Positions 1-64,000 of a DNA stretch of 64,000 nt are shown one piece after another. The notes under the pieces are model-generated. The model was not told the DNA's origin. It did not search any database and saw only the letters and a program-made list of their open reading frames with translations. Each line of letters opens with the position of its first letter. Within the stretch, counting starts at the first letter, position 1. This DNA is from Pseudomonadota bacterium (GTDB taxonomy: Bacteria > Pseudomonadota > Gammaproteobacteria > Burkholderiales > Burkholderiaceae_E). Both the position numbers and the translations under genes were made by a program. The stretch is taken from positions 5,581-69,580 of the forward strand of contig JBEDEM010000003.1 of the NCBI GenBank assembly GCA_041175665.1. The letters are read 5' to 3'.

Positions 1-1
1 C

Positions 2-1666
2 TACATCGAAGCGCTCATCTATGCTTGGGATTTATCGGTTCGGGCAGCCCATTTGGACCAAAGTCACGGCTTTTTCAATCCAACCAGTCTTTGCTTGCGG
101 CTTGAAGGCGCTGAACATCTACCCTGCGATCTAGTACTCATTGCGCCTGATCCTGCTCAAGTCAAGGGGGATTGGGAAGTCGCCACCACGCTGCAAAAGC
201 ATGGGACTACAGTCCCCTGGGGCTTTGGCCGTTATCGTGCCGAAAACTATGATGATCTTGCTGATCATCCCGTTGAAATGGGGTCGTTCTCAAAGTTCGA
301 GTTTCAAGCCTGTGGCGTGCCACACTGGCTGATCGTGACCGGTCGTCATCGTTTTGATAACAGGCGTGTTTGTCATGATTTAAAGAAGATTTGTGAAACC
401 CAAATCCGGTTTTTTGATCCAGAAGGCAAGGCGCCCTTTGATCAATACATGTTTCTTCTCACGGTGCTCGGCGAGGGCTATGGGGGCCTTGAGCTCGGCG
501 AGGGCTATGGGGGCCTTGAGCACCGTGACTCGACAGCCTTGATCTGTCAGAGGGATGACCTTCCCGCGCGAAAACAGGCTAGTTCTTCGGCCGACCAAAG
601 AGCCGCACACGGCTTAGCTGACCCAAAAGTTGTCACAGGCCTCGCTGAGCATAGCGAAGGCAAGCGCTCCTCAGACCACAAAGAAGGCGAAAGGGTCGAT
701 GAGCCTAGCGAAGCTTATCAGCGGTTCTTGGGCCTTGCGAGCCATGAGTATTTTCACGCATGGCACGTCAAACGCATTAAGCCTTCAGTCTTTGCCCGCT
801 ACGACTTCGATCAGGAAAATTACACGCGTTTGCTATGGATTTTTGAAGGATTTACCTCTTATTACGATGATTTGATGCTCCTTCGATCCGGTGTCATTTC
901 GAAGCATCGCTATTTGAAGTCTCTTGAGTCGACCATCAATCAAGTGCTAAGAAATCCCTCAAGAAAGGTTCAAAGCCTCGCTGAATCAAGCTTTGACGCT
1001 TGGATAAAATACTATCGACAGGACGAAAACGCTGCCAATGCTGTCGTGAGCTACTACGCCAAAGGGGCAATGGTTGCGCTTTGCATCGACTTGTTGCTTA
1101 GAAGGGAAAGCAATCAAGAAACCAGCCTCGACGATTTCATGCGTCTCTTATGGAATCGCTACGGTAAAGATTTTTATCAGAAGGAGCGCTCTGCCAACAG
1201 AGCCGCCAGGGGCCTAGCCGAAGAAGGATTCGTCCCGCTTCTTTTTGAGGCCTGTGGCATCGAAGCCATAGCCAAGCGCGAAGCGATGGCGCTACAAATC
1301 AAGCAATGGGTGGAGGGCCGCGTCGAGCTACCGCTTAAAGACTTGCTTGCGAGCGCTGGGGTTCGGCTTTCCTATAAGCCGACATCCTTAACTCATGGTA
1401 TGCGATACAGTATCAACCATCAGCAAATGATGATCAATGCTGTACTCATTGGATCTGCAGCACATGCAGCTGGCCTATCCGCTGGCGATCAAATCCTTGC
1501 GATCGACGGCCTAAGGGCGAGCGAGTCAAGGCTTAAGGAGGCAATCGAGCGTTGTGAGGCGCCAATTGACGTCGTCGCTTTCAGACGCGATGAGCTATTT
1601 TGTACGACGCTCAAACCCCTTCCCGAAATCAACCCCGAGGTCATACTCGAGTTTGATACGGCCTAA
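2..1666 (+). CDS. M61 family metallopeptidase (glycyl-aminopeptidase-like) with C-terminal PDZ domain; 5' end cut by window edge
   Basis: The frame is open from nt 2 with no upstream stop. Motifs: GYGGLEH, HExxH zinc motif (SHEYFHAWHVKRIKP), PDZ-like GSAAHAAGLSAGDQILAIDG. TAA stop. Confidence 0.85.
   Translation, partial: YIEALIYAWDLSVRAAHLDQSHGFFNPTSLCLRLEGAEHLPCDLVLIAPDPAQVKGDWEVATTLQKHGTTVPWGFGRYRAENYDDLADHPVEMGSFSKFEFQACGVPHWLIVTGRHRFDNRRVCHDLKKICETQIRFFDPEGKAPFDQYMFLLTVLGEGYGGLELGEGYGGLEHRDSTALICQRDDLPARKQASSSADQRAAHGLADPKVVTGLAEHSEGKRSSDHKEGERVDEPSEAYQRFLGLASHEYFHAWHVKRIKPSVFARYDFDQENYTRLLWIFEGFTSYYDDLMLLRSGVISKHRYLKSLESTINQVLRNPSRKVQSLAESSFDAWIKYYRQDENAANAVVSYYAKGAMVALCIDLLLRRESNQETSLDDFMRLLWNRYGKDFYQKERSANRAARGLAEEGFVPLLFEACGIEAIAKREAMALQIKQWVEGRVELPLKDLLASAGVRLSYKPTSLTHGMRYSINHQQMMINAVLIGSAAHAAGLSAGDQILAIDGLRASESRLKEAIERCEAPIDVVAFRRDELFCTTLKPLPEINPEVILEFDTA
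467..520. repeat. Perfect 27-bp direct tandem duplication (2 copies) inside the M61 peptidase gene
   Basis: ctcggcgagggctatgggggccttgag at 467-493 is repeated exactly at 494-520. It is in frame and gives LGEGYGGLE LGEGYGGLE. Confidence 0.95.
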
Positions 1667-1702
1667 CCGCACGGCACTAAATTGACGCCTAAGATTCCCT
1701 GA

Positions 1703-2509
1703 TCAGGCTTGCTGAGCGAAAAGCGCCTCGAGCGCCTCGCCCGGTACCGGCGCCCGCATGAAGGCCTCGCCAACCAGAAAGCCGTAGACATCTCTTTCAA
1801 GCATGCTTATCACGTCGCTGCGGCTTAAGATGCCGCTTTCAGTCACAAGCAGCTTGTCCTGCGGAATTTCAGGCAAAAGCGCAAGCGTGGTTTCAAGACT
1901 AACTTCGAAGGTATGCAAGTTTCTATTATTAATACCTAGCAAGCTCGTCTTAAGTTTGAGAGCTCGATCCAATTCGTCTCGATTATGAATCTCGACGAGC
2001 ACATCAAGCCCAAAGTCAAGAGCACAATCTTCCAAATCCTTAAGCCTGCGGTCGTCGAGTGCAGCAACGATGAGCAAAATGCAATCTGCGCCTGCCGCGC
2101 AAGCTTGATAAACCTGCCATCGATGGCAAAGAAAATCCTTTCGAATAACCGGTAGTGCACAAGCGTCACGAGCAGCAACGAGGTGGGCAAGTTCGCCCTG
2201 AAAGAAGCCTTCATCAGTGAGTACCGACAAGCAGGATGCGCCGTGGCGCTCATAACTTTTTGCAATGGCAGGTGGATCGAAATCTTTTCGCAATAATCCT
2301 TTGCTGGGACTTGCTCGCTTGATCTCAGCGATTACTGCCGGCTGTTTGGCCTTTACTCGAGCATTCATCGCCCGCGCAAAGCCCCTTGGCCGGTCGACCT
2401 GCAAACGTCTTTGGGCAGCCTCTTCCATAAGTGACAGGGGCGTTTGCAAAAGACCTTGCTCGACTTCCTTTGCTTTAACAGCCATAATACTTTCTAGAAT
2501 TTTGCTCAT
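1703..2509 (-). CDS. trpC: Indole-3-glycerol phosphate synthase
   Basis: [17 protein letters not shown]-terminus, [14 protein letters not shown] and [10 protein letters not shown] motifs; last gene of a trpE-G-D-C run. I prefer the ATG at 2509 over the ORF-track start at 2539, which overlaps trpD. Confidence 0.9.
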
Positions 2510-2516
2510 CACATAC

Positions 2517-3560
2517 TCAATGCTGAGGACCTGCCGCAAGCTGCTGGCTCAAGCTAATGAAGCTTTCGAGCTTTTGGCGAGCAGCGCCCGATCTGGCAGT
2601 GTCGCGAGCCAACGCCAAACCCTCTGCGATTGAGCCGGCAAGTCCTGCTGCATAGAGCGCTGCACCGGCATTTAAGGAAACAATCTCGAAAGCTGTGCCA
2701 GGCTTGCCTTCTATCGCTTGAAGCAACATAGCCCGAGACTGCTGCGCGTTTTCAACCCGTAAGCTTCGATGACTCATCATTGGCATACCAAAATCTTCAG
2801 GATGGATCTCATACTCGAGGATTTCGCCATGCCTTAGTTCGCCCACCATGGTGGCAGCTCCCAAGGAAATCTCGTCCATGCCGTCTTTGCCCCAAACAAC
2901 CAGCGCATGCTTTGCACCCAAATTCTTTAGTACGCGAATTTGAATGCCTACAAGGTCAGGATGAAACACGCCCATCAAGATATTGGGCGCAGCTGCAGGA
3001 TTGGTGAGTGGCCCTAAAATATTAAAGATTGTTCGCACCCCAAGCTCGCGACGGACCGGCGCTACATTTTTCATTGCGGGATGGTGATTAGGAGCAAACA
3101 TGAAGCCCAATCCGATTTCATTAATACAACGCGCAACTTGTTGCGCTTGAAGATTAATCTGTGCTCCTAAAGCCTCGAGCACGTCGGCACTTCCTGACTT
3201 GGAAGATACCCCGCGATTGCCGTGCTTCGCGACCTTCGCCCCTGCTGCGGCAACCACGAACATCGACGCTGTAGAAATGTTAAAAGTATGCGAACCGTCG
3301 CCGCCCGTACCTACAATATCGACAAAGTGCGGGCCACCATCCACCTCGACGTGATTTGCAAACTCACGCATCACTTGGGCAGCAGCGCTGATTTCGCCAA
3401 TCGTTTCCTTCTTAACCCGCAAACCCATTAATAGCGCGGCAGTGACGGCAGGCGACAACTCACCACGCATGATCATGCGCATCAGCGCAAGCATTTCGTC
3501 ATGAAAAATTTCACGATGATCAATACAACGTGTTAGTGCCTCTTGAGGTGTAATCGTCAT
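2517..3560 (-). CDS. trpD: Anthranilate phosphoribosyltransferase
   Basis: [19 protein letters not shown] and [21 protein letters not shown] motifs; 347 aa; sits between trpG and trpC. Confidence 0.93.
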
Positions 3561-3574
3561 TGGTCTAACCTTGA

Positions 3575-4138
3575 TCAGTGTTTCAGAAAACGATCGAGCA
3601 TTGCCATGCCATGCTCAGTATCGATGGATTCTGGATGAAATTGCAGGCCTTCGATTGGCAACTCCCGGTGTCGAACACCCATGATTTCTCCATCTTCGGT
3701 TTGCGCCGTAACCGACAAACTGTCGGGCAAGGTCGCGCGCTCGATAGCTAGCGAGTGATATCGGACGACTGAGAATTGGCGCGGCAGGCCTGTAAAAACA
3801 CCTTGATCCTGATGCGAAACAAGGCTTGACTTCCCATGCATAACTTGCTGAGCCCTGATTATTTTTCCACCAAAGACCTGTCCAATGGACTGGTGACCAA
3901 GACAGACCCCCAAGATCGGAATTTTCCCGCGGAAGTGCTTAATCGCTTGCATGGAAATACCCGCTTCATTGGGTGTGCAAGGCCCCGGTGAAATGACCAA
4001 GTGGCTTGGCTGCAATTGTTCTAAGTCATGCAAGTTAGCGGCATCGTTTCGTACCGTTACAACTTGCGCTCCTAAAGCCCGAAAATACTGAACTAAGTTA
4101 TAGGTGAAGGAATCATAGTTATCGATCATGAGTAGCAT
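3575..4138 (-). CDS. trpG: Anthranilate synthase component II (glutamine amidotransferase)
   Basis: [19 protein letters not shown], catalytic GVCLGHQ and FHPES motifs; 187 aa. Confidence 0.93.
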
Positions 4139-4198
4139 AGCTGTAATCCTATCGACGAGTCAGATGGCTAAACGAACAAGCTCAGTGAACCAATCAAC

Positions 4199-5698
4199 TC
4201 AGTGTTCAAGCCCGTTTTCCACAAGCTCTGCGGCCTTTAATACAGCCCTTGCCTTCATTTCTGTTTCCTGCCACTCGGCCTCGGGTGAGGAGTCGTAAAC
4301 AATGCCTGCGGCTGCCTGTACATTCAGCATCTTATCTTTCACGATACCGGTGCGGATCGCGATCGCCACATCCATGTGGCCCGACCAACTCAGATAACCG
4401 ACCGCGCCGCCGTATATACCTCGGCGGGTTTTTTCCATATCGTCGATGACCTCCATAGCCCTTACCTTGGGAGCACCAGTCAGCGTGCCCGCTGGAAAAC
4501 TTGCCCTTAAGACATCGATATCATCAAGCCCCTCTTCGAGCAAAGCTTCCACATTCGATACAATATGTTGAACGTGCGAATATTTTTCAATCACCATTTT
4601 TTCAGTCACGCGAACCGTTCCCGTTTTTGCGATTCGACCGAGATCATTACGCGCTAAATCGATCAGCATCAGGTGTTCTGCGCACTCTTTTGGATCAGCA
4701 AGTAATTCGCGAGCAAGCGCTTCATCTTGCTGAGGCGATAAGCCTCGTCGCCTTGTCCCTGCGATGGGTCGAATCGTAATTCGGGTTGCACCTTCTGGAT
4801 CTTCGGTCTCAAGAATTTCTTGTCGAACGAGAATTTCTGGTGAGGCACCCACCACTTGGAAATCACCAAAATCGTAATAATACATATAAGGGGAGGGGTT
4901 GATTGAGCGCAGTGCTCGGTACAGCGCAAGTGGGGGGTGTGAAAAAGGCTTGCGAATCAGCTGTCCAATTTGCACTTGCATTAAGTCGCCAGCCATGATG
5001 AGTTCGCGCGCTTTTCTTGCCGCGTTGAGATAGTCCTGCTTTTCGAAACCTCGGATTTCACTGCTTTCTGGCCCTGGCGCCGGAACCGTTTCATCAACAG
5101 CGTTTTTTAGTCTTGCCTTTAATTCGCGCAGCCGCTTTTGAGTTTGAGTCCAAGCATCTGGGCTTCGCGCATCTGCATAGACCACGAGATAAAGCTTGCC
5201 ACGGAGGTTGTCGACAATCGCTAATTCGTCGACCAGCAAAAACAACATGTCAGGTGTCCCGATAGGATCGGGCTTGGTGCAAGGACCAAGTTTCGGTTCA
5301 ATAAAGCGAACGAGGTCGTATCCAAAGTAGCCTGCCAGGCCGCCACAAAATCGCGGCAATCCAGGCCGCAAAGCAACTTTGAAGCGTTGACGATAGGCAC
5401 GCACAAAGGCTAGGGGGTCACCACGATGAGATTCGACCACCTGATCATCTCGCAGCACTTCGATCAAATCGTCGCGACTGCGAATCGATGTGCGGGCCGA
5501 CAATCCGATGAAAGAATATCGACCAAAGCGCTCTCCACCCTCTACCGACTCGAGTAGGAAGCTATTTTTCCGCTTACCAGGTTCGTTGAGCTTGCAATAA
5601 ACGGACAAAGGGGTTTCCAAGTCCGCCAGGCACTCGCTAATAAGTGCAATTCGGTCGAAACCTTGCGCCGCAATCGCTTTAAATTCAAACTCAGTCAT
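4199..5698 (-). CDS. trpE: Anthranilate synthase component I
   Basis: LLESVEGGERFGRYSFIG, IAGTRRRG and FPAGTLTGAPKVRAME motifs; 499 aa. Confidence 0.93.
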   Translation of the reverse strand: MTEFEFKAIAAQGFDRIALISECLADLETPLSVYCKLNEPGKRKNSFLLESVEGGERFGRYSFIGLSARTSIRSRDDLIEVLRDDQVVESHRGDPLAFVRAYRQRFKVALRPGLPRFCGGLAGYFGYDLVRFIEPKLGPCTKPDPIGTPDMLFLLVDELAIVDNLRGKLYLVVYADARSPDAWTQTQKRLRELKARLKNAVDETVPAPGPESSEIRGFEKQDYLNAARKARELIMAGDLMQVQIGQLIRKPFSHPPLALYRALRSINPSPYMYYYDFGDFQVVGASPEILVRQEILETEDPEGATRITIRPIAGTRRRGLSPQQDEALARELLADPKECAEHLMLIDLARNDLGRIAKTGTVRVTEKMVIEKYSHVQHIVSNVEALLEEGLDDIDVLRASFPAGTLTGAPKVRAMEVIDDMEKTRRGIYGGAVGYLSWSGHMDVAIAIRTGIVKDKMLNVQAAAGIVYDSSPEAEWQETEMKARAVLKAAELVENGLEH

Positions 5699-5805
5699 GA
5701 TGATTCGCTCCTCACCAGCCTTCGTTTTATCATCTCCCTCGTTTAGCCTAGCTTAACGCACGCGCTAAAGAGAGCGCACTGGTTGCGATGGAGGGCTGGT
5801 TGGTT

Positions 5806-6546
5806 CTACGCGTCGCTACCGAGTGCTGGGTTAATGCCAGCACCACCAACGCCATGCGGCGTTTTTGATCGGTAGCTTGATTGCAATGTCCATTGTGCAA
5901 AGGCGTCTATGCTTTGAACTATACCATCGCAGGGGATGTGTTCAAGCGCTACCCCCTCCCTGTAGCCGTAGGGCAGCAAAAAGACCTTCATGCCGGCAGC
6001 CCTTGCTGCTTGCGCATCATTGGCGGAATCGCCCAGCATCCAAACTGAGCTTGTCGAAACTCCCAACCTACTTGCAGCCTCCAATAGCGGCTGTGGGTGT
6101 GGCTTTTTATGAGCGAGTGCATCGCCACCTATAGCAAATTGAAAATATTGACTCAGGTTTGAGCGCTCAAGCAAGGACTCGGTAAAGCTTTGAGCTTTGT
6201 TGGTCACTACTGCCATCGGCACCTTTGCAGCGTGCAAACGCTCGAGGCCTTCGATCACACCTTCAAAGGGCTTAGCCCAGCAACCGTTATATTGTTCATA
6301 AACCGAAACAAAGCGATCCATCCCTTGGGCATATGCATCAGGCTTTGCATCGCCATCAAGATCATCGGTCAATAATCGATGTACAAAACGCTCAGCGCCT
6401 TTTCCAACAAAACTAAGCACACGCACATCGCTAAGTGGTGCCAGCGCCATCGCCTCTCGAATAGCATGACCTGATTGCACAAGGTCCTTGGCCGTATCAA
6501 GCAATGTACCGTCAAGGTCAAAAAGGAGTGCTTCAAAGCCTGCCAT
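5806..6546 (-). CDS. gph: Phosphoglycolate phosphatase (HAD superfamily)
   Basis: HAD motif I LLFDLDGTLLDT, VTNK, and GDSANDAQAARAAG motif; position between rpe and trpE is typical. ATG at 6546; TAG stop. Confidence 0.85.
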   Translation of the reverse strand: MAGFEALLFDLDGTLLDTAKDLVQSGHAIREAMALAPLSDVRVLSFVGKGAERFVHRLLTDDLDGDAKPDAYAQGMDRFVSVYEQYNGCWAKPFEGVIEGLERLHAAKVPMAVVTNKAQSFTESLLERSNLSQYFQFAIGGDALAHKKPHPQPLLEAASRLGVSTSSVWMLGDSANDAQAARAAGMKVFLLPYGYREGVALEHIPCDGIVQSIDAFAQWTLQSSYRSKTPHGVGGAGINPALGSDA

Positions 6547-6564
6547 GATCAAATAGGGAACGCT

Positions 6565-7308
6565 TCAAACCCTGCCATTGGAGCTTGAGGCATGGATGTC
6601 ATTGGGGCTTGGGGCATGGACCCCATCAATCGCCTGACGCAATTGCTTGATAACCTGCCGATAATGACCATCGGGATCGGGCGATGAAAACACCGCGGAT
6701 CCCGCAACAAAGCAATCCGCGCCTGCCTGGGCGATCTCGCGGATATTGTCAATTTTTATCCCACCATCGACTTGTAAAACAATCCGATGACCACCCTCAG
6801 CCTGATGCTGATCAATCATGCTGCGAAGCGCTTGAATTTTTGCGATCGTTGCCGGCAAAAACTGTTGTCCACCGAACCCCGGATTAACCGACATCAGCAA
6901 AATCAAATCGAGCCGATGCATGACGAAGTCGAGCAAGTGAAGCGGTGTAGCCGGATTCAGTACCAGGCCCGCCTTGCAGCCATGGTCCTTGATCAATTGC
7001 AAAGACCGATCAATATGTTCGGAAGCTTCAGGATGAAAACTGATCCAATCCGCACCGGCCTGGGCAAACCCACTGATGAGTGCATCGACTGGCTTGACCA
7101 TTAAGTGCACATCGAGCGGCAAACGGGTGTGTGGTCTTATTGCTTTACAAACCATGGGGCCGAAACTGAGATTGGGTACGTAGTGGTTGTCCATCACATC
7201 AACATGTACCCAATCGGCACCGCTGGCCTCAAGCGCACGCACTTCATCACCAAGTCTTGCGAAGTCGGCAGATAAAAGGCTAGGGGCAATGCAGTAGCGG
7301 CTTTTCAT
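6565..7308 (-). CDS. rpe: Ribulose-phosphate 3-epimerase
   Basis: [49 protein letters not shown] and QVDGGI motifs. An alternative upstream ATG lies at 7326. The C-terminus is about 20-25 aa longer than usual. Confidence 0.9.
6576..6623. repeat. Imperfect 24-bp tandem repeat (2 copies, 19/24 identical) at the 3' end of rpe
   Basis: cattggagcttgaggcatggatgt (6576-6599) versus cattggggcttggggcatggaccc (6600-6623). Confidence 0.8.
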
Positions 7309-7430
7309 CGGTATGCTTGAGTCCATCGTTCATTGTAATGGGGCATGGACTTATCGTGATTTACCGAAGGTAATCGTCTACCCTGAGCTTGAAGGCGTCT
7401 CGACCCACATTAAAAGACTTGGATTCCACG

Positions 7431-7820
7431 ATGGCTGAACACCGAAAAGCGAGCTACCAGTTCAAGATTACCGTGAAAACGGTTTATCTTCCCGAGCAAT
7501 CCTCGCCTGAGCAGGAGCGTTACACCTTCGCCTACACCATCACCATTGCCAACACCGGATCAATCCCCGCACAACTGATTAGCAGGCACTGGGTCATTAC
7601 GACGGACGACGGTGAGGTTAATGAGGTCAAGGGGCTTGGCGTGGTTGGTCAACAACCGCTGATCGCACCAGGGCAAGGCTTTGAATACACGAGCGGTTCA
7701 CAGGTAAACACCCCCACGGCCACGATGACAGGCAGTTACTTCTTTGTCGCAGAGGACGGCGAGCGATTCGAGCAGGAAATTCCGCCTTTTGTGCTGAGTA
7801 TCCCCCGAACCTTGCACTAA
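7431..7820 (+). CDS. apaG: ApaG (DUF525) protein
   Basis: ERYTFAYTITIANTGSIPAQLISRHWVITTDDGEVNEVKGLGVVGQQPLIAPGQGFEYTSG is the typical ApaG core. ATG at 7431 gives about 129 aa. Confidence 0.85.
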   Translation: MAEHRKASYQFKITVKTVYLPEQSSPEQERYTFAYTITIANTGSIPAQLISRHWVITTDDGEVNEVKGLGVVGQQPLIAPGQGFEYTSGSQVNTPTATMTGSYFFVAEDGERFEQEIPPFVLSIPRTLH

Positions 7821-7843
7821 GGATTTCGAAGTCCCTTATTTCC

Positions 7844-7927
7844 TTAGCGTTTGCCCCGCATAGTCCACCAGACGATGAATAAGACGAGGGCCAGAATGCC
7901 AAAGGCTTCGAGATAAATCACCCACAT
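7844..7927 (-). CDS. Possible 27-aa hydrophobic mini-protein (MWVIYLEAFGILALVLFIVWWTMRGKR)
   Basis: ATG-to-TAA ORF below the ORF-track size cutoff, in the apaG/dsbC intergenic gap. It has one clear TM helix followed by basic residues. No homology check was possible. Confidence 0.25.
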   Translation of the reverse strand: MWVIYLEAFGILALVLFIVWWTMRGKR

Positions 7928-7988
7928 GGCGCATCACCCCAGCGTCGGATAAAACATAAAGTCAAAGTAGCGCTCAACCCAGAGCAAT

Positions 7989-8783
7989 TCATAACTTATT
8001 GTTTTCTTCAAGCATTTTTTCAAATTGAGCCATGGGTGCATAGCCTGTGAGTCGCTTGCCGTTCGGAAAGAAGATGGTTGGCGTCCCGGTTACACCCAAA
8101 CTCCGGCCAAGGTCTTTTAGTTTGGCAATCGGCGCATCGCACGAAGGTGATGCCGTAGGAGGCGCCTTACCTGAGAGCATCATTTCGTTCCATGCTTTTG
8201 ACTTGTCTGCAGCACAAAGTGCATTTCGCGACTTGACCTCTGAATCCGGCGAAAGCAGCGGAAGAACAAAGGTGTAGATCGTTACGTCTTTAATACCGAC
8301 AAGGTCAGCGCGTAGTTTTCGGCAATAGCCACAATTCGGATCTTCAAAAACTGCCATAACCCGCCTGCCATTGCCTTGCACTTGCTTGAAAGCGAGTTGA
8401 AGTGGCAGGTCTTTGAACTGGATCGCAGATAACTCTTCGGTTCGCTCACGGGTGATATTGCGATTGTTTTTTAGATCAATTAACTGGCCTTCGATAAATG
8501 CGTAAGCGGCCTTCTCGTCGACATAAATAAGATCGGTGCCGAGCCGAACCTCATAGAGACCTGTGATCGGCGTGCGCGCTACGGCATCAACCTTGTATTT
8601 ACCTTTGAGCCACGCCTCGATACTTTGCTTGATGCTCGATTCAACGGCGCTTGGCACAACAGCAGTTTGAGATTGGGCTGGGGACATCGCCAAGCAAAAG
8701 AGCAAGACGCTCAAGAGAAGTTGCCCGGCAAATGAACCGGTCAGCGAGCGCAGGCTTTGTAAATTGTTATAGCTAATGTTCAT
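7989..8783 (-). CDS. Periplasmic thiol:disulfide interchange protein, DsbC/DsbG family
   Basis: Signal-peptide-like N-terminus and thioredoxin-fold CGYC active site (FEDPNCGYCRKL), C-terminal GTPTIFF. Start at ATG 8783; a TTG lies at 8795. Confidence 0.85.
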   Translation of the reverse strand: MNISYNNLQSLRSLTGSFAGQLLLSVLLFCLAMSPAQSQTAVVPSAVESSIKQSIEAWLKGKYKVDAVARTPITGLYEVRLGTDLIYVDEKAAYAFIEGQLIDLKNNRNITRERTEELSAIQFKDLPLQLAFKQVQGNGRRVMAVFEDPNCGYCRKLRADLVGIKDVTIYTFVLPLLSPDSEVKSRNALCAADKSKAWNEMMLSGKAPPTASPSCDAPIAKLKDLGRSLGVTGTPTIFFPNGKRLTGYAPMAQFEKMLEENNKL

Positions 8784-8859
8784 AAGGAATCTCAAAAACC
8801 TTTGTCCAGAGTCGATAGAGGGATGTCAGCGTATCAGCATGACCGGAGCATAGCGCGCA

Positions 8860-10173
8860 TCAACGGCCCGGCCCGTGACGAGAAGCATGGTGAATCATCG
8901 CAGACTGCAGCCATGAACTGCCAGCGAGCCGAGACCAGGCCCACCGAGCCAAGCCGCCAACGTACTGGGGCAAAGGTTCACGAAAAGTCTGCTGCAAAGT
9001 CCTTGTGAGTATCGACATGGCAAGCACCGGCTCAGCGCGGCGACGAGCATAACGTTCTAAAACAGAACGAACACCAGGGTCGTGTCGCGCGGCGGGACTT
9101 GAAAGCACATCGAGTAATTCGATGATGTCACCGATTCCAAGATTGAGGCCCTGGCCAGCCATCGGATGCACCACATGTGCCGCATCAGCAAGCAAGACCA
9201 ATCGATGGGAACAAGGAGGATCGCTTATGCGATCAAGCAATGGAAATGATGCGGGCCTACTTATGCAGTTCAGCAAGCGAGGAGCATCGCTTGAACATGA
9301 TTCGATATGAGATTGCACCTTATGGCAAAGCGCATCAGGATCAAGGACCATTAAGGATTGCGCCAGCGGCCTGGGCGCAGACCAAACCATACTCATCGCT
9401 TCTCCAGGCAAAGGTAAAAGCGCAAGAATGCCTTGTTGACCAAACCATTGAAACGCCGTGTGGCGATGATGATGATCAATGGAAAAATTAGCGACGACCG
9501 CTGCCGATTGGTAATCGATCTCGCGGCTCTTTATGCCAGCAAGTTGCCTCAACGCAGAACGGGCACCATCGCAGCCGATCAAAAGTTTGGCCCTTATTCG
9601 CTGCCCGCTTTCAAGCTGAATACGACGCCGTAGGCTGCGAGCATCGCCAGCATCTGCCTCCAGACTGACCAGGGCATCCTTGAATCGAAAGGCTTGCGTC
9701 ATAGCAAGGGCTTGCTGCCCAGCTGCGATCAGCTCGGATTGCTCAAGGGTTAGTGCAAGTTGATCGACCGCCGCCTTATAGGCATCGAGTACGATGGCTG
9801 ACTTAGCCGACAATCCAGGCGCTTCGAGTTGCATGCGTTCGATTAGGCCAAGACGCGATTCATCGATGGCTGCAGCAAGACCCTGTTGTTGCAACCAGCG
9901 CCAACTTGCGGGCGAAAGCGCAAAAATACGCGGATCAAAACCCGGCGCTTGGCGGGTTGAAACAGGGTCTGGCCCGATCAACGCGCAACGATAACCAAGC
10001 CTGGCAAGGCCTTGGGCGGTCAGCAGACCTGCCACCGATGCACCGATAACCGCAACGTCGAGCTCAAGTTCAGCATCAGCGCCTGCCAAAGAGGGAGTCG
10101 ACGCTTTAGCTGCCGAAAATGGCATGTCAGGAAGCGGCATTGCCGAAGAAGTTGGACTTGAGAAAGCTTGCAT
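8860..10173 (-). CDS. FAD-dependent monooxygenase, UbiH/UbiF/VisC family
   Basis: GxGxxG dinucleotide fold (DVAVIGASVAGLLTAQGLARLG), GCDGARSALR, and DAAHVVHPMAGQGLNLGIGD fingerprint. Confidence 0.85.
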   Translation of the reverse strand: MQAFSSPTSSAMPLPDMPFSAAKASTPSLAGADAELELDVAVIGASVAGLLTAQGLARLGYRCALIGPDPVSTRQAPGFDPRIFALSPASWRWLQQQGLAAAIDESRLGLIERMQLEAPGLSAKSAIVLDAYKAAVDQLALTLEQSELIAAGQQALAMTQAFRFKDALVSLEADAGDARSLRRRIQLESGQRIRAKLLIGCDGARSALRQLAGIKSREIDYQSAAVVANFSIDHHHRHTAFQWFGQQGILALLPLPGEAMSMVWSAPRPLAQSLMVLDPDALCHKVQSHIESCSSDAPRLLNCISRPASFPLLDRISDPPCSHRLVLLADAAHVVHPMAGQGLNLGIGDIIELLDVLSSPAARHDPGVRSVLERYARRRAEPVLAMSILTRTLQQTFREPLPQYVGGLARWAWSRLAGSSWLQSAMIHHASRHGPGR

Positions 10174-10277
10174 GAGCGCGGGATTCGATGGGAAATTATA
10201 GAAGGACCGCTATGCTTGCAGACTTAAGCACCTTTAAGCATGAGGCCCTCTTTGAGGGTAGCCTGGAGAACTAGCGG

Positions 10278-10985
10278 ATGATCAACAAAATCCTCGCTTC
10301 TGTCGAAGAAGCCTTAGCCGATGTACACGACGGCGCAACTATTTTGATCGGTGGCTTTGGTAGCGCCGGACTACCCACTCATCTCACCGACGCGCTCATT
10401 GCAAAAGGCGCTCGAGATTTGACGGTTGTTAACAATAACGCAGGCAACGGCGAGCATGGGCTGGCCGCGCTCATGAAAGCCGGATGCGTGCGTAAGCTGA
10501 TTTGCTCCTTCCCGCGCCAGGTCGATTCCTGGGTGTTCGACGACCTATGGCGTGCGGGGAAGATTGAACTAGAGCTCGTTCCACAAGGCAACCTAGCCGA
10601 GCGAATCAGGGCTGCCGGCGCAGGCATCGGCGCTTTTTTTACCGCTACCGGTTTTGGTACGGAGCTGGCCAAGGGTAAAGAGACCCGGCAAATCAATGGC
10701 CGTGATTATGTGTTGGAGTATCCGATTCACGCAGACTTCGCACTCGTGGCTGCCGAAACCGGCGATCGCTGGGGAAACCTCACCTATCGAAAAACCGCGA
10801 GAAACTTTGGACCCATTATGTGCATGGCAGCCAAAACAGCCATTGCGCAGGTTCATCGGATCGTCGAACTCGGCGCGATCGACCCTGAGCAAGTGATCAC
10901 CCCTGGTATTTTTGTCAAGCGGGTCGTTCAAGTGGAGCGAGTGCGCTATGACCCGACACCAGCAAAGCGTGGAGAAGAAAAGTAA
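10278..10985 (+). CDS. scoA: 3-oxoacid CoA-transferase subunit A
   Basis: DGATILIGGFGSAGLP, ELELVPQGNLAERIRAAGAGIGAFFT; TAATG overlap with the B subunit gene. Confidence 0.9.
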   Translation: MINKILASVEEALADVHDGATILIGGFGSAGLPTHLTDALIAKGARDLTVVNNNAGNGEHGLAALMKAGCVRKLICSFPRQVDSWVFDDLWRAGKIELELVPQGNLAERIRAAGAGIGAFFTATGFGTELAKGKETRQINGRDYVLEYPIHADFALVAAETGDRWGNLTYRKTARNFGPIMCMAAKTAIAQVHRIVELGAIDPEQVITPGIFVKRVVQVERVRYDPTPAKRGEEK

Positions 10986-11629
10986 TGAATCGTTACAGTC
11001 GCGATCAGATGGCGCAGCGTGTTGCGCGTGATATTCCCGAAGGTGCTTATGTGAACCTCGGTATTGGGATGCCGACGCTGGTCGCAAACCATATTCCGAA
11101 GGACAGAGAAATCGTTCTACAAAGTGAGAATGGACTCTTAGGTATGGGGCCAGCTCCCCAAGCAGGCGATGAGGACTACGACTTAATCAATGCCGGCAAG
11201 CAGCCTGTTACCTTAATGCCAGGGGCTTCGTTCTTTCACCATGCCGACTCATTTGCCATGATGCGCGGTGGTCATTTGGATATTTGTGTGCTCGGTGCCT
11301 TTCAAGTCGCTGTCAACGGTGACCTCGCAAACTGGCACACTGGCGAGGCAGATGCGATCCCCGCTGTTGGCGGCGCCATGGATCTAGCCAGTGGCGCAAA
11401 ACAGGTCTTTGTGATGATGGAACATCTCACCAAGAAGGGGGAGAGCAAGATCGTTACACGTTGCAGCTACCCGCTCACCGGGTTAGCCTGTGTATCGAGG
11501 GTGTACACCGACCTCGCGACCATCCACATCACGCCACAAGGCCTACTTGCAGATGATCTAGTCGAGGGCTTAAGTCTGGAGGCGCTTATAAAGCTCTCGG
11601 GAATAAGCATGCAGGCTAGGCTGTCTTAA
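10985..11629 (+). CDS. scoB: 3-oxoacid CoA-transferase subunit B
   Basis: VNLGIGMPTLVAN, LQSENGLLGMGP (catalytic Glu region), MGAFQV...GDLANW. Confidence 0.9.
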   Translation: MNRYSRDQMAQRVARDIPEGAYVNLGIGMPTLVANHIPKDREIVLQSENGLLGMGPAPQAGDEDYDLINAGKQPVTLMPGASFFHHADSFAMMRGGHLDICVLGAFQVAVNGDLANWHTGEADAIPAVGGAMDLASGAKQVFVMMEHLTKKGESKIVTRCSYPLTGLACVSRVYTDLATIHITPQGLLADDLVEGLSLEALIKLSGISMQARLS

Positions 11630-11679
11630 AGAAGCGCCGATGCTCTAAACCCGAAGGCCATCCTAACCGTAAGTCCTTG

Positions 11680-11700
11680 TAAGGCCGCAGGAGGGCCTTA
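11680..11700. terminator. Stem-loop between the convergent scoB and the 74-aa ORF (possible bidirectional terminator)
   Basis: taaggcc-gcaggag-ggcctta: 7-bp perfect stem with a 7-nt loop. There is no strong U-tract. Confidence 0.35.
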
Positions 11701-11715
11701 CTCGTGGACAACGCC

Positions 11716-11940
11716 TTAGCGCTGGCATTTCGCATTCAAACCGCAGTCGGAGCACTTCACGCCGCACCGTCGGTGCAAGCTCGGCCGAGACCACAGTTCA
11801 TACCAAAAAAATCTTCCGCGCCGGTGAAGCCTGGCGAGTTTGCCGCCACACTTGAACAAATTAGGCAAACGCGCAGCAGTTAGCGATTCACGCTTAGTCG
11901 AGGCCAAGATCCTGGACAAAAGCCTCATCCAAATTTTCAT
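11716..11940 (-). CDS. Hypothetical basic Cys-rich 74-aa protein
   Basis: ORF only. It contains CGVKCSDCGLNAKC and is very Arg-rich. No family was recognised and it could be spurious. Confidence 0.25.
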   Translation of the reverse strand: MKIWMRLLSRILASTKRESLTAARLPNLFKCGGKLARLHRRGRFFWYELWSRPSLHRRCGVKCSDCGLNAKCQR

Positions 11941-11986
11941 GCTTTAGGCCCGCCGAGACAGTCAGGATTTCGCTATCATTCAGTCT

Positions 11987-12277
11987 ATGAATGCTGCCCC
12001 TGGAAACAAAAAAGCGATTTATTGGGAGCGCGTCCGCTATGACGGTTCCGCTCAGTCATCGATGTATGTTGTCGTCAACCAAGGACGGCTCATCATGGCG
12101 ACAACATCACTTAACCTGGCACGCCAAACCTTTGCAAAAGTTCGACAAGGGCTAGACATCCAGGGATTAGTTGGCGAACACGTCGAATCCCAGGCGACTG
12201 CCGCAGCAGCCAATCCCCCGAGCGCCGATGGTAAAGCGCCAGATCAGGAACTAACCAGCGAACAAAGCGCAGCTTAA
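11987..12277 (+). CDS. Hypothetical protein (96 aa)
   Basis: ATG ORF with a low-complexity acidic/Ala-rich C-terminus. No recognisable motif. Confidence 0.35.
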   Translation: MNAAPGNKKAIYWERVRYDGSAQSSMYVVVNQGRLIMATTSLNLARQTFAKVRQGLDIQGLVGEHVESQATAAAANPPSADGKAPDQELTSEQSAA

Positions 12278-12298
12278 ATCTGGTTTGCGCCCAAGACC

Positions 12299-12532
12299 CT
12301 AAGCCGGCGCGCTTGGGCGTTTGTAAGTATTAGCGAATTCTTGGGCCGAAGGGATCGACTCAGACACTCTTGTGATGTTGATAATGACAGCCGGCTCTGC
12401 GCTGGGCAATTTCGCAGACATTGCGATCGATAGCTGGCCGATGCGATGCCCGTCAACACTGAATTGGCGGTTATCCGGCAATTTAAGCTGAGCAGGTGCT
12501 AGCGCAGCGGCGTAGTGTGCAAGACCATCCAT
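12299..12532 (-). CDS. Hypothetical protein (77 aa)
   Basis: ORF only; TAG stop; no recognisable motif. Confidence 0.35.
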   Translation of the reverse strand: MDGLAHYAAALAPAQLKLPDNRQFSVDGHRIGQLSIAMSAKLPSAEPAVIINITRVSESIPSAQEFANTYKRPSAPA

Positions 12533-12674
12533 GATGTCATCGATTCTCTACAAACAAGGAAGATTCTGTTGAGCGACTTAGGCGAAGTTCCTGAGCGCAA
12601 TTCTCGTCTAAGTTACTCGGGAAAACGGCTATTCCTGCATAGATGTTTACGCCACCCGCGCACCTTTGGTCCAC

Positions 12675-13025
12675 TTATGCGACCTCGGGAAACCGATGCA
12701 GCAGACGTTCGATAACTTGTTCCACAATGCGATCCTGATCCCTCGCAGGGTTGAAATTGTTTCGCTGCTCAAAATATCCAATAGCTCCTAGCCAGTAGAA
12801 TTCAATGATCGGATAGATCAAGTCGAAATCTGGGTCGCGATTCCAAGCCATAAGAACAGCAGCATGGGCACGCCCCCGTTGGCTAGGCTGCCTGGCAAGC
12901 TTCACTAAAAACCGAAGGACTTGGGCCTGCGCATCGCTTATCGGCGGATCGGATAGACGATCAAGATGCAAAAAGCTCGATTGTTGAGGCTTTTCCATAA
13001 AAAAAGGGGTCGACTTTGGCAGCAA
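12675..13025 (-). CDS. Hypothetical protein (116 aa; alternative start at 12998)
   Basis: ORF only; no recognisable motif. Confidence 0.4.
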   Translation of the reverse strand: MLPKSTPFFMEKPQQSSFLHLDRLSDPPISDAQAQVLRFLVKLARQPSQRGRAHAAVLMAWNRDPDFDLIYPIIEFYWLGAIGYFEQRNNFNPARDQDRIVEQVIERLLHRFPEVA

Positions 13026-13089
13026 GAAACGGCAGCATAAACGCTCGACACTCGTTACATCGTGAAAACTTAGTTGTCAGGGAGTTGAT

Positions 13090-13302
13090 ATGCTGATTGC
13101 AGCGACCGCCGTGGCCTTTGCGCTCATTATTGCCGCGGTCTTATGGCGCACAGGCGCTACAGAAATTCCTAAGGAGATGCGGACATCATTCTCGCCACAG
13201 GACCTCGAAGTTCTGCAGGAAGATCTAAATTTTAGAAAGCTGGTTGGGCAGATTGTTGTGATCAGCATCGCTTTTTTACTCATCTTTTGGTTAATTTGGT
13301 GA
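13090..13302 (+). CDS. Hypothetical small membrane protein (70 aa, two predicted TM helices)
   Basis: Hydrophobic N-terminal (LIAATAVAFALIIAAVLW) and C-terminal (IVVISIAFLLIFWLIW) segments. A GGAG lies 6-9 nt upstream of the ATG. Confidence 0.45.
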   Translation: MLIAATAVAFALIIAAVLWRTGATEIPKEMRTSFSPQDLEVLQEDLNFRKLVGQIVVISIAFLLIFWLIW

Positions 13303-13314
13303 ACTTGAAACACT

Positions 13315-14046
13315 TTGAGGTTGGGTGATTTGTCTCGAGCTTTCCACTTACACGACTTTGACGAAGGTTTCGCGAGCGCATTCCAAATGCTCTCGAAGCT
13401 CCCAGGCATAAAGAGGGGCCGGTATAGTTATATTTGTCACTTCGATGCTGGGCATGGCTTGTGGCTTGCTGCCGCACAAAATTTAGGCGTTCAGCGTTTA
13501 CTTGGCATTTCTAACCCCGGCGGGGATGAGCGCCCGCCTTGTGTTGACGCGAATTTGCTCAAGCAAATCGACTTGCGACAAGTTAAGGTAAGCCTTCCAC
13601 AGTCAGCCGATCTGGTGATTTGTATCGACTTTGCCCAAAAACTCTCTGCAGAACGCGCCAAGGACTTCGTTACTGATCTATGTCATTGCGCGCCACAGGT
13701 CTTGTTTTGTGCGCCCATGCCCCATGCTTCGTCAAACGATGATGAAAATCTTCAGTGGCCGTCTTACTGGGCTACACACTTCGCGGCCAATGGCTATTAC
13801 CCCGATCTGGCCTATCGATTTCGGATTTGGCCAGATCGGCTAATAACCCCGCTCCTAAGACAGAACAGTCTCCTTTATGTCAAACGCTCAGCCCGGTACA
13901 AGCCGAGTTGTCCGCCAGAGGCCTTGGATGTGGTTCATCCAGCACACTACCAAGCACTGACCCAAAGGCAGGCATGGTTTGCCCGTCAACTCACGCGCTC
14001 AACGCTTAAACGATTATTTGGCGAATCGATCGGCCCTCAAGCCTGA
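13315..14046 (+). CDS. Hypothetical protein, possibly a class I SAM-methyltransferase-like fold
   Basis: Pattern FDAGHGLWLAAAQNLGVQRLLGI ... ADLVICIDFAQKLSAERAKDFV resembles methyltransferase motifs I and post-II/III. The call is weak and the start codon (TTG) is uncertain. Confidence 0.45.
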   Translation: MRLGDLSRAFHLHDFDEGFASAFQMLSKLPGIKRGRYSYICHFDAGHGLWLAAAQNLGVQRLLGISNPGGDERPPCVDANLLKQIDLRQVKVSLPQSADLVICIDFAQKLSAERAKDFVTDLCHCAPQVLFCAPMPHASSNDDENLQWPSYWATHFAANGYYPDLAYRFRIWPDRLITPLLRQNSLLYVKRSARYKPSCPPEALDVVHPAHYQALTQRQAWFARQLTRSTLKRLFGESIGPQA

Positions 14047-14080
14047 TTGATTGTCATTTGCTATACTCGATGATTCGGTC

Positions 14081-14156
<76 letters not shown>

Positions 14157-14455
14157 TTCCGGTGCTCCGATCAGTACGCATGGCAACACTTTAGGCGGTA
14201 TGCAGACGCTTGTGTCCACCAGGACATGATGGGTGTAAAAAGCCAAGCGCTGACCTGTCTCATCCACTGAACCTGCGTTCTAAGTGCTGAGAGCGCGCCA
14301 TCCCAGATCGACTACTTACTAGTCCACCTTGTTCTAAATCCTCAGCTTAATCAGGCTAGGCCATACAACAGAGCAGGCTGCTGGTTTTGGGCCAGGACAA
14401 GCAATTTCCGATAACATCCTAAAATCAATAAATTTCTTTTGTTTGGAACGATTCA

Positions 14456-15049
14456 TTGTTGTCGAAGCTTGTACTGAAGGTTTTCATGCTTGCATTGTCG
14501 CTGTTGCTCTGGCTTTTGAGCTGGCACGCGAATGCCTGGGCATTTTCCTTCGCAGAGGTCGACCCTGGCGTCAGTTTGCTGTTCTTGCCCCATGGCATGC
14601 GCGTATTGCTTAGCCTTTTATTTGGCTTCTGGGGAGCAAGCGGTATCGCAATGGCAAGCTTCTTGTTTCACCGAAATCTGTGGAGCGATGACCCATGGGC
14701 GAGCATGATCACGCCGCTTATTTCTGGCTATTGCGCTTGGTTTGCGATGAAAATAAGCCTCGGTCTTGGTAACCACTCCGGTGATCGGCGACTTGAAAAG
14801 CTCGACAGCCGCAGCCTGATTGGGCTTATTTGCTTGTCGGCGTTGATTAACTCGCTCGGACACGTGCTTATTTTGTCGACGCTTGGGACGCAAGCTGCAG
14901 AAGCACATGGCCATGTTAACTTGAGCAGTACCTTCGCTGCGATGTTTACGGGCGACTTGCTCGGTGCGCTCATCATGCTTTACGCACTGAGAATGATCAT
15001 CATGGTTTTTGGTTCGAAGACAAAGCGAGGCCCCAGTGATGGACCCTAA
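14456..15049 (+). CDS. Polytopic membrane protein, paralog 1 (uncharacterised; MASE1-like signature?)
   Basis: About 5-6 hydrophobic helices. Motifs GVSLLFLPHGMRVLLSLLFG and FTGDLLGALIMLYAL are shared with the next gene. TTG start at 14456 or ATG at 14486. Confidence 0.65.
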   Translation: MLSKLVLKVFMLALSLLLWLLSWHANAWAFSFAEVDPGVSLLFLPHGMRVLLSLLFGFWGASGIAMASFLFHRNLWSDDPWASMITPLISGYCAWFAMKISLGLGNHSGDRRLEKLDSRSLIGLICLSALINSLGHVLILSTLGTQAAEAHGHVNLSSTFAAMFTGDLLGALIMLYALRMIIMVFGSKTKRGPSDGP

Positions 15050-15710
15050 GCTGACAGATCTAGAAAACACGACAAATAGATCAGGGATACTTCAGGCTTC
15101 AGCCAGGTCCGGACTTTGCTTTGCCATCTGGATGACTGCTTCCATTGCGCATGAATGGTTCTTGGGGTTTTTGCATTATCGAGACGGTGTCGACCTGCTC
15201 TATCTACCGCACAGCCTGCGCATCGCGCTGGTGCTCGCCTTCGGACTAAGCGGTGCACTGGGCATGTGTTTAGCAACTGCAACACTGATTCTGCTTGCGA
15301 TGGCCCCCGATTTCACTAGCCCAGACGCTAACTTACTTAGCCTCATGGTGACTGCAGCCCAAGTTTTCATCGACAAGCCCTCAACTTTCGCAAGCCTCAT
15401 CCTCCAAGCACTCGCTTCAGGATGTTGTGGTTGGTTGGCACTGCGAATACTCGTGCCAGGCAGGCAAGCTACTTATGCGGGCATGCTGATGAACTTAGAC
15501 TTGAGAACCATCCTATCGGTTGTGACAATCGCCTCTGTCATTAATTCGGGTGTACACGTCGGGGCATGGTTGTTACTCGATGCTGATCTCGGCGACGCGA
15601 GCGCCCGTTTTTCGGTCATGTTAACGGGCGATGTGCTCGGTGGCGTGATGGGCTTGGTACTAATCACCCTTAGCACTAGGTTATTTGCGCGGGAAGGCAA
15701 AATGACTTAG
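15039..15710 (+). CDS. Polytopic membrane protein, paralog 2 (uncharacterised)
   Basis: Collinear motifs with paralog 1: GVDLLYLPHSLRIALVLAFG, ASGCCGWLALRI, LDLRTILSVVTIASVINSGVH, LTGDVLGGVMGLVLITL. The ATG at 15039 overlaps the upstream stop by 11 nt. TAG stop. Confidence 0.65.
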   Translation: MDPKLTDLENTTNRSGILQASARSGLCFAIWMTASIAHEWFLGFLHYRDGVDLLYLPHSLRIALVLAFGLSGALGMCLATATLILLAMAPDFTSPDANLLSLMVTAAQVFIDKPSTFASLILQALASGCCGWLALRILVPGRQATYAGMLMNLDLRTILSVVTIASVINSGVHVGAWLLLDADLGDASARFSVMLTGDVLGGVMGLVLITLSTRLFAREGKMT

Positions 15711-15739
15711 CCTTCGCAAACTTAATGAAAGAGGTCGGT

Positions 15740-16108
15740 ATGAGCAAAGCAGCCCGCAACGAATTGATCGATTTATTTTTCCGCTTCCAACAAATTGTTC
15801 AAAGCCTTAAAACGCTTCCGAGCCTGCAAGACCTTACCCCAGAACATGAGGCGCTTTTGAATTTGGTTGGCGCTTACTGGCACGCAGGCGATACCTTATC
15901 AGTTCGACAGGCTATGCGCAGTGAGCACCTCGGATCGCCGGCCACTATTCACAAGCGTCTGCAGTACTTGCGCAGCCTCGGTTTAATCGACCTTCAGACT
16001 TCCGAGCAAGACAGCCGCAAACGCATGATTGTCCCAACCGCTGAGGCTATCAGCTTCTTTTCGGGTCAAGCCAAGGCCATCAAATCGGTCGCCAAACAAA
16101 CAGCCTAG
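15740..16108 (+). CDS. Small winged-helix (MarR-like) transcriptional regulator
   Basis: LSVRQAMRSEHLGSPATIHKRLQYLRSLGLIDLQTSEQDSRKRMIVPT matches the HTH-plus-wing pattern of MarR-type proteins. AAGAGG lies 8 nt upstream of the ATG at 15740. Confidence 0.6.
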   Translation: MSKAARNELIDLFFRFQQIVQSLKTLPSLQDLTPEHEALLNLVGAYWHAGDTLSVRQAMRSEHLGSPATIHKRLQYLRSLGLIDLQTSEQDSRKRMIVPTAEAISFFSGQAKAIKSVAKQTA

Positions 16109-16142
16109 GCACGAACGCTCTAAACGAGCGTCTTTTGTGGTC

Positions 16143-16277
16143 ATGTTTAAACGAGCGCTGGCTTTTACACTTGCGCTCGTTTTACTTTGGATGCTTGTCG
16201 ATCAGTTTCTCTGCGACCGCTGGATGTACCACGACTACGCAACCGGCTCGGATAAAAGACTGATTTGCCCCTGGTAA
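16143..16277 (+). CDS. Possible 44-aa membrane/secreted mini-protein with two Cys
   Basis: MFKRALAFTLALVLLWMLVDQFLCDRWMYHDYATGSDKRLICPW: an ATG ORF with an N-terminal hydrophobic helix. No homology check was possible. Confidence 0.25.
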   Translation: MFKRALAFTLALVLLWMLVDQFLCDRWMYHDYATGSDKRLICPW

Positions 16278-16312
16278 CACCAAAGCCAGCTTTCACACTC
16301 CAAACCTATACC

Positions 16313-16942
16313 CTAAAACCTGATCGATTCAACGGCCTGTGCTTGGCCCTTGTTTGTCGCTTTAATTCTTAGCATTTCCCCTGAGGCAACCGAGCGACCA
16401 GCATAGGCGCTGATATTCACTTGATGGGTCACCACAAGCAGTGGCATCGAAGGTCCCGCTGCAAACCAAGACTTCAAAGCATTAGTCAGCGCAAGCGTAT
16501 ACGCCGCCGATGGTGCTGGATCACGAAAAAATGAGCCTAGAAAGTCCTTGATATGCGGCTCACCGAAACCCAGAAGCACTGCAGTGTCCTTGCACCTACA
16601 CCAAGGACTTGACCAAATATGGACGCGCTCAATACCCTGGCGCCTTAACCAATCGCCGACTTCGATGGCCTGCCGCTTGCCGCGCTCACCCAAATTCCGT
16701 TGGCTTGAACAATCATCAAGTCGCATCGACTCGGGGTCGCTAAAACCGGGCGCATCAGCGTGGCGCATGATCAAAAATTGATCACGTAGATTGACCAAGG
16801 GGCCTTGCATGCGACCCGAAACATCAGGATTTGCAGCGACAAGGCGATGCCAAAGCAGGCCAGTTGTTAGGCCCGCAAGGGCCTTAGCGAATTTGCGCCT
16901 TGTTGCCGGTGCTGCGTTTGGGAGCGATCGATGCAGGTGCAT
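16313..16942 (-). CDS. Histidine phosphatase family protein (phosphoglycerate-mutase-like), probably exported
   Basis: Catalytic RHA motif (LIMRHADAPG) and VVTHQVNI. N-terminus TRRKFAKALAGL looks Tat/Sec-like. Overlaps the upstream S9 peptidase gene by 59 nt. Confidence 0.7.
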   Translation of the reverse strand: MHLHRSLPNAAPATRRKFAKALAGLTTGLLWHRLVAANPDVSGRMQGPLVNLRDQFLIMRHADAPGFSDPESMRLDDCSSQRNLGERGKRQAIEVGDWLRRQGIERVHIWSSPWCRCKDTAVLLGFGEPHIKDFLGSFFRDPAPSAAYTLALTNALKSWFAAGPSMPLLVVTHQVNISAYAGRSVASGEMLRIKATNKGQAQAVESIRF

Positions 16943-18947
16943 AGCGAGTCAACCAGTTAAAAAATTCGCGATACCAGACCAGCGAATTTTGTGGTTTAAG
17001 AATCCAGTGATTCTCATCAGGGAACCATAAAAGCCTCGCCTCAACCCCTTTGGCCTTGAGGGTGTTGTAGTAGGCCAGGCCTTGTGCATCAGGAACTCGA
17101 TAATCAAGTGCGCCGTGGATGACCAAGGTAGGCGTGCGCATCGCGGATGCGGCATGGTGCGGACTTTGACGGTGGACTTTTTGCATATCGTTCCAGTACC
17201 AAGCACCAAGCTCTTGAGCGTGCCAGCCATAGGCGTCATCGGCAAACATACCAACCCAGTCAAAGCAGCCCGCGTGGCAAACATAAGCTTTATAGCGATC
17301 TGCTTTGGCAAAAGCGTTCATCCAAGCGACCATATAACCGCCATAGCTTCCCCCCGCTGCCACAATCCTTTGAGGGTCGATATAGGGCTGCGATTCAAAC
17401 CAGCTTGTTGCTGCCTCGATATCGATTAACTCGAGCTCGCCCCATCGATGAGTGATACTGTCTAAAAATTCATAGCCAAAACTGCTTGAGCCGTGATAGT
17501 TGACGCTTGCAACCACATAACCCTGGGCTGCAAAAACCTGAGTATTCCAACGGTAATGAAAATGATCACCGGCTGCTGTGTGAGGTCCGCCGTGAATATT
17601 GTGTAGTAGTGGGTAGGACTTCTTCGGATCGAAATCTGGCGGATAAGTCACCCACACTTGCACGGGTTGATCGAGCGCTCCCTTGATCTCGATCGCCTCC
17701 ACGCGCCCCAAACGCCTGCGGCTGAGCAAGGCATCATTAAAGCGATCAAGCCGTCTCGCCGGCCCCTTAGCTTGGTGTAAATACAGTTGGGCCGGATGGT
17801 CTGCTCGCTCGATGCTCACAAGTACCGAAGGCGTTTGAGTCCTGCTGATTGCAAATGACTGCACCCAGCCACCTTGAACCACGCTTTCGGGTTGATCAGA
17901 AAAGCTAAATCGCCACAGATGGCATCGACCACAATCTTCGGCGGTAAAGTAAATCTCACGCCCGTTTGCCGCCCACCTTAGCGGTGCCTGAGGTACGCGG
18001 TCCCAACCATCCATAAGCGACTGAGGCTTGGCGCCGGATTTCATCGACAATAGCGTTAAGCGAGCAGGCATGGTGTGCTTGGTTTTCAGGTCCGAAGCAA
18101 GGCAGGCAATACTGCCCCCATCAGGATTAAAAACTGGAGCGCTATAGTCCCAACCATCTTGCGGTGTGATCCTTTTCACCTTACCCGACTTCAAATCAAG
18201 AAGTGCCAAAGCATGCGGATAGTCCAGACGTGGCTCAGGCTCAGGATCAAAGCAGAAAACAGCATGCTTTCCGTCTGGCGACAAGTCAAAACACTGCAAA
18301 CCCGGATCTGCCAAAGGAAGCGCCCAAGGGGTCTTGGCCATCAAATCGCTGATGGTGCCCCGGCTTATATCAAGCATCATGAGCCTCGGCACCCGGCCTT
18401 GCGGGATGAAGTGATCCCAAAAACGGTAGGTACTCGCCGAAGTGGTTTGCGCGCTGTCTTTTCGCTTTGTTTCCTGCATGTGGCGCTTGATTTGGGCTTG
18501 CGTGGTCTTTTGCTCGGGCCAAACCCAGCTGATAAAAACGATACGCTTTCCATCGGGCATCCATCGAAATGCGCCGACGCCTAAAGGCCACTGGGTTAGA
18601 CGCTGTGCTTCGCCACCATGGGCCGCAATGACATAAAGTTGAGCAGCTTCGTCCTTGACGCCCGATTGTTCACGCTTAGCGACAAAGGCGATCCGATCGC
18701 CATTGGGCGACCACTGTGGACTCGCATCTCGATCGCCTGCTGACGTAAGTGCTTGAGGTTTTTCTGATGCTTTGTTTGAAGCTAGATCGACCCAATACAA
18801 ACTGCTTCGACCTACATTGCTATTCATATCATAGCGCGTGACCGAAAATACCGCTTTACGCCCGCAAGGGCTAATCTCAGGCGTAGCGATGCGATCGATT
18901 CGCCACAAGTCTTCAGCGCTGAGTCCCTTGACTGCTTTGGCCACCAT
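16884..18947 (-). CDS. S9 family serine peptidase (prolyl oligopeptidase/acylaminoacyl-peptidase type) with N-terminal beta-propeller
   Basis: Nucleophile elbow GGSYGGYM, HGALDYRVP (catalytic Asp region), FPDENHW (His); 687 aa. Confidence 0.88.
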   Translation of the reverse strand: MVAKAVKGLSAEDLWRIDRIATPEISPCGRKAVFSVTRYDMNSNVGRSSLYWVDLASNKASEKPQALTSAGDRDASPQWSPNGDRIAFVAKREQSGVKDEAAQLYVIAAHGGEAQRLTQWPLGVGAFRWMPDGKRIVFISWVWPEQKTTQAQIKRHMQETKRKDSAQTTSASTYRFWDHFIPQGRVPRLMMLDISRGTISDLMAKTPWALPLADPGLQCFDLSPDGKHAVFCFDPEPEPRLDYPHALALLDLKSGKVKRITPQDGWDYSAPVFNPDGGSIACLASDLKTKHTMPARLTLLSMKSGAKPQSLMDGWDRVPQAPLRWAANGREIYFTAEDCGRCHLWRFSFSDQPESVVQGGWVQSFAISRTQTPSVLVSIERADHPAQLYLHQAKGPARRLDRFNDALLSRRRLGRVEAIEIKGALDQPVQVWVTYPPDFDPKKSYPLLHNIHGGPHTAAGDHFHYRWNTQVFAAQGYVVASVNYHGSSSFGYEFLDSITHRWGELELIDIEAATSWFESQPYIDPQRIVAAGGSYGGYMVAWMNAFAKADRYKAYVCHAGCFDWVGMFADDAYGWHAQELGAWYWNDMQKVHRQSPHHAASAMRTPTLVIHGALDYRVPDAQGLAYYNTLKAKGVEARLLWFPDENHWILKPQNSLVWYREFFNWLTRYAPASIAPKRSTGNKAQIR

Positions 18948-18951
18948 AGAC

Positions 18952-19902
18952 TCAAGCTCCCGTAAGATTTAAAGACTCAGTATTCACTGCAGCAAAGCAG
19001 ACGGCCTTCATCAGGCAACGACTCAAAGAGGAGTCTGGGTCATCAAGACTGTCGAGGATTGAAAAGTGATTGAATCCCGGAATCACCTCAAGTGCCGCAT
19101 CAATGCCCTGCCTTCGAAGGTGCTGACTGTATTGCAAACTTAACTCGATCCAGCGCCAAGGCTCTGCACCGCCAACGGTCACCCAGCTCGCAGCGTGATG
19201 CCGCACAGGCATGAGCATGCTGTTGTTCATCTGGGCAATCGCAGGGTTGAGTCGAATCTCCTCATTCACCGAGATATAAAGCGCCACTGAAGGATCGAAG
19301 ACGCCACTGCTAAATACCGCAGCTTTTATCAAGGACGCAGGCAATCGATCCAAACGCCAGTCATGGGCAAGCAGCATCGAGCAAAGATGCGCCCCGGCCG
19401 AATGGCCTGAGATCGAGATCTGCCCAGCGTGGGCACCCATATCACTGGCTTTCCGAGCGATCCAGGCAAGCGCCTGTTTCGCGCTTTCTACCGTTTGCGT
19501 CAGGTTCACCTCAGGACACAAGTCATAGCTTGGGATGACGACATGGGTGCCTGCAGCCTGCAAGTGTCTGGCGAGCAAGGAAACGTTTTTTCGATCACCC
19601 CCTCGCCAGTATCCCCCATGAAAAAAGACATGGACCGGGCCTCCTTCGCGTCCCTTGAACCAGTCAAGGCGATGCCGTTCACCGCTTCCGTAGGGCAGAT
19701 CAGCCTGCCACTGTGTGGTCTGCAAGGATGCGCGAAACGCCGCCGAACGCTTAGCCTGCTGCTCTTGATAGCTTGCAAAGCCAGGAACGGCTGCTCGCGG
19801 ATTGAAATGACTCTCCCACTCTTGCGCGCTCACTGGCTTGGAGGCAAAGGCTAAAAACGCCGGATCAGCCGCTCTTGCGGCGATTGGATCGATCTGATTC
19901 AT
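18952..19902 (-). CDS. Alpha/beta hydrolase (esterase/arylformamidase-like, fold-3)
   Basis: Oxyanion HGGYW motif (VFFHGGYWRGGD) and nucleophile GHSAGAHL. Sits 4 nt upstream of the S9 peptidase gene. Confidence 0.8.
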   Translation of the reverse strand: MNQIDPIAARAADPAFLAFASKPVSAQEWESHFNPRAAVPGFASYQEQQAKRSAAFRASLQTTQWQADLPYGSGERHRLDWFKGREGGPVHVFFHGGYWRGGDRKNVSLLARHLQAAGTHVVIPSYDLCPEVNLTQTVESAKQALAWIARKASDMGAHAGQISISGHSAGAHLCSMLLAHDWRLDRLPASLIKAAVFSSGVFDPSVALYISVNEEIRLNPAIAQMNNSMLMPVRHHAASWVTVGGAEPWRWIELSLQYSQHLRRQGIDAALEVIPGFNHFSILDSLDDPDSSLSRCLMKAVCFAAVNTESLNLTGA

Positions 19903-19979
19903 GCAGTTGGCTCACAAAATGCTTGGTTGTTCGGATTATTGAATGTTGAAGTTTGACATCGAAGAGTGCTGAAAACATC

Positions 19980-21317
19980 ATGCAAGCAAGCCAAAAACAA
20001 CGTATGAATGCACACACGCTCAACAACGCCGCAAGCGCGCTCGGCCCTGAAGCCAACCTGAACCCAGCACAGGTGTCTAGCCCATCCCTACCGTTGCAGG
20101 GGATCACAGTCATCGAGCTTGGACATAGTGTTGCCGCCCCTTTTGCAGCCCAAACACTCAGTGACCTTGGCGCCGAAGTCTGGAAGATCGAAAAGCCAGA
20201 AGGCGATGACGCAAGGCGTTGGGCTCCGCCTTATTTGGCTGAAGCGTCGGCAGTGTTCCAATGTTTGAATCGTAACAAGCGATCGGTAAGCTGTAATTTG
20301 CGTGATCCTTCAAGCTTGCAAGCACTCAAGCTTTTCATCCAGGATCGGGTTGATGTTGTCTTGCAAAACTTAAGGCCAGGGCAGGTCCAGGTACTGGGTC
20401 TTGACGCTGAAAATCTTCGGGCAGGCAAACCCTCGCTGATTTACTGCAACATCGGCGCCTTTGGCGAGCTTGGGCCGATGGCAAAACGCCCAGGCTACGA
20501 TCCTTTGATGCAGGCTTTCAGCGGCATCATGAGCGTCACAGGTGAGGAAGGTCGACCGCCTGTGCGGGTTGGCCCGTCCATTATCGATATGGGAACAGGC
20601 AGCTGGGCTGTGATCGGCATTCTCGCCGCACTGCTCGAGCGCAAACAAAGCGGCAAAGGTACTGTGGTTGATGTGTCACTTTTTGAGACAGCCGCATCGT
20701 TGATGACCATTCCCGCTGCCCAGTATCAGGGTTCGGGAGAGGTGCCTACAAGACAAGGATCAGGCTCGAAAGGTATCGTACCTTATCGCGCTTATTTATG
20801 TAGCGATCAGCAGTACCTGGTGATTTCTGCTGGCAGCGATGGATTGTTCAAACGATTAGCGTCCGTACTTGGAGAGCCCCAATGGGCGGAGGATCCTCGC
20901 TTTAGCTCCAATCCTCAACGTGTCATCCATGAAGCACTCATTTACAGCCTGATCGAAGCGCGTATGCTTCAGCGCAGCAGCAGCCAATGGCAACAATTAC
21001 TTGACGAGGCAGGCATTCCTTGCGCACCCGTACAAAATACAGAACAATTACTTGATCACCCACAGATGGCAGCGATGGGACTGCTTCAGTCGATACCTGA
21101 CGCAAACTATCAAACCATTGGGCTACCACTTAGGCTTAATGGTGAACGACCCAAGAGCCGATCGCCCGCACCGGCGCTGGGTGAAGCAAACGCCCAATGG
21201 CAGCGCATGACTGACAGTATCCTTAGGGCAGGCCAGCATACCTCCGAGGCTTTGACTGAGCCCAGCCAATTCAACATCGCGGACTATGCAAGTAATCATC
21301 GAAAGACAACACCATGA
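19980..21317 (+). CDS. CaiB/BaiF family (class III) CoA-transferase
   Basis: LQGITVIELGHSVAAPFAAQTLSDLGAEVWKIEKPEGDDAR and GYDPLMQAFSGIMSVTG motifs. ATG at 19980; an ORF-track TTG start lies at 19953. Confidence 0.85.
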   Translation: MQASQKQRMNAHTLNNAASALGPEANLNPAQVSSPSLPLQGITVIELGHSVAAPFAAQTLSDLGAEVWKIEKPEGDDARRWAPPYLAEASAVFQCLNRNKRSVSCNLRDPSSLQALKLFIQDRVDVVLQNLRPGQVQVLGLDAENLRAGKPSLIYCNIGAFGELGPMAKRPGYDPLMQAFSGIMSVTGEEGRPPVRVGPSIIDMGTGSWAVIGILAALLERKQSGKGTVVDVSLFETAASLMTIPAAQYQGSGEVPTRQGSGSKGIVPYRAYLCSDQQYLVISAGSDGLFKRLASVLGEPQWAEDPRFSSNPQRVIHEALIYSLIEARMLQRSSSQWQQLLDEAGIPCAPVQNTEQLLDHPQMAAMGLLQSIPDANYQTIGLPLRLNGERPKSRSPAPALGEANAQWQRMTDSILRAGQHTSEALTEPSQFNIADYASNHRKTTP

Positions 21318-22147
21318 CGCAACACGATCAGCTTTCACACGCGAAAGACGTCTTGGCCACATCATTTGAGACACTGAGCTGTCAGCTCGCTGCGCCACAT
21401 GTGCTGTTGGTAAGCCTCAATCGCCCCGCAGTCGGTAACGCAATCAACACCCAAATGGGGCGTGATTTGTTGCGACTTTGGACGATGCTTACCGAAGACG
21501 CACAAGATATTCGTTGCATTGTTTTGGCAGGTACTGGCAATCGTATTTTTTGCGCAGGTGGTGACCTCAAAGAGCGCAACGGCATGAGCCGAGAAACCTG
21601 GCAAAAACAACACGAACTTTTTGAGCGTCAATACTGGACACTCACCGATCTTCCTATACCGGTCATTGCGGCAGTTAATGGGCACGCCTATGCCGGCGGA
21701 CTTGAAACAGTGCTCGCCTGTGATTTTGCGTACGGCTCAGAAGATGCCCGATTTGCCTTAACTGAGGTGAGTATTGGCATTATGCCCGGCGCTGGTGGCA
21801 CGCAGAATCTTCCTCGAGCGATCGGTGAGCGAAGAGCCAAAGAAGTCATTCTTACTGCGCGACCCTTCGATGCACAGCAAGCATTAGCCTGGGGGGTGCT
21901 AAATGCAGTTTTTCCAGCCGACAAGGTGATATCACAAGCCTTGCAAACAGCACAACGGATTGCCGAGAATGCGCCGCTTTCTGTAAAACAAGCAAAAAAA
22001 TCGATTCGCTATGGTATGCAAATGGAATTAAGAACGGCCTTTCGCTTTGAGGTTGAAGCTTATAACCATTTAGTCGACACCGAGGATCGACTCGAAGGTG
22101 TCGCAGCCTTTAATGAGAAGCGAAAGCCGCACTTCAAAGGGCGATAG
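21314..22147 (+). CDS. Enoyl-CoA hydratase/isomerase (crotonase) family protein
   Basis: FCAGGDLKE, AAVNGHAYAGGLETVLACDF and GIMPGAGGTQNLPR motifs. 4-nt overlap with the upstream CoA-transferase gene. Confidence 0.88.
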   Translation: MTQHDQLSHAKDVLATSFETLSCQLAAPHVLLVSLNRPAVGNAINTQMGRDLLRLWTMLTEDAQDIRCIVLAGTGNRIFCAGGDLKERNGMSRETWQKQHELFERQYWTLTDLPIPVIAAVNGHAYAGGLETVLACDFAYGSEDARFALTEVSIGIMPGAGGTQNLPRAIGERRAKEVILTARPFDAQQALAWGVLNAVFPADKVISQALQTAQRIAENAPLSVKQAKKSIRYGMQMELRTAFRFEVEAYNHLVDTEDRLEGVAAFNEKRKPHFKGR

Positions 22148-22205
22148 CTGCAAGGTCTAAGAATCGATCAAAGCAACCGCTAACCAACCCAGGAGAACCA
22201 AGGCT

Positions 22206-23177
22206 ATGCAATCAACCCAAGACCCTCATCGCGACGTATTGGTACGCGAGGTCGGATTGCGCGACGGCTTGCAAATTCACCCTAGCTTTATGCCGACTGA
22301 GGCCAAGCTAGCCTGGGTTAGAGCTGAAGCTGCAGCAGGTGTTCCAGAAATTGAAGTGACCTCTTATGTTCCTGCCAAACTGATTCCTCAATTTGTTGAC
22401 GCAGAAACGCTCAGCATTGAATCGTTGAAGATCCCCTCACTCGTCGTTGCCGCTTTGATCCCAAATGCGCGCGGTGCCGAGCGAGGCTTTGATCTGAAAG
22501 TTCACAAACTCAACTTTGTGATGTCAGTATCTAAAACACATAACGAGAAAAATGTTCGCCGTTCAAGAGAAGAATCACTTGCGGACTTTGCGAAAATCTG
22601 TGCCATGCGCGATGCAATCGAGCCATCAGCTCGTCCGAAAATTGTAGGCGGCCTATCGACGGCACTCGGTTGCTCCTACGAAGGTCCGGTATCGACCAAG
22701 TCGGTTCTTCACTATGCGGAAGCCTTACTCAAGGCGGGCGCCGATGAAATCGTCGTGGCTGATACCGTTGGCGTCGCAACGCCTAAGCTTGTGCGTAGCA
22801 CCTTTGAACAAGTCATCAAGCTCGCAGGCGATGTGCCGGTTGGTGCACATTTTCATGATACCCGGGGCACGGGCCTTGCCAATGTTCTGGCCGCGCTTGA
22901 AGCAGGGTGTAGCCGCTTTGACGCCTCGCTTGCTGGACTTGGGGGCTGCCCCTTCGCTCCAGGAGCAACCGGTAATATCGTCATGGACGATTTGTGTTTC
23001 ATGCTCGACGGCATGGGTTTAAGGACAGGGGTCGATTTAGAGGCGCTCGTGGCAGTACGCGATATCGTTACAGAGTCTTTGCCCGATATCGAGATGCACG
23101 GTGGCCTCGCGAGAGCAGGCCTGCCCAAAGGTTATCAACGTCTAGGTACTGGTTTTCCCGTGGAGGTTTTGGCATGA
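22206..23177 (+). CDS. Hydroxymethylglutaryl-CoA lyase family protein
   Basis: VREVGLRDGLQ, HFHDTRGTGLANVLAALEAG, LGGCPFAPGATGN. Confidence 0.88.
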   Translation: MQSTQDPHRDVLVREVGLRDGLQIHPSFMPTEAKLAWVRAEAAAGVPEIEVTSYVPAKLIPQFVDAETLSIESLKIPSLVVAALIPNARGAERGFDLKVHKLNFVMSVSKTHNEKNVRRSREESLADFAKICAMRDAIEPSARPKIVGGLSTALGCSYEGPVSTKSVLHYAEALLKAGADEIVVADTVGVATPKLVRSTFEQVIKLAGDVPVGAHFHDTRGTGLANVLAALEAGCSRFDASLAGLGGCPFAPGATGNIVMDDLCFMLDGMGLRTGVDLEALVAVRDIVTESLPDIEMHGGLARAGLPKGYQRLGTGFPVEVLA

Positions 23178-24373
23178 ATGCTGTCAGCGAGAAACTCGGC
23201 CAAGAGCAAGTGCAGATCGATCTTGGCGAAAATTGGATCGATATAAGGGAGCAAATTAGAAAGATTTGCAAAGATTTCCCCGGGAGTTACTGGCGGGCGC
23301 TTGAAGATGAGCAAGCGTATCCAAGCGCTTTTGTGCAAGCGTTGACCGAATCAGGCTACCTCGCAGCACTGATTCCTGAAGCCTACGGTGGCGCGGGACT
23401 TCCTTTGAGTGCGGCAGCGGCGATTCTCGAAGAAATCCATGCTAATGGTTGTAACGCAGGCGCTTGTCATGCACAGATGTACATCATGGGAACCTTGCTG
23501 AGGCATGGTTCAACAGCGCAAAAGGAAAAGTACCTGCCGCAAATCGCTTCAGGAACATTGCGCTTGCAAGCTTTCGGTGTGACCGAGCCTACAAGTGGTA
23601 CCGACACCACCCAACTGAAGACAAGAGCGCAGCGTGATGGTGAGCATTATGTGGTTAATGGCCAAAAGGTATGGACGTCAAGAGCCAGGCATTCGGACCT
23701 GATGCTCCTGTTGGCGCGAACCACACCAATCGATCAAGTCCAGCGGAAGACCGAGGGCTTATCGGTGTTTTTGATCGACATGCGTGATGTGCTTGACCGG
23801 GGTCTTAGCATCAGACCGATTGATGCCATGATCAACCACAACACGACCGAAGTGTTTTTTGACAACATGCGGATTCCAGCCTCTAGCCTAATCGGTGAAG
23901 AGGGCAAGGGATTTCGCTACATCCTTGATGGCATGAATGCCGAGCGTATCTTAGTGGGCTCGGAGGCTATTGGTGACGCACGCTGGTTTATAGCGAAAGC
24001 AAGTCACTACGCAAGTGAGCGGGTAGTGTTTGGCCGTCCTATCGGGATGAATCAGGGCATCCAGTTTCCGATCGCAAGAGCCCATGCAGAAACCGATGCG
24101 GCTGAGTTGATGCTGCGAAAGGCAGCCGCTCTGTTTGAAGCCGGACTTCCCTGCGGCGACTCGGCCAACATGGGCAAAATGCTGGCCTCCGAGGCGGCCT
24201 GGCATGCCGGCGAGGCCTGTATGCAAACTCACGGAGGGTTTAGTTATGCCCGTGAGTACGATATTGAACGCAAGTGGCGAGAAACCCGTCTGATGCAAAT
24301 TGCGCCGGTTTCGACCAACCTCATCCTTGCCTATGTTGCCGAGCATGTCTTAGGCATGCCAAGGTCTTATTAG
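23174..24373 (+). CDS. Acyl-CoA dehydrogenase family protein
   Basis: AFGVTEPTSGTDT, VNGQKVWTS, QTHGGFSYAREYDIERKWRE. The ATG at 23174 overlaps the upstream TGA (ATGA). The ORF-track start at 22994 was rejected. Ends TAG TAG. Confidence 0.88.
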   Translation: MNAVSEKLGQEQVQIDLGENWIDIREQIRKICKDFPGSYWRALEDEQAYPSAFVQALTESGYLAALIPEAYGGAGLPLSAAAAILEEIHANGCNAGACHAQMYIMGTLLRHGSTAQKEKYLPQIASGTLRLQAFGVTEPTSGTDTTQLKTRAQRDGEHYVVNGQKVWTSRARHSDLMLLLARTTPIDQVQRKTEGLSVFLIDMRDVLDRGLSIRPIDAMINHNTTEVFFDNMRIPASSLIGEEGKGFRYILDGMNAERILVGSEAIGDARWFIAKASHYASERVVFGRPIGMNQGIQFPIARAHAETDAAELMLRKAAALFEAGLPCGDSANMGKMLASEAAWHAGEACMQTHGGFSYAREYDIERKWRETRLMQIAPVSTNLILAYVAEHVLGMPRSY

Positions 24374-24446
24374 TAGAACGACATTTATTTTATATCTAAA
24401 CGCAGCTATGAATGATCTCATGGGCTGACGATCAGGAGAATTCAGC

Positions 24447-25874
24447 ATGACGACCGAGACAAGCCAACGCACAGAAAATCAGCCAAGCCCAAGCACCGGG
24501 GGCAAGGCAGCCGCCCTGACTCAACAGTATGCTTCATTTATAGCGCATGCTGCGTCGATCACCGTGCCACCCGAAGCTGCGCAGCGGGCAATCACCGGTT
24601 TTATCGACACCATTGGCACCATGATTGCAGGGCGTGACGAACCTGTTGTTGGCCTTGTGCGGCAATGGCTTGGTGCGGGTTCAGCGGCACAAGGCCCAGC
24701 AAACTCAAGCGTATTGCTCGGTCGTGAGATGGCTAGCTCGGAGGTAGCCGCATGGATTAATGGCGCCGCAGCGCATGCACTCGATTTCGACGATGTTGCA
24801 CTCGGTGGCCACCCTTCAACGGTTTTAGTGCCCGCTATTCTTGCTGAGGCACAGCGCCTTAACAGCAGCGGCAGCGACGTGGTCACTGCCTATCTTGTTG
24901 GTTATGAAATTTGGGCCGATCTGGTTGCACGCGAAAAAGGCTCCCATCACTTAAAGGGGTGGCACCCGACTGCGGTTTTCGGTGTTATTGGTGCTGCTGC
25001 AGCCTGTGGCTATCTCAATCGCGATGATGCGCATACATGCCAAATGGGGCTTGCGATTGCAGGATCTTTTGCCAGTGGCCTGGTTGCCAATTTCGGCACC
25101 ATGACCAAGCCCTTTCATGCGGGGATGGCTGCTAGCCACGGCATTAGTGCGATGAGGCTTGCGCGTTTGGGTATGACCGGAACACCCGACGCCATGGAAC
25201 ACCATGCGGGTTTTCTCAAAGCCATCTCAGAGCATAACGATGTTGACCGAATGAGCCCTGCCGACAGCCTGGGGCAACCGTGGAAGATTTTGCATGCGGG
25301 CTTGAGCATCAAACGCTACCCACTTTGCTATGCGACCCATCGTGTCATTGATGGCGTACTCGCATTGCGCAATCAGCACCAACTCAAGCCTGATGATGTT
25401 GAGTCGGTTGAGGCGGTCATTGGTGTAGCGCAAGCTTCGATGCTACGTAACCATCAGCCAAGCACTGGTCTGGAGGCAAAGTTTAGCCTGCAGTTTGCAG
25501 TGGCATCAGCTCTGGTCGAAGGCGCCGTCGGCTTGAACCAATTGACCGATCAGGTGGTTGCTAAAGACGATGTCCGCGAACAATTTTCAAAGTTGAAAAT
25601 TTCAATCAATGAGCAAAACTGCCCAATTGAGCCTGCATTTTCTTACGCTGACAGGGTGCGTCTTAAGTTGCGCAACGGTTCGGTGCTTGATACCGGCGAG
25701 ATCCGATTTGCCAAAGGTAATGCCATGAATCCCTTGAGCATCGAAGAACTCGAGGGGAAATTCCTCGACTGCGCTTCACGGGCTCAAGGTGTTGACGGCA
25801 AACGCTTGTTTGCTCAGCTCGCTAATCTTTCAACCCTTGTATCGATCCAGCAATTACATCAACCTTCAGCGTGA
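24447..25874 (+). CDS. MmgE/PrpD family protein (2-methylcitrate-dehydratase-like)
   Basis: INGAAAHALDFDD, WHPTAVFGVIGAAAA, KPFHAGMAASHGISA motifs; 475 aa. Confidence 0.85.
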   Translation: MTTETSQRTENQPSPSTGGKAAALTQQYASFIAHAASITVPPEAAQRAITGFIDTIGTMIAGRDEPVVGLVRQWLGAGSAAQGPANSSVLLGREMASSEVAAWINGAAAHALDFDDVALGGHPSTVLVPAILAEAQRLNSSGSDVVTAYLVGYEIWADLVAREKGSHHLKGWHPTAVFGVIGAAAACGYLNRDDAHTCQMGLAIAGSFASGLVANFGTMTKPFHAGMAASHGISAMRLARLGMTGTPDAMEHHAGFLKAISEHNDVDRMSPADSLGQPWKILHAGLSIKRYPLCYATHRVIDGVLALRNQHQLKPDDVESVEAVIGVAQASMLRNHQPSTGLEAKFSLQFAVASALVEGAVGLNQLTDQVVAKDDVREQFSKLKISINEQNCPIEPAFSYADRVRLKLRNGSVLDTGEIRFAKGNAMNPLSIEELEGKFLDCASRAQGVDGKRLFAQLANLSTLVSIQQLHQPSA

Positions 25875-25908
25875 AGCAGCAATCGCTTTTGAGGGTTTAT
25901 TTTGAGGG

Positions 25909-26730
25909 CTAAGTAATGCGTAAATAGATCGGCTCAAAGCCTTCGAGTTCGAACTTGAGCCGGTCGCCGGGATTTGGAAACTTCGAGCGCACCAAGGATC
26001 CCAAAATTGCGATCTGACCTTTACAAAGATAGGTGCCGCGATCGTTGGCCTCATTGGCTAGCCATGCGAGTGCTTCAAGCGGATGCCCCATGAGGTCACG
26101 GCCATAGCCCTGGCCAACCACTTCGTCGTTGATCAAGGCAGTTCCACTCAAGCTGCCAATACCTTCATTAGCGCTACCCAGGCTGCGCCAGTCACGGCGC
26201 CATCGACCAAGGATCGCACCTTCGTTCCACGCATTGTCTGCAAGCAGTTGCAAGCCATGCTGGGCCATCTTGTCGTAATCAGCACAGCGATCGTCAGCCA
26301 GTTCCATCGCAGGCGCAACGGCATCAACAGCGTCTAAAACACTGTAGCGATCGTGTCGGCTGGTACCCCGACCGCGTGGCGGCTTGAGATCTGACGCGAT
26401 GCGAACAGCTATTTCAAACTCGACCAAAAGCCTTCCGTAGCTCGACGATTCGGTCTTTGCTGGTGAATCAATCACCTGTTTACTGTGCAAACGGCCTGCG
26501 ATGGGCGCATCAAGACCAACCATGGCCTGCATCACCGGCGTTGCAAGCGCAATCTTCCAGCCAATGGCCTCACCGCAATACTGCGCCTTGATATCGACAA
26601 ATGCCTGCTGCGCCTCGACAGCTTGGGCTCTGGACTCGGGCGCAAACCCAGCAGGTACAGCGCTCAATGGCGCACGGTCCTGGTGCTGTTGCACCAACCA
26701 TTCGGCGAGAGCTTCGGCATGGCTTGTCAT
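25909..26730 (-). CDS. 2-keto-4-pentenoate hydratase/2-oxohepta-3-ene-1,7-dioate hydratase family protein
   Basis: GWKIALATPVMQAMVGLDAPIAGRL and AMELADDR, with a C-terminal GDRLKFELEGFEPI pattern typical of the MhpD/HpcG family. ATG at 26730 preferred; TAG stop. Confidence 0.7.
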   Translation of the reverse strand: MTSHAEALAEWLVQQHQDRAPLSAVPAGFAPESRAQAVEAQQAFVDIKAQYCGEAIGWKIALATPVMQAMVGLDAPIAGRLHSKQVIDSPAKTESSSYGRLLVEFEIAVRIASDLKPPRGRGTSRHDRYSVLDAVDAVAPAMELADDRCADYDKMAQHGLQLLADNAWNEGAILGRWRRDWRSLGSANEGIGSLSGTALINDEVVGQGYGRDLMGHPLEALAWLANEANDRGTYLCKGQIAILGSLVRSKFPNPGDRLKFELEGFEPIYLRIT

Positions 26731-26861
26731 GGCATCAGTATTGCCGCAAATCAGGCACGAAACAAGAGGCCAAATCCCCTCCTTTGGCTTGGGGTCGCTC
26801 ACATGCACCAGCGTGGAACGGGTTTACCCTAGGCAATCCACTCCTCAAAAAGAAGGCGCTC

Positions 26862-27611
26862 ATGATGAACGCAAAATTGCCCGATGTCGCTGCTCAAGCG
26901 CTAGAGCGTGAAAGCATTGACGATTCGATGGGCGTCCCGATCTCCGAAAACATAAGGCGCCGCGTTAAGCAAGCTGGTGCCCGCTTTCATGCAAACGACA
27001 ACATCGCCGAGTTTATTGAACCTGGCGAGCTCGATTTACTACTGGGCGAAGTGCAAGCACAAATGGAAAAAGTGCTCAAGAGCCTCGTCATCGACACCGA
27101 GAGCGATCACAACACCCAAGAGACCGGCCGACGTGTTGCAAAAATGTTTTTGCAGGAAGTGTTTCGCGGGCGCTATCAGCCGATGCCTGCCTTGACCGAG
27201 TTTCCAAACGTATCCAACCTCAACGAGTTAATGATCATCGGTCCAATCACGGTGCGCAGCGCCTGCTCGCACCACTTGTGTCCGATCATGGGCCATGTTT
27301 GGGTTGGCGTGATGCCCAACGAACACTCCAATCTCATTGGCCTATCGAAATACGCGCGCATGGCTGACTGGATCATGAGCCGCCCTCAGATCCAGGAGGA
27401 AGCCGTTGTCCAACTTGCCGATGTGCTGCAAGAAAAAATGTCGCCTGATGGCTTGGCAATTGTGATGGAGGCCGATCACTTTTGTATGCACTGGCGCGGC
27501 GTCAAAGATGTTGACTCTCGTATGATTAACTCGGTGATGCGCGGGTCCTTTTTAAAGGACGCCAACTTGCGCCGTGAATTTCTCTCTCTGATCCAATCGA
27601 AAAAGGCCTAA
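26862..27611 (+). CDS. folE: GTP cyclohydrolase I (FolE), long N-terminal form
   Basis: NTQETGRRVAKMF, VRSACSHHLCPIMGHVWVGVMP (Zn-binding CxHH region), RPQIQEEAV, HFCMHWRGV. ATG at 26862; the longer ORF-track start at 26601 was rejected. Confidence 0.88.
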   Translation: MMNAKLPDVAAQALERESIDDSMGVPISENIRRRVKQAGARFHANDNIAEFIEPGELDLLLGEVQAQMEKVLKSLVIDTESDHNTQETGRRVAKMFLQEVFRGRYQPMPALTEFPNVSNLNELMIIGPITVRSACSHHLCPIMGHVWVGVMPNEHSNLIGLSKYARMADWIMSRPQIQEEAVVQLADVLQEKMSPDGLAIVMEADHFCMHWRGVKDVDSRMINSVMRGSFLKDANLRREFLSLIQSKKA

Positions 27612-27615
27612 GCCC

Positions 27616-28041
27616 ATGCTGGTTCGACTCCTTTATGCAAGCCGTCCTGCCCAACAAAGCGCAAATAGTTTGGTTGACGATATTTTGAAAAGCTGCAGGG
27701 AAAATAACCCTCAACACGGCATCACCGGCGTGCTGTGTTTTAGCGAACAAGCCTTTTTGCAGCTCATCGAAGGCAATCGTGTTGCAATCAATCGGGTCTA
27801 TGGACAAATTGTCCAAGATCAGCGCCACACCGACGTCAGTCTCCTGCACTATGAGGAAATCAACGAGCGGATCTTTGGCAGTTGGACTATGGGTCAGGTC
27901 AATCTCGAAAAGATCAATCCTTCAGTCATTCTTAAGTACTGTCCTTTGCCGGAGCTCGATCCGTTTGCCATATCGGGTTCAGCCGCTCTGGCCTTGCTCA
28001 AGGATTTATTTGCCAGCGCATCGATCGTAGGTCGTGCTTAA
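27616..28041 (+). CDS. BLUF (blue-light sensing using FAD) domain protein, stand-alone
   Basis: LVRLLYAS, ITGVLCF, FLQLIEG, DQRH and IFGSWTMG are the BLUF signature positions (Tyr, Gln, Trp/Met). Starts 4 nt after the folE stop. Confidence 0.85.
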   Translation: MLVRLLYASRPAQQSANSLVDDILKSCRENNPQHGITGVLCFSEQAFLQLIEGNRVAINRVYGQIVQDQRHTDVSLLHYEEINERIFGSWTMGQVNLEKINPSVILKYCPLPELDPFAISGSAALALLKDLFASASIVGRA

Positions 28042-28125
28042 AACAAGTTCGTTTTTTGGCTGATTTTCGCTCCGCTCAGCTCAAGAAGTCATGCAGGATT
28101 GACGCTGCGAGTGTAAAGTAGCCGG

Positions 28126-28887
28126 ATGATGCAAAGCATCTCCGAATCGGTGCCTAGCCAGCCACCACAGCAGATCCCTTTGTCCTCGCCGTTGCGGTGG
28201 CTTGCTCGCGGCTGGCGCGATCTCAACGAGACGCGCTTTCTCGGCATGCTTTATGGTGGGATTTTTGTGCTGATGGGTTTATCAGTGCACTGGATGTATT
28301 CAACCCTTTGGCAGATGACCATGGGATTGACAGCCGGTTTTTTTCTGATGGGCCCGTTTATTTGTTGCGGTGTCTACGAGTTGTCGAGACAGCGCGAAGC
28401 AGGCACCCCGCCTGATTTGACTGCGAGCCTTTTAGCGTGGCGTCGCAATGTCAAATCGCTTGCTTTTTTCGCAGCGATCCTGACTTTTCTGATGATTGTG
28501 TGGGCCCGGGTTTCGGTGGTCATCTTTGCCTTACTGTCACCCCATGAAATGCCCACGGTCGCCGGCGTCATTGAGCGGATCCTCAGCTTAAGCAATCTTG
28601 ACTTCATCCTTGTTTGGGCGGCAGTTGGTTCAGTGTTTGCTTCGCTTGCATTTGCTTTGTCGGTGGTATCGGTGCCTTTTATGCTCGATCGGCCTTGCGA
28701 CACCATGGAGGCCATATTTCGTAGTGTCCACGCCTTGTGGCGTAACCCCATGGTGATGCTTCTTTGGGCTTTTTTGATCGTACTGCTTATTGGTACAAGC
28801 CTTGCCTTCTTCTTGCCACTGCTTGCAATTACCGCCCCTTTGATTGGCCATGCCACCTGGCATGCTTATAAGGACCTGCTTGAATAA
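28126..28887 (+). CDS. DUF2189-like integral membrane protein
   Basis: N-terminal PLRWLARGWRDL followed by about 5 TM helices. The family assignment is from memory of the DUF2189 pattern. Confidence 0.65.
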   Translation: MMQSISESVPSQPPQQIPLSSPLRWLARGWRDLNETRFLGMLYGGIFVLMGLSVHWMYSTLWQMTMGLTAGFFLMGPFICCGVYELSRQREAGTPPDLTASLLAWRRNVKSLAFFAAILTFLMIVWARVSVVIFALLSPHEMPTVAGVIERILSLSNLDFILVWAAVGSVFASLAFALSVVSVPFMLDRPCDTMEAIFRSVHALWRNPMVMLLWAFLIVLLIGTSLAFFLPLLAITAPLIGHATWHAYKDLLE

Positions 28888-28946
28888 GGCAAGGCCTTTC
28901 ACGCCATTTCAACACACCCACGCTGACAAACCCAAACACAAATCCC

Positions 28947-29981
28947 ATGCGACTGCTAACGGTTCTTTGTCTTATCGCGGCCTCCCATGGACTGGCCCTG
29001 CTCCAAAGCGCAAGCGCGCAATCAAAGTCCGTTGTGGCGATCTGTGCGACCGACCAGTCTTGGTGCGATCTGGCTGCAAGCAGCTTTTCGAAGAAGACAG
29101 GTATTCGGGTCTTGCAAACCCGAAAGGCGACCGGCGAAGCGCTGGCGCAATTGCGTGCTGAATCGGCCAACCCAAAGACTGATATTTGGTGGGGAGGAAC
29201 GGGAGACCCGTTTTTGCAAGCGGCCGAGCTTGGGCTGCTTGATGCATATCGCCCGACTTACATGAATGATTTACATGCCTGGTCGGTGCGCCAGTATGCA
29301 ATGAGCCAAAATATGGTCGGTGGGTTTTACACAAGCGCCATTGGATTTGGTTATAACGAAGATATCTTAAAAAAGAAAAAACTTCCGATTCCAGCTTGTT
29401 GGAAGGATCTCGTTGATCAGCGCTATCGAGGCGAAATTGAGATTTCACACCCCGCCTCAAGCGGTACCGCCTATACGATTCTGGCCGGACTTGTGCAACT
29501 CATGGGTGAGGATGCAGCCTTCGATTACATGAAGCAATTGCATAAGAATGTGACTCAGTACACTCGCAGTGGCACCGCACAGTCCCGCTCGGTAGCCCGT
29601 GGTGAAGTGGGCATTGGTGTGAGTTTTCTATTTGGCTTTGAACTCGAACGAATAACTAATAAGTTTCCTGTCAAAACCGTCGCGCCTTGCGAGGGCACCT
29701 CTTATGAAATCGGCGGGATCGCACTTGTTAAGGGTTCGAGAAACCGCGAAGCTGCGCTCCAGTATTACGATTTTTTGATGAGCGCTGAAGGTCAGGCACT
29801 CGGTGGAAAGTCCAACTCGCTTCAATACCCAGCCAATAAGACTTTTAAGCCGGACCCACGTATACCAAGCATGGATGGGGTAAAGCTTATTCGCTATGAC
29901 TTTGAGAAGTATGGCAAAGGGGCCGAGCGTAAGCGTCTTGTTGAACGTTGGTCGCGGGAGGTTGAGTCTGCGCCCAGATAA
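28947..29981 (+). CDS. ABC-transporter periplasmic substrate-binding protein (family 1, iron(III)/polyamine-like); orphan
   Basis: Signal peptide MRLLTVLCLIAASHGLALLQSASA, DIWWGGTGDPFLQAAELGLL, ISHPASSGTAY. No permease or ATPase gene is adjacent. Confidence 0.8.
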   Translation: MRLLTVLCLIAASHGLALLQSASAQSKSVVAICATDQSWCDLAASSFSKKTGIRVLQTRKATGEALAQLRAESANPKTDIWWGGTGDPFLQAAELGLLDAYRPTYMNDLHAWSVRQYAMSQNMVGGFYTSAIGFGYNEDILKKKKLPIPACWKDLVDQRYRGEIEISHPASSGTAYTILAGLVQLMGEDAAFDYMKQLHKNVTQYTRSGTAQSRSVARGEVGIGVSFLFGFELERITNKFPVKTVAPCEGTSYEIGGIALVKGSRNREAALQYYDFLMSAEGQALGGKSNSLQYPANKTFKPDPRIPSMDGVKLIRYDFEKYGKGAERKRLVERWSREVESAPR

Positions 29982-30015
29982 CGCGATGCCCCAATGAGGC
30001 TGGGCGCAATTTTTC

Positions 30016-30969
30016 ATGGATGATTCGCAGCGATCTGCCAACTCGCGAAGCTTCTGGATTGGTACGCTCTGCTATCTAAACTCTGCTTTGGTGTGGGGCT
30101 TAAATATCCCGCTGACTGCAGCGCTTTTTGCAAGCTTTGATCCCTTTTGGCTTGCGCCGCTGCGCTTAACGATCGCCTCTTGCCTGCTGGCCATTGCTGT
30201 GCTGGTCAGCCTTGGCCATCGTTCCTTGCAATCCCCGATCCCGATAGCACGGGTATTGCTGATGAGTCTTTGTGTGAGCTGTTTTTTTACGCTCTATAAC
30301 TTAGGACTCTTGCACACCAACACCATCACCGCGGCAGCGATCATGGCCGGCTCACCAGTTTACGGCGCTGTGACCACTCGGCTTATGACCGGCGCAAAAC
30401 TTGAAAAGGGCTTCTGGGGCGCAGCACTGCTCACGATTATCGGCGCAGCCATTGCGATTTATGGTCGATCCGAACGAAACGCCCAAGGTATTGCGCTTGA
30501 GGGTGGGGAAATCCTCATTGTGCTTTCGATCGCTGCCTGGACAGCTTATTCAATTCTTTCTCAGCGCTGGTTTCCTGCCGGCGTACCACAATTACAACGC
30601 ACCTTTCTCACGTCACTTGGGTCGATTCCGTGCCTGCTCGTTTTCTGGCTGATCGCTTGGAGCACGGGTTTGGTCGGCCCACCGAATTTTCACCCCTCCG
30701 TCGAGGCGATTCGTAACCTCTTCATCACCGCGGCATTTTCGACCGCTATTGGCGCTGTTACCTGGAACATCGGGGTTGCCCGTTTAGGCATCAACGCCGG
30801 GGTGATGTGGCAAAACATGGTGCCTGTGTTTGCAGTACTCATCACGCTCGTCGTGTTTGAAGTGCAGCCCATGCCCGAGCAAGTTATCGGAGGCTGCGTC
30901 GTGCTATCGGGCGTGCTTTATATGCAATGGCAAAAGCTGCGACTCAGCCGGGCGTCACATGCAACATGA
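30016..30969 (+). CDS. DMT superfamily (EamA-type) transporter
   Basis: Ten hydrophobic helices in two EamA-like halves; 317 aa. Confidence 0.75.
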   Translation: MDDSQRSANSRSFWIGTLCYLNSALVWGLNIPLTAALFASFDPFWLAPLRLTIASCLLAIAVLVSLGHRSLQSPIPIARVLLMSLCVSCFFTLYNLGLLHTNTITAAAIMAGSPVYGAVTTRLMTGAKLEKGFWGAALLTIIGAAIAIYGRSERNAQGIALEGGEILIVLSIAAWTAYSILSQRWFPAGVPQLQRTFLTSLGSIPCLLVFWLIAWSTGLVGPPNFHPSVEAIRNLFITAAFSTAIGAVTWNIGVARLGINAGVMWQNMVPVFAVLITLVVFEVQPMPEQVIGGCVVLSGVLYMQWQKLRLSRASHAT

Positions 30970-31016
30970 AGCCGAGCCCGGCGCACGCTCTAAGGTAAGC
31001 TAAGCTGCGCTGGCAT

Positions 31017-31040
31017 GGCCTGGCTTCTGAAAGTCAGGCC
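31017..31040 (+). terminator. Putative rho-independent terminator between convergent genes
   Basis: ggcctggctt-ctga-aagtcaggcc: 10-bp stem with one mismatch, followed by tcttt. Confidence 0.45.
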
Positions 31041-31058
31041 TCTTTGCCGCTTTGGAAG

Positions 31059-32111
31059 TCAAGCTGCTTTGGCAACCACCCGTCCAATGACCGTCCCGGC
31101 CTTGAGTTGATCAAGCACGCCTGATACCTCCTCCATACGACAGACCGCTGTCGGAATCGGTTTGAGCTTGCCGCTTCTTGCAAGCTCGACCACCTCGCGC
31201 AATTCTTGTAGCGACCCAACATAAGAACCCTGGATGGTCGTTGCACGTTGTGCTATTGGAACGAGTGACAAAGACAGTTCACCGCCATAAAGCCCAACCA
31301 GCACATAGCGCCCGCCTTTTCGCAAAGCTGCAATAGCAAGCGAAGCGGTGTTTTCTGCTCCGACCAAATCCACAGCGCCCCAAAGCCCACCGGGCAGCGC
31401 TTGCAGCTGCTCTAGCGCCTTTTCATCGAGCGGATCAATGCAAACACTTGCACCGGCTTCCTTGGCAGCATCCCATTTGCTGCGCTGAATCTCACAAACC
31501 GCAATTTGCTCGTGGCCCAGCGCCTTGAGGACAGCAATGGCCATTAAACCAAGACCCCCTGCACCCATCACAACGATCCAGTCGCTGGGCTTACAAGGCA
31601 TCAGTTTGCGGACGGCGCTATAAGTGGTGAGCCCCGAGCAGGCCAGAATCGGTGCATAACTTGGATCAATACCGCTTGCGTCGACCAAATACTTCGGATG
31701 CGGCACCAGTATGTGGTCGCCGTAGCCGCCTGACTTTTGAATACCGATATAGCGCGGGGTTGGACACCAGTTGTCCATGCCCTCAAGGCAACGCGCACAG
31801 CTGCCGCAACCGGTCCAAGGGTAAACCAGTCGATCCTCGCCAATCGGTACATCATGCGCTTGTGGTCCGGCCGATAACACCGTCCCATAGGGCTCATGTC
31901 CGAGGGTCACAGGCAGCTTCATTCCGCGTTGGGACATATGAAACTTCTTGCCCCCGCCTAGATCAAAGTAACCATCCCGAATATGCACATCTGAGTGACA
32001 AACACCACAATAGGTCACGCGCACCAAGACCTCGGTGCCTTGTGGCACGGGCGTTTCACGAATCGCCTTTTGCAAGGGCATACCCCAGTCGGTCACTTCA
32101 TAACTGATCAT
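31059..32111 (-). CDS. Zinc-dependent alcohol dehydrogenase family oxidoreductase
   Basis: GVCHSDVH, GHEPYG, Cys cluster CGSCARC, GAGGLGLMA Rossmann motif. ATG at 32111 gives about 350 aa. Confidence 0.88.
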   Translation of the reverse strand: MISYEVTDWGMPLQKAIRETPVPQGTEVLVRVTYCGVCHSDVHIRDGYFDLGGGKKFHMSQRGMKLPVTLGHEPYGTVLSAGPQAHDVPIGEDRLVYPWTGCGSCARCLEGMDNWCPTPRYIGIQKSGGYGDHILVPHPKYLVDASGIDPSYAPILACSGLTTYSAVRKLMPCKPSDWIVVMGAGGLGLMAIAVLKALGHEQIAVCEIQRSKWDAAKEAGASVCIDPLDEKALEQLQALPGGLWGAVDLVGAENTASLAIAALRKGGRYVLVGLYGGELSLSLVPIAQRATTIQGSYVGSLQELREVVELARSGKLKPIPTAVCRMEEVSGVLDQLKAGTVIGRVVAKAA

Positions 32112-32328
32112 GTGATTACTCCAGAATTGGCTAGTTTGATTTGAAACACGCTCAAGCAAGCGTTCAAGCTGCAAACTTGATGACACAGCCTGCATCGTAA
32201 GCCTTCAGAGGCTGCTTCGGCGCAAGCCTTTGGCATGGCGACTGAAGCCACCTTGGATTTGGGCAAGGCGCTGTAAAGATAATGGAACGCTGAAATCAAA
32301 GCCGCTATAGATCTGCTACTGTGACGGC

Positions 32329-33639
32329 ATGCACAACAAAGATGCCATCGACGTAATCAACGACCAAGGCGTGGATTCGAATTACGCTTGGATCAGGCTT
32401 TGTATCTCGCTGCTATTAATGATCATCGGTGGCAGCGGTATGTACATGACCATTATCGTCCTGCCGGAGGTACAGCAGGAGTTTGGTGTTGCAAGAGCAG
32501 ATGCCTCCCTGCCCTACACGCTCACGATGATTGGCTTTGGCGTTGGCGGGGTGTTGATGGGAAAACTTGCTGATCGCTTTGGCGTTTGGCTTCCTATCAT
32601 GCTCGGGGGTACTTGTCTTAGCGCTGGATTTCTTCTTGGAGGCGGCGCAGCAAGCCTTTGGTACTTTAGCCTTGTCCAAGGACTCTTGGTTGGCATGCTC
32701 GGAAGCTCATCGAGCTTCGCACCCTTAATGGCCGATGCATCACTATGGTTTGTAAAACGACGTGGGATCGCAGTCGGCATTGTCGCTTCTGGCAACTACA
32801 TGGCCGGTGCGATTTGGCCTCCTTTGGTTCGACATTGGGTTGACCTTTATGGCTGGCGCGACACCATGATGGGCGTGGGCATCTTTTGCGTGATGACGAT
32901 GTTACCGCTTGCTTTGCTCCTCAGACGACGGCCACCTGGCCATGTGCTTGTCAGCAGCGTCACGAACGATCAAGCGCAGGCAGCAAGCAGTAATCCCCAA
33001 GCGTGCAACAAGCCCATACAATCCCCAGAGCATAGCTTGGGCATTTCATCGGGCGCGCTCTTGGCGCTACTTTGTCTTGCTGGCGTTGCCTGCTGCATTG
33101 CAATGGCGATGCCGCAAGTCCATATTGTTGCTTATTGTACCGATCTTGGTTTTGGAGCTGTCAAGGGCGCACAAATGCTCTCGGTGATGCTGGCGGCTGG
33201 GGTCGTTAGCCGACTGATCTTCGGACTTATCTCTGACCGAATTGGCGGACTGCGAACCTTATTGCTAGGTTCGGTGCTGCAGGGCCTCGCCTTATTACTC
33301 TTTATACCCTTTCAGGACCTGAGCTCGCTATTTCTGGTGTCAGCCTTATTTGGGCTTTTCCAGGGCGGTATCGTACCTGCCTACGCCATTATTGTTCGCG
33401 AATATTTCCCACCCCAAGTGGCGGCCACTCGGGTCGGGATTGTTATCATGTTTACGCTCGGTGGCATGGCACTAGGCGGCTGGATGTCTGGCTGGATCTT
33501 CGATGTAAGCGGTTCATACGAGGCAGCCTTCATGAATGGCATCGCTTGGAATTTCGTCAATCTGCTGATCGTTGTCGGTCTACTTTACCGACAACGTCAA
33601 ATGAAACAGCGTTTCCTCACTGCAAACCACGCTGCCTGA
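32329..33639 (+). CDS. MFS transporter
   Basis: 12 hydrophobic segments with an MFS loop 2-3 motif (GKLADRFG); 436 aa. Confidence 0.8.
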   Translation: MHNKDAIDVINDQGVDSNYAWIRLCISLLLMIIGGSGMYMTIIVLPEVQQEFGVARADASLPYTLTMIGFGVGGVLMGKLADRFGVWLPIMLGGTCLSAGFLLGGGAASLWYFSLVQGLLVGMLGSSSSFAPLMADASLWFVKRRGIAVGIVASGNYMAGAIWPPLVRHWVDLYGWRDTMMGVGIFCVMTMLPLALLLRRRPPGHVLVSSVTNDQAQAASSNPQACNKPIQSPEHSLGISSGALLALLCLAGVACCIAMAMPQVHIVAYCTDLGFGAVKGAQMLSVMLAAGVVSRLIFGLISDRIGGLRTLLLGSVLQGLALLLFIPFQDLSSLFLVSALFGLFQGGIVPAYAIIVREYFPPQVAATRVGIVIMFTLGGMALGGWMSGWIFDVSGSYEAAFMNGIAWNFVNLLIVVGLLYRQRQMKQRFLTANHAA

Positions 33640-35692
33640 GAAGCGCTTCAACGGCGGGCTCGCGACCGCGAAAAGCAACATAGGCCTGCATGGGTTCATA
33701 GCGATTGCCTGCGCTATACACATGATCGTGAAGCCGCTTGGCCAAGAGGGGATCGAAAGCATCACCCGCCTCAACAAAGGCCTCAAAGCCATCGGCATCA
33801 AGCACTTCAGCCCATAGGTAAACATAGTAGGCCGATGCATAACCTGAACCCGCAAACAAATGCAAAAAGTGAGGCAAACGGTGGCGAAGACCAATAGCAC
33901 TGGGCATCGCAATCTTTGCCATGAGTTCCTGCTCAAACAGATCGAGATCGAGACCCTCGATATGCTTTCGCTGATGCAGTTCAAGATCGGCGAGCGCACA
34001 TGAAACATATTCGACCGTTGCAAAACCTTGATTAAATGTTTTGGTTTTGAGAATTTTCTCGATCAGTTCATCGGGCATCGGCTCACCGGTTTCGACATGT
34101 AAAGCGTGACGCTTGAGCATTTCAGGTTGAAGCAACCAGTGCTCAAAAAGTTGTGAAGGAAACTCAACAAAGTCACGCAAAACGCTGGTCCCTGCCAGTT
34201 TGGGATAAGTAACCTTGGATAACAGGCCATGCAGTCCATGACCAAATTCGTGAAAGAGCGTGTGAGCGTCGTCTAAGCTAAGCAAGCAGGCCTGACCGGC
34301 GGACTGTGAAAAGTTATTGTTATTGACAACAATCGGACGCTGAGGGTGAAGCAAACTATGCTGATCACGGTAAGTACTCATCCAGGCCCCGGAGCGTTTG
34401 CTGGCTCGAGCAAAGTTATCACCAAGAAACACGCCGACGTGCTCCCCAGACTGCCCCAATACTTCCCAGGCCTTTACACTTGGATGGTAAAGTTTTAAAT
34501 CATAAATCGGTTTAAATTGCAAACCGAAGAGTCGTCCGGCTACATCAAACATCGCATCAACCATCCGGTCGAGTTGAAGATAAGGCTTAAGTTCTGATTC
34601 TTGTAAGTTATAACGCGCTTTTCGCAAACGCTCAGCCCAAAAGTGCCAGTCATGGGCCTCGATACTGAGCACTTCACCTTGCGATAAGGCTAAGGCCTCC
34701 ATCTCACGCTTTTCCTGCTCGGCGCGCAAACGAGCAGGCGCCCAGACCCGTTCGAGCAGGCCTAGCGCTGCCTGGGGCGTTTGCGCCATGCTGTCATCAA
34801 GCGCATAAGCTGAATAGCTCGAATAGCCCAAAAGACTTGCCATCTCCTGACGGCGCTTCAGGATCTCAACAATCAAGGGCCGATTGTCATGAACACCCTC
34901 ATGCTCGCCTCGCGCACACCACGCAGCCCAGAGCTTTTGCCGAAGATCACGACGCTGGCTAAAAGTCATAAAAGGCGTAACAGACGATCTTGCAAGCGTG
35001 ATGACGTGGGCATCATCACCCGGCACCTCGCGTTCGATAGCAGCCTGCCTTGCCGATGAAAGAACGAAATCGGGCAAACCCTTTAATTCGTCGTCGCTGC
35101 GTAAAACCATGGAGAAGTTTGATTCATCATGTAATACATTTTGCGAAAACTCGGTGTACAAGCTTGCAAGTTGTTCTGTGATCTCAGCAAAGCGCAGCCT
35201 TTGTGGCTCAGAAAGCTTGGCACCGCTTCGAACAAAATCAAGATGCCAGCGCTCGAGCACCCGCTTTGACTCCGGATCAAGTTCAAGTCGGTCACGATCG
35301 CGATATAAGTCATCGATCCGGGTAAAAAGTCCTTGGTCAAGCATCATTTGATTGAAATGCGCAGCCAGGCGAGGAGCCATGTCACGCTCCACAGCCTGGA
35401 GTTCATTTGAGGTATGTGAGGCCGTTAAGTTATAGAAAACATTTATCACGCGCTGAAGGCTTTCACCCGATTGCTCAAGTGCCAGCACTGTATTCTTGAA
35501 ATCAGGCTTAAGCGCTTTATCGCCAATCGCTTGCAGTTCAACGCGATGACGGGCCATAGCCGACTCAAACGCCGGCACAAAGTGCTCGGCATGAATCCGA
35601 TCAAATGGCGGCATTTCGAAACTTGCCTCCCAGTGCTGAAGCAGTGGGTTGGGCTGTTGCGACGGAGTCTTTTCTTGATGGATATGATTCAT
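33617..35692 (-). CDS. dcp: M3 family metallopeptidase (peptidyl-dipeptidase Dcp/oligopeptidase A type)
   Basis: HEFGHGLH zinc motif, FVEFPSQLFE; 691 aa. Confidence 0.88.
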   Translation of the reverse strand: MNHIHQEKTPSQQPNPLLQHWEASFEMPPFDRIHAEHFVPAFESAMARHRVELQAIGDKALKPDFKNTVLALEQSGESLQRVINVFYNLTASHTSNELQAVERDMAPRLAAHFNQMMLDQGLFTRIDDLYRDRDRLELDPESKRVLERWHLDFVRSGAKLSEPQRLRFAEITEQLASLYTEFSQNVLHDESNFSMVLRSDDELKGLPDFVLSSARQAAIEREVPGDDAHVITLARSSVTPFMTFSQRRDLRQKLWAAWCARGEHEGVHDNRPLIVEILKRRQEMASLLGYSSYSAYALDDSMAQTPQAALGLLERVWAPARLRAEQEKREMEALALSQGEVLSIEAHDWHFWAERLRKARYNLQESELKPYLQLDRMVDAMFDVAGRLFGLQFKPIYDLKLYHPSVKAWEVLGQSGEHVGVFLGDNFARASKRSGAWMSTYRDQHSLLHPQRPIVVNNNNFSQSAGQACLLSLDDAHTLFHEFGHGLHGLLSKVTYPKLAGTSVLRDFVEFPSQLFEHWLLQPEMLKRHALHVETGEPMPDELIEKILKTKTFNQGFATVEYVSCALADLELHQRKHIEGLDLDLFEQELMAKIAMPSAIGLRHRLPHFLHLFAGSGYASAYYVYLWAEVLDADGFEAFVEAGDAFDPLLAKRLHDHVYSAGNRYEPMQAYVAFRGREPAVEALLRQRGLQ

Positions 35693-35762
35693 AGCATGAT
35701 TCTCAGGTCGTGTGAAAAAGATAACGAAATTCTTGATGTAATCGTAATTATTACAATAAGAG

Positions 35763-36503
35763 CTAATCGGGCTTTAGCCAAGCAAGCTCCAGCCAATGCC
35801 AATAGTCTTTGGCAAAAGGCCACAGTACATAAGCTCTGGCGTGGTCATCGGTGAAAACACCACTGGTCAAATGATCAAGCCACTCGCCCTGAGCTTTCAA
35901 GCCGTCGATTGCGGCGAGATCACTCATAAGCTCGTCATTGGATCGATGCTTGTCGCTTCGTCTGACAAAGGGCGCATGAATATATTTCGTATATTGGTCA
36001 GAGGCCATGATGACTGGACCGGAGAGCCGATCATGAAGACTTCCCCAAGTTCTTCCTCTCAAACGGACCTGCAATTCAGACAGCATGCGCTCAAGAGCAG
36101 CGAGTTCGCTTTCACTGAATCGCCCTTCGTCGACGCTCATCAGGGCCTGCTGGCCAAGCATGTTGTCAAACAAAATTGAAGCTTTGGGGTATAACTTCAA
36201 AAGCGTATCGAGATCGTTGAGTGCATTGAGCTTTTTCCACTCAAGCCCTTGCAAACCTTGATGCCTGATGCCGAACAACCAAGCCGCAAGCGGATCTAGA
36301 TCCACTGCAATGAGGCGGGAAAAGCGCTTAAGCCAAGGGGTTGACAACATCCAACCAGCGCTGCAGCCAAGCAAGAGAAGCTCCCCACCTGCTGGACCCT
36401 CGCTTTGGTGAAAGTGAGCAATCGCCTGACTCGTGGCCTGCCAGTCGGTCTTACGCCGCCAGGCCCGCCAATGCCAAACCGAACCGCCACTGATTGAACT
36501 CAC
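35763..36503 (-). CDS. Hypothetical protein (Trp-rich; possible Rossmann/methyltransferase-like core)
   Basis: ELLLLGCSAGWML ... LIAVDLDP resembles a nucleotide/SAM-binding beta-alpha-beta unit. No family was recognised. TAG stop. Confidence 0.5.
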   Translation of the reverse strand: MSSISGGSVWHWRAWRRKTDWQATSQAIAHFHQSEGPAGGELLLLGCSAGWMLSTPWLKRFSRLIAVDLDPLAAWLFGIRHQGLQGLEWKKLNALNDLDTLLKLYPKASILFDNMLGQQALMSVDEGRFSESELAALERMLSELQVRLRGRTWGSLHDRLSGPVIMASDQYTKYIHAPFVRRSDKHRSNDELMSDLAAIDGLKAQGEWLDHLTSGVFTDDHARAYVLWPFAKDYWHWLELAWLKPD

Positions 36504-36538
36504 ATCAAGGCACCACCGTCCCTAAGTTCGCCAGGACT

Positions 36539-37516
36539 TTATGTGGATGCCAGCCAGGCACCATATTGAGTCAAATCAACATTGCCACCGCTCAGTAGCA
36601 CACCAATCTTCGCATCAGCGCCAAACTCGCGCTGTCGCATCGCTGCTGCGGCAGCCAGACAACCGGTCGGCTCAACAACAATTTTCATCCATTGTGCGAA
36701 AAACCGCATCGCTTCGATGAGCGCCTGATCAGACACGGTTTCGATGGCCGTTACTTGTTGCTGAATAATGGCAAAGGTTATATCACCTACACGGGTTGTA
36801 CGGGCACCGTCTGCGATGGTATCGGGTACATCGATACTCACCGGCTCGCCACGAGCAAAGGCCAGCTGAACATCATTGCCAGCCTCGGGCTCAACGCCAA
36901 TCACCTGACAACCTGGCGAAAGAGCACTTGCAGCCAAAGCACAACCCGATAAGAGACCGCCGCCGCCAAGGCAAACGAAGAGGGCATCGAGTCTTCCTAC
37001 CTCTTCGATCAACTCCATCGCGCTCGTACCCTGCCCTGCGATGACCATCGGATGGTCAAAGGGTGGAATGAGGCTAAAACCCTCGCGTTGAACAAGGGAC
37101 TTGGCCAGCGCCTCACGGTCCTCGGTCATGCGATCGTAGCGAACGATCTCAGCGCCAAAGGATTGCGCAGCTCGTACTTTTGCCGCCGGTGCGTCCGTGG
37201 GCATAACGACCACAGCTTTGACCGCTTCGATCTGGCAAGCCCTGGCAATCGCTTGACCGTGATTACCCGAGGAAAATGTGATGACACCAGCCGCGCGCTC
37301 GGCTTGGCTTAAAGCGCGGACCGCGTTTAAGGCACCACGAAACTTAAAGGCCCCTGTCCTTTGGAAATTCTCACACTTGAAAAACAGTCGAGCTCCTGCG
37401 CGCCGGTCTGCCTCGGCGCTGGTCAAGACAGGCGTTCGTCGAATCTGATCGGCGATCCGCGAGGCAGCCTCTTGGACTGCCTCAAAGCCTGGTGGCTTTG
37501 CCTGCTTAGTCTGCAT
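36539..37516 (-). CDS. PLP-dependent threonine/serine dehydratase (serine-racemase/threo-3-hydroxyaspartate ammonia-lyase-like)
   Basis: FKCENFQRTGAFKFRGALNA (PLP lysine), SSGNHGQA, GGGGLLSG. ATG at 37516; a GTG at 37531 would overlap the upstream gene. Confidence 0.85.
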   Translation of the reverse strand: MQTKQAKPPGFEAVQEAASRIADQIRRTPVLTSAEADRRAGARLFFKCENFQRTGAFKFRGALNAVRALSQAERAAGVITFSSGNHGQAIARACQIEAVKAVVVMPTDAPAAKVRAAQSFGAEIVRYDRMTEDREALAKSLVQREGFSLIPPFDHPMVIAGQGTSAMELIEEVGRLDALFVCLGGGGLLSGCALAASALSPGCQVIGVEPEAGNDVQLAFARGEPVSIDVPDTIADGARTTRVGDITFAIIQQQVTAIETVSDQALIEAMRFFAQWMKIVVEPTGCLAAAAAMRQREFGADAKIGVLLSGGNVDLTQYGAWLAST

Positions 37517-38537
37517 ATTGCCCAGCAGCACGGATGACTTTGCCCCATTTTTCGATCTCGGCGCTCAAATGAGTGCGCAGGCCATCAGGGGTTTGTTTGG
37601 AGACCGGCGTGATCTCAGCGCCTAAGTCCTTCATGCGCTTGACGACTTCAGGGTCTTTCAACGCAGCCTGCAAGGACACTGAGAGCTTCTCGATAGCAGC
37701 TTTCGGTGTGCCCTTGGGGGCATAAACACCATGCCAGACTACAACCTCGAAATCTTTCAAGCCTTGCTCATGCAATGTCGGCGCGTTGGGTAAGGCACCA
37801 ATGCGCGATTTGGTCGTAACGCCGAATAACTTAACTTTACCGGCATTGATTTGAGGAATTGTCTGGGTTGTTTGATCACACATCACATCAACATGGCCAC
37901 CTAAAAGTGCGGTCAATGCAGGTGCAGTGCCCTTGAAAGAAACCGTTGTTAGATCTGTGCCTAGTGTTTGCTGAAATAAGGTGCCACAAAGATGTGAGAC
38001 CGCGCCAAGTCCTGCATTGGCAAGATTAACCTTTTCCTTGTTTGACTTGATCCAGTTAATCAATTCCGGGAGATTCGATGCGGGTAGGTCATTTCTTGCG
38101 ATCAATGTCATCGGTACATCAACGGCCTGCCCGACATACTCATAGTCAGTCAAGGGATTAAACGGCAGTTTTCGATACAGGGCTGGGGCTGTGGCCATGC
38201 CATTGTGGTGGATGAACAAGGTGTAGCCATCGGGTTGCGCCTTGGCGACTAAGTTACCTGCAATCGTCGCCCCTGCACCGGGCCTGTTGTCAACATTAAC
38301 CACCTGGCCCAGCGATTTTGTCATCGACTGAGCTAACGCTCTAGCAACAATATCAGTAGGCCCCCCTGCTGCAAACCCGACAACAAGGGTAATGGGTTTG
38401 GTCGGATAGCTTTGGGCGTGCACAGCGGTGCTCGCAAAAAGGCTTGTGGCAATCGCCGCAGTAGCAAAACTTAGACCTACTGCAACTGAGGATCTAAGGG
38501 CATGTCTGCGTGCAGACATAAGCGTGGGTTTAAACAT
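37506..38537 (-). CDS. Bug family (TctC-like) tripartite tricarboxylate transporter substrate-binding protein
   Basis: Signal peptide followed by YPTKPITLVVGFAAGGPTDIVAR and the typical Bug pattern VDNRPGAGATIA. Confidence 0.88.
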   Translation of the reverse strand: MFKPTLMSARRHALRSSVAVGLSFATAAIATSLFASTAVHAQSYPTKPITLVVGFAAGGPTDIVARALAQSMTKSLGQVVNVDNRPGAGATIAGNLVAKAQPDGYTLFIHHNGMATAPALYRKLPFNPLTDYEYVGQAVDVPMTLIARNDLPASNLPELINWIKSNKEKVNLANAGLGAVSHLCGTLFQQTLGTDLTTVSFKGTAPALTALLGGHVDVMCDQTTQTIPQINAGKVKLFGVTTKSRIGALPNAPTLHEQGLKDFEVVVWHGVYAPKGTPKAAIEKLSVSLQAALKDPEVVKRMKDLGAEITPVSKQTPDGLRTHLSAEIEKWGKVIRAAGQYAD

Positions 38538-38622
38538 ATGAGGACTCCTTTTTCGCGCTATGATTTTTGATGCGCTGTCATGTTACTAAAATCTGATCGT
38601 TTTCAAAGCCGGCTTCAATCAG

Positions 38623-38660
38623 CTTACGACGATTGAGCGAACTTACAACGATTGAGCAAA
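38623..38660. repeat. 19-bp tandem duplication (17/19) spanning the stop codon of the CaiB-family gene
   Basis: cttacgacgattgagcgaa (38623-38641) and cttacaacgattgagcaaa (38642-38660). The second copy encodes the real C-terminus ...FAQSL-stop. Confidence 0.85.
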
Positions 38661-39776
38661 CTCCCGACGGATCGCCTCGCCATGTTGATCGATTGACGGA
38701 GCAGGATCAAATGACCCGTTTTGCCAATCAGCATCAAATGGGGGCGCCATCATGTCAATTTGAGCTTCCCCAAGCGGCATTTTCCAATAACGGGCCTGGG
38801 CATGTTTCGCAACCGCCTCAACACTATTGATCCCACCAAATGCAATATCTGCTTCTTGCAGAGCGTCTTCCATATCACGACGGCTACGCGCCGCAAAACG
38901 CTGTCCAATCAGGGCATCAAGCGCATCACGATGCTTGACGCGGTCAGCGTTTTCTTTAAACCGCGGGTCTTGGGCGAGCGAGGCATCACCCAGTACCTGT
39001 TCACACAAGCGTGCAAACTCCCGATTATTCTGAACTGAAATGAGCAAGATTTCGCCATCGGCACATTCAAAGCCACCATAGGGTGCAATCGAAGGATGCT
39101 TCAATCCCACGCGGGCCGGCGCCTTATCGCTATAAATTTGATGCAGTAGCGGTACGGCCATCCAGTCAAAAGCGCCAGAGAAAAGCGACACATGCAAACG
39201 CGCTCCCTGACCGGTTCGTTCTCTCAAAAACAAGGCTTGCTGGACAGCCGAGAGTGCATACATGCCGGCACCAATATCGCATAGGCTTACGCCAATCCTG
39301 CCATAAGCTTGAGGCGGGCCACTAACTGCAAGCAGGCCAGACTCGCCTTGCACCAAAAAATCATAGGCCTTTAAGTTCGCGCGTTCGCCTTCTCGGCCAT
39401 AACCCGAAATATCGAGGGTAATCAATCGGGGATGCTGTGCGCGCAAAGCTTCAGAACCGATCCCCAGACGCTCGACTGCGCCAGGTGCGAGATTTTGTAT
39501 GAAGACATCGGCGTTTGCGATCATCCGCTTCATCAGCGCCAGATCATCCGCCTGTTTCAAATCAAGCGCGATGGACTCTTTGCCTGTATTGAGCCAAAGA
39601 AAATAAGAGGCATGCCCGTGCACTGCCCGGTCGTAGCCCCGTGCAAAATCACCTTCCGGCCTCTCAACCTTAATCACACGAGCGCCAGCCTGAGCGAGTC
39701 GCGAAGAACAATAAGGCGCAGCGACCGCTTGCTCAAGTGATACAACAGTGATCCCTTCAAATGGCTTTCTCATCAT
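38643..39776 (-). CDS. CaiB/BaiF family (class III) CoA-transferase
   Basis: FEGITVVSLEQAVAAPYCSSRLAQAGARVIKVERPEGDFAR. Its start overlaps the M16 peptidase stop (ATGA). Confidence 0.88.
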   Translation of the reverse strand: MMRKPFEGITVVSLEQAVAAPYCSSRLAQAGARVIKVERPEGDFARGYDRAVHGHASYFLWLNTGKESIALDLKQADDLALMKRMIANADVFIQNLAPGAVERLGIGSEALRAQHPRLITLDISGYGREGERANLKAYDFLVQGESGLLAVSGPPQAYGRIGVSLCDIGAGMYALSAVQQALFLRERTGQGARLHVSLFSGAFDWMAVPLLHQIYSDKAPARVGLKHPSIAPYGGFECADGEILLISVQNNREFARLCEQVLGDASLAQDPRFKENADRVKHRDALDALIGQRFAARSRRDMEDALQEADIAFGGINSVEAVAKHAQARYWKMPLGEAQIDMMAPPFDADWQNGSFDPAPSIDQHGEAIRREFAQSL

Positions 39777-42580
39777 GGGCTCTTCTTTGAAACAAAGTCA
39801 CCTGCTGTGATCGTGATCAGATCGCTCAAACGAACATAACGTCGAAAAGCCTCATTCACTTCTTCGAGCTTGATCGATGCCCTCAAGTCCCGCATCGCTT
39901 GCAAATGGTCCACAGCACGCGAATGCTCCTCGAGCCAGTTTAAGGTCCCAGCAAGCACGGATTCTTGGGCCCAGGCTAAATTGATCTGGGCTTCGAGACC
40001 GTGCTTGGCCTTTTGCAATTCACCTTCTTGAAAACCTTGGCCATTGGCACGCTCAAACTCCTCACGCAAAGCCTGCTGCAACCGATCTAGATTCTGCGGT
40101 GCGAAAATTGCGTAAAACATGATTGAGCTGGCTCTACCCGGCTCCCCACCCGAAAGCGATCCGCCAACACCGTAACTGAGCCCTTCCTTTTCACGAACCC
40201 GGTCCCATAAACGACCTGTGGGTGATCCGCCTCCCGCAAAGATTCGGATAGCCAAACGCAATGCCTGGTAGGCCCTTTGGTCATCAGCAAGCTCAAAGCG
40301 TTGCTGGGCAAGCCAAACCGCATTCTTCTTCTCGGGCGTGTCGATGCGCTGGGTATGCGCCCTGATATCGAGCGCAGGTCGGGGAATACGCTCATAAGCG
40401 ACAAGCGCTGGACGTTTGGCCTGCCATTGCTTCCAAAAATCCGTCCATGCCCGGTTCAAGCGCTCCGATGATACATCGCCGATTAGGCTCACCGACATCG
40501 GCCCTGGACGCACAAAACGATCCCAGAATGCTTTAACGTCCTCAAGACGCAATGACTTAATGCTTTGCAAGCTCTCCTCAAAACTGGGCACATAGCGAGG
40601 GTCGCCCTTTGGATAGCTCGAGAGCTTGGCGGCCATCGAACGGAAGGCGATGGCTTGCGGATCTTGACGCGAAGACTCGATCGAGGCGATGGCAGAGGCT
40701 TTCAACTCCTCAAACTCAGCAGCATCAAAGGCTGGTTCCGTCAAGGCCTTTAGCAGGAGCCCGAGACCATCTTCGAGACGGTCGGCAGGCAGCTTGAGCG
40801 AAACATTCAAGCCTTCTGCTCCGCCTTGCAAACTCCAGGTTGCTTTAAGCGCAGTCATCGCCTCGGCGAAATCTTTTCTGGACTGCCCAACAACACCCCT
40901 GGATAACATGGCAATTGCCATCGAAGCCATATCGGTCTGATTTTGCAGATCTTTCAAATTACCATAGCGAAGACTAGCCTGCAGCACGACCAGATTCGAA
41001 GCGCTCCGCTTGTTTATGCTTTGCAAAACCAAACCCGGCAGCGGCTTTTCGATCTTAAGTCGTGCCTTGATGTTAGAAGGCGAAACATCAAAAGCTTCGC
41101 CCTGTTCACTTGCCCCTCTTGGCGAGAAGCCTGCCATGGCATCGCTCACGGAGGCCTGACGCTGCTCGGGCGATCTCAAGGGCTTTTGCTCGGGCTCGAA
41201 AATACCTAAGCTGCGATTACTTTCGATCCAAAACGCTGCAGCAACCCGATTGACATCTTCGAGTTTTGTTGCAGCAATACGATCTCTTTGTTGAAACAAC
41301 ATACGCCAATCACCAAGCGCAATCGACTCCGATAGGTTGTAGGCTACGCGCTCGGGGTCAGCTAGCATTTGTTCATATTGGGTCAAAAAATGGGCCTTTG
41401 CCGCAACTAGCTCTTTTTCAGTAAAGGGTTCGCGCAGGAGCGACTCCGTCAGATCGAGCAGCGATTGCCTCGCCTTCTCTGTGGACTGATCTGATTTTAA
41501 TTGCAAGGCAAAAATAACATTCGAGGGTTCGGGTGCAGAACGCGCCCATCCCCAAATCCCAGCTGCAAGACCCTTCTTGACAATGCGCTCGCTGATTCGG
41601 TTATTCGGACCGCCCATCATATGGGTGGCGAGTATCATGGCTGGGAAGTCTCGGTGAAGTGCCGATGGCGCATGGTAAGAAAGCACAATCGCAGGCGCCT
41701 CACCGACCCTGCGCAGCTTGAGCTCACGAGCTCCTTCTTGGACAGGCTCAACGGTGTAGGTTGGCTCAAGCAAACGGGTTGGCTTTGCCAAGCCGCCAAA
41801 GGCTTCGTGCACCCATGCAATAACCTTGTCTTGATCGAATGCACCACTCACGAACAAGGCTGCATTGTCGGGCTGATAGTGATGCTGATAAAACCGCTTT
41901 AATCGTTCGATCGATACATTTTCAATGTCAGAACGGGTGCCGATAATTGCTTTGCCATAGTTGTGCCAAGTGTAAGCGGCAGCAAAAACCTGTTGATATA
42001 AAACACCGACAGGATTGTTCTCACCGCGCTCAAATTCATTGCGAACCACTGTCATTTCAGAGTCAAGGTCTTGCTTCCGGATATAAGCGTTGACCAACAC
42101 ATCCCCGAGCCACTGGATCATCCATTGGGTATTTTCATCGCTCCGGGGGAAACTTGCGAAATAATTAGTACGATCCCAGGATGTCGTGCCATTGACGCGA
42201 AAACCACGGCTCGATAATTCAGCGATGCCTGTAGGGAACTTTGGCGAACCCTTAAAAACCAAATGTTCGAGTAAATGCGCCATACCGGTTTCACCATAAC
42301 CCTCATGACGCGACCCAACATTGACTGTCAGATTAATCGTTGTCGAGGCCTTGGTCGCATTGGGATACAGAATCAGCTGCAAACCATTGGGTAATCGGTA
42401 GGACATCATGCCCTCAACCTGATGAATCGGTTGACCCGCCCAGGCTGGCTGTGTTTGAGCAAAAGCACCAGGCGCTGTCACGCCAAGCGTTATTGCCATC
42501 ATGACAAAAGACAGTGTTTGCCCAAAAAGAGTGATCATTCGCCCAAAAAGCTTGGTGAGGAAGCGATCAAGCAGACGCAT
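39773..42580 (-). CDS. M16 family (pitrilysin/insulinase-type) zinc peptidase, double-module 935-aa form, exported
   Basis: Inverted zinc motif HxxEH (GMAHLLEHLVFKG), N-terminal hydrophobic signal, and a second inactive M16-like half. Confidence 0.88.
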   Translation of the reverse strand: MRLLDRFLTKLFGRMITLFGQTLSFVMMAITLGVTAPGAFAQTQPAWAGQPIHQVEGMMSYRLPNGLQLILYPNATKASTTINLTVNVGSRHEGYGETGMAHLLEHLVFKGSPKFPTGIAELSSRGFRVNGTTSWDRTNYFASFPRSDENTQWMIQWLGDVLVNAYIRKQDLDSEMTVVRNEFERGENNPVGVLYQQVFAAAYTWHNYGKAIIGTRSDIENVSIERLKRFYQHHYQPDNAALFVSGAFDQDKVIAWVHEAFGGLAKPTRLLEPTYTVEPVQEGARELKLRRVGEAPAIVLSYHAPSALHRDFPAMILATHMMGGPNNRISERIVKKGLAAGIWGWARSAPEPSNVIFALQLKSDQSTEKARQSLLDLTESLLREPFTEKELVAAKAHFLTQYEQMLADPERVAYNLSESIALGDWRMLFQQRDRIAATKLEDVNRVAAAFWIESNRSLGIFEPEQKPLRSPEQRQASVSDAMAGFSPRGASEQGEAFDVSPSNIKARLKIEKPLPGLVLQSINKRSASNLVVLQASLRYGNLKDLQNQTDMASMAIAMLSRGVVGQSRKDFAEAMTALKATWSLQGGAEGLNVSLKLPADRLEDGLGLLLKALTEPAFDAAEFEELKASAIASIESSRQDPQAIAFRSMAAKLSSYPKGDPRYVPSFEESLQSIKSLRLEDVKAFWDRFVRPGPMSVSLIGDVSSERLNRAWTDFWKQWQAKRPALVAYERIPRPALDIRAHTQRIDTPEKKNAVWLAQQRFELADDQRAYQALRLAIRIFAGGGSPTGRLWDRVREKEGLSYGVGGSLSGGEPGRASSIMFYAIFAPQNLDRLQQALREEFERANGQGFQEGELQKAKHGLEAQINLAWAQESVLAGTLNWLEEHSRAVDHLQAMRDLRASIKLEEVNEAFRRYVRLSDLITITAGDFVSKKSP

Positions 42581-42622
42581 GGATGACCTTTGTACAAAAA
42601 TAAGACTGAAAGGAGCGAGAGC

Positions 42623-44866
42623 TTACCAGTGCGCCTGCACCGCCAAACGCAAGCTGCGTGCTTGAACAGGGAATAGATAAGTACCACCCCAATACTGGGT
42701 GGGCGCCTCACGCCAATCAGCTCTATCGAGAAGATTGTTAACTGCCAGGGTCCAACGCAAGCGCAGTTTCGGCAGGCTCTGCTGCCAAGTTAAAGCGCTA
42801 TCCCACTGCCAGCGTGCAGGAAGTGCTAACGCGACATCGCCCGCCGACTCGGTTGAAAGTAAGACGGGCTTGCGTCCGATGGCGTAGATGCGGTTTTGCC
42901 ACTGCCAATCGGGCTGAGCTAATGGCCAACGGTGCATCAGATGAGCACTCCAGGGCGCAACATTTAGGACCGGTGCGGCTGCTTGGTTGGGGCTTAAGGC
43001 GTCGATCAGCTTGGCTTGGCTGCGTTGCGCAGCAAATTGAAACTGGCCTAAGCTTCGCGTTTTTAGGCTCGCCTGCCATTCAAGTCCTTGGTGCCTTGCA
43101 AGATTGGCGCCACCCACACGTTCGAGGGCAGGGCCTTCGCCGGTCGCGTCCACAGAAATATCAGCAGCACTCGGTCGCTCCATACGAAAGGCCGTGAGCG
43201 CGATCTGCGCTTGAACGCCCGCGGTATCAGACCAAAGTTTGCGCAGGCTTGCCTCCCATTGCTTGCTGCGCTGGGGCGGGAGTAACTGGGCTGCATTGCG
43301 ATAAATACTCGGGCGATTCGGTACCACATCGGTTTCAACACCCTCGGCATAGGATAGGTAAGCGTGCTGAAAGCCGCCGGTTTCATAACTCAAGGCCAGC
43401 AATGGGCTGCTAAAGCTTTGTTCAAACGCCGTCGCTCGCTGGCCGTCACTTCGTGCTGAACGGGCCTCAATCAAGGTGTTGCGCAGCCCAGCCCAAACAA
43501 CCCAAGGCCCAGACCACTGCAAACGGTCCTGAAAAGAAAACTCGCGGGTGGAAAGCCATCGATTACTATTTAAGCTATCGGCGAGTGGGTTTGCGTCGAG
43601 CATGACCGAGGCGAAATAGTTGGTAACGCCGACCCAGTTATAGGCTTGACTTGGCTCAAGTTGCTCGCCCAATCGGGTTTTCTTGAATGCGATTGCCATT
43701 TGATGCTTGGCACCAGCAATGGTTTTCTGTCCCTCCAGACGAAGCTCGTTGGCGCGGCTTAACCTTCGCTCGTTTAGGCTACGGTAGTCATACAAATCGG
43801 CATCGCCATTGGCACAAAACCCCGGATAAAGGTATTCGGCACCCGAGCTGCAACCGTCCGGAAAGGCGATACGGTCATTGGTACGAAGCGCTTGAAACGA
43901 ACTGGCGGCCCGTACTACCCAGTCTGCACCGAGACTCTGACTCCAACGCAAAGCACTCGCCGTTTCCTGACTCTCAAAAGGTGCTGACCAAGCCTGATCA
44001 TTCAAGTTGCGTCGCGGCAATACGGCAGGGAGTAATCGCCCATCGAGAAGGCTCGCACCGGGCACTGAGATTTGTGAATACAAATGGCGCTCGACATCCC
44101 ACGTCAAAAGCCCACCGCCTGGCATTTTCCAATCGATCAAGGCAGAAAGGAACTGCCGATCGCCGGGGGCGCGCTCGACCATGGGTCGCCTCGTCTCAGT
44201 GGCGAGATTCAACCGCACACCAAGAGCGCCAGAAGACCCGAAACGGTCTGAGAGATCCGCCGCAGCGTAGCGGGTACCACGCTCCGACAGGCTAAAAACT
44301 GCACTTCGGATGGCCTCGCTACCGGGCCGTTTGAGCACAAAATCGACCATACCACCCGGTGAGGAACTGCCCGCAAACATGCCCGAAGCACCCTTGAGTA
44401 CAAGCACCGAAGCCTTGTTTTCAAAGGCAACTGGCGCATGCCCGTTAACCGGCATGCCGTCTCGCCGATAGTTGAGCCGAGGATCAATCAGAAAGCCCCG
44501 AATCGCAAAGTTTTCGGGATAGCCCAGTGTGTTGTATGCATCCGAAACTGCCGGATCGCTTCGCAGTACATCCGATAGAGCTTGAAGCCCGAAGGACTTG
44601 AGCGCCTCGGTGTCGATGTTCGTGATCGCAAAAGGCAGGTTTTGCAAAGGGCTCGCAAAGCCTGTCAGCGAGGCGGCTTCGGTCTGAAGGCTGCTGCTGC
44701 GGACTTCGAGTCGCTCTTGCTGAGCCCAGGCATTTGAAAGCGAGCCCAAACATAAGGCATGCACCGCGCAGATCATGCCTATGAATGGAGACTGGCTTTG
44801 TGCTTGCGCGCCTGCTTTCGATAAAACCCGCGATTTCAATGGAGCACGCTGTTTACCTTTATCCAT
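42623..44866 (-). CDS. TonB-dependent outer-membrane receptor
   Basis: Plug-domain motifs (VLKGASGMFAGSSSPGGMVDFV), beta-barrel repeats, and a C-terminal aromatic terminus ...LAVQAHW. ATG at 44866 is preceded by AAGGAA. A TPP riboswitch lies in the 5' leader. Confidence 0.88.
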   Translation of the reverse strand: MDKGKQRAPLKSRVLSKAGAQAQSQSPFIGMICAVHALCLGSLSNAWAQQERLEVRSSSLQTEAASLTGFASPLQNLPFAITNIDTEALKSFGLQALSDVLRSDPAVSDAYNTLGYPENFAIRGFLIDPRLNYRRDGMPVNGHAPVAFENKASVLVLKGASGMFAGSSSPGGMVDFVLKRPGSEAIRSAVFSLSERGTRYAAADLSDRFGSSGALGVRLNLATETRRPMVERAPGDRQFLSALIDWKMPGGGLLTWDVERHLYSQISVPGASLLDGRLLPAVLPRRNLNDQAWSAPFESQETASALRWSQSLGADWVVRAASSFQALRTNDRIAFPDGCSSGAEYLYPGFCANGDADLYDYRSLNERRLSRANELRLEGQKTIAGAKHQMAIAFKKTRLGEQLEPSQAYNWVGVTNYFASVMLDANPLADSLNSNRWLSTREFSFQDRLQWSGPWVVWAGLRNTLIEARSARSDGQRATAFEQSFSSPLLALSYETGGFQHAYLSYAEGVETDVVPNRPSIYRNAAQLLPPQRSKQWEASLRKLWSDTAGVQAQIALTAFRMERPSAADISVDATGEGPALERVGGANLARHQGLEWQASLKTRSLGQFQFAAQRSQAKLIDALSPNQAAAPVLNVAPWSAHLMHRWPLAQPDWQWQNRIYAIGRKPVLLSTESAGDVALALPARWQWDSALTWQQSLPKLRLRWTLAVNNLLDRADWREAPTQYWGGTYLFPVQARSLRLAVQAHW

Positions 44867-44974
44867 GCTTGTCGATTCCTTGTTCGAACCTTCGAACACT
44901 GCAGAGACAAGATAAAAGGCTCGGAATACGGCTCGGATCACAGTTGAGCATGGCTGCAACTGCCTCCGAACACA

Positions 44975-45095
44975 CGCTTCCCTGCGCAAGTCTTAACTCG
45001 ATCAGGTTCGAAGGGTTTTTCTCACCCGTCTGCAAGCAGACGCCCCAAAGCGCGTTAGCGATGTGGCGGTTTTACGGGACCCCTAGCGAAGAGCG
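44975..45095 (-). promoter_or_regulatory. TPP (THI-box) riboswitch aptamer in the leader of the TonB-dependent receptor gene
   Basis: The minus strand reads CGCUCUUCGCUAGGGGUCCCGU...ACGGGUGAGAAAAACCCUUCGAACCUGAUCGAGUUAAGACUUGCGCAGGGAAGCG. It contains the conserved GGGG, UGAGA, ACCCUU-GAACCUGAUC and CAGGGAA blocks with P2 (CCCGU/ACGGG), P5 (CGAGU/ACUUG) and P1 pairing. Confidence 0.85.
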
Positions 45096-45197
45096 AACCC
45101 TAGCACATGACAAAACGAAGTCAGCGCAATGCTTAGGACTCGATTGAGGTTATCGCAAGGCGTTTTGTTCTTCTCAGGTGCCTTTCGACATGGTGAA

Positions 45198-45806
45198 TCA
45201 GTCCAAGCACCGGCGAGCGAGCATTGCTCGCACCATAGTCAAACGTTGCTCAAAGCCGCCTTGAAGCAACTCGACCCTGTCATGGCCAATCGCTGCTTGC
45301 AAAGGTGGGTACTGCTCAATGAGCACGCGGCTAAGTGCACGCTGACCAGGCCCATCGCGCTGCACGCCGTCCGCCTGCCAGGCGATGTCATCAGCGCAGT
45401 GAAAATGGAGCCAGCGAAAACGATAAGTTTCGGCTAAGTCCAGCATCAAGTGCTTGGCCTTGGCAAATAGGCTGGCATCGCCAAAGTACTGCAAGCTGTA
45501 AACAGCAGTCATCCAAGGAGAGGTGTCACAGATCAACACGGGACCGATTGGAGCGCGGTCAAGTCCGCAAAGTGCCTTGTCGATCGCATCGCATTGGGCC
45601 ATCAAGATTGCCTCTTGCTCATCCTGGCGCGGACTGCGCTGATGCTCCCCAACAAATAATCGCAGGGTCTCGGGTACATAACCGAGCTTGAGCGTGTGTG
45701 CCAGAGACTGTGCAAGCTTGGTTTTGCCTGTGCACTCGCCACCAAGCATCGCAATCACACTCACTTGGTGCATCGCGCCCAAGGGCTTTTGCTGCAAAGC
45801 TTGCAT
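45198..45806 (-). CDS. P-loop ATPase/kinase related to the ribosylnicotinamide-kinase domain of NadR
   Basis: Walker A GGECTGKTKLAQ. ICDTSPWMTAVYSLQYFG and DIAWQADGVQRDGPGQR parallel the NadR C-terminal domain blocks. The start is uncertain (ATG 45806 or 45773; the ORF extends to 45932). Confidence 0.7.
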   Translation of the reverse strand: MQALQQKPLGAMHQVSVIAMLGGECTGKTKLAQSLAHTLKLGYVPETLRLFVGEHQRSPRQDEQEAILMAQCDAIDKALCGLDRAPIGPVLICDTSPWMTAVYSLQYFGDASLFAKAKHLMLDLAETYRFRWLHFHCADDIAWQADGVQRDGPGQRALSRVLIEQYPPLQAAIGHDRVELLQGGFEQRLTMVRAMLARRCLD

Positions 45807-45861
45807 GATGGTTGCCTGCCAACCCAATCGCTCAAGAACGCTTGTTGATGGCCGATTTTCA

Positions 45862-46422
45862 TCAGCTTGAGGCTTTATTGATTGCGAGCTGCCGCTGCCA
45901 TTGCCGCAAACCCACCATGGCAAGAAGCGCAAAGAGCAGATACAGACCCGCTGTTGCTTTCAAGCCCTGAAGCCAGAAAAGCCCCACGCCCATCAGGTTT
46001 GCCGCAAGCCAAAACAACCAATGTTCAAGCCTTTGACGCACCATAAGAATCTGGGCTACAAGGCTGAATGCGCCAACAAAAGCGTCAGCAAGCGCAGCAT
46101 GGCCTCCCATGCTGGCGAGCAAACCATAGAGCGCAAGCCAGCATAAACAGGCACAAGACAAAGCGGCTAACCTTGCCCTCACAGGCATGACACCAGGTGA
46201 AAACACTTGTCGGCCCCAGCGCAGCCAACCCCAAACCGCCGCAAGCATAAAAACAAGCTGCAAGGCAGTATCGGCCCATAGCTTTGCCTCGGCAAAAATC
46301 CTGAGGTAAAGCAGGCTAGAAATCAGCCAGAAAACCCAAGTGATGCGTCGACCCAACACACCGAGGCCCACAGCCGTCAAGGCCGTAAAGACAGCGAGCC
46401 ACTCGATCCAATCCTGGCTCAA
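45862..46422 (-). CDS. PnuC-family vitamin transporter (nicotinamide riboside PnuC or thiamine PnuT type)
   Basis: IEWLAVFTALTAVGLGVLGRRITWVFWLISSLLY...WADTALQLVFMLAAVWGWLRW matches the Pnu family pattern; about 6-7 TM helices; 186 aa. Confidence 0.8.
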   Translation of the reverse strand: MSQDWIEWLAVFTALTAVGLGVLGRRITWVFWLISSLLYLRIFAEAKLWADTALQLVFMLAAVWGWLRWGRQVFSPGVMPVRARLAALSCACLCWLALYGLLASMGGHAALADAFVGAFSLVAQILMVRQRLEHWLFWLAANLMGVGLFWLQGLKATAGLYLLFALLAMVGLRQWQRQLAINKASS

Positions 46423-46464
46423 TTCGCGATAACCTCCCTACCAGGGTTTACCTCACCGACCACC

Positions 46465-46860
46465 ATGTTTCAATCACTCACAACCCATTGGACAGCCTGG
46501 CTCAGCCAGGCAAGCTTCGGACAAATCACACTTATTAGTGGATCGATGCTTATTGTTTCCAATGTTTTCATGACCTGGGCATGGTACGGCCATTTAAAGC
46601 ATCTGGCCGACAAACCCTGGTGGTGGGCAGCCTTGATCAGCTGGGGCATTGCTTTGTTTGAATATTTGCTCCAAGTGCCAGCCAATCGCATCGGTTTTGC
46701 CCAACTCAACCTCGGACAGCTCAAAATCATGCAAGAGGTGATCACGCTGGCTGTCTTTTTGCCGTTTTCCATGCTGGTGATGAACCAGCCTTTTAAGCTC
46801 GACTATCTATGGGCTGGGCTTTGCCTGGTGGGCGCGGTTTACTTCATCTTTAGGGCCTAA
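46465..46860 (+). CDS. DMT-like small membrane protein, DUF486 family
   Basis: SNVFMTWAWYGHLK ... FEYLLQVPANRIG ... LKIMQEVITL is the DUF486 signature; 131 aa. Confidence 0.8.
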   Translation: MFQSLTTHWTAWLSQASFGQITLISGSMLIVSNVFMTWAWYGHLKHLADKPWWWAALISWGIALFEYLLQVPANRIGFAQLNLGQLKIMQEVITLAVFLPFSMLVMNQPFKLDYLWAGLCLVGAVYFIFRA

Positions 46861-46942
46861 GCCGGTGCTTGATCTGAGCCCGCGTCAAACGCTCCTCAAG
46901 CCCATGGCTGCGTTTTCCCCGCTTTCGCTTTAGCATTGCCTT

Positions 46943-48058
46943 ATGGGAAATCATCGTAGCACCGACCGTTGGCTTGGGATTGCCGCAGCAATCGTCTTGC
47001 TGATTGCCGCTGTGCTGGTGGTTTTGCCGTTTTTTAGCGCCCTTCTCTGGGCGGCGATTGTGAGTATTACCTTATGGCCGCTGCGCGACTTAATGGCCCA
47101 CAAGATGAGATTGGGTCGTGGTTTGGCTGCGAGTTTCATCAGTCTGGCCTTATTGAGCCTGCTTGTTGCGCCGATAGCAGCGGCAAGCGTTTTGCTTGCG
47201 AACTATACCGAAGACCTTTTAAGCCAAGTCCGCCATCTGATGCAAGACGGACTGCCCGAACCACCGCTATGGCTCGGCACCATCCCACTGCTGGGGCAAT
47301 GGCTTGCTGATCAATGGGCCCACTATCGTCATGATGGGAGCGCGCTGCTTGCGCAGTCCTTAGCGCTGCTCGAGCAACACCGTGGCTTGATTTTGAGCGC
47401 GGCTAGAGAAGTAAGCAGCGGGATCGCTGAACTGCTTATCGCTGTGTTTTTATCGTTTTTTGTTTTACGCGATGGCGAAAGGATCGCGGCCTGGTTAAAC
47501 CAGGGCGCCCGACGACTTTCAGCCGAAGGACCTGAGTTATTGAGCCTTACTGCCCGAACGATTGAAGGCGTCGTCTACGGTATCGTCGGCACGGCCTTGG
47601 TATCGGGCTTATTAGGATGGGCGGGCTATGCCTTGGCAGGCGTGCCCAAAGCATTCACCTTAGGACTACTTACCTTCTTGGGGGCTTTTGTACCCTTTGG
47701 CACAGCGCTTGTTTGGGGGCCAGCGGCATTTTGGCTGCTTCAACAAGGTGAAATGCCCTGGGCCATATTCATGCTGGTCTGGGGTGCTTTGGTTATTTCA
47801 AGTGCAGACAACGTGATTAAACCCATGCTGATTAGCCGAGGTTCGGCCATGCCTTTCGTGCTCACCTTGGTGGGTGCTGTGGGAGGCGTCATTGCCTTCG
47901 GCGTGATCGGGGTATTTTTAGGACCTACATTGATGGCCTTGGCCTGGTTTCTTGTGATGCAGTGGATGGCTCGCGCCTTGCCGATGCCGAATCAGCAAAC
48001 CATTGCTTCAAACCCGAAACACAACGCTGAAGCTGAAGATCAAGACGATGCGCGATGA
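46943..48058 (+). CDS. AI-2E family transporter (PerM/YhhT-like)
   Basis: Eight hydrophobic helices. FVPFGTALVWGPAAFWLL and ISSADNVIKPMLISRG motifs are typical of the family. Confidence 0.82.
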   Translation: MGNHRSTDRWLGIAAAIVLLIAAVLVVLPFFSALLWAAIVSITLWPLRDLMAHKMRLGRGLAASFISLALLSLLVAPIAAASVLLANYTEDLLSQVRHLMQDGLPEPPLWLGTIPLLGQWLADQWAHYRHDGSALLAQSLALLEQHRGLILSAAREVSSGIAELLIAVFLSFFVLRDGERIAAWLNQGARRLSAEGPELLSLTARTIEGVVYGIVGTALVSGLLGWAGYALAGVPKAFTLGLLTFLGAFVPFGTALVWGPAAFWLLQQGEMPWAIFMLVWGALVISSADNVIKPMLISRGSAMPFVLTLVGAVGGVIAFGVIGVFLGPTLMALAWFLVMQWMARALPMPNQQTIASNPKHNAEAEDQDDAR

Positions 48059-48527
48059 TCGGGCCAGTGTAAGCTGAAACCGGCTCGATCAAGTCCCATT
48101 GCAAATCTCGAAACACCTCTCCAAGTGCTGCCGCCAACAACACATCGCCCTCGAGCTTAAGCTTGGACAAAAGCGCTTGCGGACCTTGCTGGACCACTTG
48201 GGCGACCAAACCAGACTCAAAACTCAAGCTGAGGCTCAAGTCGTGGCTTTCAACATGGGCCGCTTCTAGATACCCATCGCGTGCAATACGCATCGACAAG
48301 TGTGAGGGCAGCGCACTGGGCCCATCAATAAGATGAAAGCAAAACGTCTTGCCAGCGAACCCGGCAAGACGTTGAGCAGCCCAAGGGTTTTGTCGAAAAA
48401 GCGCACCCAGCCCGCTAAGACTGAGGCGCTCGATGACTGGCTTAATGGCTTTGACCCATTTGTTGAATGCCAGACAACACCCATCCGCCAGCACCCTGCA
48501 GCGGTTTGCTGAGATTCCAGACTTCAT
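47925..48527 (-). CDS. ubiJ: SCP2-domain ubiquinone biosynthesis accessory factor UbiJ-like protein
   Basis: Lies downstream of ubiE and the Tim44-like gene. QNPWAAQRLAGFAGKTFCF and LKLEGDVLLAAALGEVFRDLQWD match the UbiJ/SCP2 pattern. The start is uncertain (ATG 48527; the ORF is open to 48560). The 3' end overlaps the AI-2E gene by 134 nt. Confidence 0.65.
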   Translation of the reverse strand: MKSGISANRCRVLADGCCLAFNKWVKAIKPVIERLSLSGLGALFRQNPWAAQRLAGFAGKTFCFHLIDGPSALPSHLSMRIARDGYLEAAHVESHDLSLSLSFESGLVAQVVQQGPQALLSKLKLEGDVLLAAALGEVFRDLQWDLIEPVSAYTGPIIAHRLDLQLQRCVSGLKQWFADSASARREPSTASQETRPRPSM

Positions 48528-49464
48528 CGAAGGTCTGTGGCGCCATGTTACGGCCTTCACGGATCAGACCGCTAAAGCGTACGCTTGCCAAATACTCGCC
48601 ATCTTGTGTTTCGATGCCAAGCAACTCAGCATCAAGTCGCACGACTTCGGTGTAGTTCTCGCCCTGGCGTGTACGAATCTCTGCCGCAAACTCTTCAAAC
48701 AACTGGGCTGAGGTGAACTCGCGCAAATCCTCAAGATTCCCAGAGTCATTAGCTGCCTGAAGTCGACGGAAGTGATGCTTGGCGTTTTCAACAAAACCCG
48801 CCACATCAAAATCGGCTGGAACGCCCCAGGGCTGAGAAACAGCAGGCGCAGCAGCCGCCGGCTGATTCATTGAACTGAACAGACCACCCGCTTGAGCAGG
48901 CTGTTGCGCAGCGTTTTGCTGACTGAATAAGCTGTTATTTTGCTGCGCCTGACCATAGCCCTGCTGCGCGCCCGACCCAGCGCCCGCGGCTGCCCAAGCA
49001 GGTTGTGCTGAGGCTGATGAAGCTTGGTTGGCCGCCTGTCGTCTTGCCATCACCATGCGAATAATGAATAAAACTGCCATCACCAAGAGCGCGATCATCA
49101 TGAAGTTTGCAAGCTCTTCACCAAAGCCAAAGTGGGAAGCAAGCGCTGCAAGACCCAAGCCCGCTGCCAGACCGGCGATCGGGCCAAGCCATTTGCTACG
49201 TTGCGACTGGGCTGCCGCTTGGGCGCCGGCGGCTGCAGGGGCAGCAGCCTGAGAGGGTGCAGCTTGAGGCGGCGTAGCCTGCTTTTGAGTGGCAATCGAG
49301 GATTGCTTGCCCGAGGAGCCACCTGATCCTAGACGTTTGCTCGCTTCGGCGTCGGCACTGAAAAGACCGGCTGTCGCAAGCGCAAGAACCATAGCAAGAC
49401 TCAAAGCAACATGCTTTAAATGCTGTGTGAACGATTTAAATCGCGAAGCGATAAAAGAACCCAT
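48442..49464 (-). CDS. Tim44-like domain protein with N-terminal TM helix and Gln/Ala-rich linker
   Basis: The C-terminal region FVENAKHHFRRLQAANDSGNLEDLREFTS...WVLSGIQQ resembles the Tim44 domain. The position between ubiE and ubiJ is the usual betaproteobacterial arrangement. Confidence 0.75.
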   Translation of the reverse strand: MGSFIASRFKSFTQHLKHVALSLAMVLALATAGLFSADAEASKRLGSGGSSGKQSSIATQKQATPPQAAPSQAAAPAAAGAQAAAQSQRSKWLGPIAGLAAGLGLAALASHFGFGEELANFMMIALLVMAVLFIIRMVMARRQAANQASSASAQPAWAAAGAGSGAQQGYGQAQQNNSLFSQQNAAQQPAQAGGLFSSMNQPAAAAPAVSQPWGVPADFDVAGFVENAKHHFRRLQAANDSGNLEDLREFTSAQLFEEFAAEIRTRQGENYTEVVRLDAELLGIETQDGEYLASVRFSGLIREGRNMAPQTFDEVWNLSKPLQGAGGWVLSGIQQMGQSH

Positions 49465-49521
49465 GACTTTTCCTCCTTGAATGTCAAACGGCCAAGCAGA
49501 CCGTCCAGTGAACCAGGACTA

Positions 49522-50256
49522 TTATGGTTTGATGCCCTCATGTAAAGCAACCACGCCACCAGTAAGGTTGGTGTAGCGAACCGCTTCAAGGCCTGCTTCA
49601 CGCATCAACGCTGCCAGGCTCTCCTGGTCAGGGTGCATGCGAATGGATTCGGCTAAATAGCGATAGCTGGCTTCATCACCCGCAACCAGCCGCCCCAAGC
49701 GGGGTAGCACATGAAACGAATATAGGTCATAAAGTTTTTCAAGCGATGGATTGACCTTTGAGAACTCCAAAACCAAGAGCTTCCCGCCAGGTCGCAACAC
49801 CCGCCTCATCTCTGCAAGCGCTTTATCTTTGTGGGTCATGTTGCGTAGGCCAAAGGCCACCGTGACCCGGTCAAAACGATGATCGCAAAAGGGTAAGGCT
49901 TCGGCATCGCATTGAACCGCCTGCGCTTTGAGTCCCGCATCAATTAATCGATCACGGCCGCGAGAAAGCATTGCACCATTAATGTCTGATAACACCACCT
50001 GGCCTTGAGCACCAACCCGCTTAGCCATGGCTAAGGCTAAATCGGCAGTGCCGCCAGCCACATCGAGGACTTCCATGCCCTCACGCAAATCCGCGAAGAA
50101 AACAGCGACATGTTTCCAGATGCGGTGTAATCCGCCCGACATCAAGTCGTTCATTAAGTCGTATCGCGAAGCAACCGAGTCAAAAACACCGGCGACGCGG
50201 GCTGCTTTGTCCTGCCTATTTACCTTGGAGAACCCAAAATCGGTTTGGTCTGCCAT
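49522..50256 (-). CDS. ubiE: Demethylmenaquinone/2-methoxy-6-polyprenyl-1,4-benzoquinol methyltransferase
   Basis: [55 protein letters not shown]. Confidence 0.92.
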
Positions 50257-50307
50257 ATGCCTCAGAAATCAGTGGGTGGGACGATGGTTTGGGCAGGCCT
50301 TGTGCGG

Positions 50308-50661
50308 TCAATCTCTTGATGCATCGGCAGCCTGTAAAGCCTTCAAATAATCGGCCCACATTGCTTCGTATTGTTGGGTGAATCGGTATAACAAATCCCA
50401 GGAATAAAGGCCAGAGTCATGGCCATCGCTAAACACTAATTTCAGTGCATAGTTACCCACGGGTTCGATCGCATGGATGCGGACCTCACGCTTGCCAGTT
50501 TGCAACACCTGTTGTCCTGGGCCATGCCCCTGAACCTCAGCAGAGGGGGAGTGAACGCGCAAAAATTCATAGCTCAGCTTGTAGCGCTTATCTTGGGCAT
50601 ATACAAGCTCAAGCACACAGGATTGCTGGTGCGAAATAATCGATTCAGGGATTGGAGCCAT
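50308..50661 (-). CDS. DUF971 domain protein (gamma-butyrobetaine-hydroxylase-like N-terminal fold)
   Basis: YEFLRVHSPSAEVQGHG ... IEPVGNYALKLVFSDGHDSGLYSWDLLY. The ATG at 50661 overlaps the upstream stop. Confidence 0.75.
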   Translation of the reverse strand: MAPIPESIISHQQSCVLELVYAQDKRYKLSYEFLRVHSPSAEVQGHGPGQQVLQTGKREVRIHAIEPVGNYALKLVFSDGHDSGLYSWDLLYRFTQQYEAMWADYLKALQAADASRD

Positions 50662-53600
50662 CACAGCAATACCCGTTCGATGCCGCCTTGATTGGCCTTT
50701 GCGACGTACTCGGGCAACCATTGCGCGCCAAGTAAATGTTGGGCCATTTCAACAACAATGTAATCGGCTTCCATGCCAGTTACATCTTCATAACGATTCA
50801 AACCTTGTAAACATGAAGGACAAGAGGTCAGCACCTTGATCTTTTCTGCGGGCTTATCCGCGGAAGTTACTGCGGTCTTTACTGCGCGGTTTTCTGCGGG
50901 CTTTACTACATCTTTTATCGCGCTTTTGCGCATCGCCTCGGCCGCTTTGAGCAATTCCTGCTCCTTTCGAAAGCGGACTTGCGTGGCGATTTCGGGACGA
51001 GTGACTGCAAAGGTGCCCGATTCGCCACAACAACGATCATTGCGTTCGATACTGCCATTGATCGACTCATTCATCAATTGATTGACAACCTTGAGTGGCT
51101 GGTATTGCTTCATCGGACTATGGCAGGGATCATGATAGGTGTAGCGCACACCGGTCGCATGTTCGAGTTTCATGCCTTTTTCCATCAAAAACTCGTGAAT
51201 ATCAATAATGCGACAACCGGGGAAGATGTCATGAAATGCATAAGACTGCAGTTGATCAAAACAAGTGCCGCAACTCACAACCACCGTCCGTATATCAAGA
51301 TAGTTGAGTGTATTTGCCACCCTGTGGAAGAGCACTCGATTATCGGTAATGATCTTATCGGCCTTATCAAACTGCCCCGAACCTTTTTGCGGATAGCCAC
51401 AGCATAGATAGCCTGGCGGCAAAACGGTTTGCACGCCAACTTCCCAAAGTAATGCCTGAGTTGCCAGGCCCACCTGCGAAAAAAGACGCTCTGAGCCACA
51501 TCCCGGAAAATAAAAAACCGCCTCACTGTCCACGTGCGTGCTGTGAGGGTTGCGAATAATCGGCACATAACGAGCATCTTCAATGTCGAGCAGTGCACGC
51601 GCTGTTTTTTTCGGCAAATTGCCTGGCAGCTTACGATTCACAAAGTGCAGCACCTGCTCGCGCATCGGCGGTCGCCCTAGACTTGCTTGCGGACGCTCGC
51701 GATTGGGTCGAGAAAAGCGTTTGAGCAAATCGGCAGCAAGCCGTTGTGCTTTAAAACCCACATCAACCATCGCAAGCCGGGTTGCGCGAATCGTATCGGG
51801 ATCGGTTGCGTTAAGGAAGAACATGGCTGCCGCATTGCCAGGGTTGAAGCGCTTTTTGCCCATTTTTCGAAGCAAATTTCGCATGTTCATCGACACATCA
51901 CCGAAGTCGATATCAACCGGGCATGGCGACTCGCATTTGTGACAAACCGTGCAATGATCGGCGACATCTGAAAACTCTTCCCAATGCCGAATCGATACAC
52001 CACGCCGTGTTTGTTCTTCGTAAAGAAAGGCTTCAATAAGCAGCGAGGTCGCAAGAATTTTATTGCGTGGCGAGTAAAGCAAATTGGCGCGTGGCACATG
52101 GGTTGTACAAACAGGCTTGCACTTGCCGCAACGCAAGCAGTCCTTGATTGAGTGGGCGATCGAGCCAATATCTGATTGCTGGAGAATCAATGACTCAGCA
52201 CCCATAAGCCCAAAGCTTGGCGTATAGGCTCGACTCAAATCGGCGCCTTTGAGTAATTTGCCGCGATTAAAGTGCCCGCTCGGATCGATCTTCTTTTTAT
52301 ATTCAGCAAAAGGCCCAAGCTCTTCTTCGGTTAAAAATTCAAGTTTGGTGATGCCAATGCCGTGTTCACCCGAAATCACACCGCCAAGCGATCGCGCAAG
52401 CGCCATAATTTTTACAACAGACGCATTGGCCTGCTGCAACATGCCGTAGTCGTCGGAATTAACAGGAATATTGGTATGAACATTGCCATCGCCTGCGTGC
52501 ATATGCAAAGCGACAAAGACCCGACTGCGCCGCAATCGTGAATGAATCGCGTGGATCGCTTCACGAATCGGTGCAAAGTAAGCCCCCGAAAACAACTCGT
52601 TGAGTGGCTTTAGAACATCTTGACGCCATGCAATCCGAATCGTTCGATCCTGAAGCAGTTCGAAGAGTTTGGGTTCGCGACCTTCGTCGATTGCAGCCTG
52701 CCATGGCGCAATCAACTTGAAATCTGCATCAACTAAGGCATCAACGCCATGAGCCCTTAGGGAAGGTAGCAGGCCTTGCAAAGGCAAATCCATCGAATCG
52801 ATGAGAAAACGCCAACGTGCCATCGCCGTCTCAATGACTTTGCGTGCATCTTCCACACGTTGAACCAGTAAATCGTCAAGGGACTGTTTGGCAAACTCAG
52901 GATCATCGCCTGGCGCAATCGGAAGCTTTGCAACATCTTGTGCTAGAAAATCAAGTACGGCCGTGGCCAAATCGAGCTTGTTCGCGGTGGAAAGCTCGAT
53001 ATTGATTCGATCGATACCGTCTGTATAACGAGCCATCATAGGCAGTGGTATGACCACGTCTTCGTTGATCTTGAATGCGTTGGTATGTCTTGCAATCGCT
53101 GCGGTACGTCCGCGATCTGCCCAAAACGTTTTGCGCGATTCAGCACTGACCGCAATAAAACCTTCGCCACTTCGCAGGTTCGCCAGGCGCACAACCTCGG
53201 CGCTTGCACGAGCAACAGCACTATCATCATCGCCCACGATATCGCCAATCAATACCATCTTCGGCAAGCCACCACGACGCGATTTGGTGGCGTAGCCCAC
53301 CGCACGCAGGTAGCGCTCATCAAGGTGTTCAAGCCCGGCCAATAAAGCGCCTCCTGGGCGCTGATCCAGATAAGCCTTGATTTCGACAATTGAAGGCACG
53401 GCAAGTGCGGCCTGTCCGAAAAACTCAAGACAAACCGTGCGGGTAAACGGAGGCATTCGATGCAAGACCCAGCGCGCCGCGGTGATAAGACCGTCTGTGC
53501 CTTCCTTTTGTACTCCGGGCAGACCGCTTAAAAACTTATCAGTAACATCTTTTCCAAGGCCAAGCTTTCTAAATCGATTGCCAGGAATGCTCAAGTTTTC

Positions 53601-54725
53601 AGATCGAATCGCGCCCCCCTGCATCTGCCCGTTTGCAGCAAGCTGATTGGGTGCGTACCAATGCAATGCGAAATTGGCGACATCGGCATCGTGGATTTTT
53701 CCCAGGTTATGGCCAATTCGGGTCACCTCGAGCCAGTTGCCCTGCGGGTCGACCATGCGCCACCAGGCAAGATTATCGAGCGCCGTTCCCCAGAGTACGG
53801 CCTTTTTGCCCCCAGCGTTCATGGCAATGTTGCCGCCGATGCAAGACGCTTCCCATGATGTCGGGTCGACTGCAAAAACAAAGCCCGCACGATCGGCAGC
53901 TTCAGTCACCCTTTTGGTGACCACACCCGCCTGGGTTTCGATCACCGCGACCTTTTCGGGCAATCCGGGCAAATCAACGAGCTGTACCTCGCCAAGTTGC
54001 TCGAGCTTTTCGGTGTTGATCACTGCAGACATAGGATGCAAAGGAATGGCGCCACCGGTATAACCTGTTCCACCACCTCGAGGGATAATGGTCAAATCCA
54101 GATCGATACAGGCTTTAACAAGGGCGGCCACCTCTGCTTCTGAGTCGGGTGCAAGCACCACAAAAGGATATTCAACCCGCCAGTCGGTCGCATCGGTTAC
54201 GTGCGACACCCGCGACATGGCGTCAAAACAAATATTGTCTTTAGCGGTATGTTTGGCAAGCAGACGCATCGCACGCTTGCGCATCGATGAAGCTTGGGAG
54301 AGTTGCTGTTCAAAATGTGCTACCGCGCGCCTTGCCAACTCGAGCAAAGCCGCTACGTCGCCCGAAAGTCCAGCCCCCTCGTCACCACGCTTTTCGATAT
54401 CACCAAGTCGATGATGCAATGCCTCAATCAGCAAGGCCTGTCGCTTGGGGTTATCGATCAAATCGTCCTGCAAATAAGGGTTGCGCTCGACCACCCAAAT
54501 ATCGCCAAGCACCTCATACAGCATCCGGGCAGAGCGGCCTGTTCTGCGCTGCGAACGCAAGCGCTCAACTAAGGACCAGCCTCGCTCTCCGAGCAAGCGC
54601 ATGACGATTTCTCGATCTGAAAACGAGGTGTAGTTATAGGGGATTTCACGAAGTCGTTGAGCAGACGACGCCTTTGCTTCGGCTTGCTCAATGGGCCTTA
54701 GGGCCTCGGTTAGAGGAGCATTCAT
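50661..54725 (-). CDS. Large FAD-linked oxidase fused to a (Fe-S) GlcF-like domain (DUF3683-type N-terminus, GlcD-like FAD domain, 4Fe-4S and CCG domains)
   Basis: [16 protein letters not shown] (FAD-binding PCMH), [10 protein letters not shown], ferredoxin motifs [11 protein letters not shown] and [12 protein letters not shown], and CCG-type repeats (CCGYP, CCGESG). ATG at 54725 preferred. Confidence 0.85.
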
Positions 54726-54864
54726 CAAAACCTGCTTAACGGAGCATTCATGAAAAGATTGTACGTAGACTTTCTCGCATCGCAGCATTTCCCTACAGCG
54801 CGAAGACCGCTTCGTAAGACCGCTTCGTTTTGCTTGCGAGCATCAACAAGGTTTTGAATCATGC

Positions 54865-55374
54865 TCATGGCAGGAGCGATTTCCAGAACTGATCGGGAAC
54901 CTCCATCAGCAACCAGGTCATGATGATGTAGCGTAAACACTTGCCGATCGCAATCCAGGCCAAGCAAGGCCAAAAGGCCAGCCTCAACCAGCCTGCCACC
55001 GCGCATAAAGGGTCACCAACAATCGGCAACCACGCAAGTATGAGCACTTTTGGGCCTAGCCTCTCAAACCAGCCCAAATAACGCTTGCCGCCCTTATTTC
55101 CAAGTGCGCCCATTGCGGCCGCCGCACTTTGAGCGCCTCGTCCCATCCAGTAATCGACCGCACCGCCCAGGGTATTACCCAGCGTTGCCACGGCGATGGT
55201 TAGCCAGAACTGCTCCGGATGCAGCTTGACGTAGCCGAAAACAACCGGCTCCGAACCCATGGGCAGGAGCGTGGCAGAGACAAAAGCTGTGATGAAGACC
55301 GTGGATAAACCAAACTGCGGCAGGGCAAACCAGGCAAGTGCTGCCGCAAGGGCATTTTCTAGGCTTGTGCTCAT
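54865..55374 (-). CDS. YqaA/DedA-related small membrane protein
   Basis: FVSATLLPMGSEPVVF and PIVGDPLCAVAGWLRL motifs; four TM helices. Confidence 0.72.
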   Translation of the reverse strand: MSTSLENALAAALAWFALPQFGLSTVFITAFVSATLLPMGSEPVVFGYVKLHPEQFWLTIAVATLGNTLGGAVDYWMGRGAQSAAAAMGALGNKGGKRYLGWFERLGPKVLILAWLPIVGDPLCAVAGWLRLAFWPCLAWIAIGKCLRYIIMTWLLMEVPDQFWKSLLP

Positions 55375-55427
55375 GGCGTCCAAGCCGATCTAGAATCGAG
55401 GATTGACCGATTTGGGGCATAACGCCG

Positions 55428-56954
55428 ATGCCGATTGACTACTTGAAACGCATTCTCACTGCTCGTGTGTACGACGTGGCGAGAGAGACACCGCTTGAGC
55501 CAGCCCCTGGTCTTTCCACGCGCTTGGGGCATCGCCTGCTGCTCAAACGGGAAGACATGCAAACGGTTTTTTCCTTCAAATTGCGCGGCGCCTACAACAA
55601 AATGGTGCGACTTAGCGAGGAGGAGCGCGCCCGCGGTGTGATTGCTGCCTCGGCGGGTAACCATGCTCAAGGCGTTGCGCTGGCCGCCCAGCACCTCGGT
55701 TGTCGTGCTGTCATTGTCATGCCGGTCACAACGCCGGCGGTGAAAATCGAGGCCGTACGCGCAAGGCAGGCGCAAGTGGTACTTGCCGGGGATAGCTATA
55801 GCGATGCCTACAGTCATGCCCTGAGTTTGCAACACAAGCATGGCTTTAGCTTTGTTCACCCTTTTGATGATCCCGATGTCATTGCCGGCCAAGGCACGAT
55901 CGGGATGGAAATCTTGCGCCAACACCCCGACCCGATCGAAGCCATTTTTGTTGCAATCGGTGGTGGCGGCCTGATTGCCGGGATTGCCGCTTACGTAAAA
56001 CAGATAAGACCAGAGATCAAGATTATTGGGGTACAGACGGACGACTCCAACGCCATGGCCCAGTCACTTGCTTGCGGTGAGCGGGTGGTCTTGTCGGAAG
56101 TGGGACTTTTCTCTGATGGCACAGCGGTGAAGCAGGTGGGCCAAGAAACCTTCGCCCTCGCCCGGCAATTCGTGGATGAGGTGATTTGCGTTAACACCGA
56201 TGCCATTTGTGCCGCAATCAAGGACGTCTTTCAAGACACACGCTCGATCATGGAACCGGCCGGAGCGCTTGCTATTGCGGGCGCAAAGGTCTGGGCCGAA
56301 AGACCCGATCAGGCAAAGCATAAGACCCTGGTGGCGATTGCCTGCGGCGCCAATATGAATTTTGACAGGCTACGCTTTGTGTCTGAAAGGGCCGAGATTG
56401 GCGAGCAGCGAGAGGCTATTTTTGCGGTCACCATCCCTGAGCAACGTGGGTCGTTTAAACGGTTTTGCGCACTGATCGGCGAGCGTAATGTCACCGAATT
56501 CAACTACCGCATGAGCGACTTAAAGCGAGCGCATGTCTTTGTAGGCATTCAAATCCAAGCACGTGATGAAGCTAACGCGATAGCCAGCATCTTTGCCCAA
56601 GAAGGCCTTGAGACGATTAATCTGACCGATGATGAAATGGCCAAACTTCACATCAGACATTTGGTCGGAGGCAGCTCAAGCCATGCCAAAGATGAGCGCC
56701 TCTTTCGATTTGAGTTTCCTGAACGCCCCGGTGCTTTGTCACGATTTCTGACCCAGATGCGGCCTGACTGGAATATCTCGCTTTTTCACTACCGAAATCA
56801 CGGTGCTGATTTCGGCAGGGTACTTGTTGGGCTTCAAGTACCCCAAGCCGATGAAGCAGCATTCCAACACTTTCTTGCTGGTTTGGGCTATCCGCATCTG
56901 GAGGAAACCAACAATCCAGCCTATCATCTGTTTTTACGCCCTAACCGGCCATAA
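55428..56954 (+). CDS. ilvA: Biosynthetic threonine ammonia-lyase
   Basis: LKREDMQTVFSFKLRGAYNKM (PLP lysine), ASAGNHAQGVA, GGGGLIAG, plus two C-terminal ACT-like regulatory repeats; 508 aa. Confidence 0.92.
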   Translation: MPIDYLKRILTARVYDVARETPLEPAPGLSTRLGHRLLLKREDMQTVFSFKLRGAYNKMVRLSEEERARGVIAASAGNHAQGVALAAQHLGCRAVIVMPVTTPAVKIEAVRARQAQVVLAGDSYSDAYSHALSLQHKHGFSFVHPFDDPDVIAGQGTIGMEILRQHPDPIEAIFVAIGGGGLIAGIAAYVKQIRPEIKIIGVQTDDSNAMAQSLACGERVVLSEVGLFSDGTAVKQVGQETFALARQFVDEVICVNTDAICAAIKDVFQDTRSIMEPAGALAIAGAKVWAERPDQAKHKTLVAIACGANMNFDRLRFVSERAEIGEQREAIFAVTIPEQRGSFKRFCALIGERNVTEFNYRMSDLKRAHVFVGIQIQARDEANAIASIFAQEGLETINLTDDEMAKLHIRHLVGGSSSHAKDERLFRFEFPERPGALSRFLTQMRPDWNISLFHYRNHGADFGRVLVGLQVPQADEAAFQHFLAGLGYPHLEETNNPAYHLFLRPNRP

Positions 56955-57031
56955 ATGTGAGCGACGAAGAGACTTAATCCTCGATTCATCAGACCACCCA
57001 CGATAAAGCACAACCCCTCCCCCATTTGACC

Positions 57032-58354
57032 ATGCATTTGCTCACCCTCGGACTCAACCACCAAAGCGCGCCTCTCGCGATGCGTGAAAGGGTGGCCTTC
57101 GCCGGGGAAAGCTTAGTCAAAGCTGCTCATGATCTGAAGTCAAGGGCGGGTGAACTGCTTCGGGAGTCGGCCATCCTGTCAACCTGCAATCGCACTGAGA
57201 TTTACTGTGCAACCCCACAACCGCAAGCTGCCTCGCAGGCCCTTGAACAGTGGATTGCCTCTCACGGTGGACTAAAAGCGGGCGATATCCGAAGCCATAC
57301 CTACACGCTCCCTGGCGACCAAACCGTACGACACGCTTTTCGGGTGGCCAGTGGACTCGACTCGATGGTGCTGGGCGAAGCGCAAATCCTCGGTCAAATG
57401 AAAGACGCCGTACGAACGGCCCAAGAGGCTCGCTCCTTGGGTCCGCACTTGCATCAACTCTTCCAACGTAGCTTTGCCGTCGCTAAGGAAGTTCGAACTC
57501 AAACCGAAATTGGATCGCAATCGGTGTCGCTGGCCGCAGCCGCTGTGCGCCTCGCTGAACGAATTTTTGAGCGTCTTGAAGACACGCGTGTCTTATTTGT
57601 GGGCGCTGGCGAAATGATCGAGCTTGCGGCCACCCATTTTGCAGCGCGCCATCCCAAGGCGATGCTCGTGGCAAACCGCAGCCTTGACCGCGCACAACGG
57701 CTTGCGCGTCGCTTTGCTGCTCAAAGCATGGAACTCTCCGAGCTTTCAACCCGCCTGCATGAATTTGACATTGTGGTCAGCTGTACGGCGAGTTCGCTAC
57801 CCATCATGGGGCTTGGTATGGTCGAACGCGCGCTTAAGGCGCGACGTCATAAGCCTTTATTTATGGTCGATCTTGCCGTGCCACGCGACATCGAACCTGA
57901 AGTTTGCAGGCTACCCGACGTCTTCCTCTATACCGTCGATGATTTAGGCGAAGTCGTGCGCCAGGGCATGGCTAACCGTCGCCAGGCGGCCTCACAGGCC
58001 GAGGCAATCATCGAGGCTCGGGTTGAACATTTCATGCACTGGTTGGCAAGAAGACGTGCAGTGCCTGCGATTCAAGAACTACACGAAAAGGCCCAAGCGC
58101 TGCGTCGGCTTGAGCTTGAGCGCGCCATGCGCTTACTTGCCAGGGGCGAGGATCCAGGCCGAGTGATCGAAGGCTTATCGCTCGCCTTAACAGCGAAGTT
58201 CTTGCATGGCCCAACCCAAATGCTGCAAGACGCAGCAGGTCTTGGCACCCAGGCCCAAGACGCGCACTGGTTACCCAATCGCGCCCACGGGAAACGCCTT
58301 GACCGTTTAAGTCGCTCAAGCAAACGCTTAAATCTGCGCAACGCAGAGTCTTAG
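57032..58354 (+). CDS. hemA: Glutamyl-tRNA reductase
   Basis: [28 protein letters not shown] (catalytic Cys), [19 protein letters not shown] stop. Followed by prfA-prmC as in many proteobacteria. Confidence 0.92.
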
Positions 58355-58435
58355 CGACGCCCGACTTGAGCTGCCGCTTCTTGTCGGCAGATTGCTTCTT
58401 GACTCCCCTAAAAGCCCAGCCAGGCTACAGATCCC

Positions 58436-59468
58436 ATGAAACCCTCGATGATCCAAAAGCTTGAACAGCATGCGCAACGCCTTGAAGACGTTAACCGCCT
58501 GTTATCGAGCGATCAGCTTTTAAAAGACCCCAAGGCACTGCGTCAATACCACCGTGAGCACGCCGAACTCACTCAGTTGATGGAACATTTTCAGGCCTGG
58601 CAGCAAGCCAATGAGGATTTACTTGCCGCGCGCGAGATGATTCAAGACCCCGAACTCGGCGAATGGGCAAAAGAAGAAGAAAGCCAGGCCTCGCAGCACA
58701 TGGAGCAAGAAGTGAAGCTCCTCGAAACCTTGATGCTTCCGAAAGATCCCAACGATCATCGCAACGTGTTGCTGGAAATTCGGGCAGGCACGGGTGGTGA
58801 CGAGTCGGCTCTTTTTGCCGGCGACATGCTCAGGATGTACTTGCGCTATGCCGAGCGCAAAGGCTGGCGCAGCGAACTGCTCTCGGCGAGTGAATCCGAG
58901 CTCGGAGGCTACAAGGAGGTGGTTGTACGGCTGCGTACAGCGCATTCCTGTCACCGAGTCGCAAGGGCGTATTCATACCTCAGCTTGCACGGTTGCGGTC
59001 TTATCCGAAGGCGATGATATCGGCGATATCGTCATCGATCCGGGTGAATTACGCATCGACGTCTTTCGCGCCTCGGGTGCGGGCGGGCAGCATGTGAACA
59101 AGACCGAATCAGCGGTGCGAATCACCCATTTGCCAACCGGCATCGTTGCTGAATGCCAAGACGACCGTAGCCAACACCGAAACCGGGACAAAGCGATGCA
59201 AGTGCTCATCGCAAGGATTCGCGATCAGCGAGACCGTGAAGCCCAGGCCAAAGAGTCTGCGCATCGAAAAAGCCTGATCGGTTCGGGTGATCGATCAGAA
59301 CGTATTCGCACCTATAACTTTCCTCAAGGCCGAATCACCGACCACAGAATCAACCTCACGCTTTACCGCATCGCGCCGATGATGGATGGCGATATTGATG
59401 AATTACTCGACGCACTCGCTTCGGCCCATCAAGCTGACTTACTTGCCAGCCTTGGCGAAAGTTCATGA
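58436..59468 (+). pseudogene. prfA: Peptide chain release factor 1, disrupted (internal deletion of about 50 nt plus frame change)
   Basis: Frame A (58436-58933) encodes RF1 residues 1-166 up to [10 protein letters not shown]. Frame A+1 (58935-59468) encodes [18 protein letters not shown]...[15 protein letters not shown]...[18 protein letters not shown]. The conserved block of about 17 aa (..LKFESG.HR) between them is absent from all frames. Confidence 0.8.
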
Positions 59469-59484
59469 CAAGGCTCACTCGTCG

Positions 59485-60399
59485 ATGTCCATGATACCTA
59501 GCCTGGCCCATGCGCTTCGCTTACAAACCGAAGCGCCGGTTAGCCGGCTTGAGCGCCTCATGTTGCTTGAGATGCTTCTTGGAAAGCCAAGAGAGTACTT
59601 GTTGGCACATGATGATGAACTGCTCAGTGAGAAGCAGTTTGACGCTTTTACGATGCTCTTAGGCTTGCGTTCGCAAGGACATCCGATGGCCTATTTGGTC
59701 GGTAAGCGAGAGTTTTTTGGCTTGAGCTTTGCGGTCAACCAAGAGGTCTTAATACCGAGGCCCGAGACCGAATGGCTAGTCCATGCGGCTATTCGCTTAT
59801 TGCCCAGGCATGGTACTGCCCTTGATCTTGGCACCGGTAGCGGCGCCATCGCCATTGCGCTTGCCCATCACCGTCCCGATGCACGCTTGATGGCTTGTGA
59901 TATCAATCCCAAAGCACTCGAACTTGCCAGTCGCAACGCGCAACATCTGCTCGGGCCTGACCAGCAAATTCGATTTCAGCGCAGCGACTGGTGGGAAGCC
60001 GTCCCCTTGGAAAGTCTGTCGCTGGTACTCAGCAATCCCCCCTATTTATCGATGGATGACCCGCATTTGAAGCTGGGTGATCTTCGTTTTGAACCACGCC
60101 TTGCCTTGAGCGACGAAGGCAACGGGCTTGGAGCGATCCAAAAAATCATCGAGGGCTTTGTGCAACGGGCTGCTATGGGCCTCATCGAAGACCCTGGCCT
60201 CTTGCTGATTGAACATGGCTATCAGCAAGCCGAGGCGATTAGGTCATTAGGCGAGCGTCAAGGCCTTTACCATGTATACAGCGCGAGCGATCTGGCGGGT
60301 CATCCGAGGGTTTGTTGCTTTGCCTTAAGACCTTCCAGGCCCGGCCTGCTCCATCAACTAAAAGACGCGTGTTTGACGTGGTCTTCAGGAACTGCCTAG
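59485..60399 (+). CDS. prmC: Release-factor glutamine N5-methyltransferase
   Basis: ALDLGTGSGAIA SAM motif and NPPY catalytic motif (LVLSNPPYL). Immediately downstream of prfA. TAG stop. Confidence 0.9.
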   Translation: MSMIPSLAHALRLQTEAPVSRLERLMLLEMLLGKPREYLLAHDDELLSEKQFDAFTMLLGLRSQGHPMAYLVGKREFFGLSFAVNQEVLIPRPETEWLVHAAIRLLPRHGTALDLGTGSGAIAIALAHHRPDARLMACDINPKALELASRNAQHLLGPDQQIRFQRSDWWEAVPLESLSLVLSNPPYLSMDDPHLKLGDLRFEPRLALSDEGNGLGAIQKIIEGFVQRAAMGLIEDPGLLLIEHGYQQAEAIRSLGERQGLYHVYSASDLAGHPRVCCFALRPSRPGLLHQLKDACLTWSSGTA

Positions 60400-60430
60400 A
60401 ATCAAAGCCATTCGAATACAGGATCAGCCC

Positions 60431-60742
60431 ATGGAAGCCAAAGATTTCATCGCCAAAACCGTTGCAGACAATCCCTATGTCTTGTTCATGAAAGGAACAG
60501 CCCAGTTCCCTCAATGCGGATTTTCGGGGCGTGCCATTCAAATCTTAAAAACTGTCGGGGTCAAAAACCTTGTCACAGTGAATGTGCTTGAAGACGATGA
60601 CGTCAGACAGGCCGTGAAAGAATTCGCCAACTGGCCCACGATCCCACAGCTCTATATCAACGGCGAGTTTGTGGGTGGATCTGACATCATGCAGGAAATG
60701 TTTCAATCGGGTGAGTTACAAAAAATGGTCGAAGCTCAGTAG
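60431..60742 (+). CDS. grxD: Monothiol (Grx4-type) glutaredoxin
   Basis: CGFS active site (FPQCGFSGRA), WPTIPQLYINGEFVGGSDI; 103 aa; TAG stop. Confidence 0.92.
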   Translation: MEAKDFIAKTVADNPYVLFMKGTAQFPQCGFSGRAIQILKTVGVKNLVTVNVLEDDDVRQAVKEFANWPTIPQLYINGEFVGGSDIMQEMFQSGELQKMVEAQ

Positions 60743-60826
60743 CCCATAGCGTGGCCCTGAGTAGCCCATAGCGTGGCCCTGAGTAGCCCACAGGCTGCCC
60801 CTCAGTAGCCCACAGCCTGACCATCG
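60739..60826. repeat. 22-bp direct tandem array, 4 copies (2 identical, 2 diverged), spanning the grxD stop and the ggt stop
   Basis: Four units: gtagcccatagcgtggccctga (60739-60760), the same sequence at 60761-60782, gtagcccacaggctgcccctca (60783-60804), and gtagcccacagcctgaccatcg (60805-60826). The last unit is the coding 3' end of ggt. Confidence 0.9.
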
Positions 60827-62361
60827 CGGCGGTGATCCGAGCCACTTCGATACCCGTCCGCAAGCGTTTCACCCATGCGCCCAATCGCTTGGGCGCTCCC
60901 AAAGTCGGTCGAGTCAGCCGGCATAACAAGCAGGTCGTGGCCTTTCGCCTTTAAGTCCGCAACAACCTGCGCAGGCAGGGCCGCTTCAACCGTGAGCCTG
61001 CCCTCATCGTTGATGCGCCAACGCGGGCAGTCAGAGGCCTCTTGGGGACTTAAGGCATCGTCAACAACTGACATGGCAAGCTGTAAGTGCCCTTGAGCCT
61101 GCATATTGCCTCCCATCACACCATAGGCCATGGTGGGTTGGCCGTTTTTGGTCAAGAAGGCAGGAATAATCGTGTGGAAGGGTCGCTTTCTCGGTGCAAC
61201 GATATTGGGGTGGCCTTCTTCCAGGGAAAACCCCCAGCCACGGTTTTGAAGTGCGATACCGCCAGGCGCAACAACACCTGATCCGAACCCTTTGAAATTG
61301 GACTGGATAAAGGACACCATATTGCCCTCTTGATCGGCGGCGCATAAGTAAACCGTGCCCCCGTGATGAAGCTTTCCTGGCGGGTAGCTTGCAGCCTTTG
61401 CAGGGTCGATAAGGCTTGCTCGCTCAGCAAGATAGTCCTTGTTGAGCAGCGCATCCGGCGATGTTTTCATGGAGGCCGGGTCTGCGACATGCGCCTGTAG
61501 ATCGGCAAAAGCGAGTTTCATGGCTTCCACTTGTAAGTGGATTCGCTGGGCCGAAAGGCTGGGGTGTTGAGAAGCATTGAGATGCTCGAGCATGCCAAGC
61601 GCCATTTGCGCACCAATGCCTTGACCATTGGGTGGTATTTCATAGAGCCGGTGGTCTTTGTAATCAAAACCAAGCGGCTCGACCCAGTCGCATTCATGAG
61701 CCGCAAGATCGTCCTCAGTGATATCGCCCCCACTCGCTCGCGCAAAAGCTGCAATCGAGGCGGCTATATCGCCGCGATAAAAGGATTCACCGTCGGTTTG
61801 TGCAATGCTCTCAAGCGTTTTTGCCTGCTCGGGATAACGCCAGATCTCGCCCTGTACAGGAGCCCTTCCCCCATGGGTAAACGAGTCGATAAAGCCTGGA
61901 TATGACTTGAGCACCGGCACCGCTTCAGCCCAGTGCCTAGCAATCACACGTGTGACCGCATAACCATCTCGGGCATAGCGAATCGCTGACTCAAAGAGAT
62001 CGGTAAAAGGCAGCCTGCCAAAGCGCTTGGACAGTGCAACCCAGGATGAGACGACGCCCGGCACAGTGACCGAGCCCCAGCCACGGTCAGGCATGGTTTT
62101 TCGTCCTGCAAAGTGGGCTGGCGTCCAGGCCGCCGGAGCGCGTCCGGATGCATTGAGTCCGTGGAGCTTACCTTCGTGCCACACCAGCGCGAATGCGTCA
62201 CCACCAAGGCCATTCATGGTGGGTTCGACCACTGTCAGCGTGATAGCGCAAGCAAGTGCTGCGTCGACCGCGTTGCCGCCCTTTGCAAGGGCCTGTAGAC
62301 CTGCTTGGGCTGCCAATGGCTGCGATGTCGCAACGATATTTCGGGCATAAACTGGATTCAT
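60802..62361 (-). CDS. ggt: Gamma-glutamyltransferase family protein (no obvious signal peptide)
   Basis: ATSQPLAAQAGLQALAKGGNAVDAA, GLGGDAF, nucleophile region HHGGTVYLCAAD, GSDHRRDG. ATG at 62361 preferred over the ORF-track start at 62475, which overlaps ubiX. Confidence 0.85.
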   Translation of the reverse strand: MNPVYARNIVATSQPLAAQAGLQALAKGGNAVDAALACAITLTVVEPTMNGLGGDAFALVWHEGKLHGLNASGRAPAAWTPAHFAGRKTMPDRGWGSVTVPGVVSSWVALSKRFGRLPFTDLFESAIRYARDGYAVTRVIARHWAEAVPVLKSYPGFIDSFTHGGRAPVQGEIWRYPEQAKTLESIAQTDGESFYRGDIAASIAAFARASGGDITEDDLAAHECDWVEPLGFDYKDHRLYEIPPNGQGIGAQMALGMLEHLNASQHPSLSAQRIHLQVEAMKLAFADLQAHVADPASMKTSPDALLNKDYLAERASLIDPAKAASYPPGKLHHGGTVYLCAADQEGNMVSFIQSNFKGFGSGVVAPGGIALQNRGWGFSLEEGHPNIVAPRKRPFHTIIPAFLTKNGQPTMAYGVMGGNMQAQGHLQLAMSVVDDALSPQEASDCPRWRINDEGRLTVEAALPAQVVADLKAKGHDLLVMPADSTDFGSAQAIGRMGETLADGYRSGSDHRRDGQAVGY

Positions 62362-62428
62362 GGGCGAAGAAATTCCTAATACGGGCAAGGGCTGATGACC
62401 AATGCTACCAAGCCAGTAGAATCGTGAA

Positions 62429-63016
62429 ATGAGCAAACGCATCGTTGTCGCAATTTCAGGAGCCAGTGGCGCCATTTATGGACTGCGACTGCTTCAAATG
62501 CTGCATCAGCAGCAGGTGCACTGCGACCTGATTGTGTCACCCTCTGGATGGCTCACCATTGATCAAGAGCTCCCTGGCCAACGTCAGGCTATTCTTGATC
62601 TTGCCGCCGAGCATCACGCGTTCCGTAATATCGGTGCTTCAATCGCATCGGGTTCCTTCGCCCATGATGGGATGGTGATTGCGCCTTGTTCCATGAAAAC
62701 CCTGGCAGCCATTGCGCATGGCTTCGCAGACAACCTGATGACCAGGGCTGCCGACGTCACCCTCAAGGAGCGTCGCCGCCTGATCCTTTTGGCGAGAGAA
62801 ACCCCGCTACACCTCGTGCACTTGCGAAATATGGCAACGGTCACAGAAATGGGCGGGATTGTTTTTCCGCCGCTACCCGCCTTTTATCACCGGCCCGAAA
62901 GCATCGATGATCTTGTCAGCCATAGTTGTGCCCATGTGATGGAATTGCTGGGCTTAAGCCCCACTGACAGACCGCGATGGCAAGGACTAAACAATCAAGG
63001 CCAAGATTCTTCTTAG
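62429..63016 (+). CDS. ubiX: Flavin prenyltransferase UbiX
   Basis: RIVVAISGASGAIYGLRLL, APCSMKTLAAIAHG, LILLARETPL; 195 aa; TAG stop. Confidence 0.92.
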   Translation: MSKRIVVAISGASGAIYGLRLLQMLHQQQVHCDLIVSPSGWLTIDQELPGQRQAILDLAAEHHAFRNIGASIASGSFAHDGMVIAPCSMKTLAAIAHGFADNLMTRAADVTLKERRRLILLARETPLHLVHLRNMATVTEMGGIVFPPLPAFYHRPESIDDLVSHSCAHVMELLGLSPTDRPRWQGLNNQGQDSS

Positions 63017-63082
63017 CCTGTCGCAACACGAAAGCTGCACAGCAAAGACAGTTCCGCATCACATACAAAAAGGGAGTTCACG

Positions 63083-63505
63083 ATGAAAATCCTCGCACCA
63101 GTTGATGGTTCAAAGACCTCGTTAAAGGCAATCAAGCATGCCTGTAGCCTGCTCGCTGCGGCACCTCAGTTTTCGGTTACTTTGATGAGCGTGCATGACG
63201 ACATCGCCCTCAAACATGCCCGCACGATTGTTGGTTCGAAGGCTGTCGATAGCTACTTACGCGAACTCTCTGACAAGGATTTGGCGGGAGCCCGAAAATT
63301 GCTCGACAAAGCAGGCGTTGAGCACGAGCTGGTGATCCGCACAGGCCATGTGGCTCAAGAAATTGTCGACCAAGCCGATCAAGGCAAATTTGATCTTATT
63401 GTGATGGGACATAAAGGCCGCAGTGCATTGCGCGATCTGTTGATCGGGTCGGTTGCGCAAAGGGTCTTGGCTCTGGCAAAAACGCCAGTATTGCTCGTGA
63501 AGTAA
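63083..63505 (+). CDS. Universal stress protein (UspA family)
   Basis: MKILAPVDGS, DLIVMGHKGRSALRDLLIGSVAQRVL, PVLLVK. Confidence 0.88.
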   Translation: MKILAPVDGSKTSLKAIKHACSLLAAAPQFSVTLMSVHDDIALKHARTIVGSKAVDSYLRELSDKDLAGARKLLDKAGVEHELVIRTGHVAQEIVDQADQGKFDLIVMGHKGRSALRDLLIGSVAQRVLALAKTPVLLVK

Positions 63506-63514
63506 ACAAAGATT

Positions 63515-63590
63515 TGGTGCCCCCGGCAGGATTTGAACCCGCGACCTTCGGTTTACAAAACCGCTGCTCTACCAACTGAGCTACAAGGGC
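63515..63590 (-). tRNA. tRNA-Thr (anticodon UGU)
   Basis: The reverse complement GCCCTTGTAGCTCAGTTGGTAGAGCAGCGGTTTTGTAAACCGAAGGTCGCGGGTTCAAATCCTGCCGGGGGCACCA folds as a 76-nt cloverleaf. Anticodon loop TTTGTAA; encoded CCA. Confidence 0.9.
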
Positions 63591-63605
63591 AAATGAGATA
63601 AACCG

Positions 63606-64000
63606 CTACTTTACACGGGTTAGCTTGGGTCGTGGTTTTGACCCAGATCGGGCCCCCCCGCGTGTACGAGCCGACGCCGTACTCTCATCACTTGATGGTT
63701 CACCATCTTGAAGGCTATGTTTTTCGACTGAACTCAAGCTTGGGCCCGGATCTTTGCGCTCATCTTCCGAAGTCTTGCTTACTGAGCCAAGCTTTTGCGT
63801 CGGTTGGTCGACCGGCTTTGTGTTTTGACGTCGCTGCCCAACACTGCGCATGCGCTTGGCGGACTCGGTTTTGCTCGCAGACTTCGAGGCCTCGTCGACC
63901 TCTGCTGACGGCTGGCTTGATGCAAGAGCAAGTGCCGGCGCTTGCGTGCTGGCATCTGCAGCAGTGCCTTGCGATGACCTGCTTGATGGCTGAGCCTGAG
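63606..64000 (-). CDS. 3' end of a gene encoding a low-complexity Ser/Ala/Lys/Arg-rich C-terminal tail; continues beyond the window
   Basis: The frame is open from the window edge (codons from 63998) to the TAA at 63606. The composition is biased (..SKSASKTESAKRMRS..RGGARSGSKPRPK) and the identity is unknown. Confidence 0.4.
   Translation of the reverse strand, partial: QAQPSSRSSQGTAADASTQAPALALASSQPSAEVDEASKSASKTESAKRMRSVGQRRQNTKPVDQPTQKLGSVSKTSEDERKDPGPSLSSVEKHSLQDGEPSSDESTASARTRGGARSGSKPRPKLTRVK

Follow-up and report, generated by a model that had tools for sequence, protein, structure and literature searches.

Positions 44975-45088 on the minus strand of the window, the 64,000-nt stretch of DNA analysed here, are a genuine TPP riboswitch aptamer lying directly 5' of a TonB-dependent outer-membrane receptor gene. 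A THI-box element with this 5' half, P1 helix and extended P3 had been proposed from the letters alone in a first-pass annotation, and all three parts as well as the position before the receptor gene were confirmed. It is very likely that the aptamer stands at the 5' end of the receptor mRNA and acts as an off-switch, and that the receptor serves as the outer-membrane step of thiamine salvage. The aptamer is predicted to bind TPP, and the bacterium, judged by its gene content, is unable to make thiamine. The features of the locus are collected in Table 1.

Table 1 Features of the receptor locus in the window, with the basis of each assignment.
Feature	Position	Strand	Basis
TonB-dependent outer-membrane receptor gene, 747 aa, ATG 44866	42623-44866	minus	Plug domain, homologues
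Expression platform, 108-nt leader	44867-44974	minus	RNAalifold on five clade members
Nested alternative Rfam alignment	44963-45057	minus	P1' ACGCGCUU/AAGCGUGU; P2' from the GGGG of the P3a 3' strand; P3b as P3
TPP riboswitch aptamer, P1 to P1	44975-45088	minus	Rfam match, custom model, covariation, structure mapping
P3 elaboration, three-way junction	45029-45074	minus	Shared fold of relatives, compensatory changes
Candidate promoter of the receptor transcript	45097-45124	minus	By eye, with conservation; putative
Candidate thiamine kinase, stand-alone P-loop, 202 aa, ATG 45806	45198-45806	minus	PF13521, NadR RNK homology
Candidate thiamine channel, Pnu family (PnuC/PnuT), inner membrane	45862-46422	minus	PF04973, TIGR01528, motif

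The aptamer and its Rfam score

Both THI-box strings quoted in the first-pass annotation are present on the minus strand (CUAGGGGUCCCGU at 45086-45074 and ACGGGUGAGAAAAACCCUUCGAACCUGAUCGAGUUAAGACUUGCGCAGGGAAGCG at 45029-44975), and the length that it gave for the intergenic gap, 331 nt from the kinase stop codon at 45198 to the receptor ATG at 44866, is correct. The window element has the two standard arms, namely a pyrimidine arm made up of P2 (45084-45081 with 45015-45012), P3 (45078-45075 with 45028-45025) and the UGAGA of J3/2 (45024-45020), and a P4/P5 pyrophosphate arm (45006-44981). P1 (45088-45085 with 44978-44975, CGCU/AGCG) has only 4 bp, plus a U-U mismatch. The element resembles the Rfam TPP family RF00059 in its P1-P5 architecture, in the invariant UGAGA and ACCUGAU...CAGGGA, in its place in the 5' leader of a thiamine-related gene and in its expected action as an off-switch.

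Conservation and covariation both support this structure. Across 75 sequences including the window copy, UGAGA and the ACCUGAU...GCG.AGGGA / CAGGGA cores are invariant or at least 90% conserved, the 3' core reading ACUUGAUC in layout-B loci as against ACCUGAUC. In an alignment of 79 distinct sequences, which was fitted to the model and so leans toward the structure, pairing is kept in 95.0% of cells, compared with 33-51% when the partners are slid by 1-3 columns; 19 pairs show compensatory change, and none of 500 shuffles reaches any of these measures. Pairs were counted on this model-based alignment because, in canonical-class sequences, plain MAFFT set the 3' strand of P2 off by one column. 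Covarying pairs are found in P1 (two), P3 (three of four) and P4/P5 (three). P2 is nearly invariant and therefore uninformative, neither supporting nor contradicting the structure, and the covariation previously claimed for P1, P2 and P5 accordingly stands for P1 and P4/P5, with no verdict on P2.

A permissive RF00059 scan (451-nt search) matched 45057-44963 with 46.4 bits (E = 4.6e-8), and this is the sole TPP match in the whole 2.85-Mb genome (E = 6.8e-8). A default Rfam scan at the gathering cut-off reported no TPP element at this site, because 46.4 bits is below the gathering score of 54.3 bits, an operational threshold and not a biological property. A covariance-model score below threshold had been named beforehand as evidence against the element; the match is significant, and its sub-threshold score is an alignment artefact. 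The score is low because the 5' half is misaligned, Rfam pairing the 3' half in the window with a nearer, non-conserved GGGG. Five of the seven relatives tested pass the cut-off. The orthologues L004, L006, L009, L013 and L034 score 59.9-67.7 bits, using the 5' half that the first-pass annotation had named, and three genomes of the same genus (G001, G003 and G004) score 58.9-61.3 bits, also above the gathering score. A custom covariance model built from 13 orthologous elements, with the window excluded, aligns over its full length to 44972-45091 (92.3 bits, E about 1e-18).

The branched P3 and the nested alignment

The extended P3 insert noticed at first reading is real; its length is 46 nt at this locus, and relatives have 40-94 nt. 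It marks a difference from RF00059, since P3 in these elements is not a simple stem-loop but a three-way junction with two hairpins and a conserved A-rich strand; they also lack the optional stem that can follow UGAGA. In the window, the junction comprises the A-rich strand UAAAAC (45074-45069), P3a (45068-45041) and P3b (45040-45029, UCUG-CUUG-CAGA). The same two-hairpin fold was obtained from all 41 distinct long-class elements, whose inserts have a mean folding z of -3.0 relative to dinucleotide shuffles (90% below -2), and compensatory changes are present in all seven pairs of P3a and four of the five pairs of P3b. The window insert has a folding z of +0.3 and a partly degenerate P3a, a state found in exactly two genomes, the window's and L002. 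Extended, unbranched P3 stems are already known from Klebsiella, Serratia, plants and fungi (PMC12632268). The conserved three-way junction, A-rich strand included, may serve a function in the aptamer, such as the tuning of L5-P3 docking or of ligand discrimination, and not be mere neutral padding.

The position of the Rfam match allows another reading, in which the functional aptamer is the nested short form at 45057-44963 and the upstream CGCUAGGGGUCCCG is a leftover. The nested P1' would have 8-9 bp, compared with 4 bp in the conserved P1; the nested fold emerges in folding once the true 5' strand is blocked; and Rfam chooses it in the window and L002, the two genomes with a degenerate P3a. 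However, it needs two non-canonical P2 pairs (U-U, C-A mismatch) and places 3 extra nt between P3 and UGAGA, beside the pyrimidine pocket, and its GGGG varies even among the nearest clade members, L004 having GAUG. The upstream 5' half, by contrast, is invariant in the 75 sequences, the full-length alignment reaches 92 bits, and co-transcriptional order favours the upstream strands. The nested alignment is probably not the functional fold, and we consider it very improbable that the short form is the working aptamer at this locus.

Promoter, leader and mode of control

A candidate promoter with a -35-like CTGACT (45124-45119), a 16-nt spacer and an extended -10 element TGcTAGGGT (hexamer 45102-45097) would place the transcription start about at P1. 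L002, L004 and L006, of the window's clade, have kept its motif CATGTGCTAnnnT, and in 30 of the 41 long-class loci P1 is preceded at a distance of 7-9 nt by a TATAAT-like box (at least 5/6), against a chance rate of 0.3%. A sigma-70 consensus scan flagged no promoter, and this assignment is therefore one that we infer.

The leader between aptamer and start codon contains a pyrimidine-rich strand, CCGUAUUCC (44931-44923), whose complement is found in two places, the aptamer 3' strand GGGAAGCG (44982-44975) and the Shine-Dalgarno (SD) region. Further platform elements are an anti-SD UCUUGU (44912-44907), CUCUGC (44906-44901), the hairpin UGUUCGA-AGGU-UCGAACA (44898-44881) and the SD AAGGA (44881-44877). 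Pairing of the aptamer 3' strand with the downstream pyrimidine strand is conserved among the five clade members folded with RNAalifold. In 55 of 68 loci (about 10 expected), C(C/U)CUGC stands 15-60 nt upstream of the AUG, and the family-wide sequestor motif reads CCCUGCC(A/G)UCG..CGAUGGC (same counts). As in the E. coli thiM and thiC platforms, an anti-SD strand could pair with either the aptamer 3' side or the region of the SD and AUG. Sequence and register are not those of E. coli, most relatives here burying the AUG in a CCCUGCC(A/G)UCG/CGAUGGC hairpin, and the window's clade has a different, weaker and putative arrangement.

In the mechanism that we propose, high TPP would lead the aptamer to close P1, which would free the pyrimidine-rich strand of the leader to pair with the ribosome-binding region, and less receptor would be made. 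At low TPP, the aptamer 3' strand would pair with the pyrimidine strand and the ribosome-binding site would be free, giving the predicted off-switch polarity. Secondary Rho-dependent termination or mRNA decay might follow repression. Control is probably translational, as suggested by conservation in relatives, the signal in the window alone not being significant. The window duplex energies (aptamer strand with platform, and platform with ribosome-binding site) are no better than those of shuffles (z = +0.4 and -0.8), and equilibrium folding of full leaders with the aptamer enforced, unconstrained or with its 5' strand blocked left SD/AUG accessibility unchanged (mean for the ribosome-binding site 0.45 vs 0.44).

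Rho is used by several proteobacterial riboswitches, and control here might act mainly on transcription, by Rho-dependent termination within the 108-nt leader or the early coding region instead of sequestration of the ribosome-binding site. No terminator-like site was found between aptamer and AUG on this strand, and the lack of an intrinsic terminator, the long leader and the absence of an SD/AUG switch in the thermodynamic models would all suit such a mode. The SD/AUG pairing is nevertheless conserved in both clade and family, and we regard mainly Rho-dependent control as fairly unlikely; the Rho-dependent and translational modes are, moreover, not mutually exclusive.

The same weak signals in the window could be read as decay, with the aptamer a relic that can still be recognised but has lost its regulatory effect, and with constitutive expression of the receptor in a bacterium that is an obligate auxotroph. 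Its Rfam score under the gathering cut-off, its short and mismatched P1, its degenerate P3a and its non-significant platform complementarity all point in that direction. However, the ligand-contacting core nucleotides are all intact, L002-L006 and five genomes of the same genus have kept the element together with its spacing and platform blocks, and this is the only TPP sensor of the genome. The chance that the riboswitch is a non-functional relic is accordingly very small.

The receptor, the Pnu channel and the NadR-like kinase

The receptor has an N-terminal plug (PF07715, 45 bits) followed by a beta-barrel of about 600 residues, the arrangement that characterizes TonB-dependent receptors. 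Its N-terminus is signal-peptide-like, ending AWA-QQ. TIGR01783 matches residues 77-745 with 150 bits, under its cut-off of 223.5 bits, and full-length homologues were found, many of them with PF00593. Receptor relatives are encoded in at least 585 stretches from species-representative genomes, and the 80 loci examined, all from Burkholderiales and with upstream sequence, each contain exactly one TPP element, always directly upstream of the receptor homologue, even though the receptors share only 35-95% identity.

The riboswitch and the genomic context, including the linkage to the Pnu and kinase genes, point to thiamine as the probable ligand class of the receptor. In the genus, ThiC, ThiD, ThiE, ThiG, TPK and ThiB are missing, and ThiL is kept; TPK (TIGR01378) gave no match in the genome or in 12 relatives. 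The cargo had been given at first as thiamine or a precursor. Intact thiamine is the likelier, because ThiD and ThiE are absent in the genus tested and import of a precursor is unlikely to be useful.

The Pnu protein matches PF04973 (128.5 bits) and TIGR01528 (77.6 bits, above cut-off) and carries a WxxW(x)3N motif (WLFWLAAN, residue 135), which is present in all 10 orthologues checked. A WxxW(x)3D/N motif of TM6 has been described for Pnu transporters (PMC5749112). The pnu gene is single-copy, occurs only in ThiC-less relatives and adjoins the TPP element within the genus. The neighbouring kinase has the Walker A sequence GGECTGKT. Its family profile matches the NadR RNK domains 9x6f, 8x7f and 1lw7 (E = 2e-14 to 3e-13), and a search of solved structures with the single sequence returned generic P-loop matches only. 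Its AF2 model (pLDDT 90.8) finds NadR as the best fold match (TM 0.60-0.66), 8x7f being the top Foldseek match at TM 0.66, so that Walker A, whole-domain profile similarity and fold all agree with the NadR RNK family. The NadR paper gives no NR-contact residues in the RNK domain for comparison with this kinase.

A single TPP riboswitch heads receptor-pnu-kinase or receptor-kinase in about 25 loci, including those of layout B, and the receptor-pnu-kinase linkage is kept across Burkholderiales receptors with 35-43% identity. Of the 11 relatives that have the kinase, 8 carry it no more than 160 nt from the TPP element, and it is present in 10 of 14 ThiC-less genomes compared with 1 of 12 ThiC-containing ones. 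In the window layout, the pnu and kinase genes are upstream of the riboswitch, and a permissive Rfam scan upstream of pnu (46350-47000) detected nothing, neither a TPP element nor an NAD+-II/pnuC motif. Because a TPP element of their own is absent in this layout, the link of the two genes to thiamine rests on synteny and on the layout-B operons elsewhere. These operons and the anticorrelation with ThiC make the channel a candidate PnuT, and thiamine is the predicted substrate of the kinase.

In databases and family models, the Pnu protein goes by the name of nicotinamide-riboside transporter and the kinase by that of NR kinase, and the two could be an ordinary nicotinamide-riboside salvage pair beside a thiamine receptor whose cargo goes to another inner-membrane carrier. 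The TIGR01528 score above cut-off, the name 'nicotinamide riboside kinase' in some sources, the NadR RNK domains as the best structural and sequence relatives of the kinase and the missing TPP element before pnu in the window layout are consistent with such a pair. We nonetheless consider it unlikely, given the about 25 loci behind one TPP riboswitch, the persistence of the linkage at 35-43% receptor identity, the enrichment of Pnu and kinase in ThiC-less genomes, and a genus with ThiL but without TPK, ThiB or any other recognisable thiamine kinase or transporter. The locus has in common with PnuC-NadR salvage of nicotinamide riboside both protein families and the predicted principle of a channel coupled to kinase trapping. 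It differs in that the kinase stands alone, lacking the NMN adenylyltransferase and DNA-binding domains of NadR and sharing only about 20% identity with it, and in that the genes are associated in genomes with a TPP riboswitch and thiamine auxotrophy instead of NAD genes.

Another counterpart is the OMthi/PnuT/TPK module of B. thetaiotaomicron (BT2390, BT2396-97), which TPP riboswitches control and whose knockouts have phenotypes (PMC5613172); PnuT acts by facilitated diffusion, a kinase trapping what has entered (PMC5749112). As in the Bacteroidetes OMthi-PnuT-Tnr3 (TPK) clusters, a receptor, a Pnu channel and a putative trapping kinase are grouped behind TPP riboswitches, and split and single-operon layouts both occur, as in Bacteroides. 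Unlike in Bacteroidetes, the hosts here are Burkholderiales, many of them without thiamine biosynthesis, and the kinase is a P-loop homologue of NadR RNK, not a TPK. With TPK absent, TPP would therefore need two steps, the NadR-like kinase followed by ThiL.

The receptor would accordingly carry thiamine into the periplasm and the Pnu-family channel would pass it on to the cytoplasm, where the NadR-RNK-like kinase would trap it as TMP; ThiL would then make TPP, which would feed back on the riboswitch. Receptor, channel and kinase look like the only thiamine import line of this bacterium, and this predicted salvage line appears to be conserved in Burkholderiales. We tentatively propose, at a little less than an even chance, that the stand-alone kinase is an unrecognised thiamine kinase (thiamine to TMP) that forms, with the riboswitch-controlled receptor, the PnuT-type channel and ThiL, the complete and sole thiamine acquisition line of freshwater Burkholderiales lacking ThiC/D/E/G, and that the three-way-junction P3 is a functional elaboration of its riboswitch.

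For annotation, the locus shows how a branched P3 insert can produce a spurious local alignment that leaves a real TPP riboswitch under the Rfam cut-off. The newer lead at this locus is the candidate thiamine-kinase role of the NadR-like protein. If the kinase prediction is true, the thiamine-to-TMP step would be filled in bacteria that have ThiL and lack ThiK or TPK. The database names 'nicotinamide riboside transporter' and 'nicotinamide riboside kinase' are probably wrong for these proteins. The riboswitch points to thiamine as a specific ligand, open to testing, for a large family of proteins so far anonymous under the name 'iron complex outermembrane receptor', and the proposed salvage line would explain the vitamin supply of a streamlined freshwater lineage after the loss of thiamine synthesis.

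Identity and architecture of the riboswitch

The element preceding the TonB-dependent receptor gene is a TPP riboswitch. Both strings on which the first-pass annotation had placed it, CUAGGGGUCCCGU (45086-45074) and the 3' string ACGGGUGAGA...CAGGGAAGCG (45029-44975), were located on the minus strand ahead of the receptor gene, within the 331-nt gap between the upstream ORF stop (45198) and the ATG (44866) of the 747-aa receptor. To place it among its relatives, receptor homologues were gathered, 27 of which were aligned, and 80 loci were taken from species-representative genomes, all Burkholderiales. Wherever upstream sequence is available, a TPP core is found 150-350 nt ahead of the receptor gene, with the conserved 5' half (A)CGCUAGGGGU, which the 5' half chosen in the annotation matches exactly. 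The nearer GGGG, used as the 5' half by Rfam, was rejected, as it is unconserved and locus L004 of the window's clade carries GAUG there. In L003, from the same clade, the orthologous aptamer is broken by NN (masked or a scaffold gap; L003:3720-3722) exactly at the 5' half site, and this record is therefore unusable for judging the 5' half.

Two aptamer classes were found: a canonical class (GGGGU-GCUGG...CCGGC-UGAGA; 34 sequences) and a long class (GGGGU-CCCG-[yAyAAAUC]-hairpin-hairpin-CGGG-UGAGA; 41 distinct sequences, including the window). The extended P3 insert described earlier is a class feature of 40-94 nt. Each of the 41 long inserts forms one and the same three-way junction (P3, P3a and P3b), folding much better than dinucleotide shuffles (mean z = -3.0; 90% below -2). 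For the window's own insert z is +0.3, owing to a partly degenerate P3a. The window aptamer is without the optional stem that the Rfam consensus has after UGAGA. This branched P3 falls in a region already known as variable, and the P3 extensions of Klebsiella, Serratia, plants and fungi can influence discrimination against pyrithiamine (PMC12632268).

Features of the aptamer and the upstream genes in the window
Feature	Position	Strand	Details
P1	45088-45085 with 44978-44975	minus	CGCU/AGCG, 4 bp, then U-U mismatch
P2	45084-45081 with 45015-45012	minus	
P3	45078-45075 with 45028-45025	minus	
A-rich strand	45074-45069	minus	
P3a	45068-45041	minus	
P3b	45040-45029	minus	
UGAGA	45024-45020	minus	
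P4/P5 arm	45006-44981	minus	
Pnu-family channel gene	46422-45862	minus	PF04973, 128.5 bits; WxxW(x)3N motif
P-loop kinase gene	45806-45198	minus	PF13521

A covariance model built from 13 long-class elements, with the window excluded, found exactly one element in each locus and aligned the window end to end (44972-45091, 92.3 bits). In the model-based alignment of 79 sequences, standard pairs fill 95.0% of the pair cells, falling to 33-51% when partners are slid by 1-3 columns. Compensatory change was found at 19 pairs, and none of 500 shuffles reached the observed level of any measure. Covarying pairs include 7/7 in P3a, 4/5 in P3b and 3/4 in P3, whose first pair changes from C-G to G-C between the classes. 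Since the alignment was fitted to the model, the pair counts are biased towards the structure; the slid and shuffled controls argue that the signal is real.

The default Rfam scan of the window reported two tRNAs and no TPP element. With permissive filters, RF00059 matched 45057-44963 at 46.4 bits (E = 4.6e-8), the sole TPP match in the whole 2.85-Mb assembly (E = 6.8e-8). The RF00059 match proposed as a check is far beyond chance, yet under the curated cut-off (gathering score, 54.3 bits). This alignment bypasses the annotated 5' half and pairs the 3' half with the nearer GGGG; it takes GUCUGC/GCAGAC as P3 and, as a whole, requires two non-canonical pairs and a 3-nt insertion ahead of UGAGA. 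Five of seven long-class relatives tested pass the gathering score (59.9-67.7 bits), and in these RF00059 uses the annotated 5' half, accommodating the junction as a loop insertion of 38-70 nt; L024 (53.6 bits) and L002, the window's closest relative (45.9 bits), fall below it. Three same-genus genomes score 58.9-61.3 bits. As relatives and same-genus genomes pass, the sub-threshold score is an alignment artefact of one copy and is not evidence against TPP membership.

The form aligned by Rfam is a nested second TPP-like fold (44963-45057, minus strand), present in the window and L002 only. In it, an alternative P1 of 8-9 bp is formed by ACGCGCUU and AAGCGUGU, with the GGGG taken from the 3' strand of P3a, and RNAfold yields this fold too when pairing of the true 5' strand is prevented. 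The fold may have arisen by chance as P3a decayed, or it may represent an alternative or misfolded state.

Promoter and mode of control

Of the 41 long-class loci, 30 have a TATAAT-like box 7-9 nt upstream of P1, where chance would give 0.3%. The clade to which the window belongs conserves CATGTGCTAnnnT instead, which was read as an extended -10 with CTGACT as -35; a consensus promoter scan did not flag this site in the window. The conserved box before P1 suggests that the receptor gene probably has its own promoter and that the transcript begins at P1. The canonical-class loci (L043-L081) have a TACAAT/TATAAT box 30-35 nt upstream of P1; the interval from the likely start site to P1 holds a small conserved hairpin, such as GGACAUGCAGAUUGCAUGCCC or CAGGCCGGUGUAAACCGGUCCUG, which adds a 5' leader stem outside the Rfam model.

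No terminator-like site was found on the same strand between the aptamer and the AUG. Family-wide, 55 of 68 leaders (about 10 expected by chance) have C(C/U)CUGC, which is complementary to GCAGGG of the aptamer, 15-60 nt upstream of the AUG; in most loci it shares nucleotides with the 5' arm of a hairpin, GCC(A/G)UCG...CGAUGGC, in which the start codon is buried. Applied to the window's clade, RNAalifold paired the aptamer 3' strand GGGAAGCG (44982-44975) with CCGUAUUCC (44931-44923) in 5/5 sequences, and CUUGU(GC) with (GC)ACAAG, part of the SD region. In the window this region reads CAAGGAAUCG and agrees with the aptamer strand CAGGGAAGCG in 8 of 10 positions. These pairings fit the classical anti-SD scheme, in which the aptamer and the ribosome-binding site share a strand. 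Equilibrium folding of the leaders revealed no switch, and the window's own platform duplexes were not better than shuffles; in L003, L004 and L006 the duplexes are far more stable (-17 to -26 kcal/mol). From the conserved pairings, translational repression is inferred as the likeliest mode of control, with Rho-dependent termination a possible alternative.

The receptor N-terminus (44866-44723, minus strand) has a predicted, unusually long 48-residue pre-sequence before an AWA-QQ cleavage-like site. An internal ATG (M31) is a possible alternative start; a good SD is found only at the upstream ATG. An M16 peptidase gene begins 43 nt past the receptor stop (42580-42623, minus strand), followed by overlapping CoA-transferase and TctC genes (36539-42580, minus strand); synteny of the M16 peptidase and CoA-transferase genes is confined to the closest relatives (L002-L006). 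As no terminator-like site was found between the receptor stop and the M16 peptidase gene, the riboswitch might influence these genes via read-through.

Linkage to a Pnu channel and a NadR-like kinase

The Pnu and kinase genes lie directly upstream of the riboswitch and receptor gene on the same strand. The kinase family profile matches NadR ribosylnicotinamide-kinase domains over the whole domain (E, 2e-14 to 3e-13), and NadR gave the best fold match to the AlphaFold model (pLDDT 90.8; TM 0.60-0.66). The longest kinase ORF opens at TTG 45932 and overlaps the Pnu gene end (45806-45932, minus strand); homologues and the P-loop position indicate ATG 45806 (or 45773) as the likely real start. In high-GC relatives this ORF has long N-terminal extensions that are spurious.

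About 60 of the 80 loci keep the receptor, Pnu and kinase trio, arranged in one of two ways: the window's own order, pnu-kinase-[TPP]-receptor, or else [TPP]-receptor-pnu-kinase or [TPP]-receptor-kinase, where one riboswitch heads all genes. In an independent sample of 25 relatives, 11 genomes have a strong kinase match (at least 160 bits), within 160 nt of a TPP element in 8 of them. The kinase is present in 10/14 ThiC-less genomes versus 1/12 ThiC-containing ones; by genus, in 5/9 versus 1/12 (p ~ 0.03, a Fisher estimate without phylogenetic correction). Only ThiC-less relatives have the Pnu gene, in a single copy. In the same-genus genome G003, the kinase match (G003:C1:20623-21228) is split on one strand into profile positions 6-74 and 78-176, which suggests a frameshift or assembly error. 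Weaker kinase-family paralogues (95-110 bits; G020:C1:1934435-1934938 and 3173651-3174136; G021:C11:11922-12428) lie far from any TPP element in ThiC-containing genomes; possibly true nicotinamide-riboside kinases, they would be useful as an outgroup for specificity-determining residues.

Probable thiamine salvage in the genus

ThiC, ThiE, ThiG, ThiD, TPK and ThiB were all absent from six genomes of the genus (93-97% complete), and ThiL is present across it (290 bits; cut-off, 184). In relatives with ThiC, a TPP element precedes thiC. Lacking these proteins, the genus is unable to make thiamine or use precursors; it must therefore import the intact vitamin and needs a thiamine-to-TMP kinase feeding ThiL. 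With searches covering ThiC, ThiE, ThiG, ThiD, TPK, ThiB and ThiL, no candidate for all three steps was recognised other than the cluster linked to the riboswitch. G008, a genome of the same family, is without ThiC and has ThiD (two copies), ThiE and ThiG; its Pnu gene and TPP element are on different contigs, and no kinase of the NadR-RNK-like family is present. Its auxotrophy pattern differs, probably being HMP-only, with the same parts wired differently.

A close parallel to the cluster is the Bacteroidetes OMthi-PnuT-Tnr3 module, which is controlled by TPP riboswitches and has knock-out support (PMC5613172); the cluster also fits the PnuT model of facilitated diffusion and kinase trapping (PMC5749112). 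It differs from that module in its candidate trapping enzyme, a NadR-RNK homologue in place of TPK. Public records name the proteins of the cluster 'iron complex outermembrane receptor', 'nicotinamide riboside transporter', 'AAA family ATPase' and 'nicotinamide riboside kinase'. A literature search, with Rodionov et al. 2002 outside its scope, found neither a description of the cluster in Burkholderiales nor a thiamine-kinase activity assigned to the kinase family. In summary, the TPP riboswitch first noticed in the sequence is confirmed and its control of the receptor is supported; the more novel, testable lead is the kinase, along with a complete salvage route from the outer membrane to TPP in a thiamine auxotroph.

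Follow-up and report, generated by a model that had tools for sequence, protein, structure and literature searches.

A 50-nt deletion splits prfA in a sequence from an uncultured freshwater Burkholderiaceae and is probably an assembly or consensus error

The programmed frameshift of prfB, the gene for release factor 2 (RF2), is accompanied by an SD element 3 nt upstream of the shift codon. RF1, encoded by prfA, is essential or almost essential in cells whose RF2 is neither altered nor amplified: Salmonella tolerates deletion of prfA only after duplication or amplification of prfB or with E167K in that gene, and then grows extremely slowly, and E. coli tolerates it only if RF2 is fully active or the essential TAG stops have been recoded (PMC7530605). 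Natural reassignments of stop codons are known in bacteria, and all of them concern UGA, none UAG (PMC8629427). Here we analyze a prfA gene that lacks 50 nt within its coding sequence, in DNA from an uncultured freshwater-lake Burkholderiaceae species or lineage, and conclude that the hole is probably a technical product.

In the 64,000-nt stretch of DNA analyzed here (the window), prfA occupies 58436–59468 on the forward strand and is split over two frames. The 5′ part (58436–58933) comprises codons 1–166, starts with ATG at 58436, contains the PCRF domain and ends in a CTG codon that spans the deletion junction; its frame then continues through 27 unrelated codons (58934–59017) to a TGA at 59015–59017. 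The 3′ part (58935–59468), in the +1 frame, consists of 177 codons and a TGA at 59466–59468 and contains the Pfam RF-1 domain together with both RF1 motifs, PxT in the form PVT (58947–58955) and GGQ (59082–59090). The original prediction had described this layout, with a normal RF1 beginning, an unrelated tail ending at 59017 and the remaining 177 residues with PVT and GGQ in the +1 frame, and the sequence reads exactly so. One unbroken frame of ~360 aa, as expected for RF1, is not found: the coding sequence shifts frame at 58933/58935, and a stop at 59017 closes the 0-frame.

The lesion is a deterministic difference from the relatives and not a statistical signal. Its size had been put at roughly 50 nt, and DNA alignment with relatives fixes it at exactly 50 nt, lost in one clean deletion between 58932 and 58933. 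In intact alleles the absent DNA, CGAGGGCGAGGCGGTATTTGCCAGGATGAAGTTCGAATCGGGCGGCCATC or a synonymous variant of it, encodes EGEAVFARMKFESGGHR, and the sequence across the site reads ...GGCT[C/T]GA[G/A]GGCGAGGCGGT...GGCCATCGCGTAC... The junction is blunt, with GGCT/GCGT in the window versus GGCT[50 nt]GCGT in relatives and zero bases common to both edges. HSP breaks give the same picture: the gap is 0 in the window and 50 in the subject for 11 of 12 conspecific loci, and in the twelfth (L091) the BLAST break falls 2 nt further on (2 versus 52), for a net loss that is still 50 nt.

At the protein level, the fused 343 aa align along their full length with E. coli RF1 structures (phmmer against the PDB, E = 1e-115). 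The sole gap in this alignment is 17 residues long and corresponds to E. coli 167–183, SGDGVYGRLKFESGGHR, which agrees with the ~17 RF1 residues originally predicted to be missing; the KFESGGHR within the missing segment is common to E. coli RF1. On the NCBIfam prfA profile (TIGR00019), the N fragment covers positions 2–168 and the C fragment 187–358, leaving 169–186 absent. An artificial 343-aa fusion reaches 441 bits, with cut-offs of 423 and 400 (TIGR00019 and NF001859); the real ORF fragments reach 166 and 286 bits, each below the prfA cut-off of these models.

The genomic neighborhood is that of RF1, hemA–prfA–prmC, and the order ilvA–hemA–prfA–prmC–grxD is the same in all relatives. Upstream on the same strand lies hemA (glutamyl-tRNA reductase, 57032–58354), whose extent follows the gene calls in relatives. 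Downstream, also on the forward strand, are prmC (59485–60399), encoding the methyltransferase that modifies the release-factor GGQ glutamine, and a grxD-type glutaredoxin gene (60431–60742). The prmC gene is intact and carries a rare T111 allele.

Contigs of relatives were recovered by exact-protein look-ups of the neighboring genes; they comprise MAGs and metagenome contigs, with Lake Mendota and Lake Tanganyika-type samples among the sources. Of the conspecific contigs, 14 extend over the site (L091–L100 and L119–L122, from 14 assemblies, 99.4–99.9% nucleotide identity to the window), and every one contains the 50 nt and an intact 360-aa RF1. The 50 nt are likewise kept in 11/11 contigs of a 94%-identical sister clade (L001–L010 and L012; RF1 359/360 aa), so that RF1 is encoded in a single reading frame in 25/25 contigs of the species and this clade that reach the site. 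The comparison of the locus in sister strains, which the original prediction had suggested, shows no shared deletion. In a genome scan, a full-length RF1 query was matched over 356–360 residues in the more distant species L011 and L013, and many other Burkholderiales genomes match it as well.

The strains nearest to the window were located by exact look-up of the PrmC T111 allele (SNP 59815, A111T), which is absent from the first ten conspecifics. The allele occurs in six Logan contigs from different sequencing runs, four of which reach the deletion site, and prfA is intact in all four. Compared with the window, these four show 0–1 nt differences over 359–884 nt on the upstream side of the junction and a single one over 1835 nt on the downstream side. 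Other window-specific bases were noted in the vicinity. The base just 5′ of the prfA start codon, 58435, is a window-private C and is T in 13/13 covering relatives, and two synonymous hemA positions, 57244 and 57700, carry window bases absent from the first ten conspecific contigs.

Within prfA itself, no window-private substitution was found relative to the conspecific alleles. Both fragments are 100% identical at the amino acid level to the intact RF1 of L093, L097 and L098 (residues 1–166 and 184–360), with 0 nt differences in the N part and 1–2 in the C part. Judged from sequence, prfA gives no sign of relaxed selection, and from the lack of decay in its fragments it follows that the lesion, if biological at all, happened extremely recently. 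The missing peptide EGEAVFARMKFESGGHR is identical across four DNA haplotypes that differ here by synonymous changes only; invariance of these 17 residues across haplotypes shows strong purifying selection on the segment.

The quality of the surrounding sequence was assessed with conspecific contigs tiled over 62,730 of the 64,000 window bases. Only at the prfA hole does an indel set the window apart from all of the contigs covering it (12/12); elsewhere in the 62,730 nt covered by conspecifics there is no window-specific indel, not even one of 1 nt. All other indels are polymorphisms that the window has in common with some covering contigs, and the positions checked (1699, 35729/35731 and ~60738–60800) fall in spacers; the intergenic position 1699 is covered by a single contig only. 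We are thus dealing with neither a generally error-prone assembly nor a decaying genome. This clean background removes sloppy assembly as a cause, yet it leaves the lesion as a singular event.

Several features met during the survey resemble gene damage or mark strain variation. An apparently split MASE1-like gene (14456–15049 and 15009–15710, forward strand) was rejected as a second lesion, as conspecifics show the same two-gene layout; the two ORFs are tandem paralogous small membrane proteins in different frames, and the product of 14456–15049 shows weak similarity to the N-terminal half of Pfam MASE1 (28.4 bits versus a cut-off of 29.8). A 62-nt loss that seemed to split trpD in the MAG contig L101, considered as a similar mid-gene deletion, is really a 10-N scaffold gap, located at L101:8269–8278 (GCA_032122235.1) and equivalent to window 2917–2988. 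The grxD–ggt spacer (~60738–60800) is variable: 22 nt of the window are missing in 6/11 conspecific contigs, and several smaller window pieces are missing in 2 others. Another strain-variable spacer, near window 54761–54815, has ~100–155 extra nt in L096. The window and other conspecifics have an intact gene for the 691-aa M3 peptidase (33617–35692); L105/L109 (GCA_049427585.1) have no gene call for it, although their alignment shows no indel, which may reflect a nonsense change or a missing record.

The junction was also sought in public collections. A degenerate 34-mer across it gave 0 matches among 185,579 species (one genome each) and 0 matches among 241 million JGI metagenome records. The exact 193-aa and 224-aa ORF products returned no record, a result that is uninformative alone because the window strain itself lies outside the collection: the window's 1354-aa protein has no record in that same collection either, and a 35-mer with the window-private SNP at 58435 gave 0 matches in JGI metagenome contigs. 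When the 193-aa product was compared with 5.8 billion proteins, none of the homologs retrieved had the frameshift tail; P0001, the top match at 98% identity, reads straight through the site as ...VVVRLEGEAVFARMKF.

The DNA around the deletion offers few clues to a replication mechanism. Neither a flanking direct repeat nor microhomology was found at the deletion. A 6-bp inverted repeat, TGTACG/CGTACA, brackets the site, but such repeats are commonplace (it is one of 13 pairs in 261 nt), and shuffled versions of the intact region fold equally well (z = 0.12). Replication slippage and hairpin bypass are accordingly not indicated, and both models were rejected. A different peculiarity lies inside the deleted segment: its first 25 nt (codons ~166–175) hold 6 synonymous changes between conspecific haplotypes, with alleles CTC GAG ... 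GTA ... AGG versus CTT GAA ... GTG ... CGC, against a background divergence of 0.2–0.5%. The left deletion edge is the first variable base of this patch, and the right edge coincides with no conspecific variable site. The patch, compared at L097:9503–9530 and L119:5396–5423, looks like a short recombination or gene-conversion tract. Such a synonymous patch could plausibly trigger consensus, polishing or graph errors in mixed-strain data.

An intact prfA in every close relative, including near-identical strains, makes an artefact or a one-off lesion most likely. We consider it probable that the hole was introduced by assembly, consensus building or sequence handling, or stems from a non-representative molecule, and a technical cause is the most likely origin of a lesion whose uniqueness, undecayed gene and clean surroundings are directly observed. 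Of the options offered with the original prediction, an assembly or consensus error fits best, given a single blunt lesion in a pristine gene that is absent from conspecifics and from junction and protein searches. The 50-nt hole would then be missing from the working genome of the organism and would have arisen in assembly, consensus polishing or data handling, or from one non-representative DNA molecule, at a place where co-occurring strains differ by a dense synonymous patch; the organism would be expected to possess the intact 360-aa RF1 of its relatives and to terminate normally at UAG. Against an artefact stand the otherwise clean 62,730 nt and the way de Bruijn assemblers work, which would not ordinarily yield a junction contained in no read. 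In this record, prfA is best taken as a quality flag for a probable assembly or consensus error, and the lesion is no ground yet for inferring a pseudogene or a change of code.

The alternative that survives best, though we regard it as unlikely, is that the deletion is real and fixed in a strain or clone and is covered from outside the window, by a second prfA or by RF2 compensation through prfB amplification or an E167K-like change; in that case prfA would be an ordinary pseudogene of very recent origin. The freedom of the window from other private indels points to an accurate sequence, four private SNPs near the locus indicate a distinct strain, and overproduction or mutation of RF2 can keep ΔprfA cells alive (PMC7530605). 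However, the lack of any decay in prfA would require an extremely recent event, near-identical haplotypes from four independent runs are intact, and ΔprfA laboratory strains grow so poorly that such a cell should not dominate a population or culture. As for a second gene, tblastn found no other RF1-like sequence within the 64-kb window, and a genome scan found one prfA locus and no second in each sister genome, which is weak evidence as the peptide patterns used catch close copies only. The related proposal of a decaying copy, raised at the outset, is not supported: the fragments are identical in protein to intact RF1 with 0–2 nt differences, and they occupy the canonical hemA–prfA–prmC locus, where relatives keep RF1.

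Far less probable still is a genuine loss of RF1 with no backup, in which UAG would be unassigned and met by read-through, RF2 misreading and ribosome rescue. It draws on the lesion itself and the clean surrounding assembly, and the use of TAG in the window speaks against it. At least 14 TAG-ended coding sequences had been predicted, which is about right: TAG ends 13 of 60 non-overlapping ORFs of at least 90 aa, including hemA, prmC, grxD, ubiX (62429–63016), gph (5806–6552) and an enoyl-CoA hydratase gene (21314–22147). In the 10 of these 13 that could be checked, TAG stands at the same position in relatives; that of hemA is kept in 21 relatives and that of prmC in 22. Window ORF ends at TAG coincide with the gene ends called in relatives, so that no in-frame TAG is read as sense. 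The intact prmC, the retention of RF1 by all relatives and the tRNA content of the window, in which only tRNA-Phe(GAA) and tRNA-Thr(UGU) and no tRNA-CUA or other suppressor tRNA were found, likewise count against the genuine loss that the original prediction had listed, as does the restriction of known bacterial stop reassignments to UGA (PMC8629427). The proposed biology of a bacterium living without RF1 is not supported. If true, uncompensated RF1 loss would be important for the evolution of the genetic code: no RF1-less bacterium would have been found in nature before, and this one, free-living and with about a fifth of its genes ended by TAG, would show stop-codon reassignment under way, caught at the initial step of giving UAG a new meaning.

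A programmed +1 frameshift at CUG-C-GUA, yielding one 343-aa RF1 minus 17 residues, has a negligible probability: the fused product does exceed the prfA cut-off (441 versus 423 bits) and an SD-like AAGGAGGTG (58913–58921) lies upstream of the junction, but this element is ordinary conserved GYKEVV coding sequence in all intact relatives and ends 9 nt before the CTG shift codon, versus 3 nt in prfB, the junction has no in-frame stop or slippery codon and the 0-frame continues for 27 codons, and no relative is frameshifted while the missing segment is protein-invariant across haplotypes, so that a prfB-like device is rejected for its spacing, the absent stop codon and the absent conservation.

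Set beside described systems, the lesion would be the RF1/UAG counterpart of UGA reassignment to Trp or Gly with loss of RF2; the known UGA cases combine clade-wide loss of the factor, disappearance of the codon as a stop and presence of the cognate tRNA, none of which is seen here. Like prfA in the window, prfB is a class-I release factor gene in two frames, the second being +1. It differs in having a conserved CUU-UGA-C site beside its SD element, 3 nt upstream, and in missing no coding sequence, whereas prfA here lacks 17 conserved residues, has no stop at the junction and is single-framed in relatives. Engineered RF1-deficient bacteria (E. coli RFzero, C321.ΔA and B-type ΔprfA, and Salmonella ΔprfA with prfB amplification or E167K) share with this locus an inactivated prfA beside remaining prmC and prfB-dependent termination, and they show the phenotype to be expected if the lesion were real, namely UAG read-through, stalling and rescue (PMC7530605, PMC6207430). 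Such engineered strains depend on the recoding of essential TAG stops, on suppressor tRNAs or on an altered RF2; unlike them, the window uses TAG routinely (13/60 ORFs) and contains no compensating feature. Typical sequencing-error frameshifts are of 1–2 nt, often in homopolymers, in contrast to the blunt 50 nt seen here with no other private indel. With the essential genes annotated as "frameshifted; internal stop" in draft genomes and MAGs, this prfA shares a single indel, intact sisters and an undecayed sequence.
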